Source of the DNA: Escherichia coli
GTDB taxonomy: Bacteria > Pseudomonadota > Gammaproteobacteria > Enterobacterales > Enterobacteriaceae
Strand: one strand, 5' to 3'
Assembly (NCBI RefSeq): GCF_003334305.1
Contig: NZ_QOWS01000020.1
DNA length: 64,000 nucleotides
Shown: piece by piece, positions 1 to 64,000 of the stretch
Layout: each line of letters begins with the position of its first letter
How positions within the stretch are numbered: position 1 is the stretch's first letter
The notes under the pieces: model-generated
What the model was told of the DNA's origin: nothing
The model's input: only the letters and a program-made list of their open reading frames with translations
Databases searched by the model: none
Translations under genes and position numbers: made by a program

Positions 1-203
1 CCGGGCAGGGCGATGTCGGTTTCACCGGGAAGGACCTTTGCACCCAGCAGCGGATTGACCGGATGGCCGGACGTCACTCCGCCGGGGCACACCGAACAGG
101 CCACGCCGGTGGGGGCACCAATGCGCACCCCGGCTGAACCCTGAACAATGCTACCGCCATACTGCGTCATGTCGCCCTGACGCGCTGCCGGTTTTCCGCT
201 CAT
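1..203 (-). CDS. rhsA: Rhs-family polymorphic toxin, N-terminal fragment (start codon at 201-203; rest of gene lies beyond the window start)
   Basis: Own translation of minus strand from ATG 201-203 gives MSGKPAARQGDMTQYGGSIVQGSAGVRI..., the conserved Rhs N-terminus; divergent from yibF as in K-12 synteny. Confidence 0.6.
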   Translation of the reverse strand, partial: MSGKPAARQGDMTQYGGSIVQGSAGVRIGAPTGVACSVCPGGVTSGHPVNPLLGAKVLPGETDIALP

Positions 204-431
204 CTGCTCATCCTTGTTTTATCGGGTTATTTGTCTGCTTCCAGGCAAAACCCTACAGATTTATAAGAAAGCCTTAAGTGAGATATCCATCAGATAGAAA
301 CAATTAGGAAAATATTTATATCACCATGATAAATATGTGATTTATTTGGAAGTAACAAACCATCAACATTTTCTGCCCTTTTTCCCATCACCAGGCCATA
401 CTGATATTTTTCCTCGCACAAAGGACTCGGC

Positions 432-1040
432 ATGAAACTCGTCGGTAGCTACACCAGCCCGTTTGTACGCAAACTTTCTATTCTGTTGTTAGAAAAGGGC
501 ATAACTTTCGAATTTATTAATGAACTGCCCTATAACGCGGACAACGGCGTGGCGCAATTTAACCCGTTAGGAAAAGTGCCGGTGCTGGTGACCGAAGAGG
601 GCGAATGTTGGTTTGATTCGCCGATCATCGCTGAATATATTGAATTAATGAATGTCGCTCCGGCGATGTTGCCGCGCGATCCGCTGGAGTCGTTGCGGGT
701 GCGCAAAATTGAGGCACTGGCGGATGGCATTATGGATGCCGGGCTGGTATCGGTGCGTGAACAGGCGCGTCCAGCGGCGCAGCAGTCTGAAGATGAATTG
801 TTACGCCAGCGGGAGAAAATCAACCGCAGTCTGGATGTGCTGGAAGGATATCTGGTCGATGGCACACTCAAAACCGATACGGTCAATCTGGCGACTATCG
901 CCATTGCCTGTGCCGTCGGATATCTCAATTTCCGCCGCGTTGCGCCAGGCTGGTGTGTCGATCGCCCACACTTAGTCAAACTGGTCGAAAACCTGTTTAG
1001 CCGCGAAAGTTTTGCTCGCACCGAACCGCCAAAGGCTTGA
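432..1040 (+). CDS. yibF: glutathione S-transferase family protein
   Basis: 202-aa ORF, ATG 432, TGA 1038-1040; GST-like N-terminal thioredoxin fold motif (SPFVRK); synteny next to selA. Confidence 0.85.
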
Positions 1041-1137
1041 TGCGCGATATGTCCTCCTGACCCATCTCACGTTACAATCCGTGGTTATGTTAAACGCCCT
1101 TCTCCGTGTGAGAGGGCCTTGATCAGCCAGGTTTCCT

Positions 1138-2529
1138 ATGACAACCGAAACGCGTTCCCTCTATAGTCAACTTCCGGCTATTGATCGCTTATTGCGCGAT
1201 AGCTCCTTCCTTTCTTTGCGTGATACTTATGGTCACACCCGCGTGGTGGAATTGTTGCGTCAGATGCTCGACGAAGCGCGAGAAGTGATTCGTGGCAGCC
1301 AGACGCTGCCTGCGTGGTGTGAAAACTGGGCGCAAGAAGTCGATGCCCGGTTGACGAAAGAAGCGCAGAGCGCGCTGCGTCCGGTGATCAACCTGACGGG
1401 AACCGTGCTGCATACCAACCTTGGGCGAGCTTTACAGGCGGAAGCCGCGGTGGAAGCCGTTGCGCAGGCTATGCGTTCGCCAGTGACCCTCGAGTACGAT
1501 CTGGACGACGCTGGACGCGGACATCGCGATCGTGCGCTGGCGCAGTTGCTGTGCCGCATTACGGGGGCGGAAGATGCCTGTATCGTTAATAACAATGCGG
1601 CGGCGGTGTTATTGATGTTGGCGGCCACTGCCAGCGGGAAAGAGGTGGTGGTTTCTCGCGGCGAACTGGTGGAGATTGGCGGCGCGTTTCGTATTCCCGA
1701 TGTTATGCGTCAGGCAGGCTGCACCCTACACGAAGTAGGGACCACCAACCGCACGCACGCGAATGATTATCGTCAGGCGGTGAATGAAAATACCGCACTG
1801 TTGATGAAAGTACATACCAGTAACTACAGCATTCAGGGGTTCACCAAAGCGATAGATGAAGCGGAACTGGTGGCGCTCGGCAAAGAGCTGGATGTTCCCG
1901 TAGTGACTGATTTAGGCAGTGGCTCGCTGGTCGATCTTAGCCAGTACGGTTTGCCGAAAGAGCCAATGCCGCAGGAGTTGATTGCGGCGGGCGTCAGTCT
2001 GGTGAGTTTCTCCGGCGACAAGTTGTTAGGCGGGCCGCAGGCAGGAATTATTGTTGGTAAAAAAGAGATGATCGCCCGCCTGCAAAGCCACCCGCTGAAG
2101 CGTGCATTACGCGCGGATAAAATGACCCTCGCGGCGCTGGAAGCCACGTTGCGTCTTTATTTACACCCTGAAGCTCTGAGTGAAAAATTACCGACCCTGC
2201 GCCTGCTTACCCGCAGCGCAGAGGTCATTCAAATCCAGGCACAACGTTTACAGGCTCCCCTTGCCGCACATTACGGCGCGGAGTTTGCGGTACAGGTTAT
2301 GCCATGTCTTTCGCAGATTGGCAGTGGTTCGCTGCCGGTTGATCGCCTGCCGAGCGCGGCATTAACGTTTACACCCCATGATGGACGCGGTAGCCACCTT
2401 GAGTCATTAGCCGCCCGCTGGCGTGAATTGCCAGTGCCGGTGATTGGTCGTATTTATGACGGACGATTGTGGCTGGATTTACGCTGCCTTGAAGATGAGC
2501 AACGGTTTTTGGAGATGTTGTTGAAATGA
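1138..2529 (+). CDS. selA: L-seryl-tRNA(Sec) selenium transferase
   Basis: 463-aa ORF with recognisable SelA sequence; stop overlaps selB start (ATGA at 2526-2529). Confidence 0.95.
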
Positions 2530-4370
2530 TTATTGCGACTGCCGGACACGTTGACCACGGCAAAACAACCTTATTGCAGGCGATTACTGGCGTAAATGCT
2601 GACCGTCTGCCGGAAGAAAAAAAGCGCGGCATGACCATCGATCTCGGCTATGCCTACTGGCCGCAGCCGGATGGTCGCGTGCCTGGTTTTATCGACGTAC
2701 CCGGTCATGAAAAGTTTCTTTCCAACATGCTGGCGGGCGTTGGTGGTATCGATCACGCGCTGTTGGTGGTGGCGTGCGATGACGGCGTGATGGCGCAGAC
2801 CCGTGAGCATCTGGCGATTTTGCAGCTGACCGGTAACCCGATGCTGACAGTGGCGCTGACCAAGGCCGATCGCGTGGACGAAGCGCGTGTTGATGAGGTT
2901 GAACGCCAGGTAAAGGAGGTGCTGCGGGAATACGGTTTTGCTGAGGCAAAACTGTTTATCACCGCAGCAACCGAAGGTCGGGGAATTGATGCCCTGCGCG
3001 AGCATCTGCTTCAGTTACCAGGACGTGAACACGCCAGCCAACATAGTTTCCGCCTCGCGATCGACCGCGCATTTACCGTAAAAGGTGCCGGGCTGGTCGT
3101 CACCGGTACGGCGTTAAGCGGGGAAGTGAAGGTAGGCGATTCACTCTGGCTGACTGGTGTAAATAAACCGATGCGTGTACGTGCGCTGCATGCACAAAAC
3201 CAGCCAACAGAAACCGCCCATGCCGGGCAGCGTATCGCGCTTAACATCGCGGGTGATGCGGAAAAAGAGCAGATTAACCGTGGCGACTGGCTGCTTGCCG
3301 ATGCGCCGCCAGAGCCGTTCACACGGGTGATTGTCGAGCTTCAAACCCATACGCCGCTGACCCAGTGGCAGCCGCTGCATATTCACCACGCCGCCAGCCA
3401 CGTTACGGGACGCGTTTCGCTGCTGGAAGATAACCTTGCCGAGCTGGTGTTCGATACGCCGCTGTGGCTGGCGGATAACGATCGCTTAGTGCTGCGCGAT
3501 ATCTCGGCCCGCAACACGCTGGCGGGGGCGCGTGTGGTGATGCTTAACCCGCCGCGTCGCGGTAAACGTAAGCCGGAATATCTGCAATGGCTGGCGTCTC
3601 TTGCACGGGCGCAGAGCGATGCCGATGCGTTATCTGTTCATCTGGAACGCGGCGCGGTTAACCTTGCGGATTTCGCCTGGGCGCGCCAGCTCAACGGCGA
3701 AGGGATGCGCGAATTGCTGCAACAGCCTGGCTATATTCAGGCTGGTTATAGCTTGTTGAATGCGCCGGTTGCCGCTCGCTGGCAACGGAAAATTCTCGAC
3801 ACATTAGCGACTTATCATGAGCAACATCGCGATGAACCTGGGCCTGGGCGCGAACGTCTGCGACGTATGGCGTTGCCAATGGAAGATGAAGCGCTAGTAC
3901 TGTTGCTGATTGAAAAGATGCGCGAAAGCGGCGACATCCTCAGTCATCACGGTTGGCTGCATCTGCCGGATCACAAAGCGGGCTTCAGCGAAGAGCAGCA
4001 GGCCATCTGGCAAAAAGCAGAGCCGCTGTTTGGTGACGAGCCGTGGTGGGTGCGTGATCTGGCAAAAGAGACGGGTACCGACGAGCAGGCAATGCGCCTG
4101 ACGCTACGCCAGGCGGCGCAGCAAGGAATAATTACCGCGATCGTCAAAGATCGTTATTACCGTAACGATCGGATTGTCGAATTTGCCAATATGATCCGCG
4201 ATCTCGATCAGGAGTGTGGTTCAACCTGCGCGGCGGATTTCCGCGATCGCTTAGGCGTAGGCCGAAAGCTGGCAATTCAGATTCTGGAATATTTTGACCG
4301 CATTGGCTTTACGCGTCGTCGTGGAAATGATCATTTATTGCGCGACGCATTATTATTTCCGGAAAAATAA
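2526..4370 (+). CDS. selB: selenocysteine-specific translation elongation factor
   Basis: 614-aa ORF; N-terminal GTPase motifs [19 protein letters not shown]; translationally coupled to selA. Confidence 0.95.
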
Positions 4371-4423
4371 GGAAATGATTAATTAATTTTTAAAATAAAT
4401 TAATACAAATTTCTTATGATTTT

Positions 4424-4463
4424 AAAAAAAGCACATTGTTTAATGAATACAATGTGCTTTTTA
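4424..4463. terminator. hairpin with flanking A- and T-tracts in AT-rich selB-yiaY spacer (bidirectional-looking intrinsic terminator)
   Basis: aaaaaaaGCACATTG...CAATGTGCttttt read directly; 9-bp stem. Confidence 0.55.
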
Positions 4464-4559
4464 TTAGATTAATTTTGATAATTAATAATAATGATCATGT
4501 TTTCGAATGAAAATCCTCAGTAAGCTGCCCACCCTTTTTTACACTTTCAGGAGTGTGTT

Positions 4560-5711
4560 ATGGCATCTTCAACTTTCTTTATTCCTTCTGTGAATGTCAT
4601 CGGCGCTGATTCATTGACTGATGCAATGAATATGATGGCAGATTATGGATTTACCCGTACCTTAATTGTCACTGACAGTATGTTAACGAAATTAGGTATG
4701 GCGGGCGATGTGCAAAAAGCACTGGAAGAACGCAATATTTTTAGCGTTATTTATGATGGCACCCAACCTAACCCCACCACGGAAAACGTCGCCGCAGGTT
4801 TGAAATTACTTAAAGAGAATAATTGCGATAGCGTGATCTCCTTAGGCGGTGGTTCTCCACACGACTGCGCAAAAGGTATTGCGCTGGTGGCAGCCAATGG
4901 CGGCGATATTCGCGATTACGAAGGCGTTGACCGCTCTGCAAAACCGCAGCTGCCGATGATCGCCATCAATACCACGGCGGGTACGGCCTCTGAAATGACC
5001 CGTTTCTGCATCATCACTGACGAAGCGCGTCATATCAAAATGGCGATTGTTGATAAACATGTCACTCCGCTGCTTTCTGTCAATGACTCCTCTCTGATGA
5101 TTGGTATGCCGAAGTCACTGACCGCCGCAACGGGTATGGATGCCTTAACGCACGCTATCGAAGCGTATGTTTCTATTGCCGCCACGCCGATCACTGACGC
5201 TTGTGCACTGAAAGCCGTGACCATGATTGCCGAAAATCTGCCGTTAGCCGTTGAAGATGGCAGTAATGCGAAAGCGCGTGAAGCAATGGCTTATGCCCAG
5301 TTCCTCGCCGGTATGGCGTTCAATAATGCTTCTCTGGGTTATGTTCATGCGATGGCGCACCAGCTGGGCGGTTTCTACAACCTGCCACACGGTGTATGTA
5401 ACGCCGTTTTGCTGCCGCATGTTCAGGTATTCAACAGCAAAGTCGCCGCCGCACGTCTGCGTGACTGTGCCGCTGCAATGGGCGTGAACGTGACAGGTAA
5501 AAACGATGCGGAAGGTGCTGAAGCCTGCATTAACGCCATCCGTGAACTGGCGAAGAAAGTGGATATCCCGGCAGGCCTACGCGACCTGAACGTGAAAGAA
5601 GAAGATTTCGCGGTTCTGGCGACTAATGCCCTGAAAGATGCCTGTGGTTTTACTAACCCGATCCAGGCAACTCACGAAGAAATTGTGGCGATTTATCGCG
5701 CAGCGATGTAA
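4560..5711 (+). CDS. yiaY: iron-containing (group III) alcohol dehydrogenase
   Basis: 383-aa ORF; Fe-ADH family sequence ([13 protein letters not shown] motif); synteny. Confidence 0.85.
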
Positions 5712-5875
5712 TCATCATTTCCACAACGGCTGGCAAATTGTCAGCCGCTTTTTCAACTATCTCTGTAACCCTTGCCCGTAAATTCGTGATAGCTGTCGTA
5801 AAGCTGTTACCGACTGGCGAAGATTTCGCCAGTCACGTCTACCCTTGTTATACCTCACACCGCAAGGAGACGATC

Positions 5876-7414
5876 ATGACCAATAATCCCCCTTCAGCAC
5901 AGATTAAGCCCGGCGAGTATGGTTTCCCCCTCAAGTTAAAAGCCCGCTATGACAACTTTATTGGCGGCGAATGGGTAGCCCCTGCCGACGGCGAGTATTA
6001 CCAGAATCTGACGCCGGTGACCGGGCAGCTGCTGTGCGAAGTGGCGTCTTCGGGCAAACGAGACATCGATCTGGCGCTGGATGCTGCGCACAAAGTGAAA
6101 GATAAATGGGCGCACACCTCGGTGCAGGATCGCGCGGCGATTCTGTTTAAGATTGCCGATCGAATGGAACAAAACCTTGAGCTGTTAGCGACGGCTGAAA
6201 CCTGGGATAACGGCAAACCCATTCGCGAAACCAGTGCTGCCGACGTGCCGCTGGCGATTGACCATTTTCGCTATTTCGCCTCGTGTATTCGGGCGCAGGA
6301 AGGTGGGATCAGTGAAGTTGATAGCGAAACCGTGGCCTATCATTTCCATGAACCGTTAGGCGTGGTGGGGCAGATTATCCCGTGGAACTTCCCGCTGCTG
6401 ATGGCGAGCTGGAAAATGGCTCCCGCGCTGGCGGCGGGCAACTGTGTGGTGCTGAAACCCGCACGTCTTACCCCGCTTTCTGTACTACTGCTAATGGAAA
6501 TCGTCGGTGATTTACTGCCGCCGGGCGTGGTGAACGTGGTCAACGGCGCAGGTGGGGAAATTGGCGAATATCTGGCGACCTCGAAACGCATCGCCAAAGT
6601 GGCGTTTACCGGCTCAACGGAAGTGGGCCAACAAATTATGCAATACGCCACGCAAAACATTATTCCGGTGACGCTGGAGCTGGGCGGCAAATCGCCAAAT
6701 ATCTTCTTTGCTGATGTGATGGATGAAGAAGATGCCTTTTTCGATAAAGCGCTGGAAGGCTTTGCACTGTTTGCCTTTAACCAGGGTGAAGTTTGCACCT
6801 GTCCGAGTCGTGCCTTAGTGCAGGAGTCAATCTACGAACGCTTTATGGAACGCGCCATCCGCCGTGTCGAAAGCATTCGCAGCGGTAACCCACTCGACAG
6901 CGTGACGCAAATGGGCGCGCAGGTTTCTCACGGGCAACTGGAAACCATCCTCAACTACATTGATATCGGTAAAAAAGAGGGCGCAGACGTGCTCACCGGC
7001 GGGCGGCGCAAGCTGCTGGAAGGTGAACTGAAAGACGGCTACTACCTCGAACCGACGATTCTGTTTGGTCAGAACAATATGCGGGTGTTCCAGGAGGAGA
7101 TTTTTGGCCCGGTGCTGGCGGTGACCACCTTCAAAACGATGGAAGAAGCGCTGGAGCTGGCGAACGATACGCAATATGGCCTGGGCGCGGGCGTCTGGAG
7201 CCGCAACGGTAATCTGGCCTATAAGATGGGGCGCGGCATACAGGCTGGGCGCGTGTGGACCAACTGTTATCACGCTTACCCGGCACATGCTGCGTTTGGT
7301 GGCTACAAACAATCAGGTATCGGTCGCGAAACCCACAAGATGATGCTGGAGCATTACCAGCAAACCAAGTGCCTGCTGGTGAGCTACTCGGATAAACCGT
7401 TGGGGCTGTTCTGA
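5876..7414 (+). CDS. aldB: NADP-dependent aldehyde dehydrogenase B
   Basis: ORF track starts at 5738 but conserved protein begins [11 protein letters not shown] at ATG 5876 with SD aaggaga upstream; 512 aa; ALDH catalytic motifs. Confidence 0.9.
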
Positions 7415-7444
7415 TATAAGAAGCTGGTCGCATTGGGTATTCAT

Positions 7445-7526
7445 TGCCTGATGCGACGCTTACGCGTCTTATCATGCCTACGGGAACCTGACCGTAGGCC
7501 GGATAAGGCGTACACGCCGCATCCGG
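7445..7526. repeat. REP/BIME element (two inverted REP units) downstream of aldB
   Basis: gcctgatgcgacgcttacgcgtcttatcatgcctac ... gtaggccggataaggcgtacacgccgcatccggc read directly. Confidence 0.75.
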
Positions 7527-7632
7527 CATAAACAAAGCGCACGTTGTTACAATTTACGTTTTAAACCTACGTGCGCAATAACCCAGACTACGCCAACAGA
7601 AGTGCGTTTCTGGGGCGTGTTTTGTCAGGAGT

Positions 7633-7776
7633 TTAATCTCGCGTTTCGATGGTGAGCGGGCGAACCAGGCCGTAAATCACCATTGGTGATCCGAGGCCAA
7701 TCAGCAATAAACGGTAGATAATTGAAGGTTTAATACGCTTAATCTGTACTGTGGATGTTTTACTGGAGTTATTCAT
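7633..7776 (-). CDS. hypothetical small single-pass membrane protein (47 aa from internal ATG; ORF track gives 70 aa to 7845)
   Basis: ORF MNNSSKTSTVQIKRIKPSIIYRLLLIGLGSPMVIYGLVRPLTIETRD with one ~20-residue hydrophobic helix; no obvious SD; intergenic location. Confidence 0.2.
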   Translation of the reverse strand: MNNSSKTSTVQIKRIKPSIIYRLLLIGLGSPMVIYGLVRPLTIETRD

Positions 7777-7958
7777 TAGTTTGGCCAATAGTTCCACTAT
7801 TTCAATATGATAAACCTCGTCCTGTTGAAAAACCAGACAGCACATTTAAGAAAGTATATAAAAAACAATATGTCGTTATATAAATAAGGAAATTGCACTG
7901 CATCATGGCATTTCATAATATGCGTTAATTGTTCTTTTTTATATTCTTTGAGGGAAAT

Positions 7959-8282
7959 ATGTTCCTGGACTATTTTGCACTGGGAGTGCTTATTTTTGTA
8001 TTTCTGGTGATCTTCTATGGGATCATTATTTTACATGATATTCCCTACCTGATTGCCAAAAAACGTAATCATCCTCATGCCGACGCCATTCATGTTGCTG
8101 GTTGGGTGAGTCTTTTTACGTTACATGTTATCTGGCCGTTTTTGTGGATTTGGGCCACGCTTTACCGCCCGGAGCGGGGATGGGGAATGCAAAGCCATGA
8201 TTCATCCGTTATGCAACTGCAACAGCGCATTGCCGGGCTGGAGAAACAGCTCGCCGACATCAAATCCTCTTCTGCCGAGTAA
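7959..8282 (+). CDS. yiaW: small inner-membrane protein (DUF3302 family)
   Basis: 107 aa from ATG 7959 preceded by agggaaat; two hydrophobic helices; 5 nt upstream of yiaV. Confidence 0.8.
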
Positions 8283-8287
8283 TACTT

Positions 8288-9424
8288 ATGGATTTACTGA
8301 TTATTTTGACCTATGTGGCTTTTGCATGGGCAATGTTTAAGATCTTCAAAATTCCCGTAAATAAATGGACCATTCCCACAGCGGCCCTGGGTGGAATATT
8401 TATTGTCAGCGGTCTAATTCTGTTAATGAACTATAACCATCCGTATACCTTCAAAGCGCAAAAAGCGGTTATTTCTATTCCTGTTGTCCCACAGGTGACA
8501 GGCGTGGTGATCGAAGTGACGGATAAGAAAAATACGCTGATTAAAAAAGGTGAGGTGCTATTTCGACTGGACCCGACGCGTTATCAGGCGCGGGTGGATC
8601 GGCTGATGGCGGATATCGTTACCGCAGAACATAAACAGCGGGCGTTGGGCGCAGAGTTAGATGAGATGGCGGCGAATACTCAGCAGGCAAAGGCCACGCG
8701 GGATAAATTCGCTAAAGAGTATCAGCGTTACGCACGCGGCAGCCAGGCGAAAGTAAACCCGTTTTCAGAACGCGATATTGATGTGGCGCGGCAAAATTAT
8801 CTGGCGCAGGAAGCCTCCGTAAAGTCATCGGCGGCGGAACAAAAACAGATCCAGAGCCAGCTGGATAGCCTGGTGTTGGGTGAACATTCTCAAATCGCCA
8901 GCCTGAAAGCGCAGCTCGCGGAAGCAAAATATAACCTTGAGCAGACGATAGTGCGTGCGCCGAGCGATGGTTATGTGACCCAGGTGCTGATTCGTCCGGG
9001 TACCTATGCCGCGTCGCTGCCGCTACGTCCGGTGATGGTGTTTATACCCGATCAGAAACGACAAATTGTGGCGCAGTTCCGTCAGAACTCCTTGCTGCGA
9101 CTGGCCCCTGGCGACGATGCGGAAGTGGTGTTTAACGCTCTGCCAGGCAAAGTGTTCAGCGGTAAGCTGGCAGCCATTAGTCCAGCTGTTCCCGGCGGAG
9201 CTTATCAGTCGACCGGCACCTTACAGACGTTAAACACAGCGCCGGGTTCAGATGGCGTTATCGCGACCATTGAACTGGATGAGCACACTGATTTGAGCGC
9301 TTTACCAGACGGTATTTACGCCCAGGTGGCGGTCTACTCTGATCATTTCAGCCATGTCTCGGTGATGCGCAAAGTGCTGTTACGCATGACCAGTTGGGTG
9401 CATTACCTTTATCTCGATCATTAA
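8288..9424 (+). CDS. yiaV: membrane-fusion (HlyD/EmrA-family) periplasmic adaptor protein
   Basis: 378 aa; N-terminal TM anchor then long coiled-coil-type region; synteny with yiaW. Confidence 0.85.
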
Positions 9425-10395
9425 TCTTCGCTTTCCGCCGCTTGTTCAGGCCGCAGTTGCTGCGACTGAGCAAGCTGGTGGCGAATTTCACGCAGCATTT
9501 CATCCAGCACATACTGGACCCGCCAGGGCTGGTATTCCCGTTTACGGAAGATAGCCACCAGATCCAGCCACCATTCATACGGGTGCTGAAAGCAGGGCAC
9601 CAGCGTGCCGTCTTGCAGATCGCTCTGCACACTTTTGTCTGGCGCAAACACAATCCCCAGGTGATTTCGTGCCAGCTCCAGCGCCGATTGCGTGTTATCG
9701 CAAACGTAATTTCCCTTCACGCGATAATCCCGCACCTCTTTACTCCCGGCGACGTTGAAGCGCCAGATATTCGCGTCATCAATCATCATCGAGTCGATCA
9801 AAATACAGGAGTGATGTTCGAGTTCGTCAGGACGGCTAATAGGATGTTTCTCAAGATAGCGCTGGCTGGCATAAGCGGTTACGGCATATTGGGTAATAAA
9901 ACTGGCAACCAGCGATTCATCTTTTGGTGGAGCGTAGCTGATTAAAACATCACAATCATCAGGAAATTCGACGCCTTCATAAAAGGCATTACGCTCAAGA
10001 TTGCAGGTTTTTAGCGATAAGGTGATATCACCGATATCTTTAATTTTATCGATTACATGTTTGGATAAATAGGTAATTATGCCGGTTGGGGCGTAGATGG
10101 TGACCCGACCACGTTTCTCATGCTTATAATCTGCAATAAAATTATTAAGCTGCTCGTTTCTGTCCAGCATGTCGTTGATGTACGGTAACAGCGCGGTGCC
10201 AAAAGGTGTGAGCATCAGTTGTCGGGTGGTTCGGTCAAAAACTTTTAAACCCACTTTTGATTCAAAATCAGCAAGATATTTGCTGACGTTGGCCTGTGCG
10301 ATGCCAAGTACAGTCGCGGCATGGCTGATATTTTCACTGGCAGCGATTACCGAGATAATTTTTAACTCCCGGTACTTAAGTTGTAATTTTGTCAT
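9421..10395 (-). CDS. yiaU: LysR-family transcriptional regulator
   Basis: 324 aa; N-terminal HTH typical of LysR; 3' end overlaps yiaV 3' end by 4 bp. Confidence 0.85.
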
Positions 10396-10518
10396 CGCAA
10401 CAGCCCAATTATATATAATTTTATATATTACTATATAAATATGAATCTTGCATCGGAGAAATTGTAAGCATTATTATGCCGACTCTTTTTTATCTTATTT
10501 TAAAATGGAATACCGGAC

Positions 10519-11259
10519 ATGTTAATTAATCGCAATATTGTGGCGTTATTTGCGTTGCCTTTTATGGCAAGCGCAACTGCTTCTGAATTATCCATTGGTG
10601 CTGGTGCAGCTTATAATGAATCGCCTTATCGCGGTTATAATGAAAATACAAAGGCAATTCCGCTGATTAGTTATGAAGGTGATTCTTTTTATGTTCGTCA
10701 GACCACATTAGGTTTTATTCTGTCGCAAAGTGAAAAAAATGAACTTAGCCTGACCGCATCCTGGATGCCGCTGGAATTTGACCCTGCCGATAATGACGAT
10801 TATGCCATGCAACAGCTTGATAAGCGTGATAGTACGGCTATGGCGGGGGTTGCCTGGTATCACCACGAGCGTTGGGGAACCGTGAAAGCCTCTGCGGCTG
10901 CGGACGTTCTGGATAACAGCAACGGCTGGGTGGGGGAGCTATCGGTATTCCACAAAATGCAGATAGGTCGCCTGTCGCTGACACCTGCGCTGGGCGTTCT
11001 CTATTATGACGAGAATTTCAGTGACTATTACTATGGCATTTCAGAGAGTGAGTCCCGTCGTAGCGGTCTGGCAAGTTATTCCGCGCAGGATGCCTGGGTG
11101 CCCTATGTCAGCCTGACGGCAAAATACCCGATAGGAGAGCACGTCGTATTGATGGCGAGTGCAGGATACAGCGAGCTGCCGGAAGAGATTACCGACAGCC
11201 CGATGATTGATCGTAATGAGAGTTTTACCTTTGTCACCGGCGTGAGCTGGCGTTTTTAA
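10519..11259 (+). CDS. yiaT: outer-membrane protein, MipA/OmpV family
   Basis: 246 aa with signal peptide (MLINRNIVALFALPFMASATA) and C-terminal aromatic residue (…VSWRF). Confidence 0.8.
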   Translation: MLINRNIVALFALPFMASATASELSIGAGAAYNESPYRGYNENTKAIPLISYEGDSFYVRQTTLGFILSQSEKNELSLTASWMPLEFDPADNDDYAMQQLDKRDSTAMAGVAWYHHERWGTVKASAAADVLDNSNGWVGELSVFHKMQIGRLSLTPALGVLYYDENFSDYYYGISESESRRSGLASYSAQDAWVPYVSLTAKYPIGEHVVLMASAGYSELPEEITDSPMIDRNESFTFVTGVSWRF

Positions 11260-11605
11260 TTCACCGGTGGATGTCGGTGCGGCTGGTGCTCCGTCGTAAT
11301 GCCACAAAGGTTGTTGCTCTGGATTGCTCTGTTCATACCGGGAACCTGGCGTCTGAATCAGGATCTTATGGCTGAACAATCCCTTGCCTTCAAATGTCGT
11401 AAATGGCGCATCGGCGGGCAGCAACAGGTTATGCAGTGACTCGACGTTGTCGGCCTGCTCCATGCAATACGGTTTAATGACGTTGGCTATTTCCGGCAGA
11501 TTTTTCGCAAGCACACCGGTTTAACGCCAGCAGCGTGGAAGCGGCGTTACAGCAAGGAACATATCAATTCGTAGTGCCGGGGCGATGAAGCCCCGGCGTG
11601 AGGGA

Positions 11606-12301
11606 TTACTGCCCGTAATAGGCATTGGCCCCATGCTTACGCAGGTAGTGCTTATCCAGCAGTTCGTTTTGCATCGCAGGGAGCTGCGGCGCAAGCTGGC
11701 GCGAGAATAGGCCCATATAGGCGCATTCTTCGAGTACTACGGCGTTATGCACGGCATCGGCGGCGTTTTTACCCCATGCGAACGGGCCATGAGAATGCAC
11801 CAGCACCGCCGGGATTTGTGCCGGACTCCTGCCACGTTCTTCGAAGGTTTCAATGATCACTTCGCCGGTCTGATATTCATATTCGCCGTTAATCTCCTCT
11901 GCGGTCATCTGTCGCGTGCAGGGGATGGCACCATAGAAATAATCAGCGTGCGTGGTGCCCCAGGCGGGGAGATCCAGCCCGGCCTGCGACCAGATGGTGG
12001 CGTGGCGTGAGTGGGTATGCACAATGCCACCGATTTCGGCGTAGCGACGGTAAAGCGCCAGATGCGTTGGCGTGTCGGACGAGGGCTTTTTGCTACCTTC
12101 CACCACCTTGCCGCTGGCTATCTCAACCACCACCATATCGTCGGCGGTCATCACGTCGTACTCGACGCCGGAAGGTTTGATTACCATCCATTGCCGCGTG
12201 TCGTCTACCGCGCTGACATTGCCCCAGGTGAACGTCACCAGATGGTGAGCGGGAAGCGCCAGATTCGCCGCCAGCACGTCGGCTTTCAGTTGCTCTAACA
12301 T
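11606..12301 (-). CDS. sgbE: L-ribulose-5-phosphate 4-epimerase
   Basis: 231 aa class II aldolase/epimerase; last gene of yiaK-S operon. Confidence 0.85.
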
Positions 12302-13155
12302 ATAAATCCAGCCTCCTGCATACGCGCTTCAATCCAGCGCCGCGCCTGAATGATCTCCAGCACCGGCTCTTTGGCTTTTTCGGTCCACATCTCAATCAGG
12401 AAAGAACCGCGATAGTTCAGTTCATGCAGCGTTTTGAAGATGCCAACGAAATCGACGCAGCCTTCGCCAAACGGCACATCACGGAACTGTCCGGGGCTTT
12501 GCCCGGTGACTGGCTGGGTGTCTTTCAGGTGGATCGCGGCGATACGGTCAATGCCCAGTTTCAGTTCGGCGGGAACATCATTGCCCCAGGCGCTGAGGTT
12601 GCCGACGTCCGGGTAGACGGTGAACCACGGCGAGGCGAGCATCTCGTCCCATTTTTTCCATTTGCTGATGGAGTTCATAAACGCTGTATCCATAATCTCC
12701 ACCGCCAGCATTACTTGTGATGCCGCCGCCTGTTCGACTGCCCACGCCAGCCCTTCAGCAAAACGTTGCCGGGTGCCTTCGTCGTGGTCTTCGTAATAGA
12801 CGTCATAACCTGCCAGCTGGATGGTGCGAATGCCGAGATCGCGCGCCAGGCGAATCGCTTTACTCATGATTTCCCGCGCCCGTTCGCGCACTGCCTCGTC
12901 ACGGCTACCAAAAGGAAAGCGACGATGTGCGGACAGGCACATCGACGGGATCCCAACACCCGTTTCGATCATCGCGGCAACCAGCGAAGTCCTTTGTGCG
13001 GTGCTCCAGTCAAGACGTGAAAGCCGTTCGTCGGTTTCATCCACCGACATTTCGACAAAATCAAAACCGCAGCTTTTTGCCAGCACCAGCCGCTCCGGCC
13101 AGGAGAGATCTTTCGCCAGCGCCTTTTCATAAATCCCTAACGGATGATTACGCAC
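12295..13155 (-). CDS. sgbU: putative L-xylulose-5-phosphate 3-epimerase
   Basis: ORF track extends to 13245; trimmed to GTG 13155 ([14 protein letters not shown]...) which overlaps sgbH stop by 8 nt; 286 aa. Confidence 0.8.
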
Positions 13156-13810
13156 GCTTGCCTCCCCAGATAGCGTCGATTTGCGCATGGAAATCGCCAG
13201 CCACCTGCGCCGGATTTGCTGAGCCTGCCAGTGCTCGCCCGGCAATAAACGCTTTCACGCGAATATCTTTAAACAGCGGCAGGTCAGCAGGGGTAATCCC
13301 GCCGGTAATGGAAAGCTCAAGGCCGATATCGGAAAGCGCCTTCATGCGTGCCAGATCGGCTTCGCCCCACTGTTGCCCGCTGGCCTGTGCATCACGACCG
13401 TGATGATAAATCGCCTGCCGCACGCCAATACGATGCCAGTCGCGGGCGTCGTCCAGCGTCCAGTTACCGAACAGCTCGATCTGAATTTCACCACCGCAGC
13501 GTTGCGCCATCGCGTGGCCTTTTTCCACCGTCGCGAGCGGTGCGGCGCAGATGATGGTCATCCAGTTAGCGCCTGCGCCAAATGCCTGTTGCGCGAGCGT
13601 TTCACCAGCGTCGGCGACCTTCCAGTCGGCAACGATGATTTTGTCAGGGCACTGTTCGCGCAAGGCTTTCACCGCGCCAAGCCCTTCGTTTAAACAGAGA
13701 ATGGTGCCCGCTTCGACAATATCGACGCTGTCTTTTAACTGCGTCACGTCGCGCTGTGCGGCTTCAAGTGATGAGTGGTCGAGTGCCAGTTGCAGAAGTG
13801 GTCGGCTCAT
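13148..13810 (-). CDS. sgbH: 3-keto-L-gulonate-6-phosphate decarboxylase
   Basis: 220 aa OMP-decarboxylase-like fold protein; overlaps lyxK stop. Confidence 0.85.
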
Positions 13811-15303
13811 AATATGTGCTCCTTGATGCGGGCGTGAAAGCCCTGAAGTGCGGCAATGAGATGCTGATAGCGTTGGTATTTTTGTTGGTAAAGCTGATGG
13901 GCGGTCATATCCGGCAGCAGGGTGCGTACCGGGTGCTGTAAGTCACGTTGAGCTTCGCTGAAATCGCGATAAACTCCGGTGCCGACACGGGCGGCAAGTG
14001 CCGCGCCAAAACAGCCGGTTTCTTCCACCTGCGGCAGCTCGATACGCAGACCGCTGACGTCCGCCAGCATTTGCATCCAGACATCGGAGTGCGCCGGGCC
14101 GCCAGTGACGCGCAGGGTGTGCACATCAGTAAAACGTTCGCGCATCCGGTTGAGGTGGGTCATATGGCTGAACACCACCCCTTCATAAATGGCCTGCAAC
14201 AGGTGTGCGCGGGTGTGAATGGCCTGCATCCCGTAGAAACCGCTGGTCATCTCGAGTCCGGCGTTGCTGCCGTACAGGAACGGCAGGAAAAAGAGATCGC
14301 CACCGGCCTTCGGCAAGCTGGCAACGGCCTGGTTGATCTCATCAAACGAGATTTCTCCCCACTGTGCGGTAAACCATTCGAGGTTGCCGGAAGAGGTGGG
14401 GCTGGCTTCGTGAACGATAAATTCACCATCGTTAACGTAGCGACCATAGACATACGGATGCGCTTCACCGTCACGTAAACCGCGGGTTATGCCGCTGGTC
14501 ACCGCCCAGGTGCCCATCACCGCATTAAGGGTAAATTCGTCTTCGATCCCGGCGCAGAGTGCGGTGGAAACCACATCAAACAGGCCGCCGACAACGGGCG
14601 TACCCGCTTTCAGACCGGTCAGTACGGCTGTCTGAGCGGTGATCTCCCCGCAGATTTCGGCAGATCCGACAACAGGCGGCAGGGCGTGATTGATTTCAGC
14701 AATCCCCAGCCAGTCGGTGAGGCACGGGTCATATTCCCCAAGACTCATGTTGTAGAGGTTGGACTCGGAAATATTGCTCTCTTCACAGCCTTTGACGCCG
14801 GTTAAACACCAGCGCAGGTAGTCGTGCGTCATCATCACGCAGCCAATTTGCGCGTAGCGTTCCGGTTCGTGCTCTTTCAGCCAGCGTAACAGCGACACCG
14901 GATGCCCGGTCCACAAGGTTTGTCGGGTCAACGGGTAGAGTTTTTCCGGGATGCCATCTTCCTGCCAGCGACGAACGATTTCCATCGCCCGGCGATCCGA
15001 GGACAAAATGGCGTTACCGAGCGGCTTGTTGTTTTTATCCAGCAAAAACAAGCCTTTTCCTTGTGCGGAGATACCGATACCGACAATTTGTTCCCCGCTA
15101 ACGCCGGAATGGGTAAGCAGTTCGCGAATGACAGCCATGCAGCATTGCCACAGTTCTGCCATATCGCGCTCTGCCCAACCTGGCTGCGGGCTTAATGCGC
15201 ACAGCGGCAGGCGCTGCACGCCTGCCTCCCGGCCTTCGCGGTCATACAGCCCGGCTTTCAGCCAGCTACCGCCACAATCTAACCCCAGCCAGTATTGCGT
15301 CAT
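13807..15303 (-). CDS. lyxK: L-xylulose / 3-keto-L-gulonate kinase
   Basis: 498 aa FGGY-family sugar kinase. Confidence 0.85.
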   Translation of the reverse strand: MTQYWLGLDCGGSWLKAGLYDREGREAGVQRLPLCALSPQPGWAERDMAELWQCCMAVIRELLTHSGVSGEQIVGIGISAQGKGLFLLDKNNKPLGNAILSSDRRAMEIVRRWQEDGIPEKLYPLTRQTLWTGHPVSLLRWLKEHEPERYAQIGCVMMTHDYLRWCLTGVKGCEESNISESNLYNMSLGEYDPCLTDWLGIAEINHALPPVVGSAEICGEITAQTAVLTGLKAGTPVVGGLFDVVSTALCAGIEDEFTLNAVMGTWAVTSGITRGLRDGEAHPYVYGRYVNDGEFIVHEASPTSSGNLEWFTAQWGEISFDEINQAVASLPKAGGDLFFLPFLYGSNAGLEMTSGFYGMQAIHTRAHLLQAIYEGVVFSHMTHLNRMRERFTDVHTLRVTGGPAHSDVWMQMLADVSGLRIELPQVEETGCFGAALAARVGTGVYRDFSEAQRDLQHPVRTLLPDMTAHQLYQQKYQRYQHLIAALQGFHARIKEHIL

Positions 15304-15306
15304 GGT

Positions 15307-16293
15307 TTATTGCACCTCATCCACGGCTTTCAGTAGATCAGCACCCTGCGGAACATCTTTTACAAACATGTCGCGGACCTGAGTACCCAGTGCGTCGCTA
15401 AAGGCTTTGCGGTCGAGATCGGTGATGACTTCCACGCCCGCTTCTTTCATGCCGTCGATGATTTTTTGCTGATCTTCGGCAACCAGTTTGCGCTGGTAGT
15501 TACCCGCTTCCTGCGCAGATGAAATTAGCGCTTGCTGGAACTCCGGGCTTAAGCCATCAAACTTCGCTTTGTTGATCACCACCAGAAGCGGGGAATAGGC
15601 GTGGTGCGTCAGAGAAAGGTACTTCTGCACTTCGAAAAATTTTGCTGACCAGACGACGTTGATCGGGTGTTCCTGAGCGTCGATAGTGCGGGTTTCCAGC
15701 CCGGTATAGACTTCGGCAAACGGCATCGGGATCGGGTTAGCGCCAAAGACTTTGAATGCGGCGATATTCATCGGGCTATTGTTGGTGCGAATTTTCAGCC
15801 CTTTCAGGTCGGCGGGGGTTTTAACCGGTGCGCGCGAGTTGGTGACATCGCGCCAGCCGTTTTCCCAGTAGGCCAGTACTTTTAGTCCTTTACCTTCAAG
15901 TGAGGCTTTCAGATCATCACCGACTTTGCCGTCGAGCGTTTTATGCGCGTGAGCGGTATCGCGGAACAGGAAAGGGACATCAAGCAAGTTCATCACTGGT
16001 GATAACCCGGCAAAGTTATTCGAGCCGGACATTTCCATATCGATGGTGCCGCCACGTACGCCGCTGATCATCGCCTGCGCGTTACCGAGGGTGCTATCCG
16101 GAAACAATTTTAATTTCAGCTCGCCTTTGGTTCTCTCCTGCAATAAATCATTGAATTTTTTCGCCGCAATATGTTGCGAGTCGGTTTGTGAGGTTTCATA
16201 ACCGAAACGTAAAGATTGCGCCGCCAGAGAAGATGTGCTGAATGCAGCCAGGCCAGCAATGAATAATGCGTAGGTTACAGAGCGTAATTTCAT
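15307..16293 (-). CDS. yiaO: TRAP transporter periplasmic substrate-binding protein
   Basis: 328 aa with signal peptide; DctP family. Confidence 0.85.
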   Translation of the reverse strand: MKLRSVTYALFIAGLAAFSTSSLAAQSLRFGYETSQTDSQHIAAKKFNDLLQERTKGELKLKLFPDSTLGNAQAMISGVRGGTIDMEMSGSNNFAGLSPVMNLLDVPFLFRDTAHAHKTLDGKVGDDLKASLEGKGLKVLAYWENGWRDVTNSRAPVKTPADLKGLKIRTNNSPMNIAAFKVFGANPIPMPFAEVYTGLETRTIDAQEHPINVVWSAKFFEVQKYLSLTHHAYSPLLVVINKAKFDGLSPEFQQALISSAQEAGNYQRKLVAEDQQKIIDGMKEAGVEVITDLDRKAFSDALGTQVRDMFVKDVPQGADLLKAVDEVQ

Positions 16294-16305
16294 AATATTT
16301 TCCTT

Positions 16306-17583
16306 TTAATTAATCCATTTCAAAGGGAGGATGATGAGATCGGGAATAAAAACAAATACGACTAATAATGAATATAAAACCAGGACGTAAGGGAAAACGC
16401 CTCTGACTGCATCATCGAATTTGAGTTTTGCCACCCCTGAAATAACGTTAAGTACATTACCGATAGGCGGTGTAATTAAGCCGATTGAGCAGTTAATGAT
16501 AAACATGACACCGAAATAAATCGGATCGATTCCTGCCTCTTTAACTAAAGGCATTAATACCGGGGTAAGAATTAATACCGTCGGCGTTAAATCCATGACC
16601 ATGCCGACAATCAGGATAGCCACCATAATGACGATAAACAGCAGACGCGGTGAATCGACCAACGGTTGCAGTAAATCAGAAACCATCATCGGCAGTTCAG
16701 CAATGGTAATCAGCCAGGCGGAAACTTGTGCCGAGGCCACCAGAAACATAACCACTGAGGTGGTTTTCGCCGCGCCAATGAGTACATGCCAAAGTGTGGC
16801 GAAGGTCATTTCACGGTAAATAACTGTGGCGACAAACAGCGCATAGAAAGCAGCAACGGCCCCGGCTTCGGTAGGGGTAAACAGACCGGAGCGAAACCCG
16901 CCAATAATGATGACTGGAAGAAACAGCGCCCAGATACCGGAGACAAAAGAGTGCCAGATTTCCTGCATCGTTGCTTTTTGCTGGCGGGGTAAATTAAGGC
17001 GACTGGCCTGCCACCACCAGGTAAGCATCAGCGTTGCGCCCATCATCATGCCAGGGGCAATGCCCGCCATAAACAGCTTACTGATGGATAATCCGCTGGA
17101 AACGCCGAAGATAATAAACGGAATGGAAGGGGGAATAATTGGCGCGATAATGCCGCCAGAGGCAATCAGCCCCGCCGCCCGGTTGACCGGGTAGTTGGCG
17201 CTGCGCATCATCGGCACCAGTAGAGCGGCAACGGCGGCGGTATCCGCAACGGCAGAACCAGAAAGGCTCGCCATAATCATAGCTGCCAGCACGCCGACGT
17301 AGCCCAGCCCGCCTGGTTTATGCCCCACCAGTTTCATCGGCAGGTCAACAATGCGTTTTGACAAGCCGCCCGCATTCATGATTTCACCCGCCAGCACAAA
17401 GAACGGAATCGCCAGCAGGGAGAAGCTATCGGCTCCGTTCACCAGCGTTTGTGCCATGATCTGGACATCAAACATGTCCAGCCAGAACATTAACGCCGCC
17501 CCGCACAACAACAGTGCCCAGGCAATAGGCAAACCGATAGCAATACCACCCAACAGACAGCCCAGAAAAATCAGCACAGCCAT
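16306..17583 (-). CDS. yiaN: TRAP transporter large permease (DctM family)
   Basis: 425 aa polytopic membrane protein. Confidence 0.85.
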   Translation of the reverse strand: MAVLIFLGCLLGGIAIGLPIAWALLLCGAALMFWLDMFDVQIMAQTLVNGADSFSLLAIPFFVLAGEIMNAGGLSKRIVDLPMKLVGHKPGGLGYVGVLAAMIMASLSGSAVADTAAVAALLVPMMRSANYPVNRAAGLIASGGIIAPIIPPSIPFIIFGVSSGLSISKLFMAGIAPGMMMGATLMLTWWWQASRLNLPRQQKATMQEIWHSFVSGIWALFLPVIIIGGFRSGLFTPTEAGAVAAFYALFVATVIYREMTFATLWHVLIGAAKTTSVVMFLVASAQVSAWLITIAELPMMVSDLLQPLVDSPRLLFIVIMVAILIVGMVMDLTPTVLILTPVLMPLVKEAGIDPIYFGVMFIINCSIGLITPPIGNVLNVISGVAKLKFDDAVRGVFPYVLVLYSLLVVFVFIPDLIILPLKWIN

Positions 17584-17585
17584 GA

Positions 17586-18059
17586 TTAAGCTCCTTGCGG
17601 TGGCGACGTTAGAGAATTGCTACGCGTGATGAGTTGATATAAATGACGCAGTTCAAAGAATGCGATAACGAGGCTGGTGGGCAGACAAGCGGCATACATC
17701 AGGCCGATGGGTAAACCGAGGATCGATGAATAATCGCTCCAGTCCTGAATTGTTTTTAGCGTTGCGCCCCAGGCCAGTGCGCCACAAATAAATAAGATTA
17801 AGGAATGGGTAACCAGAGCGACTCGTCGTTGCCATGCGGGGGAGAGTTTCTCCACCAGAAAGGTGACCTGAACGTGGGCGTTATCCATAAAAGCCACAAT
17901 CGCGCCAATAAATGTTAACCAGACAAATAAATAACGTGACAATTCATCTACAGATAAAATGCTTGTCTGAAAACCATATCTTAAAATAATGTTTATAAAC
18001 ACAATACAGGAAAGTACGGCGAGATTAATCGCCAGTATTGCTTCAAGTATTTTTTTCAT
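17586..18059 (-). CDS. yiaM: TRAP transporter small permease (DctQ family)
   Basis: 157 aa, four hydrophobic helices; 2 nt from yiaN. Confidence 0.8.
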
Positions 18060-18176
18060 AGCTATTCCTTGAGGCTATGTCTGTCATAATTCAAGTTGCA
18101 TGTGCAGCAACCTAAATTATTAATATAGTTAGAGCAATAACATTACCCAGTCGTTCTGGCGTAGACGATTATTCGA

Positions 18177-18647
<471 letters not shown>

Positions 18648-18655
18648 TTATCTCC

Positions 18656-19654
18656 TTATAACGCCTGGATTTTGGCCCACACGCTGTCATCAACGGTAAT
18701 ACCGTTACGGCGGTTTTCGGCCAGCAGGGTAGTAAATTCGTGGCCGGGTAAGCGGATGGCCTGGTTTTCGTCAGCGCGTTCAGCGGTAGTAACGTAATCC
18801 ATGATACGTTGCAGCTTGGCATCGCGGGTGGGACCGTCGATAAGCTTGTCCACTTCAATGGCAATAAAAATTTGTGAAATGCCGTATTCGTCGCTGTTGT
18901 CCTGGGTGACTTCGGCAACCGATGCGCCGTCGGAAAGGAGAGTAGCGATCATATCCAGCACAATCGACATGCCAGAACCTTTCCAGTAGCCCATCGGCAA
19001 AATGCGGCGATTCTTCTCGATAACGCCAGGTTCTTTGGTCAAATTGCCCTCATCATCAAAGCCACCATCGACCGGGAGCTGACGGCCCGCCAGGCGGTTA
19101 ACTTCTAACATGCCGTAAGAGAACATCGACATCGACATATCGACCATGGTGATCGGCGTGGAAGGAATGGCGACGATCAGCGGGTTAGTGCCAATGCGAC
19201 ACTCTTTTGCGCCCCACGGCGGCATTACGGCGATGGAGTTGGTCCAGCAAATGCCAATATAGCCTTTTTCCGCCGCCTGCCAGCCGTAGCTGCCGCCGCG
19301 CATCCAGTGGTTGGCATTACGAAGTGCCACCAGACCAATACCGTGATCGGCAGCCAGTTCAATGGCGCGATCCATCATCTTTTTCGCCGTCAGGTTGCCG
19401 ATCGAACGCTGGGCATCCCACTGTTCAATTGCGCCGAGGCTGGTTATACGTTTGGGTTGGGCATCAGGAATGATATCGCCGTTTTCCAGTTGTTGAATGA
19501 AACGAGGGAAACGATTAACGCCGTGAGAATAAACGCCGGATTCGGTGGTGCGGGCGAACATCTCTGCACAGGCGTCAGCCGTTTCGCTGTCAACGCCGCG
19601 TGAAATTAAGACCCGATTAAAGGCTGCTTTTAACTGCTCAAATGTCACTTTCAT
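18656..19654 (-). CDS. yiaK: 2,3-diketo-L-gulonate reductase
   Basis: 332 aa; first gene of operon, divergent from yiaJ. Confidence 0.85.
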
Positions 19655-19854
19655 CCCAGGCTTCCTTGTTTTTTTGATCGCTTTTTTGGCTTAAAATTTC
19701 AATATGCGAAACTTGATTTCAAATATATCGATCACTTTTTAACAAAGCAATCTGATTGATGAATTTCAAAAGACATAAAAATCAAGTGGTTATAAATTAT
19801 CTGTCGAGATCGTGAACTACGGCACACTTTGCGCTACCATCAGGACGCGACAAA

Positions 19855-20703
19855 ATGGGGAAAGAAGTGATGGGAAAAAAAGAGAACGAGATGGCGCAGG
19901 AAAAAGAGCGTCCAGCCGGAAGCCAGAGTCTGTTTCGCGGGTTGATGCTGATTGAGATTTTGAGCAACTATCCAAACGGTTGTCCGTTGGCGCATCTTTC
20001 GGAGCTGGCTGGTTTAAATAAGAGTACCGTCCATCGCTTATTGCAGGGATTACAGTCCTGCGGCTATGTGACCACCGCGCCCGCCGCAGGGAGTTACCGC
20101 CTGACTACCAAATTTATTGCCGTCGGGCAGAAGGCGCTGTCTTCGCTGAATATCATTCATATCGCCGCTCCGCATCTTGAGGCACTGAACATCGCCACTG
20201 GTGAAACCATTAACTTCTCCAGCCGCGAAGACGATCACGCTATTTTGATTTATAAGCTGGAACCCACAACCGGGATGCTGCGAACCCGTGCCTATATTGG
20301 CCAGCATATGCCGCTCTACTGTTCCGCAATGGGCAAGATCTACATGGCGTTTGGTCACCCGGACTACGTGAAGTCATACTGGGAAAACCATCAGCATGAG
20401 ATCCAGCCGTTAACCCGCAATACCATTACCGAGCTGCCCGCGATGTTCGACGAACTGGCGCACATTCGTGAAAGCGGAGCGGCGATGGACAGAGAAGAAA
20501 ACGAACTCGGCGTCTCCTGTATTGCTGTTCCGGTGTTTGATATTCATGGGCGGGTGCCGTACGCCGTGTCGATTTCGCTTTCGACATCACGTCTGAAACA
20601 GGTGGGAGAGAAAAATCTCCTGAAACCACTGCGTGAAACCGCGCAGGCTATTTCTAATGAACTGGGATTTACTGTCAGGGATGACCTGGGCGCGATCACA
20701 TAA
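19855..20703 (+). CDS. yiaJ: IclR-family transcriptional repressor of the yiaK-S operon
   Basis: 282 aa; IclR HTH and effector domain; exact start uncertain (several in-frame ATGs). Confidence 0.8.
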   Translation: MGKEVMGKKENEMAQEKERPAGSQSLFRGLMLIEILSNYPNGCPLAHLSELAGLNKSTVHRLLQGLQSCGYVTTAPAAGSYRLTTKFIAVGQKALSSLNIIHIAAPHLEALNIATGETINFSSREDDHAILIYKLEPTTGMLRTRAYIGQHMPLYCSAMGKIYMAFGHPDYVKSYWENHQHEIQPLTRNTITELPAMFDELAHIRESGAAMDREENELGVSCIAVPVFDIHGRVPYAVSISLSTSRLKQVGEKNLLKPLRETAQAISNELGFTVRDDLGAIT

Positions 20704-20804
20704 CGCTTTGGACAAGTGCCAAAACTTTAACATTTCCTTCGTTGGATCAAAGCAGTAGGGACGCGCTCTCTGGCACTCTGCTGTTTTAGTGCAAAGGAGT
20801 GATC

Positions 20805-21278
20805 ATGAACCGGTTTATTATTGCGGATGCGACGAAATGTATCGGTTGCCGTACCTGTGAAGTGGCTTGCGCAGTGTCGCATCAGGAGAATCAGGATTGC
20901 GCTGCGTTGTCACCAGACGAGTTTATTTCCCGTATTCGTGTCATTAAAGACCACAGCTGGACCACGGCAGTAGCCTGTCATCAGTGTGAAGATGCACCGT
21001 GCGCGAATGTCTGCCCTGTTGACGCGATAAGCCGCGAACATGGGCATATTTTCGTTGAACAAACACGTTGCATTGGCTGTAAAAGCTGTATGCTGGCTTG
21101 CCCGTTTGGTGCGATGGAGGTCGTTTCTTCGCGCAAAAAGGCGAGGGCGATTAAGTGCGATCTGTGCTGGCATCGGGAGACGGGACCGGCCTGTGTTGAA
21201 GCCTGCCCGACAAAGGCGTTGCAGTGCATGGATGTCGAGAAAGTGCAGCGGCATCGGCTACGGCAGCAGCCTGTTTGA
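20805..21278 (+). CDS. ysaA: 4Fe-4S ferredoxin-type protein
   Basis: Multiple CxxCxxCxxxCP clusters; start at ATG 20805 (MNRFIIADATKCIGC). Confidence 0.75.
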   Translation: MNRFIIADATKCIGCRTCEVACAVSHQENQDCAALSPDEFISRIRVIKDHSWTTAVACHQCEDAPCANVCPVDAISREHGHIFVEQTRCIGCKSCMLACPFGAMEVVSSRKKARAIKCDLCWHRETGPACVEACPTKALQCMDVEKVQRHRLRQQPV

Positions 21279-21326
21279 AACGTTTTTCCGGCGTTTCTCA
21301 ACGCCGGAATAGTGCGCTTTGTTTAT

Positions 21327-21424
21327 GCCAGATGCGGCGTAAACGCCTTATCCGGCCTACAAATTCTTCCAAATTCAATATATTGCAGAAATCATGTAGG
21401 CCTGATAAGCGTAGCGCATCAGGC
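21327..21424. repeat. REP/BIME element between ysaA and avtA
   Basis: gccagatgcggcgtaaacgccttatccggcctac ... gtaggcctgataagcgtagcgcatcaggc read directly. Confidence 0.75.
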
Positions 21425-21429
21425 AATTT

Positions 21430-22683
21430 TTAGTGACTTTCAGCCCAGGCTCTTTCTATCTCTTCCGCCAGAATCTTCACCCCCGCCTCAATTTTCTCCG
21501 GCTCTGGTACGTAGTTCATGCGCATACATTGATGCGTATGCGGCCACGGTTTATCCAGCCCTGGGAAGAAGTTGTGCCCCGGCACCATCAGCACGCCGCG
21601 TGCTTTCAGGCGCTGATAGAGCTGCTCGGTCGTAATGGGCAAATCCTTAAACCATAGCCAGAGGAAAATGGCTCCTTCCGGTTTATGAATCAGGCAGCGA
21701 TTTTCCGGTAAATAGCGGCGAATGATGGCGATAGTTTCCTGAACACGCTGGTAGTAAAACGGTTTGATGACTGTTTCAGACAGGCGCAGCAGATCGTTAC
21801 GCTTAATCATTTCACACATCATCGCCGGACCAATACCGCCAGGTGCCAGGCTGATAATGCCGTTCATATTGGTGATGGCGGTGATGATTTTTTCATTGGC
21901 GATGATAATGCCGCAGCGGGAGCCAGGCAGCCCCAGCTTGGAAAGACTCATGCACAGCACGATATTCGGATTCCATAGCGGGCGCGCTTCACTGAAGATG
22001 ATACCCGGGAACGGGACGCCATAAGCGTTATCAATCACCAGCGGAATGCCGTGTTGATTCGCCAGCGCGTCAAGCTTCAGCAACTCTTCGTCAGTAATCA
22101 CATTGCCTGTTGGATTCGTCGGCCGGGAGACGCAAATCATCCCGGTTTCTTCGCCAATATGCAGATGCTCAAAATCGACGTGGTATTTAAACTGGCCTTC
22201 CGGCAGCAGTTCAATATTCGGACGCGCAGAGACAAACAGATCTTCTTCCAGTCCGGCGTCAGCGTAGCCAATGTATTCCGGTGCCAGCGGGAACAGCACT
22301 TTTTTGACCCGACCATCGGCACGGCGTCCGGCAAACAGATTAAATAAGTAGAAAAACGCGCTCTGGCTGCCGTTTGTTAGTGCAATATTCTGTGCTTCGA
22401 TATCCCAACCCAACTTCTCGCGCAGCATTCCGGCAAGCAGTGTGAGTAGCTCCGTTTTCCCCTGTGGACCGTCGTAATTGCACAGTGCATCAGTCGCTTT
22501 GCCACTTTCCAGCATGTCGGTCAGTAGCGTCTGGAAGTAGTCCTGCATTTCCGGGATCTGCGCCGGATTACCGCCGCCGAGCATAATCGCGCCAGGCGTG
22601 CGTAAACCGTCGTTCAGATCTTCCATCAGCAGCGTAATGCCGGAGTGGCGGGTAAATTTGTCACCAAAAAGGGAGAATGTCAT
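21430..22683 (-). CDS. avtA: valine-pyruvate aminotransferase
   Basis: ORF track extends to 22788; trimmed to ATG 22683 (MTFSLFGDKFTRHSGITLLMEDLNDGL...); 417 aa. Confidence 0.85.
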   Translation of the reverse strand: MTFSLFGDKFTRHSGITLLMEDLNDGLRTPGAIMLGGGNPAQIPEMQDYFQTLLTDMLESGKATDALCNYDGPQGKTELLTLLAGMLREKLGWDIEAQNIALTNGSQSAFFYLFNLFAGRRADGRVKKVLFPLAPEYIGYADAGLEEDLFVSARPNIELLPEGQFKYHVDFEHLHIGEETGMICVSRPTNPTGNVITDEELLKLDALANQHGIPLVIDNAYGVPFPGIIFSEARPLWNPNIVLCMSLSKLGLPGSRCGIIIANEKIITAITNMNGIISLAPGGIGPAMMCEMIKRNDLLRLSETVIKPFYYQRVQETIAIIRRYLPENRCLIHKPEGAIFLWLWFKDLPITTEQLYQRLKARGVLMVPGHNFFPGLDKPWPHTHQCMRMNYVPEPEKIEAGVKILAEEIERAWAESH

Positions 22684-22860
22684 AGCGGGATATCTGTCGA
22701 ACTCTGTAGCAAGGAAGGTAACAATAACGCTACATTTGCTGGGGTGCAAATCGGTCTGTTGGAGAGTGAGCGGTGCTTTATCCTGCAACGCTGATTAGGG
22801 CTGACATTTTATCCTGGTTGGCGGCTTCCCGAGGTACTGACGAACGGGAAGCCGGAAAAG

Positions 22861-24891
22861 TCACTGTTGCCCAGCCCAGATGACCAGCACTTTATCGTCG
22901 CCATGCTCACGAACAAAGCCGTAGCCCTGCTTCAGCGAAAGTGTCGTTTGTTTGCCCGCGCCAATTGCGGGATGGCGGGCGCGGAACTGGCTGATTTTCT
23001 GCCAGTGCGCGACGTTGGCGGCAGATTTACCGCTAACATCCTGCCAGTTCATATCCGAACGTGTACCTTGCAGCGGATCAGAACCTGTAGGACCGAACGG
23101 ACGCGAGGATTCATCGCCATAAAAGATTTGTACCGCGCCTGGCGCTAATAGTAATAACTCTGCTGCTTTGTCGCCCCCTTCACGGAACAGACGGGTATCA
23201 TGCGACGAGAGGTAGCTCAACACGTTGAAACCCTGCAATTTCTCCGCCATTTGCTGCCAGGTCGTATCCATCTGCGCCAGACAATCGACTGCTTTCGCCG
23301 CCTGCTCCTGATAATCGAAATTGATCATCGCATCGAAGCCGTGGCGATAGTAGTCACTTTGCATCACGCCGTGGCCCCAGGCTTCACCGGTCATCCAGAA
23401 AGGTTTGTCATCTAATGCTTTGTCGGGGTAAGCTTTTTTCCATTCGCGAAGCGCGGCGCTGGCTTCGGTTTTCAGTTGCTGCCAGGCGGGCAACTCAACA
23501 TGTTTGGCGGTATCGACCCGAAAACCATCAATCCCATAGTCGCGGACCCACTGACTTAACCAGTGGGTTAAGTAATCGCGAGGTGTAAAGCCTTCGATGA
23601 CTTTAGCGTGAGTATCCGTTTTGTTTTTATAGAACACCGGCAGACCAGAAGCGGTAGTTGATTCGGTTTTGATATCCGGCAAAAAGGCCAGCGACATAGT
23701 GAGATCGTCGAATCCAGGATTGTCGTAATCGCCGATATCCGTTCTGATCCAGTTTTTTCCCCACCATTTATCCCAGCCTGTTTTGTCGCTGAAATTAATG
23801 TAATCGTTAAAGCTATGCCAGGTTTGCCCGGCGGCAGGTTTCCAGTCGCTCCAGCGTTCACCCAGCGTTTTTTTCACCTCGTCACCAGAAAGATATAACG
23901 CGCCAAACTGATACTCCTGCATATCCGCCAGCGTGGCATAGCCGGTGTGGTTCATCACGACATCAAAGAGAATACGAATACCGCGCTGATGTGCGCTATC
24001 AACCAGCGTCCGTAGATCGGCTTCGTTGCCCATATTGGCATCAAGATTCGTCCAGTCCTGTGTGTAATAACCGTGGTAGGCATAATGCGGGAAATCGCCT
24101 TTTGTACCGCCGCCGACCCAGCCGTGAATTTGCTCAAATGGGGCGCTTATCCATAAAGCATTAACGCCCAACTGCTGGAGGTAATCCAGTTTGTTGGTCA
24201 GGCCGCGTAAATCGCCGCCGTGAAAAGTGCCAATTTCCGCCATACCGTCTTTATGACGTCCGTAACTCTGGTCATTACTGGGATCGCCGTTTTCGAAACG
24301 ATCTGTCAGCACAAAGTAAACCGTGGCGTTATGCCAGTCGAAAGGGGCAGGGGCGTCAGTTTCTGCCCGTTCCAGCAGGAGTAAACCGTTGCTGGTAGCA
24401 GCGGGTTGTAACGTTATTTGACCGTTCTTCACTATCGCAATTTGCTGGCTGTAATAATCCCGTACGGCGGCTCCTTCCGGGAAAGTGGCGCTGACATCCA
24501 GCGTGAGCGGTAATCCATCCCATTTCGGGCATTCACGGACCAGGTTTGCTACCGGTTCGGCGGCGTTCTGGATGGAAATCATCAATGTTGGCGTACCGGA
24601 GCGGGTGTCTATTTGCAGCGTATATTTGCCGTCTCTGAACAATCGCCATTGAGGCGGCGTGTTGCTACAAGGTTGCAGGGAAAGCATCTGATTGAGTTTT
24701 ATCGCATCTGCAGGCTGCCAGCACTGTTGGTCAAAATTTAGCGTGAGTGGACGCGTACCTTTGGGCAACTGCGCGTGGCTGACAAATGTTCCCGTTCCCT
24801 GTTCGCTAAAGGCAGGGAACCCCGGAGAAGTCCAGCTGGCGGCAACGGCGAAGCCAGGAAGGAGTGTCAGAAAACAGGCGGCGAGTTTCAT
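22861..24891 (-). CDS. malS: periplasmic alpha-amylase
   Basis: 676 aa with signal peptide; GH13 catalytic motifs (GFRVDTAKH). Confidence 0.9.
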   Translation of the reverse strand: MKLAACFLTLLPGFAVAASWTSPGFPAFSEQGTGTFVSHAQLPKGTRPLTLNFDQQCWQPADAIKLNQMLSLQPCSNTPPQWRLFRDGKYTLQIDTRSGTPTLMISIQNAAEPVANLVRECPKWDGLPLTLDVSATFPEGAAVRDYYSQQIAIVKNGQITLQPAATSNGLLLLERAETDAPAPFDWHNATVYFVLTDRFENGDPSNDQSYGRHKDGMAEIGTFHGGDLRGLTNKLDYLQQLGVNALWISAPFEQIHGWVGGGTKGDFPHYAYHGYYTQDWTNLDANMGNEADLRTLVDSAHQRGIRILFDVVMNHTGYATLADMQEYQFGALYLSGDEVKKTLGERWSDWKPAAGQTWHSFNDYINFSDKTGWDKWWGKNWIRTDIGDYDNPGFDDLTMSLAFLPDIKTESTTASGLPVFYKNKTDTHAKVIEGFTPRDYLTHWLSQWVRDYGIDGFRVDTAKHVELPAWQQLKTEASAALREWKKAYPDKALDDKPFWMTGEAWGHGVMQSDYYRHGFDAMINFDYQEQAAKAVDCLAQMDTTWQQMAEKLQGFNVLSYLSSHDTRLFREGGDKAAELLLLAPGAVQIFYGDESSRPFGPTGSDPLQGTRSDMNWQDVSGKSAANVAHWQKISQFRARHPAIGAGKQTTLSLKQGYGFVREHGDDKVLVIWAGQQ

Positions 24892-25210
24892 GGTGGATGA
24901 GTCCTTATTGCTGCGATTTCAGACAGTTTGCCAGCGATAAGCCAGACAAAACTCATCCCTGAGCGGTAAGTCCACAGGATGAGAAGCAAGGGTGAGCGAT
25001 CTCGCGCAAAAAACGGCTGAATTTTGCGATAAACCCCACATTTTCTGCGATTTAGCGCCAATCTGAATCGTTAACACGTGACATAGTTTCAGATTTGGAC
25101 TATTCCTTGGGGTGCTCTTGACAGCTATTTTTGATATGATTTGAGATTCAACTCTCAAATTTGTGAAAAATATAAGGTGTTGGAATGATTAAATCCGACC
25201 AGGAGACCTG

Positions 25211-26035
25211 ATGATTTTGACTCCCATACGACGATATGGGGCGATGATTCTTATGTTACTCACTCTGGTGTTTTCGAGTGAGGTGTTAGCGAAGACGCAC
25301 ACAACAACAGCGAGTCAAAAGTCCCACTTAACTAAAGCTAGTAATAAACAGGTAAGCAGTAAACAAGAGTATTCTCGCAATAGTGCAAAGAGTAGTTCAC
25401 TTCCTGATTTGCGAAAATACCCTTCCGGAACACCAAGGAAAAAGGCGTTTCTCCGGACCGTAATGCCTTACATTACCAGCCAAAATGCAGCCATTACTGC
25501 AGAACGTAACTGGCTGATTTCAAAACAGTATCAGGGCCAATGGTCACCTGCTGAGCGTGCGCGTCTGAAAGACATCGCCAAACGCTACAAGGTGAAATGG
25601 TCTGGTAATACGCGAAAAATCCCGTGGAATACCTTGCTTGAACGCGTAGACATTATCCCTACCAGTATGGTGGCGACGATGGCTGCAGCAGAAAGCGGTT
25701 GGGGAACGTCGAAGCTGGCGCGCAACAATAACAATCTGTTCGGCATGAAATGCATGAAAGGACGTTGTACCAATGCGCCGGGTAAAGTGAAAGGGTACTC
25801 ACAGTTTAGTTCTGTCAAAGAATCGGTGAGCGCCTATGTCACTAACCTGAATACGCACCCGGCTTACTCTTCGTTCCGTAAATCGCGTGCGCAGCTGCGT
25901 AAAGCGGATCAGGAAGTGACTGCCACAGCGATGATTCACAAGCTGAAGGGCTACTCGACCAAAGGGAAGAGTTATAATAACTACCTGTTCGCAATGTACC
26001 AGGATAACCAACGGTTAATCGCGGCGCATATGTAA
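25211..26035 (+). CDS. bax: Bax protein (glucosaminidase-domain)
   Basis: 274 aa; SD aggag 8 nt upstream of ATG 25211. Confidence 0.8.
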   Translation: MILTPIRRYGAMILMLLTLVFSSEVLAKTHTTTASQKSHLTKASNKQVSSKQEYSRNSAKSSSLPDLRKYPSGTPRKKAFLRTVMPYITSQNAAITAERNWLISKQYQGQWSPAERARLKDIAKRYKVKWSGNTRKIPWNTLLERVDIIPTSMVATMAAAESGWGTSKLARNNNNLFGMKCMKGRCTNAPGKVKGYSQFSSVKESVSAYVTNLNTHPAYSSFRKSRAQLRKADQEVTATAMIHKLKGYSTKGKSYNNYLFAMYQDNQRLIAAHM

Positions 26036-26049
26036 TTGCATTTCCTTGA

Positions 26050-26084
26050 GCCTTATCTGATTTGTCGGTCGGATAAGGCTTTTG
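26050..26084 (+). terminator. hairpin plus T-tract downstream of bax
   Basis: GCCTTATC...GATAAGGCtttt read directly. Confidence 0.5.
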
Positions 26085-26142
26085 CTCGCATCAGGTGGCT
26101 GTGCTGAGTTCCCTGATGTGACGCCGACAATTCTCATCATCG

Positions 26143-27321
26143 CTACAACATGACCTCGCTATTTACATCGCGATACTCTTTTGGCGTTGTGTCATATGCT
26201 TTTTTAAAAACAGAGTAGAAATATTGCAGCGATGGATAACCGCACATTTGCGATATCTCATTGATCGACAAGGTGGTTGAAATCAGCAGACTGCGCGCTT
26301 TCTCCAGCTTCTCGGCATGAATCATGGCATGGATGGTTTCACCCACCTCTTCTTTAAAACGCTTCTCAAGATTGGAGCGCGAGATCCCGACCGCATCCAG
26401 TACCTGATCCACTTTAATCCCTTTACAGGCGTGATTACGAATGTAATGCATGGCCTGAATAACGGCGGGATCGGTCAGCGAGCGATAATCTGTTGAGCGC
26501 CGTTCAATGACGCGAACTGGTGGGACCAAAATTCGCTGTAGCGGCATTTCTTCTTTATCTAATAATCGATGCAACAGTTTTGCCGCCTGATAGCCCATTT
26601 GCCGCGCGCCCTGAGCGACCGAAGAAAGGGCGACACGCGACAGATAGCGGGTCAGTTCTTCGTTATCGATGCCAATCACGCATAATTTTTCCGGTACGGG
26701 AATATGTAGATGTTCACATACTTGCAGAATATGCCGCGCTCGGGCGTCAGTAACGGCAATAATCCCGGTTTGCGGTGGCAGCGTTTGTAGCCAGTCTGCC
26801 AGCCGATTTTGCGCGTGTTGCCAGTTCTCTGGCGCGGTTTCTAACCCCTGATAAACCACTCCGCGATACTTTTCTTCAGCGACAAGCTGACGAAATGCAT
26901 ATTCGCGCTCAGTGGCCCAACGTTTGCCGCTTGATTCCGGAAGACCATAAAAAGCAAAGCGGTTAACGCCTTTCTCTTTTAAATGCAAAAATGCGCTTTC
27001 AACCAGCGCATAGTTATCGGTGGCAATGTAATGAACGGGTGGGTAACTTTCTGCAAGGTGATACGAGCCGCCAACCCCAACAATGGGGACGTCGACATCA
27101 GCCAGCGCTTGCTCGATCTGTTTGTCGTCGAAGTCGGCAATGACGCCATCTCCTAACCAGTCCTTGATTTTATCAATGCGGGCGCGGAAATCTTCTTCAA
27201 TGAAAATATCCCATTCCGATTGTGACGCCTGTAAATATTCCCCTACGCCTTCTACTACCTGCCGGTCATAGGCTTTATTGGCATTGAACAGTAATGTGAT
27301 GCGGTGACGTTTAGTAAACAT
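26143..27321 (-). CDS. xylR: xylose operon transcriptional activator (AraC family, periplasmic-binding-protein-like sensor domain)
   Basis: 392 aa; C-terminal AraC HTH. Confidence 0.9.
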   Translation of the reverse strand: MFTKRHRITLLFNANKAYDRQVVEGVGEYLQASQSEWDIFIEEDFRARIDKIKDWLGDGVIADFDDKQIEQALADVDVPIVGVGGSYHLAESYPPVHYIATDNYALVESAFLHLKEKGVNRFAFYGLPESSGKRWATEREYAFRQLVAEEKYRGVVYQGLETAPENWQHAQNRLADWLQTLPPQTGIIAVTDARARHILQVCEHLHIPVPEKLCVIGIDNEELTRYLSRVALSSVAQGARQMGYQAAKLLHRLLDKEEMPLQRILVPPVRVIERRSTDYRSLTDPAVIQAMHYIRNHACKGIKVDQVLDAVGISRSNLEKRFKEEVGETIHAMIHAEKLEKARSLLISTTLSINEISQMCGYPSLQYFYSVFKKAYDTTPKEYRDVNSEVML

Positions 27322-27398
27322 GGTTCTTTTCCTGCTGAATCATGCAAAAACTCAAAACCGGTAATACGTAACCGGCTTTGAGAAAATTTTTATCAAAA

Positions 27399-28580
27399 TC
27401 AAGAACGGCGTTTGGTTGCGGAGTCCATCCATACTGCCAGCAACAGAATCGCACCTTTAACGATATACTGCCAGAAGGTCGGTACATCCATCATACTCAT
27501 GCCGTTATCCAGTGAAGCCATGATAAATGCCCCCATTACTGCTCCGGCAACGCTTCCCACTCCGCCAGCCAGGCTGGTGCCGCCAATCACGCATGCTGCA
27601 ATTGCGTCCAGTTCGGCGATATTTCCCGCAGAAGGTGAACCAGCGCCAAGTCGAGAACTAAGGATTAATCCGGCGATGGCTACCATTAATCCGTTAATCG
27701 CGAACACGGCAAGTTTGGTGCGTTCAACGTTAATCCCGGAGAGACGTGCTGCTTCCAGATTGCCGCCGATGGCATAAATGCGTCGTCCAAATGCCGTCCG
27801 CGTTGCCATAAACATTCCGCCGAGTAACAGCAACGTCAGCAGCAGAACAGGAGTGGGAACGCCACGGTAATCATTCAACAGCCAGATTGCGCCTAATACG
27901 ATGATAGCGGTTAAAGCCTGGCGACCGACTACTGCGGTAGAGGCCGGAGACTGCAAACCCAAAGCCTGACGGCGCATTCTTCCGCGCCATTGCCAACCAA
28001 CAAAAGCCATTAAGCCAAGCGCGCCAATGATGAAGCCAGTGCTGGCAGGTAGATAGCTTTGCCCAATTTGTGACATCGCGGCGCTGGTGGGGGAAACAGT
28101 CGTGCCGTTGGTGATGCCAATGAGTATGCCGCGAAATGCCAACATGCCCGCGAGGGTGACAATAAATGAAGGGACTTTGCGGTACGCGACCCACCATCCG
28201 TTCCAGGCACCGAGAAGCAGTCCCAGAACCAACGTCACAATGATGGTAAGTGGCAAAGGCCAGCCTAACCAGACGTCACAAATCGCCGCGACGCCACCTA
28301 ATAGCCCCATCATTGAGCCGACGGAAAGGTCGATTTCAGCAGAAATTATGACGAACACCATTCCTACCGCGAGGATGCCGGTAATCGCGGTCTGGCGTAA
28401 CAGGTTGGAGACGTTACGGGCGCTTAAGTAGGCACCATCGGTGGTCCAGGTAAAGAACAGCATGATTGCGATGATAGCTGCAATCATCACGAAGACCTGC
28501 AAATTCAGTGATTTCAGCCCGGAAAAGCCACCGGATGTCGGTACGGCCAATTTCACTTCAGACGGATTGCTTTTCGACAT
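27399..28580 (-). CDS. xylH: D-xylose ABC transporter permease
   Basis: 393 aa polytopic membrane protein. Confidence 0.9.
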
Positions 28581-30099
28581 GATGTTCGCTCCTCAATGCG
28601 GCTTCCATCACCTGCTCCTGAGTCAGGTTATGATTTATCAGGTTGGCTTTTAGTTTCCCTTCATGCATCACCAGTACCCGATCGCTAAGGCCGAGCACTT
28701 CAGGTAATTCGGAAGAGATGACAATAACGGCAATACCCTGCTGGACGAGTTGGTTAATTAATTTGTAGATCTCGTATTTCGCGCCAATATCGATACCCCT
28801 GGTAGGTTCATCAAGAATGAGGATGCGCGGGTTAAGTAACAGACAGCGAGCGAGGATCGCTTTTTGCTGATTGCCGCCGCTCAAACGTCCAATAGCAAGG
28901 TCGGGGGACGACGTTTTAACTTTGAGTTGCTGAATTGATTCCAGAATACATTTTTGCTCTGCCGCGTCATCAAGCTGGCTAATGCCACCGGTAAATTTAT
29001 TGAGTGCGGCGAGGGTAATATTTTTACCAACCGCCATTACCGGAACGATGCCGTCGCGCTTTCTGTCTTCGGGTACCATCGCAATCCCCTGGGCGATGGC
29101 TTGCTGACAGTTACGAATATCTACCTGTTTGCCATCAATATAAATTTTTCCTTCCCATTGTCCGGGCCACACGCCAAACAGGCACTGAATGGTCTCGGTA
29201 CGTCCGGCACCAACGAGTCCGGCAATACCCAGTATTTCGCCACGTTTCAGGGAAAACGAGACATCATTAACTCGTTTAATATGACGATTGACCGGATGCC
29301 ATGCCGTCAGATGTTCAATACGTAATATTTCATCTCCGGTGGTATGTGGTTCATTAGGGTAAAGCGCGGTTAACTCTCGCCCGACCATCATGGTGATAAT
29401 ATCGTCTTCACTCATTCCGGCAGCATCACGCGTACCAATGTGCTGTCCGTCGCGAATAACGCAAATCGTATCGGAAATCGCTTTGACTTCGTTGAGTTTG
29501 TGCGAAATATAAATACAGGCGATACCGTGCTGTTGTAGATCGCGAATAATATCCAGTAAAACCGACGTTTCCTGCTCAGTTAATGAGGCTGTCGGTTCAT
29601 CGAGAATTAACAAGCGCACCTGTTTATTAAGTGCCTTGGCAATTTCAACCAGTTGTTGTTGCCCAAGCCCTAAATCGCCAACGCGGGTATCAGGTGAAAT
29701 GGATAAACTGACCTGTGCGAGCAGCTTCTGACAGCGTAGCGTCATCAGGTCATAATCCATAATGCCATTGTGGGTTATTTCGTTACCCAGGAAGATATTT
29801 TCCAGCACGGTCAATTCTTTCACCAGGGCCAATTCCTGGTGAATGATGGCGATACCTTTGCGTTCGGTATCGCGGATGTGACTCGCCTGAATCTCTTCTC
29901 CCGCAAAAATAATTTCGCCTTCGTAGGAGCCATGGGGATAAATACCACACAGCACTTTCATCAGTGTTGATTTACCAGACCCATTTTCCCCACAAAGTGA
30001 GACGATTTCGCCAGCATTCAACCGCAAGCAGACGTTATCAATCGCCTTCACACTGCCGAAGGTTTTGGTAATATTCTTCATTTCAAGTAGATAAGGCAT
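28558..30099 (-). CDS. xylG: D-xylose ABC transporter ATP-binding protein (duplicated ABC domain)
   Basis: 513 aa; two Walker A motifs ([18 protein letters not shown]); overlaps xylH by 23 nt. Confidence 0.9.
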
Positions 30100-30176
30100 A
30101 ACGACTCCACCTAAGCCAATTCATTCACGCGGCATGGAGAGAAATCACGCCCCCGCTCCGCGCCGGGGCGTAACGC

Positions 30177-31169
30177 TTACAGCTCGCTCTCTTTGTGGAA
30201 TCCGTCTTTAACTACCGTGTCTTTGATGTTGTTTTTATTCACATCGATCGGTGTCAGGAGGCGGGAGGGCACATCTTTCAGGCCATTATTCAGTGTGGTA
30301 TCTGCTTTTGGTTCCTGACCATTGCCCAACTCAACGGCAATTTCTGCGGCAGTATTTGCCAACAACGTAATAGGTTTATACACCGTCATAGTTTGCGTAC
30401 CGGCAGCAATACGTTTAATACCTGCGAGATCCGCATCCTGGCCGGAAATTGCTACTTTCCCTGATAAACCTTGCGCGCTTAATGCCTGAATTGCCCCACC
30501 TGCGGTGGCATCGTTTGAGGCAACTACAGCATCAATTTTGTTATTATTGGCGGTTAGCGCGTTTTCCATAATTTTCAATGCGTTTTCCGGTAACCAGCCA
30601 TCAACCCATTGGTCACCAACGACTTTAATTTTTCCGGAATCAACGTAAGGTTTTAACACTTTCATTTGTCCGGCGCGGAACAGCTTGGCGTTGTTATCTA
30701 CCGGCGAGCCGCCCATCAGGAAGTAATTACCTTGCGGAACAATATCGACCAGGGCTTTTGCCTGCAGTTCACCGACTTTTTCGTTATCGAAAGAAATATA
30801 AAAATCGATATCCGCATCGTTAATCATACGATCGTAAGCTAATACTTTAATACCTTCTTGTTTGGCTTCTTTTACAACGTTACTTAATACCTGACCGTTA
30901 TACGGAATAATGACAAGAACATCGACACCCCGGTTTATCATGTTTTCAATCTGCGACATTTGTGTTTCTTCATTGCCATTTGCAGACTGTACAAATACTT
31001 TCGCGCCGAGAGATTCTGCCTTTTTCACAAAAATATCTCGATCTTTTTGCCAGCGTTCAAGACGGAGATCATCAATCGCCATACCTATTTTGACTTCTTT
31101 GGCGTGTGCCGCAACGTTGGTAAGCAGAAGTGAGGTGCAAAGGGTGAGTAGAATGTTCTTTATTTTCAT
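30177..31169 (-). CDS. xylF: D-xylose ABC transporter periplasmic binding protein
   Basis: ORF track extends to 31247; trimmed to ATG 31169 (MKIKNILLTLCTSLLLTNVAAHA signal peptide); 330 aa. Confidence 0.9.
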   Translation of the reverse strand: MKIKNILLTLCTSLLLTNVAAHAKEVKIGMAIDDLRLERWQKDRDIFVKKAESLGAKVFVQSANGNEETQMSQIENMINRGVDVLVIIPYNGQVLSNVVKEAKQEGIKVLAYDRMINDADIDFYISFDNEKVGELQAKALVDIVPQGNYFLMGGSPVDNNAKLFRAGQMKVLKPYVDSGKIKVVGDQWVDGWLPENALKIMENALTANNNKIDAVVASNDATAGGAIQALSAQGLSGKVAISGQDADLAGIKRIAAGTQTMTVYKPITLLANTAAEIAVELGNGQEPKADTTLNNGLKDVPSRLLTPIDVNKNNIKDTVVKDGFHKESEL

Positions 31170-31534
31170 GGTGTAGGGCCTTCTGTAGTTAGAGGACAGC
31201 TTTAATAAGTAACAATCACCGCGATAAACGTAACCAATTTTTAGCAACTAAACAGGGGAAAACAATTACAGATTTTTATCTTTCGATTACGATTTTTGGT
31301 TTATTTCTTGATTTATGACCGAGATCTTACTTTTGTTGCGCAATTGTACTTATTGCATTTTTCTCTTCGAGGAATTACCCAGTTTCATCATTCCATTTTA
31401 TTTTGCGAGCGAGCGCACACTTGTGAATTATCTCAATAGCAGTGTGAAATAACATAATTGAGCAACTGAAAGGGAGTGCCCAATATTACGACATCATCCA
31501 TCACCCGCGGCATTACCTGATTATGGAGTTCAAT
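31170..31534. promoter_or_regulatory. divergent xylF / xylA control region; TGTGA-containing candidate CRP site(s) (cacttgtgaattatctcaatagcagtgtgaaata) and presumptive XylR operators
   Basis: Position between divergent xylF and xylA starts; TGTGA motifs read directly; exact operator limits not determined. Confidence 0.5.
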
Positions 31535-32857
31535 ATGCAAGCCTATTTTGACCAGCTCGATCGCGTTCGTTATGAAGGCTCAAAATCCTCAAACCCGTTA
31601 GCATTCCGTCACTACAATCCCGACGAACTGGTGTTGGGCAAGCGTATGGAAGAGCACTTGCGTTTTGCCGCCTGCTACTGGCACACATTCTGCTGGAACG
31701 GGGCGGACATGTTTGGTGTGGGGGCGTTTAATCGTCCGTGGCAGCAGCCTGGTGAGGCACTGGCGTTGGCGAAGCGTAAAGCAGATGTCGCATTTGAGTT
31801 TTTCCACAAGTTACATGTGCCATTTTATTGCTTCCACGATGTGGATGTTTCCCCTGAGGGCGCGTCGTTAAAAGAGTACATCAATAATTTTGCGCAAATG
31901 GTTGATGTCCTGGCAGGCAAGCAAGAAGAGAGCGGCGTGAAGCTGCTGTGGGGAACCGCTAACTGCTTTACAAACCCTCGCTATGGCGCGGGTGCGGCGA
32001 CGAACCCAGATCCTGAAGTCTTCAGTTGGGCGGCAACGCAAGTTGTTACAGCGATGGAAGCAACCCATAAATTGGGCGGTGAAAACTATGTCCTGTGGGG
32101 CGGTCGTGAAGGTTACGAAACGCTGTTAAATACCGACTTGCGTCAGGAGCGTGAACAGCTGGGCCGCTTTATGCAGATGGTGGTTGAGCATAAACATAAA
32201 ATCGGTTTCCAGGGCACGTTGCTTATCGAACCGAAACCGCAAGAACCGACCAAACATCAATATGATTACGATGCCGCGACGGTCTATGGCTTCCTGAAAC
32301 AGTTTGGTCTGGAAAAAGAGATTAAACTGAACATTGAAGCTAACCACGCGACGCTGGCAGGTCACTCTTTCCATCATGAAATTGCCACCGCCATTGCGCT
32401 TGGCCTGTTCGGTTCTGTCGACGCCAACCGTGGCGATGCGCAACTGGGCTGGGACACCGACCAGTTCCCGAACAGTGTGGAAGAGAATGCGCTGGTGATG
32501 TATGAAATTCTCAAAGCAGGCGGTTTCACCACCGGTGGTCTGAACTTCGATGCCAAAGTACGTCGTCAAAGTACTGATAAATATGATCTGTTTTACGGTC
32601 ATATCGGCGCGATGGATACGATGGCACTGGCGCTGAAAATTGCAGCGCGCATGATTGAAGATGGCGAGCTGGATAAACGCATCGCGCAGCGTTATTCCGG
32701 CTGGAATAGCGAATTGGGCCAGCAAATCCTGAAAGGCCAAATGTCACTGGCAGATTTAGCCAAATATGCTCAGGAACATAATTTGTCTCCGGTGCATCAG
32801 AGTGGTCGCCAGGAGCAACTGGAAAATCTGGTAAATCATTATCTGTTCGACAAATAA
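31535..32857 (+). CDS. xylA: xylose isomerase
   Basis: Start at ATG 31535 ([16 protein letters not shown]); 440 aa. Confidence 0.9.
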
Positions 32858-32928
32858 CGGCTAACTGTGCAGTCCGTTGGCCCGGTTATCGGTAGCGATA
32901 CCGGGCATTTTTTTAAGGAACGATCGAT

Positions 32929-34383
32929 ATGTATATCGGGATAGATCTTGGCACCTCGGGCGTAAAAGTTATTTTGCTCAACGAGCAGGGTGAGGTGGTT
33001 GCTTCGCAAACGGAAAAGCTGACCGTTTCGCGCCCGCATCCACTCTGGTCGGAACAAGACCCGGAACAGTGGTGGCAGGCAACTGATCGCGCAATGAAAG
33101 CTCTGGGCGATCAGCATTCTCTGCAGGACGTTAAAGCATTGGGTATTGCCGGCCAGATGCATGGAGCAACCTTACTGGATGCTCAACAACGGGTATTGCG
33201 CCCTGCCATTTTGTGGAACGACGGGCGCTGTGCGCAAGAGTGCACTTTGCTGGAAGCGAGAGTTCCGCAATCACGAGTGATTACCGGCAACCTGATGATG
33301 CCCGGATTTACTGCGCCTAAATTGCTATGGGTTCAGCGGCATGAGCCGGAGATATTCCGTCAAATCGACAAAGTATTATTACCGAAAGATTACTTGCGTC
33401 TGCGTATGACGGGGGAGTTTGCCAGCGATATGTCTGACGCAGCTGGCACCATGTGGCTGGATGTCGCAAAGCGTGACTGGAGTGACGTCATGCTGCAGGC
33501 TTGCGACTTATCTCGTGACCAGATGCCCGCATTATATGAAGGCAGCGAAATTACTGGTGCTTTGTTACCTGAAGTTGCGAAAGCGTGGGGTATGGCGACG
33601 GTGCCAGTTGTCGCAGGCGGTGGCGACAATGCAGCTGGTGCAGTTGGTGTGGGAATGGTTGATGCTAATCAGGCAATGTTATCGCTGGGGACGTCGGGGG
33701 TCTATTTTGCTGTCAGCGAAGGGTTCTTAAGCAAGCCAGAAAGCGCTGTACACAGCTTTTGCCATGCGCTACCGCAGCGTTGGCATTTAATGTCTGTAAT
33801 GCTGAGTGCAGCATCGTGTCTGGATTGGGTCGCGAAATTAACCGGCCTGTGCAATGTCCCAGCTTTAATCGCTGCAGCTCAACAGGCTGATGAAAGTGCC
33901 GAGCCAGTTTGGTTTCTGCCTTATCTTTCCGGCGAGCGTACACCACACAATAATCCCCAGGCGAAGGGGGTTTTCTTTGGTTTGACTCATCAACATGGCC
34001 CCAATGAACTGGCGCGAGCAGTGCTGGAAGGCGTGGGTTATGCGCTGGCAGATGGCATGGATGTCGTGCATGCCTGCGGCATTAAACCGCAAAGTGTTAC
34101 GTTGATTGGTGGCGGGGCGCGTAGTGAGTACTGGCGTCAGATGCTGGCGGATATCAGCGGTCAGCAGCTCGATTACCGTACGGGGGGGGATGTGGGGCCA
34201 GCACTGGGCGCAGCAAGGCTGGCGCAGATTGCGGCGAATCCAGAGAAATCGCTCATTGAGTTGTTGCCGCAGCTACCGTTAGAACAGTCGCATCTACCAG
34301 ATGCGCAGCGTTATGCCGCTTATCAGCCACGACGTGAAACGTTCCGTCGCCTCTATCAGCAACTTCTGCCATTAATGGCGTAA
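32929..34383 (+). CDS. xylB: xylulokinase
   Basis: 484 aa FGGY kinase (MYIGIDLGTSGVK). Confidence 0.9.
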   Translation: MYIGIDLGTSGVKVILLNEQGEVVASQTEKLTVSRPHPLWSEQDPEQWWQATDRAMKALGDQHSLQDVKALGIAGQMHGATLLDAQQRVLRPAILWNDGRCAQECTLLEARVPQSRVITGNLMMPGFTAPKLLWVQRHEPEIFRQIDKVLLPKDYLRLRMTGEFASDMSDAAGTMWLDVAKRDWSDVMLQACDLSRDQMPALYEGSEITGALLPEVAKAWGMATVPVVAGGGDNAAGAVGVGMVDANQAMLSLGTSGVYFAVSEGFLSKPESAVHSFCHALPQRWHLMSVMLSAASCLDWVAKLTGLCNVPALIAAAQQADESAEPVWFLPYLSGERTPHNNPQAKGVFFGLTHQHGPNELARAVLEGVGYALADGMDVVHACGIKPQSVTLIGGGARSEYWRQMLADISGQQLDYRTGGDVGPALGAARLAQIAANPEKSLIELLPQLPLEQSHLPDAQRYAAYQPRRETFRRLYQQLLPLMA

Positions 34384-34551
34384 ACGTTATCCCCTGCCTG
34401 ACCGGGTGGGGGATAATTCACATCTATATATCTCACTAATTAATTAATATTTAGTATGAATTTATTCTGAAAATCATTTGTTAATGGCATTTTTCAGTTT
34501 TGTCTTTCGTTGGTTACTCGTAATGTATCGCTGGTAGATATGGAGATCGTT

Positions 34552-34893
34552 ATGAAAACCTCAAAAACTGTGGCAAAACTATTATTTGTTGTCGGGGCGC
34601 TGGTTTATCTGGTTGGGCTATGGATCTCATGCCCATTGCTAAGTGGAAAAGGCTATTTTCTTGGCGTGTTAATGACAGCAACTTTTGGTAACTATGCATA
34701 TCTTCGCGCAGAAAAACTCGGGCAACTGGATAATTTTTTTACCCATATCTGCCAGTTAGTTGCGTTAATCACTATCGGTCTCTTGTTTATCGGTGTTTTA
34801 AATGCACCTATCAATGCTTATGAAATGGTGATCTACCCCATCGCCTTTTTTGTCTGCTTGTTTGGTCAAATGCGTTTGTTTCGCTCGGTATGA
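34552..34893 (+). CDS. yiaB: inner membrane protein, YiaA/YiaB family
   Basis: 113 aa from ATG 34552 (MKTSKTVAKLL); GLW...KGYF motif. Confidence 0.7.
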   Translation: MKTSKTVAKLLFVVGALVYLVGLWISCPLLSGKGYFLGVLMTATFGNYAYLRAEKLGQLDNFFTHICQLVALITIGLLFIGVLNAPINAYEMVIYPIAFFVCLFGQMRLFRSV

Positions 34894-34935
34894 GCAACAT
34901 AAAGCTCTTACACATTCAGGAATGAAAGGAATACT

Positions 34936-35376
34936 GTGATGGACAACAAAATATCAACCTATTCACCGGCCTTTAGTATTGTGTCATGGATAGCTCTCGT
35001 TGGTGGTATCGTTACCTATCTGTTAGGGCTATGGAATGCAGAGATGCAGTTAAATGAAAAAGGGTATTATTTTGCCGTACTGGTGTTAGGACTGTTTTCT
35101 GCTGCGTCTTATCAAAAGACCGTTCGGGACAAGTATGAAGGCATACCGACCACTTCCATTTATTATATGACCTGCCTGACTGTCTTTATTATCTCTGTTG
35201 CATTACTGATGGTAGGTCTGTGGAATGCGACATTATTACTCAGTGAAAAAGGTTTTTATGGACTGGCTTTCTTCTTAAGCTTGTTTGGTGCAGTAGCGGT
35301 GCAGAAGAATATTCGTGATACCGGAATAAACCCGCCAAAAGAAACACAGGTTACCCAGGAAGAATACAGCGAATAA
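34936..35376 (+). CDS. yiaA: inner membrane protein, YiaA/YiaB family (two internal repeats)
   Basis: 146 aa; GLWNAxxxLxEKGYY/F motif occurs twice. Confidence 0.7.
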
Positions 35377-35417
35377 TTCACGTAAGCCCGGTCAGTCCAA
35401 TGTGAACGGGCTTTTAC

Positions 35418-36413
35418 TTAACTCACTAATCTGTTTCTGTCGATTCGTTGTACCAGCATAGAAAGTAACAAACTCGCTGCCAACGTCGCGCAAAAGATCC
35501 AAATAATATCCAGTATTGGCCAATTTTTAAGCTCAATTCCCCGGGTGCGCAGCGCATGGATAATCAAGGCGTGGAATCCGTATATACCCAATGAATGGCG
35601 GGAGATTAAGCCAAGTCCGCGAATGGTACGCGTATCCAGCGTGTTTTTAACCAGAGTCAATAGCGCGATTGCGCAGATAAAAACCATCGGCCCACAGTAA
35701 AGATACCAGGTATCGGCAAAATTTCCGCGCCACTGCAATTCATATAATGTCCCGCGAGAGATAATAAAAACCCCCGTCGCAAACAGCGCGGCGCTCACCC
35801 ACGACAGTGCTTTATGCTGTGTGTCCATCATCCCTATAGCGCGGCCCAACATGCCATACAGAATGTAGTAAAAAGTATCGCCATTGATATATAAGTTAAT
35901 TGGCAGCCATTCAAAACCGTCAATTTTCTGCGGCACTGTGTTTGGGTTAGCGATAATGCCAATCACCACCATTAGCACCAGCAACATTTTTCCGCCGACG
36001 TTCTTCACCTGAATCAGCGGTGAAACCAGATAAATCACCGCAATCGCGAAGAAAAACCACAAGTGGTAAAACACTGGCTTTTGCAGCAGGTTTTTCAGCG
36101 CTAACTCCATATTGATGGAGGTAAACAGCGCAATGTAGAGCAGTGCGATTGCGCTATAAAAAATCAGACATAAGCCGATACGCAAGAAATGGCGCGGCTG
36201 GGCGCTGCGTTCGCCAAAAAAGAGATAGCCGGAAATCATGAAAAATAGCGGCACGCTGACACGAGAGGCAGAATTCAGAACATTGGCGATATCCCAGGTG
36301 ACGGGGCTAACACTATGAGCATTGGTCACATACCAGGTAGTGGTGTGAATCATCACCACCATTAAACACGCTATCCCTCGCAGGTTATCAATCCAGTAAA
36401 TTTTGGGCTGCAT
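35418..36413 (-). CDS. wecH: acyltransferase-3 family O-acetyltransferase
   Basis: 331 aa polytopic membrane protein. Confidence 0.8.
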
Positions 36414-36587
36414 CTGTGTCTCTGTATCTGGTTAAAAAAAGTCTGACCGATAAATCATTCAGTTGGCGCACTGGAATAATCTGAGTTTTATCACTACAGC
36501 TTATAGAGGCTTAAGGAAATTCGTAAGATATCAGCCACTATACCGATATAAATAATAAGACTCACCTGCAAACCAGACGGTAATTTA

Positions 36588-36887
36588 ATGATGATGAACG
36601 CTTTCTTTCCGGCAATGGCGCTTATGGTGCTAGTGGGTTGTTCTACACCGTCACCCGTGCAGAAAGCACAACGGGTAAAGGTTGATCCTCTGCGTTCGTT
36701 GAATATGGAAGCGTTATGCAAGGATCAGGCGGCAAAACGTTATAACACCGGCGAGCAAAAAATCGACGTCACCGCCTTCGAACAGTTCCAGGGAAGCTAT
36801 GAAATGCGCGGTTATACCTTCCGTAAAGAGCAGTTTGTCTGTTCTTTTGACGCGGATGGCCATTTTTTGCATCTTTCCATGCGTTAA
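36588..36887 (+). CDS. ysaB: putative lipoprotein
   Basis: 99 aa; lipobox LVGCST. Confidence 0.7.
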   Translation: MMMNAFFPAMALMVLVGCSTPSPVQKAQRVKVDPLRSLNMEALCKDQAAKRYNTGEQKIDVTAFEQFQGSYEMRGYTFRKEQFVCSFDADGHFLHLSMR

Positions 36888-36981
36888 GCCCTGCTTTTTC
36901 CCGTTTCGTACTGTATATCTTCCATCCAGCGGGTATACTGATCCCTTCCTTTAAATCCACACGTATCCAGCACGAAATAAT

Positions 36982-37893
36982 ATGCAAAAGTTTGATACCA
37001 GGACCTTCCAGGGCTTGATCCTGACCTTACAGGATTACTGGGCTCGCCAGGGCTGCACCATTGTTCAACCATTGGACATGGAAGTCGGCGCGGGAACCTC
37101 TCACCCAATGACCTGTCTGCGCGCGCTGGGGCCAGAACCGATGGCGGCTGCTTATGTTCAGCCTTCTCGTCGCCCGACCGATGGTCGCTACGGCGAAAAC
37201 CCCAACCGTTTACAGCACTACTATCAGTTTCAGGTGGTCATTAAGCCATCGCCGGACAATATTCAGGAGCTGTACCTCGGTTCTCTGAAAGAGCTGGGCA
37301 TGGACCCGACTATTCACGACATCCGTTTCGTGGAAGATAACTGGGAAAACCCGACTCTGGGTGCCTGGGGACTGGGCTGGGAAGTGTGGCTAAACGGCAT
37401 GGAAGTGACGCAGTTCACTTACTTCCAGCAGGTTGGTGGTCTGGAGTGTAAACCGGTTACCGGCGAGATCACCTACGGTCTGGAACGTCTGGCCATGTAC
37501 ATTCAGGGCGTAGACAGCGTTTACGACCTGGTCTGGAGCGACGGCCCGCTGGGTAAAACCACCTACGGCGACGTGTTCCATCAGAACGAAGTGGAGCAGT
37601 CCACTTACAACTTCGAATACGCGGATGTGGACTTCCTGTTCACCTGCTTTGAGCAGTACGAGAAAGAAGCGCGGCAGCTGCTGGCGCTGGAAAATCCGCT
37701 GCCGCTGCCAGCCTACGAGCGTATTCTGAAAGCCGCCCACAGCTTCAACCTGCTGGATGCGCGTAAAGCCATCTCCGTCACCGAGCGTCAGCGCTACATT
37801 CTGCGCATTCGCACCCTGACCAAAGCAGTGGCAGAAGCATACTACGCTTCCCGTGAAGCCCTCGGCTTCCCGATGTGCAACAAAGATAAGTAA
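36982..37893 (+). CDS. glyQ: glycine--tRNA ligase alpha subunit
   Basis: 303 aa, highly conserved. Confidence 0.95.
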
Positions 37894-37902
37894 GAGGCGG
37901 CT

Positions 37903-39972
37903 ATGTCTGAGAAAACTTTTCTGGTGGAAATCGGCACTGAAGAGCTGCCACCAAAAGCACTGCGCAGCCTGGCTGAGTCCTTTGCTGCGAATTTTACTGC
38001 GGAGCTGGATAACGCTGGCCTCGCACACGGCACCGTTCAATGGTTTGCTGCTCCGCGTCGTCTGGCGCTGAAAGTAGCTAACCTGGCGGAAGCGCAACCG
38101 GATCGTGAAATCGAAAAACGCGGCCCGGCGATTGCCCAGGCGTTCGACGCTGAAGGCAAACCGAGCAAAGCGGCAGAAGGTTGGGCGCGTGGTTGCGGTA
38201 TTACCGTTGACCAGGCTGAGCGTCTGACTACCGATAAAGGCGAATGGCTGCTGTATCGCGCCCATGTGAAGGGCGAAAGCACCGAAGCACTGCTGCCGAA
38301 TATGGTTGCGACTTCTCTGGCGAAACTGCCGATCCCGAAACTGATGCGTTGGGGCGCAAGCGACGTGCACTTCGTGCGTCCGGTGCACACCGTGACCCTG
38401 CTGCTGGGCGACAAAGTCATTCCGGCAACCATTCTGGGCATTCAGTCCGATCGCGTGATTCGCGGCCACCGCTTTATGGGCGAACCGGAATTCACCATCG
38501 ACAACGCCGATCAGTATCCGGAAATTCTGCGTGAGCGCGGGAAAGTCATCGCCGATTACGAAGAACGTAAAGCGAAGATTAAAGCCGATGCCGAAGAAGC
38601 AGCGCGTAAGATTGGCGGTAACGCTGACTTAAGCGAAAGCCTGCTGGAAGAAGTGGCTTCGCTGGTGGAGTGGCCGGTCGTTCTGACCGCAAAATTCGAA
38701 GAGAAATTCCTCGCGGTGCCGGCTGAAGCGCTGGTTTACACCATGAAAGGTGACCAGAAATACTTCCCGGTGTATGCGAACGACGGCAAACTGCTGCCGA
38801 ACTTTATCTTCGTTGCCAACATCGAATCGAAAGATCCGCAGCAGATTATCTCCGGTAACGAGAAAGTCGTTCGTCCGCGTCTGGCGGATGCCGAGTTCTT
38901 CTTCAACACCGACCGTAAAAAACGTCTGGAAGATAACCTGCCGCGCCTGCAAACCGTGCTGTTCCAGCAACAGCTGGGTACGCTGCGTGACAAAACTGAC
39001 CGCATCCAGGCGCTGGCTGGCTGGATTGCTGAACAGATTGGCGCTGACGTTAACCACGCAACCCGTGCGGGCCTGCTGTCTAAGTGTGACCTGATGACCA
39101 ACATGGTCTTCGAGTTCACCGACACCCAGGGCGTTATGGGGATGCACTATGCGCGTCACGATGGCGAAGCGGAAGATGTCGCGGTGGCGCTGAATGAGCA
39201 GTATCAGCCGCGCTTTGCCGGTGATGACCTGCCGTCTAACCCGGTAGCCTGTGCGCTGGCGATTGCTGACAAGATGGATACTCTGGCGGGTATCTTCGGT
39301 ATCGGCCAGCATCCGAAAGGCGACAAAGACCCGTTTGCGCTGCGTCGTGCCGCACTTGGCGTGCTGCGAATTATCGTTGAGAAGAACCTCAACCTTGATC
39401 TGCAAACGCTGACCGAAGAAGCGGTGCGTCTGTATGGCGATAAGCTGACTAATGCCAACGTAGTTGATGATGTTATCGACTTTATGCTCGGTCGCTTCCG
39501 CGCCTGGTATCAGGACGAAGGTTATACCGTTGACACCATCCAGGCGGTACTGGCGCGTCGTCCGACTCGTCCGGCTGATTTCGATGCCCGTATGAAAGCG
39601 GTATCGCATTTCCGTACCCTGGATGCAGCTGCTGCACTGGCGGCGGCGAACAAACGTGTATCTAACATTCTGGCGAAATCTGACGAAGTGCTGAGCGACC
39701 GCGTGAATGCCTCTACCCTGAAAGAGCCGGAAGAAATTAAACTGGCGATGCAGGTTGTGGTGCTACGTGACAAGCTGGAGCCGTACTTTGCGGAAGGTCG
39801 TTACCAGGATGCGCTGGTCGAACTGGCAGAGCTGCGTGAGCCGGTTGATGCTTTCTTCGATAAAGTGATGGTCATGGTTGATGACAAAGAATTGCGTCTC
39901 AACCGTCTGACCATGCTGGAGAAACTGCGCGAACTGTTCCTGCGCGTTGCGGATATTTCGCTGTTGCAGTAA
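37903..39972 (+). CDS. glyS: glycine--tRNA ligase beta subunit
   Basis: 689 aa; 9 nt downstream of glyQ. Confidence 0.95.
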
Positions 39973-39986
39973 TAACGCCGTTATTA

Positions 39987-40016
39987 AAAAGCCTGCCATC
40001 TGGCAGGCTTTTTTTA
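39987..40016 (+). terminator. rho-independent terminator of glyQS
   Basis: aaaaaGCCTGCCatctGGCAGGCttttttt read directly. Confidence 0.85.
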
Positions 40017-40189
40017 TTATCGCTAAATAATACAGCAACCTTTAATAATCTTCTGCTGAATAAAGATTATCTCATATATTAATTTTATGAGGTTTTTTTA
40101 GGATTATATCAAGGAGAAGAAACAAACTTATTAAGCTAGAATAGCCACGGGTGCTTGAGACTGTTTGTCTCAGGTATTCACCGAAAGGC

Positions 40190-40260
40190 AGACAGAGAAA
40201 AGCCCCACCTGACTATAAATCAAAGTGAGGCTACCCTATGCCTGAACACCATAAGGTTAG
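40190..40260 (-). ncRNA. sokA: presumptive Sok-type antisense RNA of the hokA locus (approximate position, opposite the mok start / hok leader)
   Basis: Placement inferred from hok/sok family architecture only; ends not determined from sequence. Confidence 0.25.
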
Positions 40261-40534
40261 CCTCTTACTCGTTGGAAATCAACACAGGGGGCTGGGAATG
40301 CCGCAGAAATATAGATTACTTTCTTTAATAGTGATTTGTTTCACGCTTTTATTTTTCACCTGGATGATAAGAGATTCACTGTGTGAATTGCATATTAAAC
40401 AGGGGAGTTATGAGCTGGCGGCATTTTTAGCCTGCAATTTAAAAGAGTTAGAGTCTTCGGCGGGAAGTTATTCCCGCCTTTCTTACGGCGTTGCGCATTC
40501 TCATTGCACCCAAATTTATTTTTCACAAAAATAA
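40238..40534 (+). CDS. mokA: mok-type upstream reading frame, in frame with and encompassing hokA
   Basis: ATG 40238 with SD gtgagg 8 nt upstream; uninterrupted frame through hokA. Confidence 0.5.
   Translation: MPEHHKVSLLLVGNQHRGLGMPQKYRLLSLIVICFTLLFFTWMIRDSLCELHIKQGSYELAAFLACNLKELESSAGSYSRLSYGVAHSHCTQIYFSQK
40298..40534 (+). CDS. hokA: Hok-family type I toxin; frame open for 78 codons, with no stop at the usual ~50-codon position
   Basis: MPQKYRLLSLIVICFTLLFFTWMIRDSLCELHIKQGSYELAAFLAC... from ATG 40298; first in-frame stop TAA 40532-40534. Confidence 0.7.
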   Translation: MPQKYRLLSLIVICFTLLFFTWMIRDSLCELHIKQGSYELAAFLACNLKELESSAGSYSRLSYGVAHSHCTQIYFSQK

Positions 40535-40580
40535 TACTAGATTTTATTACGCGATCGATTATTTATTTCCTGAAAAACAA

Positions 40581-40612
40581 ATAAAAAAATCCCCGCCAAA
40601 TGGCAGGGATCT
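40581..40612 (-). terminator. cspA intrinsic terminator (hairpin plus T-tract on minus strand)
   Basis: Minus strand reads TCCCTGCCatttGGCGGGGAttttttt just 3' of cspA stop. Confidence 0.65.
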
Positions 40613-40637
40613 TAGATTCTGTGCTTTTAAGCAGAGA

Positions 40638-40850
40638 TTACAGGCTGGTTACGTTACCAGCTGCCGGGCCTTTAGCGCCGCTTTCGATGGTGAAGGACAC
40701 TTTCTGACCTTCGTCCAGAGATTTGTAACCATCGTTCTGGATAGCAGAGAAGTGTACGAACACGTCTTTAGAGCCATCGTCAGGAGTGATGAAGCCGAAG
40801 CCTTTGTCAGCGTTGAACCATTTTACGATACCAGTCATTTTACCGGACAT
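40638..40850 (-). CDS. cspA: major cold-shock protein CspA
   Basis: 70 aa [21 protein letters not shown]... with RNP1/RNP2 motifs. Confidence 0.95.
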
Positions 40851-41046
40851 AGTGTATTACCTTTAATAATTAAGTGTGCCTTTCGGCGATATGGCGTGCT
40901 TTACAGATTTTGAAGCGTTAAAGGAATGTGCACTACGAGGGGTATCAACGATAACTCTTGAAGGGACTTGCCTTACTACACTGCTTTAATGGTCTGTACG
41001 TCAAACCGTTGATGTGCATTAAGCCACGCATTGGCGGGTGATGCAA
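40851..41046 (-). promoter_or_regulatory. cspA: cspA promoter (-35 TTGCAT at 41041-41046, -10 CTTAAT at 41018-41023, AT-rich UP region upstream) and 159-nt 5' UTR with cold-box / thermosensor leader
   Basis: Minus-strand sequence ...TTGCATcacccgccaatgcgtggCTTAATgcacatcaACGGTTTGACGTACAGACC... matches the known cspA promoter and leader. Confidence 0.85.
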
Positions 41047-41130
41047 CAATTATTTTTCATATTTATGATTAATCGGTTGGAAAACGGTCCTGTCATCAGG
41101 ACCGTAAACAGCAATAAAGTGGATAAAAGT

Positions 41131-41421
41131 CTATTCCATCAACTGCTTACTTAATGCCGGGTTGGCTTGAATCAAACGCATCAATTTTAGTTCGGCACTT
41201 GAAGGCTTCACGCGTCTGGATTCCCATTCCTTTACCATGGCGACTGATACGCCCAAAACCCGGGCGAAATCATCGATTTTTAACCCTGTCCCTTTTCGTA
41301 ACTGCTCAATTTCGGTACAGGACGTTGTTCTGTGCGTCAGGGTAATTTTCTGCGTTTCATCTTTAAAAACAATCTGTTCCAGGCTGCTCAACAGCTCATG
41401 CATTGGATCTTTATATTCCAT
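41131..41421 (-). CDS. yiaG: XRE-family HTH transcriptional regulator
   Basis: 96-aa ORF; C-terminal HTH (LRKGTGLKIDDFARVLGVSVAMVKEWE). Confidence 0.8.
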   Translation of the reverse strand: MEYKDPMHELLSSLEQIVFKDETQKITLTHRTTSCTEIEQLRKGTGLKIDDFARVLGVSVAMVKEWESRRVKPSSAELKLMRLIQANPALSKQLME

Positions 41422-41854
41422 TGAAAACTCCTCAAATCACACTGCGGGATCGTGAATTGCATCGAAGCTCATTAAGAATAGTCGGGAAAAGCAGACACAG
41501 CGGGGTGAAGTCAGGGCATGCTCTGGCTATGATTCGATTCAGCCTGTCATTTAGCGTGACTTATAGCCACCTAACGATCTGATAAATGCCGATATATCTC
41601 TTACCACTCCTGTTTTGTAAAGATTTCGAAAATCTAACCTTCTGCGAAGGCGTAAATCTCTGGCTACAAAAAAGGCAACGGCACTATCATTTTTTAACAA
41701 TGAAACAACAAATTAACCTTGTTTCATTTTCTCCATGATTTTACCAGGAAGATTACGTAGAAAGGGTATCCTGCAAGCCTGTCCTGGACTATCCTTGTCA
41801 CGTCAGACACGCGTGTGTCGTTGTGCGCTTTTTTTGGGTGAAAGGAGTAAGAAA

Positions 41855-42565
41855 ATGGCGACAGGAAAGTCCTGCTCTCGCTGGTTTGCGCCTCTTGCGG
41901 CGTTATTAATGGTAGTTAGCCTGAGTGGGTGTTTTGATAAAGAAGGCGATCAGCGTAAAGCGTTTATCGACTTCCTGCAGAATACAGTGATGCGTAGCGG
42001 TGAACGTCTACCAACCCTGACTGCCGATCAGAAAAAACAGTTTGGTCCTTTTGTCTCTGATTACGCGATTCTGTATGGTTATTCTCAGCAGGTGAATCAG
42101 GCGATGGATTCCGGTCTGCGCCCGGTCGTAGACAGCGTTAACGCAATTCGCGTACCGCAGGATTACGTTACGCAAAGCGGTCCGCTGCGTGAAATGAACG
42201 GTTCGCTGGGTGTGCTGGCGCAACAACTGCAAAATGCGAAGTTGCAGGCCGATGCTGCGCACTCTGCGCTAAAACAGACCGATGATTTGAAACCGGTCTT
42301 TGATCAGGCATTCACCAAAGTGGTAACGACGCCAGCTGATGCATTGCAACCGTTGATTCCGGCTGCACAAACTTTCACGCAACAACTGGTGATGGTTGGA
42401 GACTACATTGCTCAGCAAGGTACTCAGGTGAGCTTTGTCGCAAATGGCATCCAGTTCCCGACTTCACAGCAGGCAAGTGAATATAACAAACTGATTGCGC
42501 CATTACCGGCACAACATCAGGCGTTTAATCAGGCCTGGACTACAGCAGTTACTGCAACCCAATAA
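41855..42565 (+). CDS. yiaF: putative lipoprotein (DUF3053)
   Basis: ORF track extends to 41735; trimmed to ATG 41855 (MATGKSCSRWFAPLAALLMVVSLSGC lipobox); 236 aa. Confidence 0.75.
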   Translation: MATGKSCSRWFAPLAALLMVVSLSGCFDKEGDQRKAFIDFLQNTVMRSGERLPTLTADQKKQFGPFVSDYAILYGYSQQVNQAMDSGLRPVVDSVNAIRVPQDYVTQSGPLREMNGSLGVLAQQLQNAKLQADAAHSALKQTDDLKPVFDQAFTKVVTTPADALQPLIPAAQTFTQQLVMVGDYIAQQGTQVSFVANGIQFPTSQQASEYNKLIAPLPAQHQAFNQAWTTAVTATQ

Positions 42566-42573
42566 AGAGTAAA

Positions 42574-42598
42574 AGCCCGAGCGATTATCGGGCTTTAC
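42574..42598. terminator. hairpin between convergent yiaF and ghrB (possible bidirectional terminator)
   Basis: AGCCCGAgcgattaTCGGGCTtt read directly. Confidence 0.45.
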
Positions 42599-42614
42599 TT
42601 CACGCAGTCGCGGC

Positions 42615-43589
42615 TTAGTCCGCGACGTGCGGATTCACACAGTTCTTCTCAACCTTTCCTTGTAACGCATCAATCAAATTATCCACGGCACAGGCGGCCA
42701 TGCCATAACGCGTCTCATGGGTGGCAGATCCAATATGCGGTACTGCGACGACGTTGGCCATTGAGAGCAACGGCGAATCTACGGACAGTGGCTCTTGTTC
42801 GAAGACATCCAGCCCGGCGGCGTGAATTTCGCCTTTCTGCAATGCAGCAATCAGTGCATTTTCATCAACCACCGGGCCACGTCCGGCATTAATGAAAATG
42901 GCGGAGGATTTCATTTTGGCGAATTGTTCTGCGCCAAACAGATGATGCGTCTCATCAGTTAACGGCAGGATCAGGCAAACGAAATCTGACTCTTGTAACA
43001 GAGTATCCAAATCGCAGTAGCGGGCGTTGAAGCGTTCTTCTGCTTCTTTATGGTGGCGGCGCGCGTTATAGAGGATGGGCATGTTGAAGCCAAAGTGCGC
43101 ACGTTGTGCCAGCGCCATACCGATCCGTCCCATCCCGACAATGCCCAGTGTTTTATGGTGAACGTCAGTGCCGTACCAGTCCGGGCCTATGCTCGCGGTC
43201 CATTCGCCTGCTTTTACCCGTTCTGCTACCTCCACAACCCGACGAGCGGTAGACAACACCAGCGCCATCAGCGTATCGGCGACGGTTTCTGTTAATACGG
43301 TTGGCGTGTGCATCAGCAGAATTTTTCGGGCGGTAAGCGCATCGACATCAAAATTGTCATAGCCGACGGAGATCGTTGATGTGGCACGCAGTTTCGGCAT
43401 TTTTTCCAGCAATGCGGCATCAACATTCTCGTTTGAACCCAGTAAACCTTCAGCTTCGGCAAAAATTGCTGCATTTTGTTCGACGGTTTGTGGGCTGAGG
43501 TTTGCCACCTGGTGAACGGTGAAATGCTCTTGCAGGCGTTGCAGTAAATCATCAGGTAAGGCTTTGTAGAGGATAACGGACGGCTTCAT
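42615..43589 (-). CDS. ghrB: glyoxylate/hydroxypyruvate reductase B (2-ketoaldonate reductase)
   Basis: Start at ATG 43589 ([16 protein letters not shown]); 324 aa D-2-hydroxyacid dehydrogenase. Confidence 0.85.
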
Positions 43590-43692
43590 GCTTCTCTCCA
43601 TTCACTGATAAGGCGATCACCTTAGCCTGAAATATGATGAAGGAAAACTGAAGAATGCCAGGTGATTTCTGCATCACCTGGCATGAAAGGGA

Positions 43693-44352
43693 TTACAGCG
43701 GGCTTAAGGTAATTTCTACACGGCGGTTTTGCGCCTTACCTTCTGCGGTGCTGTTGCTGGCGATTGGGTTAGCCGGGCCAAGGCCCTGAGTACGGATGCG
43801 GCTGGCGTCCACGCCCTGGGTGATCAACGCGCTGGCAACGGAATCCGCACGTTGCTGGGAGAGACGCATGTTCAGGTCGTGACCACCCGTGCTGTCGGTA
43901 TAACCAATCACGTTAACCGCCGTTTTCGGATACTCTTTCAGCACCATTGCCACGCCGGTCAGGGTGTTAGCGCCCGCAGGTTTCAGGGTCGCGCTGCTGC
44001 TGTCGAAGGTCACATTGTTCGGCATATTGAGGATAATGTTATCCCCGCTGCGGGTTACGCTAACACCAGTGCCGCGCATTTTGTCACGCAGCTTCGCTTC
44101 CTGCACATCCATGTAATAACCCACGCCGCCGCCCAGAGCTGCGCCTGCTGCTGCGCCAATCAGCGCGCCTTTACCGCGATCTTTCTTCGAAGAAGAGAGC
44201 GCACCAATACCCGCGCCCACGAGAGAGCCCAGACCTGCGCCGATAGCAGATTTACCTGCTTCGCGTTCGCCGGTGTAAGGGTTAGTTGTGCAGCCAGATA
44301 CCGCCAGAGCGCCACTCACTACGGCGGCAATAAGATAAACACGTTTCTTCAT
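43693..44352 (-). CDS. yiaD: OmpA-domain lipoprotein
   Basis: 219 aa; lipobox AVSGC; Gly-rich linker; C-terminal OmpA-like domain. Confidence 0.8.
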   Translation of the reverse strand: MKKRVYLIAAVVSGALAVSGCTTNPYTGEREAGKSAIGAGLGSLVGAGIGALSSSKKDRGKGALIGAAAGAALGGGVGYYMDVQEAKLRDKMRGTGVSVTRSGDNIILNMPNNVTFDSSSATLKPAGANTLTGVAMVLKEYPKTAVNVIGYTDSTGGHDLNMRLSQQRADSVASALITQGVDASRIRTQGLGPANPIASNSTAEGKAQNRRVEITLSPL

Positions 44353-44504
44353 TGTTAATCCTTAATAACCTTTTTATTCTTTGCCACGGGTTCCGTGGCG
44401 GGAGATTATGCCGCGTGAACATGAAGATTATTCCTGGGAATACTCGGAAATTTGTAAGTAATATTTAACTGCTCAATACATCTAACCTTTCAGGAGTTTT
44501 CGGT

Positions 44505-46838
44505 TTGGCCAACTCATCCTCACGATATTCCGTTCTGACTGCCGCCCATTGGGGGCCCATGCTGGTTGAAACCGACGGCGAAACCGTGTTTAGCTCGCAT
44601 GGCGCGTTAGCCACAGGAATGGAAAACTCCTTGCAGAGCGCGGTTCGCGACCAGGTTCACAGCAATACACGGGTACGATTTCCAATGGTGCGCAAAGGCT
44701 TTCTTGCGTCACCGGAAAATCCGCAAGGCATTCGTGGGCAGGATGAATTTGTTCGCGTGAGTTGGGATGAGGCGCTGGATCTTATTCACCAACAACATAA
44801 ACGCATTCGTGAGGCTTATGGTCCGGCATCGATTTTTGCTGGTTCCTACGGCTGGCGTTCAAACGGCGTGCTGCATAAGGCCTCGACATTATTACAACGC
44901 TATATGGCGCTGGCAGGCGGTTATACCGGGCATCTGGGGGATTATTCGACCGGCGCGGCACAGGCGATCATGCCGTATGTCGTGGGTGGTAGCGAAGTTT
45001 ATCAACAGCAAACCAGTTGGCCGCTGGTGCTGGAACATAGCGATGTCGTGGTGTTGTGGAGTGCTAACCCACTCAATACGCTGAAAATTGCGTGGAATGC
45101 ATCTGATGAGCAGGGGCTTTCTTACTTTTCCGCACTGCGTGACAGCGGGAAAAAGCTGATCTGTATTGATCCAATGCGATCGGAAACCGTCGATTTCTTT
45201 GGCGATAAAATGGAGTGGGTGGCACCGCACATGGGCACCGATGTTGCGCTGATGCTGGGGATCGCCCATACGCTGGTGGAAAATGGTTGGCACGACGAAG
45301 CGTTTCTGACGCGTTGCACCACAGGTTATGCCGTCTTCGCCTCTTATTTGCTGGGCGAGAGTGACGGAATAGCGAAAAACGCCGAATGGGCGGCAGAGAT
45401 TTGTGGGGTTAACGCAGCGAAAATCCGCGAGCTGGCGGCTCTTTTCCACCAAAACACGACCATGCTGATGGCTGGCTGGGGAATGCAGCGCCAACAGTTT
45501 GGTGAGCAAAAACACTGGATGATCGTCACGCTGGCGGCAATGTTGGGGCAAATCGGCACACCCGGCGGCGGTTTTGGTCTTTCTTATCATTTTGCCAATG
45601 GTGGTAACCCCACGCGGCGTTCTGCGGTGCTCTCTTCCATGCAGGGCAGCTTGCCGGGTGGCTGCGATGCGGTGGATAAAATCCCTGTTGCCCGCATTGT
45701 TGAAGCACTGGAAAACCCTGGTGGCGCATATCAACACAACGGTATGAACCGACATTTCCCGGATATTCGTTTTATCTGGTGGGCGGGCGGTGCCAACTTT
45801 ACTCATCATCAGGATACCAATCGTCTGATCCGTGCCTGGCAAAAACCGGAGCTGGTGGTGATCTCTGAATGCTTCTGGACGGCGGCGGCGAAACACGCGG
45901 ATATCGTTCTGCCTGCGACTACCTCTTTTGAGCGTAATGATCTCACCATGACCGGTGATTACAGTAATCAGCATCTGGTGCCGATGAAGCAAGTGGTGCC
46001 GCCACGCTATGAAGCGCGTAATGATTTTGATGTTTTTGCCGAGTTGAGTGAACGTTGGGAGAAGGGCGGCTATGCGCGGTTTACGGAAGGAAAAAGTCAG
46101 CTGCAATGGCTGGAAACGTTTTATAACGTTGCCCGGCAGCGCGGGGCAAGCCAGCAGGTTGAATTGCCGCCATTTGCTGAGTTCTGGCAAGCCAACCAGT
46201 TAATTGAGATGCCGGAAAACCCGGACAGCGAGCGGTTTATTCGCTTCGCTGATTTTTGCCGCGATCCGCTGGCGCATCCGTTAAAAACCGCCAGCGGCAA
46301 GATTGAAATCTTCTCACAGCGTATTGCCGATTACGGTTACCCGGATTGCCCTGGGCATCCAATGTGGCTGGAGCCGGACGAATGGCAGGGCAATGCCGAA
46401 CCAGAACAGTTGCAGGTACTTTCTGCCCATCCGGCGCACCGCCTGCACAGCCAGCTGAATTACAGTTCTCTGCGCGAATTGTACGCGGTAGCAAACCGTG
46501 AGCCTGTCACCATTCATCCTGACGATGCTCAGGCGCGCGGCATAACCGAAGGGGATATGGTGCGGGTGTGGAACTCCCGTGGGCAGATCCTTGCCGGAGC
46601 GGTCATTAGCGAGGGAATTAAACCTGGCGTGATTTGCATTCACGAAGGGGCATGGCCGGATCTGGATTTAACCGCTGACGGTATTTGTAAAAACGGCGCA
46701 GTGAACGTGCTGACCAAAGATCTCCCCAGCTCGCGGCTGGGGAATGGCTGTGCGGGTAATACGGCGCTGGCATGGCTGGAAAAATACAACGGTCCGGAAC
46801 TGACACTTACAGCGTTTGAACCACCGGCCAGCTCATAA
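44505..46838 (+). CDS. bisC: biotin sulfoxide reductase (molybdopterin oxidoreductase)
   Basis: 777-aa ORF beginning at TTG 44505 per ORF track; start codon choice uncertain. Confidence 0.85.
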
Positions 46839-47247
46839 TCCAGGTGGGTAGTTGGGTTTCATCCTGCCATGCGCAATCGACAATGTGAAAACCCTGCGCA
46901 CGGTAAAAATCTATCGCCGGTTGATTTTTTTGATAAACCTCCAGCATCAGATGGGGATAGCGCTGCTGCACATACTGCATCAGCGCCTTACCAATACCGC
47001 GTCTGACGGCCTTCGGTGCGACAAACATTGCTGCCAGAAATCGGCCTTCCATAATGCTGACAAAACCGAGAAGCTTACCGTCCTCTTCCCAGACCCAGTT
47101 TTGCGCGTTGGCAAGATAGGCATCCCGCACCAGCGGAATGCAGTCACGCCAGTAATTCGCTTTTATAAAGGGATGCCCCCAGGTTGTACTTTCCAGCCAC
47201 AGTTCGAGGATCGCGGGGAGTTCTGAACGTTGCGCTTCCCGAATCAT
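46807..47247 (-). CDS. yiaC: GNAT-family N-acetyltransferase
   Basis: 146 aa; 3' end overlaps bisC 3' end by 32 bp (convergent). Confidence 0.75.
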
Positions 47248-47807
47248 GGTTTATTTCCCGGATAGCAACAGCAGCCAACCACATGATCATTCACCAGCCC
47301 ACATGCCTGCATAAAGGAGTAACAGATTGTGGTGCCGACAAACTTAAAACCACGCTTTTTCAGGGCTTTAGATAGAGCGTCGGAGGCGGACGTAGATGTG
47401 GGAATTTCGCTCAACGTTGTGGCTTGTGTCACCTGTGGCTGATGATTTACAAACGACCAGACAAAGTCGGCAAACGGTTCGCCGTTCTGTTCCATTTGCA
47501 GGTACGCCCGCGCATTACCAATAATTGCCTGAATTTTCCCTCGATGGCGGATAATCCCGGCGTCCTGTACCAGTCTTTCGACATCCTCTTCCTGCATTGC
47601 TGCGACCTTCACCGGATCGAACTGATGAAAGCAGGCGCGATAGTTTTCGCGTTTTTTGAGGACGGTGATCCACGATAACCCAGCCTGCTGCCCTTCAAGG
47701 CAGATCATTTCGAACAGTTTTTTACTGTCAGTTTCAGGCACGCCCCATTCATTATCATGGTAGGCAATATAAAGCGGGTCCTGACTCACCCAGCCGCAAC
47801 GTTCCAT
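47244..47807 (-). CDS. tag: DNA-3-methyladenine glycosylase I
   Basis: ORF track extends to 48044; trimmed to ATG 47807 (MERCGWVSQDPLYIAYHDNEWGVP); 187 aa. Confidence 0.85.
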   Translation of the reverse strand: MERCGWVSQDPLYIAYHDNEWGVPETDSKKLFEMICLEGQQAGLSWITVLKKRENYRACFHQFDPVKVAAMQEEDVERLVQDAGIIRHRGKIQAIIGNARAYLQMEQNGEPFADFVWSFVNHQPQVTQATTLSEIPTSTSASDALSKALKKRGFKFVGTTICYSFMQACGLVNDHVVGCCCYPGNKP

Positions 47808-47964
47808 ACTTTCCCTCGCTATGTACCCGATCGTAAAAATTTCAGCCGCTTTTCTTGACGCATCGGTGAAAAAGTCAATATTTAATACAGGGCTACTATG
47901 CCCGATATCCTTCATACAATGACAATAATATTGCCGAATTCGGCTCTTCCCTGGAGTCGTGTTA

Positions 47965-48663
47965 ATGATCATAAAAAAAAGCGGTGGTCGCTGGCAGCTA
48001 AGCCTGCTGGCGAGCGTGGTAATCAGTGCCTTTTTTCTCAACACAGCTTACGCCTGGCAACAAGAATATATCGTTGATACGCAACCCGGACATTCCACAG
48101 AGCGTTACACCTGGGATAGTGATCATCAACCTGATTACAACGATATTTTGTCGCAACGTATTCAAAGTAGCCAAAGGGCGCTGGGACTGGAAGTCAATCT
48201 GGCGGAAGAAACTCCTGTGGATGTGACCAGCAGTATGAGTATGGGCTGGAATTTTCCTTTATATGAACAGGTTACAACCGGCCCGGTCGCGGCATTACAT
48301 TACGATGGCACAACCACCTCGATGTATAACGAGTTTGGCGACAGTACTACCACGCTGACCGATCCGTTATGGCATGCCAGCGTGAGTAGCTTAGGCTGGC
48401 GTGTTGACTCCCGGCTTGGCGATCTCCGACCCTGGGCGCAAATCAGCTATAACCAGCAATTTGGCGAGAATATCTGGAAGGCGCAATCAGGCCTGAGCCG
48501 GATGACGGCGACAAACCAGAACGGCAACTGGCTGGATGTCACCGTAGGCGCTGATATGTTGCTCAATCAAAATATTGCCGCCTATGCCGCGCTAACTCAG
48601 GCAGAAAATACCACTAATAATAGCGACTATCTGTATACGATGGGGGTTAGTGCCAGATTTTAA
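47965..48663 (+). CDS. yhjY: autotransporter beta-domain-like outer membrane protein
   Basis: ORF starts GTG 47959 / ATG 47965; signal peptide; C-terminal ...GVSARF. Confidence 0.7.
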   Translation: MIIKKSGGRWQLSLLASVVISAFFLNTAYAWQQEYIVDTQPGHSTERYTWDSDHQPDYNDILSQRIQSSQRALGLEVNLAEETPVDVTSSMSMGWNFPLYEQVTTGPVAALHYDGTTTSMYNEFGDSTTTLTDPLWHASVSSLGWRVDSRLGDLRPWAQISYNQQFGENIWKAQSGLSRMTATNQNGNWLDVTVGADMLLNQNIAAYAALTQAENTTNNSDYLYTMGVSARF

Positions 48664-48891
48664 CGTAACAGTCACAATTGAAACCATTGAATAACAACAG
48701 TTGTGGCGATAGTGGGTGCTAACTTACCAAATAATAAATTTGGTGAATAATTGTCGCGTCATTCATTCCTGAACTAAGGCATTTCATTCCGTTCTGATGG
48801 CATTTCATGCCGTTTTTCCCCAGGCATAAAGTGCACTTCGTTATGGTTGTCGGCAGAGATTTTTCCTTTTTATTACTGCAGGAATACTGCC

Positions 48892-50100
48892 ATGACACCT
48901 TCAAATTATCAGCGTACCCGCTGGCTGACACTCATCGGTACAATCATTACCCAGTTTGCGCTGGGGTCGGTTTATACCTGGAGCCTGTTTAATGGCGCGC
49001 TTTCCGCCAAGCTGGATGCGCCGGTAAGCCAGGTCGCTTTCTCTTTCGGCTTGTTAAGTCTGGGGCTGGCAATTTCGTCTTCTGTTGCGGGCAAATTGCA
49101 GGAACGTTTTGGCGTTAAACGCGTCACCATGGCTTCCGGCATTTTGCTGGGATTAGGCTTCTTCCTGACCGCGCATTCCAACAACCTGATGATGCTGTGG
49201 TTAAGCGCCGGTGTGCTGGTCGGTCTGGCGGATGGCGCGGGTTACCTGCTGACGCTCTCTAACTGCGTGAAGTGGTTCCCGGAGCGTAAAGGTCTGATCT
49301 CCGCGTTCGCTATCGGTTCTTATGGTCTGGGTAGCCTGGGTTTCAAATTTATCGACACGCAGCTGCTCGAAACGGTGGGTTTGGAAAAAACATTTGTGAT
49401 TTGGGGAGCGATTGCGCTGGTGATGATTGTTTTCGGCGCAACGTTAATGAAAGACGCACCAAAACAGGAAGTGAAAACCAGCAATGGTGTGGTGGAGAAA
49501 GATTACACGCTGGCAGAGTCGATGCGTAAACCGCAGTACTGGATGTTAGCGGTAATGTTCCTGACTGCCTGCATGAGCGGCCTGTACGTGATTGGGGTAG
49601 CGAAAGATATCGCCCAAAGTCTGGCACACCTTGATGTGGTTTCCGCAGCCAATGCAGTCACTGTTATTTCCATCGCTAACCTTTCAGGTCGTCTGGTGCT
49701 GGGCATTCTGTCTGACAAAATTGCCCGTATCCGTGTTATCACCATTGGTCAGGTGATTTCGCTGGTGGGTATGGCGGCCCTGCTGTTTGCACCATTAAAT
49801 GCAGTGACGTTCTTTGCAGCGATTGCCTGCGTGGCATTTAACTTTGGCGGCACTATTACCGTCTTTCCATCACTGGTCAGTGAGTTCTTCGGCCTCAATA
49901 ACCTGGCGAAAAACTACGGTGTGATTTACCTCGGTTTCGGTATCGGTAGCATTTTTGGTTCGATTATCGCCTCACTGTTTGGCGGTTTCTATGTGACCTT
50001 CTACGTGATTTTCGCCCTGCTGATTCTGTCATTGGCGCTTTCTACGACGATTCGTCAGCCAGAGCAGAAAATGTTGCGTGAGGCGCATGGCTCCCTTTAA
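48892..50100 (+). CDS. yhjX: MFS transporter (oxalate/formate antiporter family)
   Basis: Start at ATG 48892 (MTPSNYQRTRWLTLIG); 402 aa, 12 TM. Confidence 0.8.
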   Translation: MTPSNYQRTRWLTLIGTIITQFALGSVYTWSLFNGALSAKLDAPVSQVAFSFGLLSLGLAISSSVAGKLQERFGVKRVTMASGILLGLGFFLTAHSNNLMMLWLSAGVLVGLADGAGYLLTLSNCVKWFPERKGLISAFAIGSYGLGSLGFKFIDTQLLETVGLEKTFVIWGAIALVMIVFGATLMKDAPKQEVKTSNGVVEKDYTLAESMRKPQYWMLAVMFLTACMSGLYVIGVAKDIAQSLAHLDVVSAANAVTVISIANLSGRLVLGILSDKIARIRVITIGQVISLVGMAALLFAPLNAVTFFAAIACVAFNFGGTITVFPSLVSEFFGLNNLAKNYGVIYLGFGIGSIFGSIIASLFGGFYVTFYVIFALLILSLALSTTIRQPEQKMLREAHGSL

Positions 50101-50423
50101 TGCTCAGCCGCGAGCTACTGGGCTTCAGCTTCCGTGTGCATCAAACGCATCAACGAAATGTATAAACAATGACTCGTAAAATTTGGGCCAGTTAACTGGC
50201 CCTTTTTACTGCTTTTTGTAACGCTAAAGTCTCTTTTCAAACTTGCATTTTTGTAAATTTGTGCTTCATGCACACTCTTTCCCCACACTTTTTCGCTTTG
50301 CTGTGGTCTACTTATTCGCGCGTGTAGATTTTACTTATCTGACTACCTCCGCACTTTTCCCCTGCCGGGCCTGAAAAGCCGCTAAGCAGGGTGTTATCAC
50401 CTGTTTGTCCAGGGTTTGTTTGC

Positions 50424-52115
50424 ATGAGATACATCAAATCGATTACACAGCAGAAGCTGAGCTTTTTGCTTGCAATCTATATTGGCCTTTTTATGAATGG
50501 CGCGGTTTTTTATCGCCGCTTCGGCAGCTATGCGCACGATTTTACCGTCTGGAAAGGCGTTTCTGCCGTTGTTGAACTGGCCGCCACCGTACTGGTGACC
50601 TTCTTTTTACTACGTCTTCTATCGCTGTTTGGCCGCCGCAGCTGGCGTATTCTGGCGTCGCTGGTGGTGCTCTTTTCCGCAGGTGCCAGCTATTACATGA
50701 CCTTCCTTAATGTGGTCATTGGTTATGGCATCATCGCTTCCGTCATGACCACCGATATCGACCTGTCAAAAGAAGTTGTTGGTCTGAACTTTATTCTCTG
50801 GTTAATCGCCGTTAGTGCATTGCCTCTTATCCTTATCTGGAATAACCGCTGTCGCTACACCTTGCTCCGACAACTGCGAACCCCAGGGCAGCGTATTCGC
50901 AGCCTGGCGGTCGTCGTACTGGCGGGTATTATGGTTTGGGCACCGATTCGTTTGCTGGATATCCAGCAGAAGAAAGTGGAGAGGGCGACCGGCGTTGATT
51001 TGCCGAGTTATGGCGGTGTCGTAGCGAACTCTTATCTGCCATCAAACTGGCTTTCTGCGTTGGGGCTGTATGCCTGGGCGCGGGTCGATGAATCTTCCGA
51101 TAATAATTCATTGCTTAATCCGGCGAAGAAATTCACTTATCAGGCACCGCAAAACGTTGATGACACTTATGTCGTGTTTATCATCGGTGAAACCACGCGT
51201 TGGGACCATATGGGCATTTTCGGCTATGAGCGTAATACCACGCCGAAACTGGCCCAGGAGAAAAATCTGGCGGCGTTCCGTGGTTACTCCTGTGATACCG
51301 CAACCAAACTCTCACTGCGTTGCATGTTTGTACGTCAGGGGGGCGCGGAAGATAATCCGCAGCGCACATTAAAAGAACAGAACATTTTCGCGGTTCTGAA
51401 GCAGTTAGGATTCAGTTCTGACCTCTACGCTATGCAGAGCGAAATGTGGTTCTACAGCAACACGATGGCGGACAACATTGCTTATCGTGAGCAGATTGGT
51501 GCGGAGCCACGTAATCGTGGCAAGCCGGTAGATGATATGTTGCTGGTAGACGAAATGCAGCAATCGCTAGGGCGCAACCCGGATGGTAAGCATCTGATCA
51601 TTCTGCATACCAAAGGTTCGCATTTTAACTACACCCAGCGTTATCCGCGTAGCTTCGCGCAGTGGAAGCCGGAATGTATTGGTGTTGATAGCGGCTGTAC
51701 CAAAGCGCAGATGATCAACTCCTATGACAACTCGGTGACCTATGTGGATCACTTTATCTCCAGCGTGATTGATCAGGTTCGCGATAAGAAAGCGATTGTG
51801 TTCTACGCAGCTGACCACGGTGAGTCAATTAATGAACGCGAGCACCTGCACGGCACGCCGCGTGAACTGGCACCGCCGGAGCAGTTCCGCGTACCGATGA
51901 TGGTCTGGATGTCAGATAAATATCTGGAAAATCCGGCCAATGCTCAGGCATTTGCGCAGCTGAAAAAAGAAGCCGACATGAAAGTGCCACGCCGTCATGT
52001 AGAGCTGTACGACACCATCATGGGTTGTCTTGGCTATACTTCACCGGATGGTGGAATTAACGAAAACAACAACTGGTGTCACATCCCGCAGACAAAAGTG
52101 GCAGCGGCTAACTAA
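50424..52115 (+). CDS. eptB: Kdo2-lipid A phosphoethanolamine transferase
   Basis: Start at ATG 50424 ([16 protein letters not shown]); N-terminal TM domain plus sulfatase-like periplasmic domain; 563 aa. Confidence 0.85.
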
Positions 52116-52206
52116 GCGGCCTGCTGACTTTCTCGCCGATCAAAAGGCATTTTGCTATTAAGGGATTGACGAGGGCGTATCTGCGCAGTAAGATGCGCCC
52201 CGCATT

Positions 52207-52283
<77 letters not shown>

Positions 52284-52290
52284 AATTCGA

Positions 52291-52318
52291 AAAGCCTGCT
52301 CAACGAGCAGGCTTTTTT
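52291..52318 (+). terminator. rho-independent terminator of proK
   Basis: aaAGCCTGCTCaacgGAGCAGGCTtttttt read directly. Confidence 0.85.
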
Positions 52319-52374
52319 GCATTTGTAGCTCATGAGGATGAGAACCTCCGGGGGCGGGGAGGTTCGACTCGACG

Positions 52375-52461
52375 TAGGCCTGATAAGACGCGTCAGCGTC
52401 GCATCAGGCAACGGCACCGCACTTATTGTCGGATGCGGCGTGAACGCCTTATTCGACCTAC
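52375..52461. repeat. REP/BIME element between proK and dppA
   Basis: gtaggcctgataagacgcgtcagcgtcgcatcaggc ... gtcggatgcggcgtgaacgccttattcgacctac read directly. Confidence 0.7.
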
Positions 52462-52989
52462 ACGCCACACATTTCCCTGCCAAATTTGCGCCCCATATCT
52501 CACTATCCATTAACGGATTTGTGACAGAAACCATTGTCTTTTTTTATATTTGCTTAAATCTTTTTTTTCGTAACTTATGGCTGGCGCTGGCATTTTCCGC
52601 TGTGCGTTTTAGCGTTCATGGTATTAATCGCTCAGATATCCACCTTTTCCTCAGATTTTTTTCACTAAATGCATAAAACTTAATCACCAAATGTTGCTAA
52701 ATATTAAGCTGATTGTTCTGGTCATGTTGGAGTAGCACAAATTTCTCTGCTGCAAATAGCTGTTTGAAGTTTTTTTAATCTTTGTTTGTGGATTCTCACC
52801 GTTGGTGTAAATCCCGGTTGGCTGTATTGACGTTTTCACATTCTGTTGACAGATTGTAGGTCACGAGGGGCATTTTATGGAGGATCCGCACTGTTACACT
52901 GATGTTAATTAGTACGGCATCCCCACCTCATAACGTTGACCCGACCGGGCAAAAAACAAAAAAGGTCAGGCAGCGACAACCCACTGCAA

Positions 52990-53027
52990 AGGGTTAAAAC
53001 AACAAACATCACAATTGGAGCAGAATA
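52990..53027 (+). promoter_or_regulatory. dppA leader: CA-rich element immediately upstream of SD/ATG (candidate GcvB sRNA target site)
   Basis: aaaacaacaaacatcacaattggagcagaataATG read directly; GcvB targets CA-rich sites in ABC-transporter leaders including dppA. Confidence 0.5.
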
Positions 53028-54635
53028 ATGCGTATTTCCTTGAAAAAGTCAGGGATGCTGAAGCTTGGTCTCAGCCTGGTGGCTATGACCGTCGCAGCAA
53101 GTGTTCAGGCTAAAACTCTGGTTTATTGCTCAGAAGGATCTCCGGAAGGGTTTAACCCGCAGCTGTTTACCTCCGGTACCACCTATGACGCCTCTTCCGT
53201 ACCGCTTTATAACCGCCTGGTTGAATTTAAAATCGGCACCACCGAAGTGATTCCGGGCCTCGCTGAAAAGTGGGAAGTCAGCGAAGACGGTAAAACCTAT
53301 ACCTTCCATCTGCGTAAAGGTGTGAAGTGGCACGACAATAAAGAATTCAAACCGACGCGTGAACTGAACGCCGATGACGTGGTGTTCTCGTTCGATCGTC
53401 AGAAAAACGCGCAAAACCCGTACCATAAAGTTTCTGGCGGCAGCTACGAATACTTCGAAGGCATGGGCTTGCCGGAGCTGATCAGCGAAGTGAAAAAGGT
53501 GGACGACAACACAGTTCAGTTTGTGCTGACTCGCCCGGAAGCGCCGTTCCTCGCTGACCTGGCAATGGACTTCGCCTCTATTCTGTCAAAAGAATATGCT
53601 GATGCGATGATGAAAGCCGGTACACCGGAAAAACTGGACCTCAACCCAATCGGCACCGGTCCGTTCCAGTTACAGCAGTATCAAAAAGATTCCCGTATCC
53701 GCTACAAAGCGTTTGATGGCTACTGGGGCACCAAACCGCAGATCGATACGCTGGTCTTCTCTATTACCCCTGACGCTTCCGTGCGTTACGCGAAATTGCA
53801 GAAGAATGAATGCCAGGTGATGCCGTACCCGAACCCGGCAGATATCGCTCGCATGAAGCAGGATAAATCCATCAATCTGATGGAAATGCCGGGGCTGAAC
53901 GTCGGCTATCTTTCATATAACGTGCAGAAAAAACCACTCGATGACGTAAAAGTTCGCCAGGCTCTGACCTACGCGGTGAACAAAGACGCGATCATCAAAG
54001 CGGTTTATCAGGGCGCGGGTGTATCAGCGAAAAACCTGATCCCGCCAACCATGTGGGGCTATAACGACGACGTTCAGGACTACACCTACGATCCTGAAAA
54101 AGCGAAAGCCTTGCTGAAAGAAGCGGGTCTGGAAAAAGGTTTCTCCATCGACCTGTGGGCGATGCCGGTACAACGTCCGTATAACCCGAACGCTCGCCGC
54201 ATGGCGGAGATGATTCAGGCAGACTGGGCGAAAGTCGGCGTGCAGGCCAAAATTGTCACCTACGAATGGGGTGAGTACCTCAAGCGTGCGAAAGATGGCG
54301 AGCACCAGACGGTAATGATGGGCTGGACTGGCGATAACGGGGATCCGGATAACTTCTTCGCCACCCTGTTCAGCTGCGCCGCCTCTGAACAAGGCTCCAA
54401 CTACTCAAAATGGTGCTACAAACCGTTTGAAGATCTGATTCAACCGGCGCGTGCTACCGACGACCATAACAAACGCGTTGAACTGTACAAACAAGCACAG
54501 GTGGTGATGCACGATCAGGCTCCGGCACTGATCATCGCTCACTCCACCGTGTTTGAACCGGTACGTAAAGAAGTTAAAGGCTATGTGGTTGATCCATTAG
54601 GCAAACATCACTTCGAAAACGTCTCTATCGAATAA
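53028..54635 (+). CDS. dppA: dipeptide ABC transporter periplasmic binding protein
   Basis: 535 aa with signal peptide. Confidence 0.95.
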   Translation: MRISLKKSGMLKLGLSLVAMTVAASVQAKTLVYCSEGSPEGFNPQLFTSGTTYDASSVPLYNRLVEFKIGTTEVIPGLAEKWEVSEDGKTYTFHLRKGVKWHDNKEFKPTRELNADDVVFSFDRQKNAQNPYHKVSGGSYEYFEGMGLPELISEVKKVDDNTVQFVLTRPEAPFLADLAMDFASILSKEYADAMMKAGTPEKLDLNPIGTGPFQLQQYQKDSRIRYKAFDGYWGTKPQIDTLVFSITPDASVRYAKLQKNECQVMPYPNPADIARMKQDKSINLMEMPGLNVGYLSYNVQKKPLDDVKVRQALTYAVNKDAIIKAVYQGAGVSAKNLIPPTMWGYNDDVQDYTYDPEKAKALLKEAGLEKGFSIDLWAMPVQRPYNPNARRMAEMIQADWAKVGVQAKIVTYEWGEYLKRAKDGEHQTVMMGWTGDNGDPDNFFATLFSCAASEQGSNYSKWCYKPFEDLIQPARATDDHNKRVELYKQAQVVMHDQAPALIIAHSTVFEPVRKEVKGYVVDPLGKHHFENVSIE

Positions 54636-54785
54636 TTAAAAGCCATACCCGGTGGCGCTGTGCCTCTGCGTGCAGCGCCATCCGGCAGCAATACTTCATT
54701 CTCTGTCCGACAAGGGCGGGAATTGATTTGTGAGCAATACAGACACGCAGTTCCAGGCTGCGGGTCATTATAGAGAATCCGGGTT

Positions 54786-55805
54786 ATGTTGCAGTTTATT
54801 CTCCGACGTTTGGGACTCGTCATCCCCACGTTTATCGGTATTACCCTTCTCACATTTGCCTTTGTCCACATGATCCCGGGCGATCCGGTGATGATCATGG
54901 CGGGCGAACGTGGGATCTCCCCTGAGCGTCACGCGCAGCTGCTGGCTGAACTCGGCTTAGATAAACCGATGTGGCAGCAGTATCTCCATTACATTTGGGG
55001 CGTAATGCACGGCGATCTAGGCATTTCAATGAAAAGCCGAATTCCAGTATGGGAAGAGTTCGTGCCGCGCTTTCAGGCCACGCTGGAACTTGGCGTCTGC
55101 GCGATGATTTTTGCTACGGCAGTCGGTATTCCGGTTGGTGTGCTGGCTGCGGTTAAACGCGGTTCCATTTTCGATCACACTGCAGTTGGCCTGGCGCTGA
55201 CCGGCTACTCGATGCCGATCTTCTGGTGGGGCATGATGCTGATCATGCTGGTTTCGGTGCACTGGAACCTGACGCCCGTCTCCGGTCGCGTGAGCGATAT
55301 GGTGTTCCTCGATGACTCCAATCCGTTAACCGGTTTTATGCTAATCGACACCGCCATCTGGGGTGAAGACGGCAACTTTATCGATGCCGTTGCCCATATG
55401 ATCTTACCGGCCATTGTGCTGGGTACTATTCCGCTGGCGGTCATTGTACGTATGACACGCTCCTCGATGCTGGAAGTGCTGGGTGAAGATTACATCCGCA
55501 CCGCGCGCGCCAAAGGGTTGACCCGCATGCGGGTGATTATCGTCCATGCGCTGCGTAACGCGATGCTGCCGGTAGTGACCGTTATCGGCCTGCAGGTGGG
55601 AACATTGCTGGCGGGGGCGATTCTGACCGAAACCATCTTCTCGTGGCCCGGTCTGGGGCGCTGGTTGATTGACGCGCTGCAACGCCGCGACTATCCGGTA
55701 GTGCAGGGCGGCGTATTGCTGGTGGCGACGATGATTATCCTCGTCAACCTGCTGGTCGATCTGCTGTACGGCGTGGTGAACCCGCGTATTCGTCATAAGA
55801 AGTAA
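54786..55805 (+). CDS. dppB: dipeptide ABC transporter permease
   Basis: 339-aa polytopic membrane protein in dppABCDF gene order. Confidence 0.9.
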   Translation: MLQFILRRLGLVIPTFIGITLLTFAFVHMIPGDPVMIMAGERGISPERHAQLLAELGLDKPMWQQYLHYIWGVMHGDLGISMKSRIPVWEEFVPRFQATLELGVCAMIFATAVGIPVGVLAAVKRGSIFDHTAVGLALTGYSMPIFWWGMMLIMLVSVHWNLTPVSGRVSDMVFLDDSNPLTGFMLIDTAIWGEDGNFIDAVAHMILPAIVLGTIPLAVIVRMTRSSMLEVLGEDYIRTARAKGLTRMRVIIVHALRNAMLPVVTVIGLQVGTLLAGAILTETIFSWPGLGRWLIDALQRRDYPVVQGGVLLVATMIILVNLLVDLLYGVVNPRIRHKK

Positions 55806-55814
55806 GGGGACATC

Positions 55815-56717
55815 ATGTCACAGGTTACTGAAAATAAAGTGATTAGCGCACCGGTGCCGATGACCCCGTTACAGGAGTTCTGGCACTATTTTAAACGCAA
55901 CAAAGGCGCGGTCGTCGGGCTGGTTTACGTCGTCATCGTGCTGTTCATCGCGATCTTTGCCAACTGGATTGCACCCTATAACCCGGCGGAACAGTTCCGC
56001 GATGCACTGCTCGCCCCGCCAGCCTGGCAGGAAGGCGGCAGCATGGCGCACTTGCTGGGCACCGATGACGTAGGCCGTGATGTGCTGTCGCGCCTGATGT
56101 ACGGTGCGCGCCTGTCGCTGCTGGTTGGCTGTCTGGTAGTTGTGTTATCGCTGATTATGGGCGTTATTCTCGGCCTGATCGCCGGTTACTTTGGCGGCCT
56201 GGTCGATAACATCATTATGCGCGTGGTCGATATCATGCTGGCGCTGCCAAGTCTGCTGCTGGCGCTGGTGCTGGTGGCAATTTTCGGCCCGTCGATTGGT
56301 AACGCCGCGCTGGCACTGACCTTCGTTGCCTTGCCGCACTATGTGCGCTTAACCCGCGCCGCCGTGCTGGTGGAAGTTAACCGCGATTACGTCACCGCGT
56401 CTCGCGTGGCGGGTGCCGGGGCGATGCGTCAGATGTTTATTAACATCTTCCCGAACTGCCTTGCGCCGCTGATTGTTCAGGCGTCGCTCGGTTTCTCTAA
56501 CGCCATTCTCGATATGGCTGCTCTTGGTTTCCTCGGCATGGGGGCACAGCCGCCAACGCCGGAGTGGGGCACCATGCTCTCCGACGTGTTGCAGTTCGCG
56601 CAAAGCGCCTGGTGGGTCGTGACCTTCCCGGGTCTGGCGATCCTGCTGACGGTGCTGGCATTTAACCTGATGGGTGACGGTCTGCGTGACGCGCTCGATC
56701 CCAAACTGAAGCAGTAA
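55815..56717 (+). CDS. dppC: dipeptide ABC transporter permease
   Basis: 300-aa polytopic membrane protein in dppABCDF gene order. Confidence 0.9.
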
Positions 56718-56727
56718 GAGGTTCGAG

Positions 56728-57707
<980 letters not shown>

Positions 57708-57711
<4 letters not shown>

Positions 57712-58712
57712 GTACGCAAGAGGCCACCTCGCAACAACCGCTGTTGCAGGCGATTGACCTGAAAAAACATTACCCGGTGAAGAAAGGGATGTTTGCGCCG
57801 GAACGTCTGGTGAAGGCGCTGGACGGCGTTTCGTTTAACCTTGAACGTGGCAAAACGCTGGCGGTAGTGGGCGAATCTGGCTGCGGTAAATCGACCCTCG
57901 GTCGGTTGCTGACGATGATCGAAACGCCCACCGGCGGTGAGCTGTATTACCAGGGGCAGGATCTGCTTAAGCACGATCCGCAGGCGCAGAAGCTGCGTCG
58001 GCAGAAAATCCAGATCGTCTTCCAGAATCCCTACGGTTCGCTGAATCCGCGTAAAAAAGTTGGGCAAATTCTCGAAGAGCCGCTGCTTATTAACACCAGC
58101 TTAAGCAAAGAACAGCGTCGGGAAAAAGCCCTGTCGATGATGGCGAAAGTCGGCCTGAAAACCGAGCATTACGACCGCTATCCGCACATGTTTTCCGGCG
58201 GACAACGTCAGCGTATCGCTATTGCCCGTGGTCTGATGCTCGACCCGGACGTGGTGATTGCCGATGAACCGGTTTCTGCGCTGGACGTCTCGGTGCGCGC
58301 GCAGGTGCTCAACCTGATGATGGATTTGCAGCAGGAACTGGGGCTTTCTTATGTCTTTATCTCGCACGACCTGTCGGTTGTGGAGCACATTGCCGATGAA
58401 GTGATGGTGATGTACTTGGGCCGCTGCGTGGAGAAGGGGACGAAGGACCAAATCTTCAATAACCCGCGTCATCCTTACACTCAGGCGCTGCTCTCCGCGA
58501 CGCCGCGCCTGAACCCGGACGATCGCCGCGAGCGCATCAAGCTCACCGGTGAACTGCCAAGCCCGCTGAATCCTCCGCCGGGTTGCGCCTTCAACGCCCG
58601 CTGTCGTCGACGCTTCGGCCCCTGCACCCAGTTGCAGCCAGCACTGAAAGATTACGGCGGTCAACTGGTGGCCTGCTTTGCCGTTGATCAGGATGAAAAT
58701 CCGCAGCGGTAA
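57708..58712 (+). CDS. dppF: dipeptide ABC transporter ATP-binding protein
   Basis: 334 aa; Walker [10 protein letters not shown]. Confidence 0.9.
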
Positions 58713-58717
58713 TGTTC

Positions 58718-58743
58718 AAAACCGGAGCCTTGTGCTCCGGTTT
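58718..58743. terminator. hairpin between convergent dppF and yhjV (bidirectional terminator candidate)
   Basis: aaACCGGAGCcttgtGCTCCGGTtt read directly; yhjV stop lies within it. Confidence 0.5.
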
Positions 58744-60013
58744 ACTCAATCAGCTTCAACAGTGGCGACAAGCATAGCAAAATGCCGTACAGCAGAATCA
58801 GCCAGGCTTTAAATCCGCGAAGTTTTTCCAGTTGTGCGACTTTATAGATCAGGAAAAACGGAATGAGGCACGACACAATGCCATATAACGGGCTTCCCAA
58901 CTGAAAGAACACCAGCACCGATACACGAAACGAAACCCAAATCGTCAACGTAATGACGATAAAAGCGCAGATCGCCAGAGTCAGCACGCGTGAGTTAATT
59001 TTCTTGGTATCAATAATACGGCTTAACAGATTGAGAATAATGCCTTTAATGGCCTCGTGGAAACCGAGATAAATGCCAAAGAATGCGGTCAGTACGGCAA
59101 AGATATTCAGTACCGTAGAGGTGATATGAATGATATGCCCAGGGATCACCTGCGCGGCCAGTGCCAGTGCCGAGATATTTTGTTCAAAGGCAGAAACGGC
59201 TTCTTCGTGGCTAATTGAGAAGGTAAACGAAAAGGCAAAAAACAGTATCACCGCGATGAGCGTGACATAACTAATTCGGTGGGTACGCAGCGCGAGCCGG
59301 GTTGCCAGTACTTTATCCGCTTCCCGTTTACGATAGGCAATATTCATTGGGTTAAGTACCTGAATAAATACCGCAGAAAAGAAGCAAAAGGGAATGGTAA
59401 GCAGGACATCGTGGAAAAAGACGGAGGCTTGCGGGAAGGCGGTTATATTGGCGAAATTCCAGTGCGGGATCATCGCAAAACCGAACACGACAATAATCCC
59501 TACTTTGACCACCACCATTGGCCCAGAAATCTTAAACAGTAATCGTTCACCACCAGACGCAATCGCCACCAGTACGGCGAAAATAGCGACTTTATAAAGT
59601 AGAGATTGTGAAAGATCGGCATCGGTTAAACCGAAGGTTTTCAGGTACGAGGCGCTGTCGAAAACCACGGAGAGAGAGTAGATAAAAATCCCGTGGATAA
59701 TCATCAAAAAGTAGATAACCCCGAGGAAAATTCCCCAGTTCTTCCCCAGGTAATGACTGATAATATCGGTGTAGTCATTACAGGAATCGCTTTCAGAAAG
59801 GGTTTTTAAATAAATGTCCTGCACTACCCAAGTGGCAGGATAAGCAATGATCGCTGCGGTAATAAATACCCAAATTCCCTTCAAGCCAATTTGTACTGGC
59901 ATCAGCACGGTTCCGGCACCAATCGCCATGCCTATGCATAATAAAACCCAGCCGAAGTCGTAGCGTGTAAACGGCAATTTCTGATCGTGTTTCGGTAGTG
60001 TGTTGTGCTGCAT
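58742..60013 (-). CDS. yhjV: amino acid (HAAAP/serine-type) transporter family protein
   Basis: ORF track extends to 60076; trimmed to ATG 60013 ([32 protein letters not shown]); 423 aa. Confidence 0.8.
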
Positions 60014-60294
60014 AAAGTCCTGTCCAGAAAGAAGTCGGCCTCGCAAAAATGAATAAACCCAGATTCTCTTGCGCAACAGGTGGAGAAGTCGAATACGCAG
60101 TATGTAAAAAATGAGGCAACAGATTCACTGGGGAGGTCGCGAGGAGGCGCAATTCTACAAAATTGCGCATTTCACTACCAGTCTGGAGTCAGCCCGGATA
60201 TGAACTGCAACTATTGCAAATTAAGAAATTAAGCTGGAAGGCATCACGCAATGAGGAAGATTGCCGGGTGCTGACAGTAAAAAGCAATCGTAAA

Positions 60295-60365
60295 ATCAGC
60301 GGCAAGCCGGAAGGGTTCCGGTGAGGCGCAATGTTGCGGGGGCTTTATCCCTGGTGGCATTGGTT
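60295..60365 (-). ncRNA. rdl: presumptive Rdl-type cis-antisense RNA of LDR copy 1 (approximate)
   Basis: Position inferred from published ldr/rdl architecture (antisense to ldr mRNA 5' leader); minus-strand hairpin CCGGAAcccTTCCGG followed by T-rich run lies here. Confidence 0.25.
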
Positions 60366-60488
60366 GCTGGAGAGAGAAAACCCCCGCACGTTGCAGGTAT
60401 GCACCTGACAACATAACGGGGGCTAATCTTGAACCTAAACAACTCAAGAATAGCCGCGAAACGTTGTCATTACAACACAGGCGGCTAT

Positions 60489-60596
60489 ATGACGCTCGCA
60501 GAGCTGGGCATGGCCTTCTGGCATGATTTAGCGGCTCCGGTCATTGCTGGCATTCTTGCCAGTATGATCGTGAACTGGCTGAACAAGCGGAAGTAA
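60489..60596 (+). CDS. ldr: Ldr-family type I toxin peptide, 35 aa
   Basis: ATG 60489 to TAA 60594-60596: MTLAELGMAFWHDLAAPVIAGILASMIVNWLNKRK. Confidence 0.85.
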   Translation: MTLAELGMAFWHDLAAPVIAGILASMIVNWLNKRK

Positions 60597-60646
60597 CGTG
60601 TCATGCGGGCGTCAGGCTGCCGTAATGGCAATTTGCGCCCGGACCA

Positions 60647-60678
60647 GGCCGCAGGGGTGAAACTCTGCGGCCTTTTTC
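60647..60678 (+). terminator. intrinsic terminator of ldr mRNA, copy 1
   Basis: GGCCGCAGgggtgaaactCTGCGGCCttttt read directly. Confidence 0.75.
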
Positions 60679-60777
60679 GTAAGAAAAATGCAACGGTTGC
60701 AAGCGGATAATATTCTGCGGAATGCGCAGCACAGAGTGAGTAAGTGATGGATTTCGGAACAGAAAAACAGTCGTAGA

Positions 60778-60848
60778 ATCAGCGGCAAGCCGGAAAGGTT
60801 CCGGTAAGGCGCAATGTTGCGGGGGCTTTATCCCTGGTGGCATTGGTT
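60778..60848 (-). ncRNA. rdl: presumptive Rdl-type cis-antisense RNA of LDR copy 2 (approximate)
   Basis: Same reasoning as copy 1. Confidence 0.25.
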
Positions 60849-60971
60849 GCTGGAGAGAGAAAACCCCCGCACGTTGCAGGTATGCACCTGACAACATAAC
60901 GGGGGCTAATCTTGAACCTAAACAACTCAAGAATAGCCGCGAAACGTTGTCATTACAACACAGGCGGCTAT

Positions 60972-61079
60972 ATGACGCTCGCAGAGCTGGGCATGGCCTT
61001 CTGGCATGATTTAGCGGCTCCGGTCATTGCTGGCATTCTTGCCAGTATGATCGTGAACTGGCTGAACAAGCGGAAGTAA
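60972..61079 (+). CDS. ldr: Ldr-family type I toxin peptide, 35 aa (identical to copy 1)
   Basis: ATG 60972 to TAA 61077-61079; identical 108-nt ORF. Confidence 0.85.
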   Translation: MTLAELGMAFWHDLAAPVIAGILASMIVNWLNKRK

Positions 61080-61129
61080 CGTGTCATGCGGGCGTCAGGC
61101 TGCCGTAATGGCAATTTGCGCCCGGATCA

Positions 61130-61161
61130 GGCCGCAGAGGTTAAACTCTGCGGCCTTTTTC
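61130..61161 (+). terminator. intrinsic terminator of ldr mRNA, copy 2
   Basis: GGCCGCAGaggttaaactCTGCGGCCttttt read directly. Confidence 0.75.
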
Positions 61162-61165
61162 GTGC

Positions 61166-62845
61166 TTACTGCGGGTAAGGCACCCAGTCGCCGCCGTTCA
61201 GGCGAACGTACGGTTTATCCTGGTATTGAATAACTACTGCATTTGAGTTCTCGGAGACCGGTGCTGTTTGTGGCAACCCACTGGTGAGTTTTTTCCAGTC
61301 AACATTGTCTTCGGTGAAAATCTTGCCATCAAGAACGCGAACCACCAGATCGGAGATAGCCAGGAAGCTGCTCGGTTGGTCAATGACAATCGGTGCCCCC
61401 TGATGTGGTGCCTTCATGCCGAAGAATTTCACCCCAACGGGGACGTCTGTGATAGACGGGCTAGGGATATCACGTAGGCCAGATACCTGCATTCTGTCGC
61501 CCTTCAGCGCGCCGCCGTGTTCCGGCACCACGACCACCATCACTTTACGACCCGATTTCTCCAGTTCAGTAAAGAAGGCGTCCAGTTCATCAAAGAATTT
61601 CTGCGCCCGCGCTTTGTAATCCGCTGTTTTGCTGACCCCCGGATAATGGTTGCCGTCATGCAGTGGAAGCGTGTTGTAGAACGTGGCACTACGGCTATTT
61701 TTATCTTTTTCGGTAACGTCCAGCCAGCGGTTAAGCACGGCGGTATCGTCATAAACCGGCGAACCATCAAAGCCCAGCAAAATAACCGGCAGATTTGTTT
61801 GATCCATCAATTCAGTCTGCATGCCGCCATTTTCGCGAACTTCTTTCAAAAAACCGCCGAACTGGCCGTTATGCCCCATCATCAGGTGCTGGGTAAAGCC
61901 CAGTTTCGAAAGGTTATCAAACAGATAGCAGTCGTTATTTGCCGGTTGATACAGATTAGTGTGCGAAGTCTGCCCGCAGCTGGCGCGCAGTAAACGGATC
62001 GCCGCCGGGCCACTGTAGGAGGTGGCGGAGTTAAAGTTCTTGAACTCAATATCGAAATGCGACCACAGTGGATGCGACATCAACCCGGCGGCTTCTATAT
62101 CCGACCAGGAAAGCGAACAGATGTTAATCACCAGTAGTTCAAATGGCTGAGCATCAGCGGGCAGCGAAGACGGGAAGGTCGATTTACGTTTCGCCTCCGC
62201 GTTATAGAAATTATTCAGCCAGGCGTTAAGGTTCGCCGTTGTTGGCGGTGCAGTTTGTGCGGGCATATCACCCACTACCGGTGCGCCACCCGTCGCCGCA
62301 ACGGTTGCCGCTGCGTTACCACCCGTCGTTGTTACAGTGGTCGTCGGTTGTCCGGCTGGCCACAAGGAGAAACTTGGTCCCGCCAGGGTAAGTACGCTCA
62401 GCCATAGCAGTATGGCAACCACAAAAACGGTAATGCGAATCCATTGTGACAGGAATAACCAGGCCACTAATAAAACAAAAATGGCCCCAATCATCTGCCA
62501 GTTAATAAAGCGTGTGACAAGGTCGATTAAATAATCGGTACTGAACCCCGCCACCTGCGAACCCTGGCTCATTATGCTTTCCGGGCCAGGCAACCAGGTG
62601 TCATGCCAGAACAAAGCAAAGCCGATCGGCAGGGCAATCCAGTGGCGCAAGCGATGCAGGCTGTAGCGCGGAATGGGCATCAGCAGAAACGCGGCAAACA
62701 CCAAATTGAGGAGCGGATGGAAGTTAAGATATCCCGCCCACAACAGGCCGAACTTAACCAGAAAATAGAAGTTCCAGCCGGAAAGGCCGCGCCAGTATTG
62801 CCAGAGGGAAGAAGGCATGGCGGTATTTTGTGTAAATTGAGTCAT
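61166..62845 (-). CDS. bcsG: cellulose biosynthesis protein BcsG (phosphoethanolamine transferase)
   Basis: 559 aa; N-terminal TM domain plus sulfatase-like domain; overlaps bcsF by 4 nt. Confidence 0.85.
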
Positions 62846-63033
62846 TTTTTGGTTGCCCTAGCTTTTTCCGTGCGGCGTAACGTCCCGGCCGGTTTAACAT
62901 AACGAGGTTTAGCAAAGAACAAACGTAAGGTGTCGCGAATGCGTCGCAAAGAGTGCCGCGCCAGATAGCCCAGCGGGAAAAATATCAGTGCGCAAACGAC
63001 AATAATTTCAATGATATCGCTGATGGTCATCAT
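62842..63033 (-). CDS. bcsF: cellulose biosynthesis protein BcsF
   Basis: 63 aa single-TM protein; overlaps bcsE stop by 4 nt. Confidence 0.8.
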
Positions 63034-64000
63034 GATGAGCGCTCCACAGCATCATCTAACAGTCGCATGGGTTCTGGTATTCGTCGCCAGTGGCGACCAT
63101 CGTGCTCGGCATTGATGACCGGTTTAGAACTTTGCGTTAAAGGCAGCGGCATGCCCCATTGTTCTGGGGCAAGCAAGCGCATCTGCACCAGCTCGGCACT
63201 GATTTGATCATCTTCAAACCAGACCATACGGTTTGAGAAAATGTCGCCAGTAGGCAATGGGAAAATATGATTCAACGCGGTATCCAGATCGTTAATCCGA
63301 CAGAATGAGAGAAACAGCACCAGCCGATTACCGCCAATGGTCATGATATCGCCGGTACGGTTAGGGCGACACAGCGTCAGGGCTTGTTCAACGCGGATAC
63401 CCGGTACCGGACGTAGGGCAACCAGAACGCCTTTACCGTGGGCAGGCAAGAGAGGGTTATTCATCATGTTGTTGACGGCATTACAGAACACATCCCACTT
63501 CTGGAAACCACGCAGTTTGAGCGGCTGGGTCATTGACAGCAAGGTAGTGATATCTTCCGGCACATAGCGACTAAACTTCTGCCCTTGCACGCTTTCGATC
63601 ATCGTCAGACAACGGGAGAGTGGCGCATTCCACGGAATAACCATATTTGCACCGCAGGCCAATAACAAACGTTCATCGGTGGCGCGCAGGCTAGCGGTAT
63701 TTTCCCGCACGAGGATTTTCATCGCACTACCGCGCTGGCGACGCAGGGTATGAATGCTGCGGGCCAGTGGCTCGATTTGCGCATTTTGCTGTAAAGAAAA
63801 GACCACCGTCGCCGCCTGAGCGGTACGGGCTTCATTGAACAGGACTTCGTTATTGTTGAACAGTTGCCAGTGTTCCGATAGCGGCGGCGCACCTTCCAGT
63901 ACAGCAACATTACTCAGAATGCGTTTTTCGTCGCTGCGTGGTTGGATCTCCGCCTCTTCGCTTTGAACTAATGTCCAGATACCATTTTGTTGCTGAACGC
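63030..64000 (-). CDS. bcsE: cellulose biosynthesis protein BcsE (C-terminal part; N-terminus lies beyond the window end)
   Basis: Frame stays open from stop 63030-63032 to the window end (checked codon by codon); track start at 63806 is an internal GTG. Confidence 0.8.

Follow-up and report, generated by a model that had tools for sequence, protein, structure and literature searches.

In the window, by which we mean the whole 64,000-nucleotide stretch of Escherichia coli DNA analyzed here, the type I toxin gene hokA has lost its stop codon through a single base change. The stop-loss was confirmed. The reading that we favor, at a probability of about three in four, is that of a detoxified allele: a stop-loss of single origin that would survive as a tolerated or mildly favored pseudogene and would represent one of many routes by which hokA is disabled. 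As a probable loss-of-function allele, it is unexceptional and already on record for this well-known type I toxin gene, and the predicted non-stop fate of its message would add only a mildly new angle.

The hokA stop codon and its loss

Direct translation from the ATG at 40298 gave a frame of 78 codons, MPQKY...NLKE-LESSAGSYSRLSYGVAHSHCTQIYFSQK, closed by TAA at 40532-40534, as a preliminary description of this DNA had stated. From the in-frame ATG at 40238, the frame had 98 codons and ended at the same TAA. The first 50 codons (40298..40447, + strand) form the canonical HokA coding sequence. Residues 1 to 50 matched NCBIfam NF007290, the HokA equivalog, with 130 bits (cutoff, 89) and covered its 50-position profile end to end; Hok/Gef-family membership was also found through PF01848, which is assigned to near-identical proteins (96 to 99% identity). 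Codon 51 (40448..40450, + strand) is TTA (Leu), and in other alleles it is a TAA stop. When the locus was aligned with that of strain 2014C-3061, the A-to-T change at 40449, which converts this TAA into TTA, was the sole difference across 511 nt.

The preliminary description had given a reference HokA ending in KLKE and had proposed a change from TAA to TTA relative to it. Alignment with reference and natural-isolate hokA agreed with this on both points, a stop being present at codon 51 in K-12 and in the nearest alleles. HokA of K-12 has 50 residues and ends in ...ACKLKE*, i.e., ...KQESYELAAFLACKLKE*. The common non-K-12 allele, which is the closest natural one, also encodes 50 residues, ends in ...ACNLKE*, i.e., ...KQGSYELAAFLACNLKE*, and has TAA at codon 51. 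Orthologous HokA proteins from Klebsiella, Pseudocitrobacter, and Rahnella had 50 residues in all cases. The window allele thus departs from the pattern of a toxin of about 50 residues in which a stop directly follows the conserved C-terminal segment. The preliminary description had counted two substitutions in addition to the stop-loss. Both are present, as E35G and K47N, but they are features of the usual non-K-12 allele and have no link to the stop-loss; a common event was ruled out because the exact TAA 55-mer, representing the common allele, occurs in 1565 genomes.

The frequency of the allele was determined with a query of 55 nt centered on the SNP, so that each 28-nt megablast seed was forced to span it. 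The TTA 55-mer was found with 100% identity in 141 of 5426 complete E. coli genomes (~2.6%), including those of E. coli W, KO11FL, and LY180. The TAA 55-mer with identical flanks matched 1863 genomes, 1565 of them exactly, and the hokA locus was found in 5418 of the 5426. In public protein collections, the exact 78-aa translation was present on 86 contigs, under the name "toxic polypeptide, small [E. coli W]" (ADT77169.1 and others), and the exact 98-aa translation was present on at least 1000. In each of the eight carriers whose records were read, the PGAP annotation of hokA is that of a pseudogene, "missing C-terminus." A sequencing or assembly error producing a false sense codon was ruled out and has a negligible probability, since the identical allele is shared by 141 independent complete genomes from many laboratories and its translation is found on hundreds of contigs.

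The surroundings of the SNP were compared in a small sample of 7 carriers and 7 non-carriers. All seven carriers matched the window without difference from ~40221 to at least 41970, and four to five of them (M8, RM10466, O113:H21 FWSEC0010, and A28 can be named) were identical to it over 5.3 kb. In three others, ATCC 43896, W, and D6, the only departures from the window were located more than 1.5 kb downstream or consisted of an IS150 insertion at ~40221. Among the TAA genomes, that of E2865 was the nearest and differed at 40449 and at three further sites. Multiple origins of the SNP found no support in this comparison of 7 carriers with 7 non-carriers, and the presence of one local haplotype in all eight sampled carriers fits a single origin. 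A parsimonious reading of these alignments would be one mutational origin followed by recombination, with a second hit by IS150 in W and D6. The allele would then stem from a single event on a common haplotype and would since have been maintained, or have spread, as a pseudogene that is tolerated or mildly favored. The identity of sampled carriers to the window over 5.3 kb leaves no accumulated decay by which relaxed selection could be proven independently.

Setting and RNA elements of the locus

The gene order in this part of the E. coli chromosome is glyS (37903-39972, + strand), the hokA locus, cspA (40638-40850, - strand), yiaG, and yiaF, with an Rfam match to the cspA thermoregulator at 40583-41010 (- strand). 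Between glyS and cspA lies a chromosomal hokA/sokA type I toxin-antitoxin locus that is free of insertion sequences and in which promoter, tac, ucb, mokA, sokA, terminal hairpin, and fbi are all present. The glyS-hokA synteny reaches Klebsiella, and Pseudocitrobacter has two tandem hok genes upstream of its cspA homologue. The cspA gene is named "cspE" in most RefSeq/PGAP records, and the product name of WP_000014594.1 alternates between CspA and CspE; this is an inconsistency of annotation and not a feature of the sequence.

A -10 box, TAGAAT (40137..40142, + strand), was recognized by its conservation across genera 6 nt upstream of the mRNA 5' end. In the alignment, TAGAAT followed by GGGTGCTTGAG was kept in the hokA orthologues of Klebsiella, Pseudocitrobacter, and Rahnella, and an R1-type locus had an equal promoter layout, TATGAT...GGCGCTTGAGG. 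A simple promoter scan found no -35 box and called neither the hokA nor the sokA promoter. The predicted full-length hokA mRNA (40149..40513, + strand) extends from 5' GGGUGCUUGAG to a point slightly 3' of fbi, according to Rfam and folding; we infer the position of its 3' end by analogy with R1. The leader at 40149-40300 (+ strand) matched Rfam RF01794 ("sok") with 124.9 bits (gathering score, 59). This family is named as the sok antitoxin and nevertheless falls on the hok sense strand, covering the leader up to the hok AUG; the match marks the Sok target and not the Sok gene.

In the minimum free energy (MFE) fold of the full-length RNA, the 5' end was paired to fbi and the 3' end, with z values of -7.6 to -9.0 relative to shuffled sequences. 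The tac element, GGGUGCUU (40149..40156, + strand), was predicted to pair with fbi (UCUCA..GCACCC, 40499..40511, + strand) in the full-length RNA and with ucb (AAGCCCC, 40200-40206, + strand) in folds of the truncated RNA. Alignment of hokA mRNAs of Escherichia, Klebsiella, and Pseudocitrobacter showed the tac-fbi pairs to be invariant in all eight orthologues. Just downstream of the toxin coding sequence, a GC-rich terminal stem-loop followed by UUUCUU (40459..40478, + strand) forms a terminator-like site, the counterpart of the 3' stem-loop of the truncated R1 hok mRNA; three of its eight pairs have compensatory double changes across genera. By the folds and the alignment, the toxin mRNA thus has both the tac/fbi pairing of its ends and a 3'-terminal stem-loop. 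The fbi element and a U-tract 3' of it (40515-40523, + strand) together mark where the hokA mRNA is predicted to end.

The mokA SD sequence (GTGAGG, 40225-40230, with GAGG at 40227-40230) lies 7 nt upstream of the mokA ATG (40238-40240), the whole element spanning 40225..40240 on the + strand. Direct reading therefore agreed with the preliminary description, which had noted an in-frame mokA start at 40238 with a good SD. The mok frame overlaps hok and has its own SD; for the intact allele, an in-frame Mok-Hok protein of 70 aa was found on at least 1000 contigs. The sokA antisense RNA gene (40192..40250, - strand) covers the mokA SD and start codon. Its 3' end is fixed at 40192, and its 5' end, like its promoter, is only inferred, the coordinate given being approximate. 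The 35-nt sokA remnant annotated in MG1655 (b4614) corresponds exactly to 40192-40226 (- strand), a region that is uninterrupted in the window; this mapping and the RF01794 match place a predicted antisense Sok RNA over the mok initiation region. A passage of PMC3562002 cites a published sokA target length of 52 bp. All regulatory elements other than the stop codon are intact in the window.

Two known systems were used for comparison. The hok/sok (parB) locus of plasmid R1 shares the gene family PF01848 with hokA and resembles it in tac/fbi end pairing, ucb, mok, the stem-loop right after the stop, and the antisense Sok over the mok start. In the R1-type locus that we retrieved, stop, hairpin, and fbi followed one another as in hokA, with ~8 nt from the stop to a GC hairpin with a U run. 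The R1 system is plasmid-borne, whereas hokA of the window is chromosomal. The mok frame is out of frame with hok in R1, whereas mokA is in frame with hokA, so that one stop serves both hokA frames. After a stop-loss, the next stop lies between the truncated and full-length 3' ends in R1 but beyond fbi in hokA. The second system, K-12 hokA (b4455) with the mokA and sokA pseudogenes, occupies the same position between glyS and cspA, and its HokA is 96% identical over 50 aa. By analogy with R1 for the window allele, both loci would be inactivated but in different ways: K-12 has kept the TAA and has IS150 in the leader, and the window has an intact leader and has lost the stop. The proteins of E. 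coli W, KO11FL, and LY180 and the RefSeq hokA pseudogenes have the same 78-aa translation and TTA 55-mer as the window; E. coli W differs by the extra IS150 in its leader at ~40221, which the window lacks.

Probable consequences for the toxin and its message

The change at 40449 turns the UAA shared by hokA and the in-frame mokA into UUA, and ribosomes on the hokA message would then run past codon 51 into the structured 3' UTR. The read-through tail (40451..40534, + strand) comprises 27 sense codons plus TAA. No NCBIfam family matched past residue 50 of the 78-codon product, i.e., within the 28-residue tail, and the homologues that covered the tail were all other read-through, deletion, or frameshift alleles of hokA. 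Its length is also unremarkable. When composition-matched sequences were shuffled, 17% reached 27 or more further sense codons, and a frame of unusual length was thus ruled out. The 28-residue tail is the translation of a conserved, structured 3' UTR, crossing the terminal stem-loop and the fbi element, as shown by invariant tac-fbi pairing and by compensatory pairs in the hairpin across genera.

Two routes to a loss of toxicity can be proposed by analogy with R1. By the first, the C-terminal extension itself would abolish Hok activity, as it does in the plasmid R1 Hok. In R1 hok, toxicity suppressors included six substitutions that remove the stop codon and lengthen the protein by 17 aa (Le Rhun et al. 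2022, PMC9841398), and an 8-aa C-terminal FLAG tag abolishes the toxicity of R1 Hok (PMC9841398). The window allele adds 28 aa compared with the 17 aa of these suppressors, and a loss of toxicity through the extension of HokA would be expected from the R1 homologue only. By the second route, the translatable mRNA, processed at its 3' end just past the hairpin at 40459-40478, would have no in-frame stop. The truncated, translatable R1 mRNA ends at the terminal stem-loop, and mutations that weaken this stem-loop destabilize or eliminate the truncated form (PMC9841398). If the hokA mRNA is processed like that of R1 hok, the translated species would therefore be stopless and a substrate for trans-translation. 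A ribosome would reach the 3' end of the mRNA and be rescued, and its product would receive a tag and be degraded. In place of the 78-aa protein, this would yield approximately HokA(1-50)+LESSAGSYSRL followed by the degradation tag. Pedersen and Gerdes reportedly described 3' processing of hokA mRNA in 1999.

The next in-frame stop, at 40532, lies downstream of the terminal hairpin, of fbi (GCACCC, 40506-40511), and of the U-tract. Since fbi and the U-tract mark where the mRNA is predicted to end and this stop lies beyond both, cells probably do not produce the 78-aa protein, which may never exist in that form. The UAA at 40532 would be included in any transcript that extends as far as the cspA terminator (40586-40613), and from such transcripts the 78-aa product could arise. 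The preliminary description had suggested either an altered toxin or a decaying locus; the decaying locus is the better supported of the two. A stronger form of the second route holds that the stop-loss turns the toxin message into an obligatory non-stop mRNA and that HokA exists only as a tmRNA-tagged, quickly degraded peptide. We regard this as a tentative proposal with perhaps a minor share of the probability. If it were true, toxin activity would become conditional on the capacity for ribosome rescue and proteolysis, and the R1 stop-codon suppressors would gain a mechanism, the original paper having invoked a longer protein only.

It is also conceivable, but improbable, that the 78-aa HokA, or a 98-aa MokA-HokA, is made and functional, with a hydrophilic and probably periplasmic tail, and is still toxic or modified in its activity, for example, through altered oligomerization or through a third cysteine affecting disulfide chemistry. 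The frame is open, every upstream expression signal is intact, and the allele is unchanged in hosts that are diverse and come from different countries. The tail brings one extra Cys and two His, and a C29-C46 disulfide matters for the toxicity of Hok-family proteins (bioRxiv 10.1101/2025.08.07.668861). However, the tail matches no family and has a length expected by chance, its sequence is constrained as RNA structure and not as protein, and the new stop lies past the predicted mRNA 3' end. Moreover, 8 extra C-terminal residues are enough to abolish R1 Hok toxicity, R1 stop-loss mutants are suppressors, and HokA has 50 aa in Klebsiella, Pseudocitrobacter, and Rahnella alike. A detoxified allele remains the best reading, because the stop-loss and the C-terminal tag both cost R1 Hok its toxicity. 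The features of a pseudogene found here were the stop-loss, the PGAP flag, and a tail of chance-level length without homology; a loss of function would follow from R1.

The SNP could also act otherwise than through the HokA protein. The stop codon lies inside a conserved long-range helix, in which CUCUUAC(UC) at 40262-40270 pairs with (GA)GUAAGAG at 40445-40453. The 5' arm, CUCUUACUC (40262..40270, + strand), was identified from folds and alignment as pairing with the hokA stop region. The 7-bp core of this helix was kept across Escherichia, Klebsiella, and Pseudocitrobacter, and the window was the sole sequence of eight with a broken pair in it (U.U). With the SNP, the predicted energy of the helix duplex changed from -11.4 to -7.5 kcal/mol. 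In the predicted ensemble of the truncated mRNA, the probability of the helix fell from 0.65-0.98 to ~0.02 and the accessibility of the mokA SD fell from 0.33 to 0.14. On the opposite strand, a YsaE-like small ORF lies antisense to the hokA 3' end (40448..40498, - strand), with the translation MRNAVRKAGITSRRRL* and a length of 16 codons. The hokA stop triplet is codon 17 of this ORF; there the SNP changes TTA to TAA and shortens the frame from 19 to 16 codons. The length of YsaE varied by lineage: K-12 has 23 aa, as does a CDS annotated in O157, the common B1-type allele has 19, and the window has 16. Because the SNP truncates this ORF, TTA genomes lack the annotation of a small CDS ("hypothetical protein") that TAA genomes have. 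YsaE is, we presume, a product of small-protein discovery by ribosome profiling. A search of the literature for E. coli YsaE gave a sole match, an entry "ysaE-hokA" in a list of convergent overlaps (PMC12288877).

It is thus possible that the SNP affects folding, processing, or translatability by breaking the central pair of the helix, or that it matters by truncating the YsaE-like ORF. The helix is kept in all orthologues and its pair broken in the window alone, the predicted changes in duplex energy, helix probability, and SD accessibility speak in its favor, and so does the TTA-to-TAA change in the YsaE frame. The thermodynamic values are, however, predictions, with MFE states at very low ensemble frequency, and the C terminus of YsaE already differs from one lineage to another (23 versus 19 aa), which argues against constraint. 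Either effect would in any case coexist with the stop-loss, and we consider it unlikely as the main consequence of the SNP.

Other routes to hokA inactivation

Detoxification by stop-loss would not stand alone. Among the 5426 complete genomes, 2611 (~48%) had no contiguous hokA leader. In the genomes examined, IS150 was found at the leader break, at one of two sites (~40221 or ~40266) and in both orientations across lineages. In K-12, IS150 stands in place of ~40 bp (40227-40266) that include the start of mokA and the 5' portion of sokA, and the carriers W and D6 have IS150 in the leader on top of the stop-loss. Protein databases also contained independent stop-loss alleles with CAA (Q) or AAA (K) at position 51, as well as several frameshifts and truncations to 42 to 48 aa. 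An 87-aa HokA variant of Escherichia fergusonii lacks the stop and the following codon (Glu). The hokA stop sits in a perfect tandem hexamer, (AAGAGT)x2, at 40442-40453, and the E. fergusonii variant is short of exactly one unit; slippage is a plausible second route to stop-loss in the E. fergusonii form, judged from the repeat. Stop-loss would be a further way of disabling hokA in E. coli lineages beside IS150 insertion, truncation, and frameshift.

The literature describes the K-12 hok loci as inactive and K-12 HokA as toxic on overexpression, and it is cited in a preprint (bioRxiv 10.1101/2025.08.07.668861) that intact chromosomal hokA, that of E. coli C, gave no post-segregational killing. 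Because an intact chromosomal hokA was reported to lack this activity, the stop-loss may be neutral and not detoxifying.

The window allele is a natural counterpart of the hok stop-codon suppressors selected in the laboratory, and it carries little weight for biology at large. Database proteins of 78 and 98 aa that bear the name "HokA" or "small toxic polypeptide," those of the industrial strain E. coli W among them, are translations of a 3' UTR reached by read-through and should not be counted as a distinct toxin variant. The locus would offer a convenient natural test case for whether stopless type I toxin mRNAs are handled by trans-translation.

A second type I toxin-antitoxin system was seen elsewhere in the window. 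Two tandem ldrD/rdlD units (60280-60579 and 60763-61062) were 98% identical with a spacing of 483 nt; each has a 35-aa Ldr ORF, and rdlD Rfam matches were located at 60375-60440 and 60858-60923 (- strand). K-12 presumably has a single ldrD at the corresponding locus. The other RNA features, unrelated to hokA, were tRNA-Pro(CGG) at 52207-52283 (+ strand), an naRNA4 (CssrE) element at 52377-52458 (- strand), and a match to the ES036 sRNA at 21361-21403 (+ strand).

Follow-up and report, generated by a model that had tools for sequence, protein, structure and literature searches.

The window analysed here is a 64,000-nt stretch of the Escherichia coli chromosome, in which yiaG, cspA, hokA and glyS follow one another as they do at the cspA locus of K-12 MG1655. 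The interval 40851..41046 lies directly upstream of a 70-aa open reading frame whose product is E. coli CspA. A preliminary description, made from the sequence alone, had read the cspA promoter and thermosensing leader in this interval, next to the hokA toxin locus. The adjacency of cspA and hokA was confirmed by an Rfam sok match at 40149..40300 and by the K-12 synteny. All motif strings quoted in that description are present; they read on the reverse complement only, and their minus-strand location had been left unstated. The features of the control region and gene are collected in Table 1.

Table 1. Positions of the cspA control elements, mRNA structural elements and gene in the window, from upstream to downstream along the transcript.
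Feature	Coordinates	Strand	Details
AT-rich UP region	41047..41070	-	AATCATAAATATGAAAAATAATTG, 87.5% A+T; directly upstream of -35; identical to K-12; downstream edge 41047, far edge approximate (~41070)
-35 hexamer	41046..41041	-	TTGCAT; TTGC invariant in cspA, cspB, cspG and cspI
TGn extended -10	41026..41024	-	TGG; read from the sequence, immediately 5' of the -10
-10 hexamer	41023..41018	-	CTTAAT; TTAAT invariant in the four cold-inducible paralogues
Transcription start (probable)	41009..41010	-	A at 41010 (160-nt UTR) or A at 41009 (159-nt UTR)
cspA 5' UTR	41010..40851	-	100% identical to K-12; RF01766 positions 1-160
Cold-box hairpin	41007..40991	-	6-bp stem GGUUUG/CAGACC, loop ACGUA; Rfam helix 4-9/15-20
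Cold-box 11-mer	41003..40993	-	TGACGTACAGA; exact match
Arm pairing with SD and AUG, closed fold	40937..40918	-	mRNA nt 74-93; Rfam consensus
Predicted alternative cold-box partner	40907..40893	-	UCUGUAAAGCACGCC; mRNA nt 104-118; UTR-only folds
Translation initiation region	40866..40848	-	mRNA nt 145-163; SD AAGG 40863..40860, AUG 40850..40848
cspA CDS	40850..40638	-	70-aa ORF, ATG at 40850..40848; product E. coli CspA
Downstream box	40838..40825	-	ATGACTGGTATCGT; within codons 5-9; AAAATGACTGGT invariant in the four paralogues
Coding-region arm, closed fold	40819..40782	-	mRNA nt 192-229; pairs with UTR nt 26-70 (40985..40941)
cspA intrinsic terminator	40613..40586	-	12-pair stem with 6 GC pairs, then T-run (terminator scan)

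The 290 nt 5' of the ATG (41140..40851) were aligned base by base with K-12 MG1655 and were 100% identical, so the earlier claim of an exact match to the characterised cspA promoter and leader holds. The same alignment, which had been proposed as the check, gave zero substitutions in the cold box or the hexamers. Over the 581 nt compared, the window differs from K-12 cspA (b3556) at only two places, and the flanks and the full Rfam match are shared. One difference is synonymous (GAC/GAT; C in the window, T in K-12) at 40764, mRNA nt 247. This base is unpaired in the predicted folds, both alleles give the same predicted structure, and the window base is the Rfam consensus. The other is a T-run beyond the cspA terminator that is 1 nt longer in the window. 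The protein is identical to that of b3556. The control region, judged by its sequence, is the textbook E. coli cspA control region: real, ordinary and already known. No evidence against the cspA identification was found.

Mitta et al. are said to have reported in 1997 that cspA requires an UP element. By its composition and its identity to K-12, the segment upstream of the -35 hexamer would qualify as such an element. The UP region had been placed within 40851..41046 by the preliminary description; it is present and AT-rich, but lies beyond 41046. The two hexamers named there, TTGCAT and CTTAAT, agree with those of PcspA, whose -10 is non-consensus at -12/-11 (PMC2613000). The same source states, citing Phadtare and Severinov 2005, that the TGn motif is needed for PcspA transcription. 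In the window, the PcspA elements TTGCAT, CTTAAT and TGn were all found, with a 17-bp spacer that ends in TGG. Agreement of the hexamers with the sigma-70 consensus is weak (3/6 and 4/6), and a plain sigma-70 consensus scan of the minus strand found no promoter. It is therefore as a copy of the characterised promoter, and not by consensus, that PcspA is identified here.

The cspA UTR has been given as 160 nt (PMC6386945) and as 159 bases with a conserved cold box and a downstream box (PMC6719143). Since the window matches K-12 here and the first position of the Rfam model falls at 41010, transcription probably starts 159 or 160 nt 5' of the ATG. The 159-nt leader of the preliminary description is thus correct when counted from 41009, and becomes 160 nt from 41010. 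The cold box quoted there, TGACGTACAGA, was found exactly and is identical to K-12. Only one exact copy of the 11-mer UGACGUACAGA occurs in the window; it lies close to the start of the UTR. We take UGACGUACAGA to be the conserved 11-nt cold box as published, and have likewise presumed the published wording of the upstream box. A conserved cold box is confirmed in two papers (PMC6719143, PMC9411577), the second of which places it at 37°C in a 6-bp stem-loop at the 5' end of the mRNA. This hairpin was predicted in all of our full-length folds. When the exact cold-box string was sought in the literature, the only match was a T7 template primer for cspA mRNA, GGTTTGACGTACAGACC (PMC2948425); the primer confirms the 5' end used experimentally and leaves the cold box undefined. 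Downstream boxes are described in PMC6719143 and PMC6386945.

Two further stretches on the minus strand, 41329..41339 and 51327..51337, match the cold box at 10 of 11 positions, and one of them lies inside yiaG. They were set aside as chance-level matches. In a shuffle control that allowed one mismatch, the 11-mer gave a mean of 0.56 matches, and three or more matches appeared in 2 of 100 shuffles.

A covariance-model scan with RF01766 (cspA thermoregulator) matched 41010..40583 on the minus strand over the entire model (1-428 of 428, not truncated). The score was 501 bits against a gathering score of 78 (E 8.5e-143), which is far beyond chance. The 3' end of the mRNA lies near 40583, the end of the model. 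All 124 of the 124 Rfam consensus pairs are canonical in the window, including helices 74-80/157-163 and 87-93/145-151 and the pairs between the coding-region arm and the UTR. By every sequence-level test applied, the element belongs to RF01766 and to PcspA. Because the consensus pairs UTR nt 26-70 with CDS nt 192-229, and nt 74-93 with the SD and AUG, the Rfam consensus structure appears to represent the closed form.

We folded the full-length mRNA and a series of its 5' fragments (Table 1 gives the paired segments). In ViennaRNA predictions for 5' fragments of 137-187 nt, nt 4-18 pair with nt 104-118, and this pairing replaces the cold-box hairpin. On these predictions, nt 104-118 may be what the cold box pairs with when its hairpin is not formed. 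For fragments of 137 and 160 nt, the predicted fold is essentially unchanged between 10 and 37°C. At 187-200 nt, the SD is open at 10°C (probability unpaired 0.43-0.45) and closed at 37°C (0.02-0.04). Fragments of at least 230 nt are predicted to be closed at 10 and 37°C alike. For the full-length mRNA, equilibrium folding gave the closed form throughout 10-42°C, with an unpaired probability of at most 0.02 for the SD and AUG and at most 0.01 for the SD at all temperatures. Nearest-neighbour folding assigns the UTR-CDS interaction only 6-8 kcal/mol across 10-42°C. Since the full-length fold stays closed and this energy is small, the cold form rests on published probing.

Published work describes two conformers of cspA mRNA, the cold one forming only below about 20°C (PMC6386945, PMC9947658). 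[quoted passage not shown] Whatever the temperature, fragments of 87, 137 and 187 nt fold in the same way, much like the cold form; the folding pathways part only once the transcript exceeds about 190 nt (PMC6386945, PMC9947658). Translation at 15°C needs the UTR together with the region just after the AUG, the UTR alone being insufficient (PMC6386945). The folds predicted here agree with this picture. The published work and the folding together indicate that the thermosensor needs about the first 70 nt of the coding region and operates through alternative folds, probably kinetically trapped.

The window was also aligned with the upstream regions of K-12 cspB, cspG and cspI. The leaders of these three paralogues share with cspA the TTGC of the -35 and the TG-n-TTAAT of the -10. 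A 5' cold-box block, GGTTTGA..ACAGAC, is common to cspA, cspB and cspG, in which the stem is kept and the loop varies (ACGTA in cspA, AAGAA in cspB, AAAGA in cspG); the cspI cold box failed to align in the four-paralogue alignment. The upstream-box core GCCGAAAGGC is common to cspA and its paralogues, and the downstream-box sequence AAAATGACTGGT is invariant in all four. GCC-AA-GGC, 5' of the SD, is invariant or nearly so across the four. The paralogue UTRs are all long, at 145-160 bases (PMC6719143).

If the gene were one of the cspA paralogues (cspE, cspB, cspG or cspI), its leader would not be the characterised one. Such a reading draws on the PGAP label of the matching CDS, which in most records is 'cspE: transcription antiterminator/RNA stability regulator CspE'. 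However, other records give the name CspA to this very protein accession (WP_000014594.1), the CDS differs from b3556 by a single synonymous base, and yiaG, hokA and glyS also flank cspA in K-12. Mean column identity in the alignment with the cspB, cspG and cspI leaders is only 69%. The K-12 alignment refutes paralogue identity, which can practically be dismissed, and the cspE label is an annotation naming artefact. Cold induction might be mainly transcriptional, through a cold-specific promoter or an activator site, with the leader playing a minor part. The unusual architecture of the promoter, with its UP element, TGn and poor -10 (PMC2613000), and the binding of FIS and H-NS across -167..+150 (PMC4877382) would fit this. 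On the other hand, cells in early growth contain abundant CspA at 37°C (PMC9947658), and a secondary source (bioRxiv 10.1101/289264) gives the cspA mRNA a half-life of about 12 s at 37°C and a rise in transcription of only about 3-fold. We regard a mainly transcriptional explanation as highly improbable.

The preliminary description had called the leader a clean RNA thermometer directly visible in the sequence. Rfam does class the family as a thermoregulator. If it were a classical melting ('zipper') thermometer of the 5' UTR, the 196 nt of 40851..41046 would sense temperature alone, and in favour of this, UTR nt 74-93 do pair with the SD and AUG, both in the Rfam consensus and in our folding. 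The polarity is nevertheless wrong, because cspA is translated better in the cold whereas a zipper opens on heating. The SD of the full mRNA stays paired from 10 to 42°C, the UTR alone does not suffice at 15°C (PMC6386945), and the two folds diverge only beyond the length of about 190 nt given above. An equilibrium thermometer model was rejected on the full-length folding, which contains no temperature-dependent opening between 10 and 42°C. For a melting-type 5'-UTR element we thus found no predicted SD opening, in a gene that is cold-induced and requires its coding region, and this reading is scarcely credible. Direct visibility was therefore an overstatement: the closed fold at 10-42°C and the published CDS requirement make thermosensing unreadable from the 196 nt given, and half of the switch (40782..40819) is in the coding region, outside that interval. 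Those CDS partner sequences are identical to K-12, so the functional conclusion that the leader is intact stands. We read cspA as an alternative-fold, length-dependent switch, opposite in polarity to a melting thermometer.

For such an alternative-fold switch, the following sequence of events is proposed. A sigma-70 promoter with weak hexamers (TTGCAT-17-CTTAAT) would depend on the TGn extended -10 and the AT-rich UP region, and would yield a 428-nt monocistronic mRNA with a 159/160-nt leader. The nascent transcript would adopt the open fold, in which the UTR is folded on itself, nt ~104-118 pair with the cold box and the initiation region is easier to reach. Once the CDS has been transcribed, the closed fold would be thermodynamically preferred; here the cold box would sit in the 6-bp 5' hairpin, nt 26-70 would pair with nt 192-229, and nt 74-93 would lie on the SD and AUG. 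On the simplest reading, heat would let the co-transcriptional fold rearrange to the closed fold, which would dominate at 37°C. Below about 20°C the open fold would be retained, most likely as a kinetic trap, and its retention would allow efficient ribosome loading. Cold would also stabilise the cspA mRNA. We infer that kinetic trapping accounts for the cold form, and that the fold predicted for the UTR alone is the counterpart of the published cold form. Our own analysis contributes the identity, the Rfam match, the compatibility of the consensus pairs, the length-dependent predicted switch and the conservation in E. coli; the function of the promoter elements, the two probed conformers and the mRNA stabilisation come from the literature. 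We consider the account as a whole, a standard cspA promoter with a 159/160-nt leader and a two-fold mRNA switch, nearly certain.

Related thermosensors differ from this arrangement in several ways. The cspB and cspC thermoswitches of Staphylococcus aureus resemble cspA in having alternative, mutually exclusive 5' UTR folds that favour translation in the cold (PMC8034633). Their sequences are presumably unrelated to that of E. coli cspA, and the E. coli switch involves the coding region. The melting thermometers ROSE and fourU, like cspA, have the SD and AUG base-paired in one state. Unlike them, cspA has the opposite polarity, is not confined to the UTR, and has an SD helix with no predicted melting at 10-42°C.

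Several observations were made around the gene. The CDS at 40638..40850 (-) is called 'cspE' in most RefSeq (PGAP) records though it is cspA, which is a naming inconsistency and not biology. On the upstream side, an inverted repeat at 41084..41105 (-), ACGGTCC-(8 nt)-GGACCGT followed by TTTT, lies immediately after the yiaG stop and borders directly on the UP region of cspA. Probably it terminates yiaG transcription; the terminator scan did not report it. Just downstream of glyS, a sub-threshold Rfam STnc370 match at 39980..40050 (-) (38.4 bits against a gathering score of 54, E 0.003) sits at a bidirectional hairpin and is probably only a terminator-like stem-loop.

The hokA gene, convergent with cspA, is the only non-standard feature nearby. 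The hokA/sokA locus occupies 40149..40450 (+), with the sok RNA (RF01794) matched at 124.9 bits; it is continuous in the window and split by IS150 in K-12 MG1655. In hokA (40298..40534, +; ATG at 40298, ORF end at 40534), a T in place of A at 40449 turns the TAA stop into TTA. The 50-aa toxin ORF is thereby prolonged by 28 codons, through a 3' hairpin at 40459..40478 and towards the cspA terminator. Position 40449 is the only difference from NZ_CP027548.1, which carries the common allele, in the 541 nt from hokA to cspA. This 541-nt segment is identical in NZ_CP025856.1, where hokA is flagged as a pseudogene 'missing C-terminus', and was 100% identical in only 1 of 40 evenly spaced genome records. 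Only 2815 of 5426 genomes have 80% or more of its length in one place, from which disruption upstream of hokA appears common. If expressed, the read-through allele could alter the folding of hokA mRNA or the activity of the toxin, but we think this very unlikely; it is much more likely that hokA is simply a decaying toxin gene.

Of 5426 complete E. coli genomes, 5423 carry the cspA locus. For the 236 nt that comprise the UP region, promoter and leader, the best match is at least 99% identical in 5402 of these 5423. Among 60 genome records taken in even steps down the match ranking, 47 (about 78%) carry the segment with 100% identity. Three non-identical alleles were inspected; they are altered in the UP region, in the spacer and at UTR positions 83-99 and 137, and their hexamers, TGn and cold box are unchanged. 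Given identity of at least 99% in 5402 of 5423 genomes and exact identity in about 78%, an intact control region is the default state. The allele of the window is the majority E. coli allele, and nothing in its cspA leader is novel. The finding carries little weight beyond annotation: the window is E. coli chromosome with a standard cspA control region, and it serves as a positive control.

Follow-up and report, generated by a model that had tools for sequence, protein, structure and literature searches.

Convergent coding overlaps at bisC/yiaC and yiaV/yiaU in Escherichia coli: ordinary tail-to-tail gene ends with probable Rho-dependent termination inside the partner gene

In prokaryotic genomes, convergent genes may overlap as genuine opposite-strand coding sequences with common 3' ends, and two surveys of E. 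coli have counted 58 (Lillo and Krakauer 2007, PMC2174442) and 75 (Huvet and Stumpf 2014, PMC4161906) such overlaps. Among these, 4 bp is the modal overlap length, with TTAA as one of four permitted tetramers (PMC2174442), and short convergent overlaps most often take phase (123:132) (PMC2174442, PMC4161906). Predicted intrinsic terminators lie inside the partner coding sequence in 21 of the 58 overlaps of the earlier survey (PMC2174442). At the level of transcripts, Adams et al. 2021 (PMC7815308) reported read-through into the antisense strands of bisC and yiaV, with termination there depending on Rho, and both yiaC-bisC and yiaU-yiaV are among the 165 convergent excludons of MG1655 identified with ExcludonFinder (NAR 2025, PMC12288877), a listing that takes up pairs detected in ≥50% of 58 MG1655 transcriptomes (RNA-seq). 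Both overlaps, the overlap of their transcripts, and the Rho-dependent read-through are, in other words, already known from the E. coli annotation and from published genome-wide data. Relative to the described class of convergent overlapping pairs, nothing essential differs at these two loci; the addition made here is a span of 70 species and three positions of the yiaC stop. We consider it quite probable that the two overlaps are ordinary ones, that transcription ends within the opposite gene by Rho-dependent termination without a spacer, that interference between the units is small, and that bisC is translated from its annotated TTG.

The two pairs lie in one window, a 64,000-nucleotide stretch of an E. 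coli contig, with the following features (positions are those of the window).

44505-46838, plus strand: bisC coding sequence (biotin sulfoxide reductase, 777 aa; TTG start, TAA stop), from the ORF list and RefSeq
46807-47247, minus strand: yiaC coding sequence (GNAT peptidyl-lysine N-acetyltransferase, 146 aa), from the ORF list, RefSeq, and YjaB homology
46807-46838, both strands: bisC/yiaC convergent coding overlap, 32 bp, phase (123:132)
47244-47807, minus strand: tag (3-methyladenine DNA glycosylase I), from RefSeq and the ORF list
8288-9424, plus strand: yiaV coding sequence (HlyD-family membrane fusion protein), from the ORF list and RefSeq
9421-10395, minus strand: yiaU coding sequence (LysR-family regulator), from the ORF list and RefSeq
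9421-9424, both strands: yiaV/yiaU convergent overlap, 4 bp TTAA forming back-to-back TAA stops, phase (123:213)

The original prediction had placed a 32-bp overlap at 46807-46838 and a 4-bp overlap at 9421-9424. The former was borne out by the ORF list, the sequence, and the RefSeq boundaries, and the latter by the TTAA read in the sequence, with which RefSeq agrees. The 3' end of bisC reads GAA CTG ACA CTT ACA GCG TTT GAA CCA CCG GCC AGC TCA TAA, and that of yiaC, in reverse complement, ATT ATG AGC TGG CCG GTG GTT CAA ACG CTG TAA. The 32 bp common to both genes therefore comprise, on each strand, the stop codon, nine sense codons, and 2 nt of a tenth, which the earlier wording of "last 10 codons" describes closely enough. 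The overlap would have vanished with another start codon or a stop codon further upstream; no such codon was found, and both protein ends are conserved. Coding up to both stops is genuine for bisC/yiaC, and for yiaU/yiaV the basis is the annotation.

RefSeq/PGAP boundaries were identical in K-12 AB1157, in MG1655, and in a strain whose sequence matches the 1.1-kb query exactly. In MG1655, yiaC occupies 3713652-3714092 (+) and bisC 3714061-3716394 (-), with yiaU at 3751992-3752966 (+) and yiaV at 3752963-3754099 (-). The 91-bp bisC/yiaC junction was present at ≥95% identity in 5,422 of 5,426 complete E. coli genomes, and the yiaU/yiaV junction in 3,775 of the 5,426. In 50 kb of annotated DNA of strain 504838, a stretch that carries both junctions yet is collinear with the window only in part, these two pairs are the only ones of 10 convergent junctions to overlap; the other eight have spacers of 31-218 bp. 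Taken as a class, the bisC/yiaC and yiaV/yiaU overlaps are no more than expected by chance, and both are ordinary tail-to-tail coding overlaps, already annotated and already catalogued.

What the comparison between species adds is the conservation of the bisC/yiaC overlap over 70 species, a movable yiaC stop, an ancestral BisC end, and a hairpin with some synonymous covariation. All 70 orthologous loci with intact sequence, each from a different Enterobacteriaceae species, carry the bisC/yiaC overlap, with a length of 38 bp in 38 species, 32 bp in 27, and 23 bp in 5. This makes the overlap a stable and real feature of the locus; it was always 3n+2 long and always in phase (123:132), in which codon position 3 of bisC or yiaC faces position 2 of the other gene. 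From this distribution, the arrangement is at least as old as the common ancestor of the sampled Enterobacteriaceae. The C-terminal 258 aa of BisC align to the extreme C-terminus of solved DMSO/TMAO reductases (1eu1, 7l5i), reaching residue 778 of 780 in the DMSO reductase 1eu1, and Citrobacter BisC paralogues that have no yiaC downstream possess a C-terminal end of equal length. The BisC C-terminus accordingly is ancestral and of family-typical length. Extension of bisC into yiaC through loss of a stop codon was also considered and was rejected because the BisC end matches both the solved homologues and the yiaC-less Citrobacter paralogues.

On the other strand, YiaC resembles YjaB (PDB 2kcw, E = 4.6e-13), and its AlphaFold2 model has a mean pLDDT of 95.6, with the final strand at residues 133-140 and low confidence for residues 141-146. 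W136, M138, and W140 are invariant in the orthologue alignment, and the disordered tail that follows varies in length between genera. The overlap can be divided as follows.

46828-46838: end of YiaC strand beta-7 (I137 partial, M138, S139, W140) against the last BisC codons
46807-46827: YiaC disordered tail and stop against BisC ...LTAFEPP

Structured residues of both proteins are thus encoded by only ~11 bp of the bisC/yiaC overlap. In a comparison that counts related species as independent, the entropy of bisC third positions was 0.45-0.69 bits in the overlap versus 1.20 bits elsewhere (Mann-Whitney p ~3e-4 to 7e-4), and the third position facing the second base of the YiaC W140 codon (position -9) had an entropy of 0. 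The final 7-12 bisC codons, read in antisense, specify the end of YiaC strand beta-7 (I-M-x-W), where the structured part of the protein closes, together with the short tail, and the yiaC stop falls wherever bisC codons spell TAA on the opposite strand, giving the 23-, 32-, or 38-bp versions. The overlap probably persists because both protein ends are under purifying selection, as the conservation of both demonstrates, and because nothing would favor their separation.

At its other end, bisC begins with a TTG, and the original prediction regarded this start as uncertain and its Shine-Dalgarno spacing as long.

44492-44507, plus strand: bisC start, with the Shine-Dalgarno AGGAG at 44492-44496, an 8-nt spacer, and TTG at 44505-44507

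Neither concern holds up. The spacer of 8 nt is in the usual range, and AGGAG precedes the aligned TTG by 7-8 nt in 56 loci; in most of the remaining bisC orthologues, a TTG or GTG lies two codons downstream with the spacing unchanged, and a TTG or GTG with this Shine-Dalgarno is kept in ~68 of 70 species. The gene hence has what characterizes a canonical start, namely a conserved start codon 5-10 nt after the Shine-Dalgarno and ahead of conserved protein sequence. Many species have Ile or Val in place of the next in-frame ATG (codon 19), and residues 7-18 of BisC align to the N-terminal part of TMAO and DMSO reductases of solved structure; the residues that precede this ATG are part of the conserved DMSO-reductase fold. 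Translation of bisC begins at the annotated TTG.

The stop codon of tag overlaps the ATG of yiaC by 4 bp (47244-47247, ATGA), a layout typical of co-transcribed and translationally coupled genes, from which we infer a tag-yiaC operon. This presumed operon and bisC converge without a spacer, and the original prediction had concluded that there is no room for a terminator and that transcription must collide or read through. The second part of this stands as far as read-through is concerned, since transcripts must pass the stop into the other gene, in agreement with the excludon listing (PMC12288877) and the published read-through (PMC7815308). The first part does not, as termination signals work without intergenic DNA: a Rho-dependent region lies inside antisense bisC, and a candidate hairpin lies inside bisC. 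For tag-yiaC, the antisense-bisC Rho peak is at MG1655 3714344 (+), ~252 nt past the yiaC stop, with a Rho score of 7.30 and a significance of 5.5e-14; coverage went from 90 to 23 without BCM and from 60 to 112 with BCM (PMC7815308). The antisense-yiaV Rho peak is at MG1655 3753583 (+), ~617 nt past the yiaU stop, with a Rho score of 4.98 and a significance of 1.9e-8 (PMC7815308). These peaks delimit two zones in the window.

46555-46806, minus strand: tag-yiaC read-through zone, antisense to bisC, up to the Rho peak (MG1655 3714344, equal to window position ~46555)
8804-9420, minus strand: yiaU read-through zone, antisense to yiaV, up to the Rho peak, with a window position that assumes yiaV to be free of indels

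Because the Term-seq sheet of the same study has no entry between 3710464 and 3717247, termination at tag-yiaC / bisC is resolved to the ~800-nt window of the Rho score. The Rho table contains no entry for the sense strands of bisC or yiaV (PMC7815308), and the SMRT-Cappable-seq supplement makes no mention of precise 3' ends or of other data for these pairs. The composition of the RNA past the stops is consistent with Rho-dependent termination: in 78-nt windows along the ~300 nt that follow the yiaC stop, where the RNA is untranslated, C-rich, and G-poor (rut-like), C/G ranges from 1.15 to 2.0, and downstream of the bisC stop it is 1.3-2.1 at +100 to +320. In this respect, the locus is like the Rho-dependent antisense read-through described before, with BCM-sensitive regions antisense to bisC and yiaV and C-rich, G-poor RNA past the stop; it differs in that these regions are mapped in the yiaC and yiaU directions only, the ends of bisC and yiaV lying outside the published table. 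Given the published BCM data, tag-yiaC transcripts would enter antisense bisC for a few hundred nucleotides, with their untranslated C-rich RNA ended by Rho, and the yiaU transcript would likewise be terminated by Rho within yiaV. The 3' end of bisC is probably Rho-dependent too and would lie inside antisense yiaC-tag, as suggested by the stretches with more C than G.

A scan for terminator-like sites yielded one structure in the tag-yiaC read-through zone.

46722-46744, minus strand: GC-rich hairpin UUCCCCAGC-CGCGA-GCUGGGGAG, then AUCUUUGGU, 63-85 nt past the yiaC stop and within bisC codons

Read along the minus strand from 46744 to 46722, the hairpin has a stem of nine pairs, six of them GC. 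Its free energy of -18.3 kcal/mol is in the top 0.7% of 40-nt windows, and it appears in both the minimum-free-energy fold and the centroid fold. There are ~98 sites of equal or greater stability in 128 kb (both strands), which rules out statistical exceptionality as a stand-alone argument. The U-tract is poor, the tail being AUCUUUGGU. Most genera retain the hairpin; Klebsiella, Raoultella, Cedecea, and Shimwellia have lost it. Its pair 11-29 covaries at synonymous sites (CG in 29, GC in 10, and UA in 2, with related species counted as independent). It is a candidate for a weak intrinsic terminator or for a stem that may protect the 3' end of the tag-yiaC mRNA against 3' exonucleases, and in one of these roles it would probably aid the ending of this transcript.

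The SEnd-seq work of Ju et al. (2019) is said to have found bidirectional intrinsic terminators between convergent genes. Like those, bisC/yiaC is a convergent pair with a GC-rich palindromic stem near its junction; unlike those, it has no intergenic region, and its stem lies in bisC, without A-tract/U-tract symmetry and with a weak U-run on the yiaC-sense strand only. The hairpin is flanked by CAGCCAUU and AGAUCUUUGG, without an A-tract, and its stem lies outside the overlap and inside bisC, so that it does not qualify as a bidirectional intrinsic terminator. On the plus strand, no intrinsic terminator was found by the scan after the bisC stop, and the only stem before a T7 run at 46923-46929 is weak and A/U-paired, with a fold no better than that of shuffled sequence. 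Around the junction, folds compared with shuffled sequence gave z-scores from -0.64 to +0.72; at 46790-46860, neither strand folds beyond shuffled sequence (z-scores +0.72 and +0.34). A search of 44000-48500 against Rfam at E ≤ 1 returned no match.

Several other explanations could be offered for what is seen at bisC/yiaC. One is that the start of bisC or the end of yiaC or bisC has been miscalled and that there is no true coding overlap. TTG is rare as a start codon, the original prediction doubted the bisC start, and the final 6 residues of YiaC form a tail of predicted disorder that has different lengths in different genera. A 3' overlap is, however, unaffected by where a gene starts, and both stops are unambiguous in the sequence; moreover, the BisC end aligns with the C-terminus of solved homologues, M138 and W140 of YiaC lie inside the overlap as invariant residues of a confidently modeled beta-strand, the bisC third position opposite the second base of W140 never varies, and the TTG is conserved along with its Shine-Dalgarno. 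A miscalled gene end is hardly credible on this evidence and can be regarded as refuted as far as sequence analysis reaches. A second possibility, that the conserved target is a dedicated RNA or DNA element shared by both genes in the overlap region (a bidirectional intrinsic terminator or a small RNA), draws on the palindromic GC-rich stem at 46722-46744, into which either transcript can fold and in which some of the synonymous changes are compensatory. Yet this stem lies 63 nt away from the overlap, has a weak and one-sided U-tract with no A-tract/U-tract symmetry, and is lost in the Klebsiella/Raoultella clade, where the overlap is retained; together with the unremarkable folding of 46790-46860 on either strand and the lack of an Rfam match, this makes such an element very improbable.

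A third possibility is regulatory, namely that selection keeps the overlap because convergent transcription, RNase III acting on a 3'-3' duplex, or both make the expression of bisC and tag-yiaC, and of yiaV and yiaU, mutually exclusive, which would amount to the antagonistic coupling suggested in the original prediction. Both pairs belong to the published MG1655 excludome; excludon pairs in general are more syntenic and less co-expressed in single cells than other neighbors (PMC12288877), a class-level result that does not bear on these two pairs in particular; published data show read-through extending ≥~250 nt into bisC (PMC7815308); and 70 species share the bisC/yiaC overlap. For these pairs, the mRNAs do overlap in antisense, at their 3' ends as in other excludons. 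However, the overlap is here forced by overlapping coding sequences rather than by long 3' UTRs, so that the listing adds nothing beyond the annotation, and mutual repression, the trait that defines excludons, is hypothetical for bisC/yiaC and yiaU/yiaV. The dual protein-coding constraint fully explains the conservation, and pair-specific data on anticorrelation, dsRNA, or RNase III were not found in the literature. A sulfoxide reductase is also not known to have any evident functional connection to a DNA glycosylase/acetyltransferase operon, which counts against regulation of this kind. Validation of dsRNA with p19 was unfeasible for convergent pairs (PMC12288877). Expression is low, at 90 reads per 800 nt versus thousands at strong loci in one table (PMC7815308), and since both units are weakly expressed, polymerase collisions, the other half of the original prediction, and duplexes are probably infrequent and mutual repression small, an argument that draws on this coverage from a single data set and on polymerase kinetics in general. 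Overall, mutually exclusive expression seems unlikely for these pairs. A stronger version, in which the hairpin forms part of a selected 3'-end module that sets the end of the tag-yiaC mRNA inside bisC and the antisense overlap tunes BisC versus tag-yiaC, making the locus a true excludon with a terminator embedded in a coding sequence, appears quite improbable.

Under the reading of ordinary overlaps with termination inside the partner gene, these pairs present no termination paradox, and there is no real doubt on the bisC start. The finding matters little in general terms, as convergent overlaps of such lengths and phases form a well-described class. Its incremental points could illustrate dual-coding constraint in teaching or give excludon studies a locus to test: the overlap shared by 70 species, the yiaC stop that shifts among three positions dictated by bisC codons, the ~11 bp that encode structured residues of both proteins, and a hairpin, possibly under selection, that is carried by synonymous sites of bisC.

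The window is E. coli chromosome and spans selB-yiaY...xyl...glyQS...ghrB-yiaD-bisC-yiaC-tag-yhjY; the four genes of the two convergent pairs are as follows:

44505-46838, plus strand: bisC (biotin sulfoxide reductase), 777 aa, TTG start, from the mechanical ORF list
46807-47247, minus strand: yiaC (GNAT peptidyl-lysine N-acetyltransferase), 146 aa, from the mechanical ORF list
8288-9424, plus strand: yiaV
9421-10395, minus strand: yiaU

That both overlaps are real, as originally noted, was borne out by the ORF list, by the sequence, and by RefSeq, which gives the same boundaries for both pairs in K-12 AB1157, in MG1655, and in a strain that matches the 1.1-kb query exactly. The bisC/yiaC pair shares 32 bp (46807-46838), where bisC ends ...ACA CTT ACA GCG TTT GAA CCA CCG GCC AGC TCA TAA and yiaC, on the opposite strand, ends ATT ATG AGC TGG CCG GTG GTT CAA ACG CTG TAA; the phase is (123:132), with bisC codon position 1 opposite yiaC position 1, 2 opposite 3, and 3 opposite 2. 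The yiaV/yiaU pair shares TTAA (9421-9424) in phase (123:213). At its other end, the yiaC ATG overlaps the stop of tag (3-methyladenine DNA glycosylase I) by 4 bp (47244-47247), an arrangement that co-transcribed, translationally coupled genes typically show; yiaC therefore presumably comes last in a tag-yiaC operon that converges on bisC.

The 91-bp bisC/yiaC junction was found at ≥95% identity in 5,422 of 5,426 complete E. coli genomes, compared with 3,775 of 5,426 for the yiaU/yiaV junction (window 9370-9480), which indicates that the yiaU-yiaV region is accessory in E. coli. When one genome per species was scanned with the C-terminal 258 aa of BisC, 80 loci were returned (70 intact orthologous, 2 disturbed, and 8 carrying a Citrobacter BisC paralogue). 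In all 70 intact loci, yiaC was convergent to and overlapped bisC, across Escherichia, Citrobacter, Salmonella, Klebsiella, Raoultella, Enterobacter, Kosakonia, Kluyvera, Leclercia, Lelliottia, Trabulsiella, Phytobacter, Superficieibacter, Pseudocitrobacter, Silvania, Cedecea, and Shimwellia; the overlap measured 38 bp (n=38), 32 bp (n=27), or 23 bp (n=5), always in the same phase. The bisC 3' end was disturbed by N and frameshifts in Trabulsiella odontotermitis strain 01 and Citrobacter amalonaticus AUH_CA_2023_1 (L055 and L073), probably reflecting assembly errors and not real overlap loss. The paralogue, present at a separate locus in several Citrobacter species (L074-L082), is ~61% identical to BisC across the C-terminal 258 aa, is not followed by yiaC, and carries the N-terminal motif AARWG in place of AAHWG. 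Elsewhere, the yiaT-sgbE gap is only 346 bp in the window (11260-11605), as in K-12, where the pseudogene remnants ysaC and ysaD are annotated between the two genes. Strain 504838, although identical to the window over the 1.1-kb bisC-yiaC query, carries there a ~4.4-kb island (L084 7152-11574) that encodes a GH127 glycoside hydrolase, an MFS transporter, and an AraC-family regulator, so the window comes from another strain.

An extension of bisC into yiaC was ruled out. The BisC C-terminus (...LTLTAFDPPASS) is conserved, equals in length that of the Citrobacter paralogues lacking yiaC (...KLTVFDEPxIVTM), and aligns with the extreme C-terminus of solved DMSO/TMAO reductases (e.g., 1eu1, residue 778/780). 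For YiaC, an AlphaFold2 model based on 70 orthologues (mean pLDDT 95.6) places the last beta-strand at residues 133-140 (LPTWIMSW), and residues 141-146 are of low confidence and without secondary structure; W136, M138, and W140 are invariant, and YjaB (2kcw, 147 aa), the nearest paralogue with a solved structure, is about as long. Therefore, the model predicts that only ~11 bp of the overlap (46828-46838) encode structured YiaC residues, opposite the variable last BisC residues and stop, and that a floppy YiaC tail takes up the other 21 bp. The length of this tail is fixed by where bisC codons chance to spell a stop on the opposite strand, with 32 or 38 bp arising from CTT-AC and, in Kluyvera, 23 bp from TTT-AAT. 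Bits of third-position entropy in bisC fell from 1.20 in the preceding 237 codons to 0.45-0.69 in the last 7-12 codons (Mann-Whitney p ~3e-4 to 7e-4, indicative only, as the species are phylogenetically related), and the third position facing the W140 codon's middle base did not vary. A dual coding constraint is thus visible in the overlap.

The bisC start had been considered uncertain owing to a TTG with long SD spacing. However, AGGAG (44492-44496) precedes the TTG (44505) by a normal 8-nt spacer, and no other ATG, GTG, or TTG occurs from the upstream in-frame stop (-39) to codon 19, where many species have Ile or Val. In 56 species loci, TTG stands at this position of the alignment with AGGAG lying 7-8 nt upstream of it, and in most other loci TTG or GTG occurs two codons further downstream at equal spacing. 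As BisC residues 7-18 can also be aligned to the N-terminal part of solved TMAO/DMSO reductases, the annotated start is well supported and the doubt about it is not. In one Escherichia species representative, the cryptic-clade-like strain SCPM-O-B-8794 (L007), TTA replaces the TTG of window 44505-44507, which suggests that the start may have been lost or relocated in this lineage.

Published data show that transcripts do read through into the convergent partner, as had been anticipated. A Rho termination peak at MG1655 3714344 (+) is classed as antisense to bisC (Adams et al. 2021, PMC7815308, supplementary file 2), with coverage falling from 90 to 23 without the Rho inhibitor bicyclomycin (BCM) and going from 60 to 112 with it (Rho score 7.30, significance 5.5e-14). 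As yiaC stops at MG1655 3714092, this places the peak 252 nt beyond the stop, near window 46555; the C/G ratio of 1.15-2.0 over the ~300 nt of RNA that follow the stop is consistent with Rho loading. A second Rho region at 3753583 (+), antisense to yiaV (Rho score 4.98; PMC7815308), lies 617 nt past the yiaU stop (MG1655 3752966). The supposition that the bisC/yiaC overlap leaves no room for a terminator therefore fails, since Rho terminates within the partner gene and intrinsic terminators are predicted inside partner coding sequences in 21 of 58 E. coli convergent overlaps (Lillo and Krakauer, PMC2174442). The bisC and yiaV 3' ends have no entry in the Adams et al. table (PMC7815308). Because C>G stretches occur from +100 to +320 past the bisC stop and a consensus scan found no terminator-like hairpin downstream of it, we infer that bisC termination would also be Rho-dependent. 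A terminator-like site at window 46288-46300 (-), TTGCCGCTGGCGG followed by TTTTT, lies ~507 nt past the yiaC stop and beyond the published Rho peak; of all 40-nt windows in bisC, the one around this site is the most stable (-19.3 kcal/mol).

The consensus scan also returned one element closer to yiaC:

46744..46722, minus strand (yiaC-sense): GC-rich 9-bp hairpin, 63 nt past the yiaC stop

This hairpin (UUCCCCAGC-CGCGA-GCUGGGGAG, then AUCUUUGGU) lies within the bisC codons for DLPSSRLGN, is made of rare codons (CTC-CCC ... GGG), and appears in both minimum-free-energy and centroid folds. Its stem is kept in most genera and lost in Klebsiella, Raoultella, Cedecea, and Shimwellia, where the overlap persists. 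The pair at alignment columns 11-29 covaries (C-G 29, G-C 10, U-A 2) through synonymous third-position changes in Leu and Gly codons, with a score reached in 0 of 500 shuffles and lower in slid controls. Set against this, the U-tract is weak, ~98 sites on both strands of the window form hairpins equally or more stable, and one Term-seq sheet lists no 3' end here. The hairpin is tentatively a plausible candidate for a weak tag-yiaC terminator or 3'-exonuclease block, short of an established element. The bisC/yiaC junction itself folded no better than shuffled sequence, and an Rfam search of 44000-48500 matched no family.

RNA polymerases move at tens of nucleotides per second, so the ~300-nt shared zone would be crossed in seconds, and encounters between polymerases from weakly firing convergent promoters should be rare in bisC/yiaC. 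Read-through coverage from tag-yiaC is low, at 90 reads per 800 nt versus thousands at strong loci (PMC7815308 table). Both yiaC-bisC and yiaU-yiaV are listed among 165 convergent excludons (overlapping, oppositely oriented transcription units) of MG1655, for which RNA-seq coverage had to overlap in at least 50% of 58 transcriptomes (PMC12288877), a property that overlapping coding sequences possess automatically. Higher synteny and less single-cell co-expression are reported for excludons as a class and are not pair-specific, and convergent pairs were not amenable to the dsRNA validation (PMC12288877). Antagonistic coupling of the convergent partners, as originally proposed, seems quite improbable.

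As a class, the two overlaps are nothing unusual. Counts of convergent coding overlaps in E. coli stand at 58 (Lillo and Krakauer, PMC2174442) and 75 (Huvet and Stumpf, PMC4161906), and the modal length is 4 bp, for which the possible tetramers are limited to CTAA, TTAA, CTAG, and TTAG (PMC2174442). In an annotated 50 kb sharing both junctions, these two were the overlapping ones among 10 convergent junctions, the other 8 having spacers of 31-218 bp. The feature belongs among the ordinary convergent coding overlaps and had been annotated and catalogued before.

What the first reader, a model, noticed from the sequence alone, without database searches (positions are those of the whole stretch)
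60240..61165. Tandem pair of ldr/rdl type I toxin-antitoxin (LDR) units between yhjV and bcsG
Two direct repeats with a 483-bp period each carry an identical 35-codon ORF (MTLAELGMAFWHDLAAPVIAGILASMIVNWLNKRK; 60489-60596 and 60972-61079) and end in a hairpin plus T-tract terminator. The aligned ~387-bp cores differ at about 5 positions, two of them in the terminator loop. Each leader carries a long-range inverted repeat (GCGGGGG...CCCCCGC, 60336-60387 in copy 1) that could fold the mRNA 5' region. To my recollection the K-12 reference has a single LDR-D unit here and a tandem LDR-A/B/C triplet elsewhere, so this looks like a strain-specific duplication of a toxin locus, probably by unequal recombination. 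The second unit ends 2 nt before the bcsG stop.
Basis: partly seen in the sequence, partly recalled or inferred. Interest (0 to 1): 0.6.

Follow-up and report, generated by a model that had tools for sequence, protein, structure and literature searches.

The report
Two-copy ldrD/rdlD toxin-antitoxin array
This is a two-unit array of the well-known E. coli LdrD/RdlD small-toxin/antisense-RNA cassette between yhjV and bcsG; the number of units here varies from one to at least four among E. coli strains, so the finding is real but ordinary.

Summary
Two direct repeats with a 483-bp period lie between yhjV and bcsG. Each carries an identical 35-codon Ldr ORF, a full-length RdlD antisense RNA gene on the opposite strand, and a hairpin/T-tract terminator. 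The peptide matches Pfam Ldr_toxin (E=1e-26) and differs from K-12 LdrD only at F3L. RdlD scores 91 bits against a gathering score of 50.

The reading "strain-specific duplication" does not hold. K-12 does have one unit. But among 5,426 complete E. coli genomes I estimate about 39% with one unit, about 9.5% with two and about 51% with three or more. Four-unit arrays were seen directly. Two-unit arrays at the same locus also occur in Escherichia sp. E1V33 and in a divergent lineage. BL21(DE3) is already published as having three ldrD/rdlD pairs here.

What is particular to this window is that the two units are identical over a 320-bp interior and differ only at 8 edge sites. Strain ACN001 shares all 8 of those sites. 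This suggests an old array whose interior was homogenised by gene conversion, giving two identical RdlD RNAs.

The mechanism is a hok/sok-like type I toxin-antitoxin system. It is inferred from homology and predicted folds, not measured here. The element is already known and interest is low.

The parts
58742..60013 (-). yhjV (left flank of the array), 423 codons from the annotated ATG
   Evidence: ORF. The same gene is annotated as yhjV in K-12 and ACN001 at the matching position.
60280..60680 (+). LDR-D unit 1 core (401 bp)
   Evidence: Repeat family D1 and pairwise alignment. Its edge SNPs are of the 'first-unit' type shared with ACN001 and KY175 unit 1.
60291..60296 (+). Putative -10 box (TAAAAT) of the unit 1 ldr promoter. 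The inferred transcription start is near 60303-60305.
   Evidence: Read from the sequence. Conserved as TAGAAT in unit 2 and K-12. No good -35 box, and the consensus promoter scan found nothing. This is an inference.
60304..60678 (+). Inferred ldr mRNA of unit 1 (about 375 nt, with a 185-nt 5' UTR)
   Evidence: Predicted fold of -182 kcal/mol, z = -8.3 against shuffles. The consensus fold is shared with the K-12 LDR-A/B/C/D units. The ends are inferred, not mapped.
60375..60440 (-). rdl antisense RNA gene of unit 1 (66 nt)
   Evidence: Rfam RF01813 rdlD, 91 bits (gathering score 50), E=4e-19, full model 1-66. Hairpin plus U-tail fold of -31.7 kcal/mol, z = -5.3. Terminator-like site on the minus strand.
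60447..60475 (-). Putative rdl promoter of unit 1: TTGTAA (60475-60470), 17 nt, TATTCT (60452-60447), with the -10 box followed by 6 nt before the RdlD 5' end
   Evidence: Read from the minus-strand sequence. It matches 8 of 12 consensus positions, below the scan's threshold. This is an inference.
60489..60596 (+). ldr toxin ORF of unit 1 (35 aa)
   Evidence: Pfam Ldr_toxin PF13940, E=1e-26, residues 1-35 of 35.
60646..60678 (+). Intrinsic terminator of unit 1
   Evidence: 11-bp stem (8 G-C pairs), 6-nt loop, TTTTT tail.
60681..60762 (+). Inter-unit spacer (82 bp). It carries the region upstream of the unit 2 promoter.
   Evidence: Not alignable to the unit 1 upstream flank except for an in-register 17-mer. 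The same spacer precedes units 2, 3 and 4 in other strains. The junction is found in 3,303 genomes.
60763..61163 (+). LDR-D unit 2 core (401 bp)
   Evidence: Its edge SNPs are of the 'last-unit' type, identical to ACN001 unit 2 and KY175 unit 4.
60774..60779 (+). Putative -10 box (TAGAAT) of the unit 2 ldr promoter
   Evidence: This is an inference.
60858..60923 (-). rdl antisense RNA gene of unit 2, identical in sequence to that of unit 1
   Evidence: Rfam RF01813, 91 bits. Sequence identity shown.
60930..60958 (-). Putative rdl promoter of unit 2
   Evidence: Sequence identical to the unit 1 element. This is an inference.
60972..61079 (+). ldr toxin ORF of unit 2 (35 aa, identical to unit 1)
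61129..61161 (+). Intrinsic terminator of unit 2
61166..62845 (-). bcsG (right flank), convergent with the ldr genes
   Evidence: 559-aa ORF. Annotated as bcsG in the matching genomes.

Best explanation
The interval holds two intact copies of the LDR-D type I toxin-antitoxin cassette.

What each unit encodes:
- On the + strand, a highly structured mRNA of about 375 nt with a 185-nt leader. It encodes the 35-residue membrane toxin Ldr.
- On the - strand, from a promoter inside that leader, a 66-nt antisense RNA (Rdl). It is perfectly complementary to leader positions 60375-60440 (unit 1) or 60858-60923 (unit 2).

How it most likely works, by homology with K-12 ldrD/rdlD and in a hok/sok-like manner:
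- The full-length mRNA is translationally silent. Its Shine-Dalgarno region and start codon (60463-60498) are paired with the 3' UTR (60606-60632), and a 5'-3' helix (60325-60330 with 60634-60639) closes the molecule.
- Rdl first contacts the mRNA through its single-stranded 5' tail, at a leader stem-loop whose loop is 60432-44.
- The resulting duplex blocks toxin translation, possibly through a leader ORF, and is cut by RNase III.

The two-unit state is not a new duplication. It is one allele of a species-wide copy-number polymorphism at this locus (1 to at least 4 units), maintained by unequal recombination. In this strain the interiors of the two units have also been homogenised, most likely by gene conversion. 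The two Rdl RNAs and the two toxins are therefore identical and should cross-regulate. The net effect would be simply a doubled dose of both toxin mRNA and antitoxin.

Shown here: sequence and family membership, gene positions, the copy-number survey and the SNP pattern. Inferred: transcript ends, RNA folds, translational silencing, toxicity and the direction of array change.
For: Identity of the units:
- Pfam Ldr_toxin, E=1e-26, full length.
- 34/35 residues identical to K-12 LdrD.
- Rfam rdlD at 91 bits against a gathering score of 50, twice, on the opposite strand.
- Terminators on both strands.
- Same yhjV-bcsG position as K-12 ldrD/rdlD.

RNA structure:
- mRNA fold z = -8.3 and RdlD fold z = -5.3.
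- The long-range helices are kept in all 12 sequences compared, including LDR-A/B/C, whose coding region differs by about 25%.

Literature on mechanism:
- LdrD is toxic, RdlD represses it, and a hok/sok-like model with a leader ORF ldrX has been proposed (PMC4147584; PMC8167048).
- ldrD-rdlD dsRNA is cleaved by RNase III (PMC7373196).

Copy-number polymorphism:
- 2,636 genomes have 1 or 2 units.
- 3,303 genomes have a unit-spacer-unit junction.
- Annotated arrays of 1, 2, 3 and 4 units exist.
- Two-unit arrays occur in other Escherichia lineages.
- BL21(DE3) has three pairs (PMC5435950).

Homogenisation:
- There are 8 edge differences, all shared with ACN001, and a 320-bp identical interior.
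- ACN001's units have 6 further interior differences.
- Neighbouring units in other arrays differ at 12-31 sites.
Against: - No expression data exist for this strain, and the transcription start is only inferred from a -10 box.
- The consensus promoter scan found no sigma-70 site.
- The long-range helices are invariant, so there is almost no covariation support: 1 compensatory pair in 105.
- The proposed leader ORF could not be identified unambiguously. The candidates are ATG 60331-60408 and an in-frame TTG at 60429.
- The gene-conversion inference rests on 6 interior SNPs relative to one close relative.
- The copy-number fractions come from subtracting coverage classes, not from per-genome counting. 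They ignore rare rearranged loci such as IS insertions.
Confidence: 0.92

Rival explanations
1. This is the first reader's view: a recent, strain-specific duplication of a single LDR-D unit by unequal recombination on a K-12-like single-copy ancestor.
For: K-12 and EDL933 carry one unit. The two units in the window are very similar, with 8 differences in 401 bp and a 320-bp identical interior. No complete genome carries exactly this allele; the best match is 99.4%.
Against: - A fresh duplication would copy the unit edges too. Instead the 8 edge differences and the 82-bp spacer match those in ACN001 and correspond to the first and last units of 4-unit arrays.
- About 61% of complete genomes have at least two units.
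- Sister Escherichia lineages have two units at the same locus.
- The spacer is unrelated to the flank upstream of unit 1. A simple duplication of the K-12 arrangement would not produce that.
Confidence: 0.04
2. The two-unit allele is a contraction of a longer (3-4 unit) array. Unequal crossover removed the interior units and left the first and last.
For: Window unit 1 carries first-unit edge SNPs and unit 2 carries last-unit edge SNPs, identical to KY175 units 1 and 4. Arrays of three or more units are the commonest class, at about 51%. K-12's single unit combines the unit 1 flank with SNPs at 60293 and 60313 that match downstream units, as expected for a collapse.
Against: The two out-lineages sampled (E1V33, SCPM-O-B-8794) have two units. 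This fits equally well with two being ancestral and later expansion. There are too few informative sites and no phylogeny. This rival concerns only the direction of change and is compatible with the main explanation.
Confidence: 0.4
3. One or both units are decayed, non-functional relics, or the repeat is an assembly artefact.
For: No -35 box is recognisable for either ldr promoter. 483-bp repeats are prone to mis-assembly from short reads. One published analysis suspected assembly error for ldr arrays in another strain (PMC7232551).
Against: - Both ORFs are intact and identical.
- Both rdl genes score the full 91 bits.
- The -10 boxes, terminators and all predicted helices are intact.
- The two units differ at 8 sites and have distinct flanks, so they are not a collapsed or duplicated read pile.
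- The same architecture is present in finished genomes.
Confidence: 0.03

Closest known systems
ldrD/rdlD (LDR-D) of E. coli K-12
   Same: Same locus (yhjV-bcsG). The toxin is 34/35 identical. The rdl gene is in the same position and has the same fold, and the leader and terminator match. The core differs from window unit 1 at 10 of 401 sites.
   Different: K-12 has one unit and the window has two. The toxin has L3 instead of F3. The RdlD 5' tail differs (GTTTAGGTT here, GTCTAGAGT in K-12).
Three ldrD/rdlD pairs between bcsG and yhjV in E. coli BL21(DE3) (PMC5435950), and the 2-4-unit arrays annotated in RefSeq genomes (ACN001, E2348/69, TUM2802, JNEC-KY175, 2014C-3050)
   Same: The same tandem array at the same locus, with the same 483-bp period and the same 82-bp spacer.
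   Different: The unit number differs. In every other array examined, each unit has its own RdlD 5'-tail variant. In the window the two are identical.
LDR-A/B/C triplet (ldrABC/rdlABC) between kdsA and chaA in K-12
   Same: Same family, same tandem organisation and same predicted mRNA architecture. The leader and 3' UTR are nearly invariant.
   Different: The locus differs and the period is 535 bp. The toxin sequence is diverged (MTLAQFAMIFWHDLAAPILAGIITAAIVSWWRNRK), and the upstream and spacer sequences differ.
hok/sok (and mok) of plasmid R1 and chromosomal homologues
   Same: The working model is shared: a stable, folded, translationally inert toxin mRNA with 5'-3' pairing, and a short antisense RNA against the leader rather than the toxin's ribosome-binding site. 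A leader-ORF coupling has been proposed (ldrX) (PMC4147584; folds).
   Different: The toxin family is unrelated. The Rfam 'sok' model matches the ldr leader only below threshold (30.9 bits against a gathering score of 59). Leader-ORF coupling and 3' processing have not been demonstrated for ldr.
ibs/sib and zor/orz tandem type I toxin-antitoxin loci of E. coli
   Same: They are tandemly repeated in one intergenic region and their copy number varies among strains (PMC2887945; PMC11264685). Sib RNAs discriminate between cognate and non-cognate targets, according to the abstract of PMC2943612 as listed. This parallels the unit-specific RdlD tails seen in other strains.
   Different: The toxins and RNAs are different. 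Discrimination among Rdl variants has not been tested.

Membership tests
Ldr/Rdl type I toxin-antitoxin (LDR-D subgroup) | 35-residue hydrophobic peptide of the Ldr toxin family | tested here: met
   Pfam PF13940 Ldr_toxin, E=1e-26, 1-35 of 35. 34/35 identical to K-12 LdrD. RefSeq names the identical protein WP_001295224.1 'toxin Ldr family protein'. NCBIfam HMMs gave no hit.
Ldr/Rdl type I toxin-antitoxin (LDR-D subgroup) | Fst/Ldr superfamily signature: a transmembrane helix with a PXXXG motif, a conserved Trp after the helix, and a charged C-terminus | tested here: met
   Read directly from the peptide: P17-V-I-A-G21, then W30 followed by LNKRK. The signature is as described in PMC7472228 and PMC2887945.
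Ldr/Rdl type I toxin-antitoxin (LDR-D subgroup) | cis-encoded antisense RNA of about 65 nt opposite the 5' UTR (not the ribosome-binding site) of the toxin mRNA | tested here: met
   Rfam RF01813 rdlD at 91 bits against a gathering score of 50, at 60375-60440 and 60858-60923 on the minus strand. This is 49-114 nt upstream of each ATG. Expression was not tested.
Ldr/Rdl type I toxin-antitoxin (LDR-D subgroup) | Long structured toxin mRNA ending in an intrinsic terminator | tested here: inconclusive
   Terminators were found. The fold has z = -8.3, and the consensus fold is shared with K-12 LDR-A to D. The 5' end is only inferred from a -10 box, and there is almost no covariation.
Ldr/Rdl type I toxin-antitoxin (LDR-D subgroup) | Chromosomal position between yhjV and bcsG | tested here: met
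Ldr/Rdl type I toxin-antitoxin (LDR-D subgroup) | Peptide toxic when over-produced, with toxicity relieved by the cognate Rdl | not testable with these tools
   Known for K-12 LdrD/RdlD (Kawano 2002, as summarised in PMC4147584). The window peptide differs by F3L.
hok/sok-type regulation (mechanistic analogy, not membership) | Leader ORF (mok-like 'ldrX') overlapping the toxin's translation start, targeted by the antisense RNA | tested here: inconclusive
   The leader ORFs present are ATG 60331-60408 (25 codons, GAGG upstream, overlaps the Rdl target, ends 80 nt before ldr) and an in-frame TTG at 60429 inside the Rdl target. Neither could be matched to the published ldrX. The proposal itself is unconfirmed.
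hok/sok-type regulation (mechanistic analogy, not membership) | 5'-3' fold-back that silences the full-length mRNA | tested here: inconclusive
   The predicted helices 60325-60330/60634-60639 and 60463-60498/60606-60632 are present in all 12 sequences. They are invariant, so there is no covariation.
Rfam sok (RF01794) | Score at or above the family's gathering threshold | tested here: not met
   30.9 bits against a gathering score of 59 on the + strand leader.

The most novel reading that the evidence does not exclude
In multi-unit LDR-D arrays, each unit normally carries its own variant of the RdlD 5' tail and of the matching leader loop. In the 7 other arrays examined, no two units within an array share a tail. 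Variation falls in unpaired RdlD positions: 12 of 20 unpaired positions vary against 8 of 46 paired ones. The units could therefore be partly orthogonal toxin/antitoxin pairs, as shown for Sib/Ibs. On that reading, the window would be a natural case in which gene conversion has collapsed two specificities into one. Array size and tail diversity would then be selected traits rather than neutral recombination products.
Probability: 0.12. Interest if true: 0.35.

Novelty: already known. Interest (0 to 1): 0.12.

Why it matters
It matters little beyond annotation. Both toxin ORFs and both antisense genes should be annotated; the rdl genes are usually left unannotated outside K-12.

Users of K-12-based expectations should know that one unit at this locus is a minority state, about 39% of complete genomes, not the norm.

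The rough copy-number distribution (about 39% one unit, 9.5% two, 51% three or more) and the unit-specific RdlD tails might be useful starting points for anyone studying redundancy and cross-talk among type I toxin-antitoxin copies. Neither overturns anything known.

Tried and rejected
- Tandem Repeats Finder reported nothing. The likely reason is that the array has fewer than two full periods of a period close to its 500-bp limit. The repeat was established with the repeat finder and pairwise alignment instead.
- NCBIfam HMMs gave no hit for the 35-aa peptide. Pfam did.
- The consensus promoter scan found no sigma-70 site in 60000-61300. The promoters given in the parts list were read by eye and are inferences.
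- I considered whether the yhjV-proximal flank holds a relic of a third unit, because of the 19-mer at 60135-60153 that resembles 60314-60332 (family D2). Local alignment scored 20 against a shuffle mean of 18 and maximum of 25, so it is chance.
- The Rfam 'sok' hit on the leader is below threshold and was not used for classification.
- The exact-pattern scan of species-representative genomes found only 3 loci. It requires exact matches, so it under-samples other species. One locus is a 503-bp low-coverage contig labelled Bacillus, probably contamination.
- The Kawano 2012 review that describes ldrX is not held, so the published coordinates of ldrX could not be checked.
- I could not count units genome by genome. 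The fractions come from coverage classes, checked against the evenly spaced sample of 40 rows (4 two-unit, 15 one-unit, 20 three-or-more).
Full report
**Observation**

The repeat finder gives a two-copy direct repeat (60280-60579 and 60763-61062, 98% identical) with 483-bp spacing. In the pairwise alignment the homology runs over 401 bp (60280-60680 and 60763-61163). An 82-bp spacer (60681-60762) separates the units and does not align with the sequence upstream of unit 1.

Each unit holds the same 35-codon ORF, MTLAELGMAFWHDLAAPVIAGILASMIVNWLNKRK, at 60489-60596 and 60972-61079. A degenerate search finds only these two in the 64-kb window, against 0 expected by chance. Terminator-like hairpins with T-runs follow each ORF at 60646-60673 and 61129-61156. 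Unit 2 homology stops at 61163, and the stop codon of the convergent 559-codon ORF (bcsG) is at 61166-61168.

The cores differ at 8 sites: 60284, 60287, 60293, 60313, 60323, 60644, 60655 and 60659. Position 60655 changes a G-U stem pair to A-U, and 60659 lies in the terminator loop. Tandem Repeats Finder returned nothing, probably because there are fewer than two full periods.

**What it is**

- The peptide matches Pfam Ldr_toxin (PF13940) over its whole length, E=1e-26. It differs from K-12 LdrD only at residue 3, L for F.
- It shows the Fst/Ldr signature described in the literature: PXXXG (P17-G21), then W30 followed by a charged tail.
- On the opposite strand, Rfam's rdlD model (RF01813) matches at 60375-60440 and 60858-60923. 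Both matches score 91 bits against a gathering score of 50 and cover the full model.
- The 66-nt RNA folds into the expected single-stranded 5' tail plus long hairpin plus U-tail, at -31.7 kcal/mol with z = -5.3.
- The flanking genes are yhjV and bcsG, as at the K-12 ldrD/rdlD locus.
- The window as a whole is ordinary E. coli chromosome. It is 99.5-99.8% identical over 24 kb to several strains, in the bisC-eptB-dpp-yhjV-bcs region.

**Copy number across strains**

The two-unit state is far from strain-specific, however.

- With a 2-kb query spanning the array, 2,636 of 5,426 complete E. coli genomes cover at least 80% of it. This class holds the one-unit and two-unit alleles. In the remaining genomes the match breaks at the end of unit 2, because another spacer follows rather than bcsG.
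- With a 161-bp query centred on the spacer, 3,303 genomes contain a full unit-spacer-unit junction.
- If every genome has at least one unit, this gives about 2,123 genomes (39%) with one unit, about 513 (9.5%) with two and about 2,790 (51%) with three or more.
- The evenly spaced sample of 40 rows agrees: 15 one-unit, 4 two-unit and 20 with three or more.
- I confirmed individual alleles in annotated records:

| Units | Strains |
|---|---|
| 1 | K-12 |
| 2 | ACN001, EPEC E2348/69 |
| 3 | TUM2802 |
| 4 | JNEC-KY175, 2014C-3050 |

- An exact-pattern scan of species-representative genomes found two-unit arrays between the same flanking ORFs in Escherichia sp. E1V33 and in the divergent E. coli-labelled strain SCPM-O-B-8794.
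- The literature already records the variation. [quoted passage not shown] Fozo et al. described lineage-specific duplications of Ldr loci (PMC2887945).
- I found no systematic survey of this locus in the held papers. The 2024 copy-number study covered tis, shoB and zor only.

**History of this allele**

I aligned 22 LDR-D units from nine arrays.

- Window unit 1 carries the edge SNPs typical of first units, as in ACN001 unit 1 and KY175 unit 1.
- Window unit 2 carries those typical of last units. It is identical at the edges to ACN001 unit 2 and KY175 unit 4.
- All 8 differences between the window's units are also differences between ACN001's units. The two-unit structure is therefore inherited.
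- ACN001's units differ at 6 further interior sites: 60401, 60402, 60436, 60438, 60441 and 60584. The window's units are identical from 60324 to 60643.
- At four of those six sites both window units carry the ACN001 unit 2 base. At the other two both carry the ACN001 unit 1 base. The window's interior is therefore a mosaic.
- Neighbouring units in other arrays differ at 12-31 sites.

The simplest reading is gene conversion between the two units in this lineage. This rests on few sites and is an inference. No complete genome carries exactly this allele; the best match is 99.4%. Whether the two-unit allele is ancestral or a contraction of a longer array cannot be decided here. K-12's single unit combines the unit 1 flank with two SNPs typical of downstream units, which hints that it is a collapsed array.

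**Mechanism**

What is known for K-12: LdrD over-production kills, RdlD counteracts it, and Rdl overlaps the 5' UTR rather than the ribosome-binding site. A hok/sok-like model with a leader ORF (ldrX) has been proposed but not confirmed. RNase III cuts the ldrD-rdlD duplex.

What the window shows:
- A -10 box (TAAAAT at 60291-60296; TAGAAT at 60774-60779) sits at the start of each core, without a recognisable -35 box. A start near 60304 gives a transcript of about 375 nt. This agrees with my recollection of the size reported by Kawano et al. 2002, which I could not check.
- That RNA is predicted to fold far better than shuffles, at -182 kcal/mol with z = -8.3.
- In the consensus fold of 12 LDR units, including K-12 A to D, a 5'-3' helix (60325-60330 with 60634-60639) closes the molecule.
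- In the same fold, the region holding the Shine-Dalgarno sequence and start codon (60463-60498) pairs with the 3' UTR (60606-60632).
- These segments are invariant even though the coding regions of the D and A/B/C types differ by about a quarter. This is compatible with constraint but gives almost no covariation (1 compensatory pair in 105).
- A leader stem-loop (stem 60427-60431/60445-60449, loop 60432-60444) presents the sequence complementary to Rdl's single-stranded 5' tail.
- A plausible rdl promoter (TTGTAA, 17 nt, TATTCT, at 60475-60447 on the minus strand) has 6 nt between its -10 box and the Rdl 5' end.
- Leader ORFs exist: ATG 60331-60408, and an in-frame TTG at 60429. I could not tell which, if either, is the proposed ldrX.

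**A side result**

Across 25 units there are 16 distinct Rdl sequences. Variation is concentrated in unpaired positions (the 5' tail, a bulge and the apical loop): 12 of 20 unpaired positions vary against 8 of 46 paired ones. The Fisher test gives p of about 0.001, but the sequences are related, so this is indicative only.

In every other multi-unit array examined, each unit has its own 5'-tail variant. The window is the exception, with two identical Rdl RNAs. This raises the untested possibility of unit-specific pairing, as in Sib/Ibs. Here it would mean that the two units are fully redundant and cross-regulating.

**Verdict**

The identification as ldr/rdl units and the K-12 comparison are right. 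The 'strain-specific duplication' reading is not. This is a known element in a common, previously noted copy-number polymorphism, with a lineage-specific homogenisation of the two units as the only particular feature. Novelty: already known. Interest: low.

Noticed in passing
window 60338-60491 and 60821-60974 (+): The Rfam 'sok' model (RF01794) aligns to the ldr leader on the sense strand at 30.9 bits. This is below the gathering score of 59, with E=4e-4. It is a weak sequence/structure resemblance between the ldr and hok leaders, in line with the proposed hok/sok-like regulation, but it is not a family match.
   Followed up: no
window 60203-60219 and 60686-60702 (+): This is the only similarity between the flank upstream of unit 1 and the inter-unit spacer, and it is exactly in register (483 bp apart): AACTGCAACTATTGCAA against AAATGCAACGGTTGCAA. 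It contains a TGCAAC/GTTGCA palindrome about 85-100 bp upstream of the inferred ldr start. The alignment score is 19 against a shuffle mean of 14 and maximum of 22. A related motif aligns at the same place in K-12 LDR-A/B/C. It could be a remnant of an originally longer repeat or a protein-binding site.
   Followed up: partly
window 60147-60168: A perfect 8-bp palindrome, GCGCAATT-CTACAA-AATTGCGC, lies in the divergent yhjV / ldr unit 1 intergenic region. Its GAGGCGCAAT half resembles the 5' end of the ldr mRNA, but that similarity is no better than chance.
   Followed up: partly
L008 2604-3062 (E. coli O127:H6 E2348/69): An IS200C transposase gene is inserted between the last LDR unit and bcsG. 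In this strain a HipA-family toxin gene, rather than dppF, lies beyond yhjV.
   Followed up: no
L011 (NZ_JABWSY010000055.1, 503 bp): A 503-bp contig with coverage 0.66, in an assembly labelled Bacillus sp., carries an exact 32-nt match to ldrD. It is most likely E. coli contamination of that assembly.
   Followed up: no
window 60429-60596 and 60912-61079 (+): A TTG codon inside the Rdl target is in frame with ldr and is preceded by GGGGG. It would give a 55-residue N-terminally extended Ldr. From the K-12 substitutions shown, I read the frame as open in K-12 too, by hand rather than with a tool, although 3 of the 20 extension codons differ. Whether it is ever translated is unknown.
   Followed up: partly
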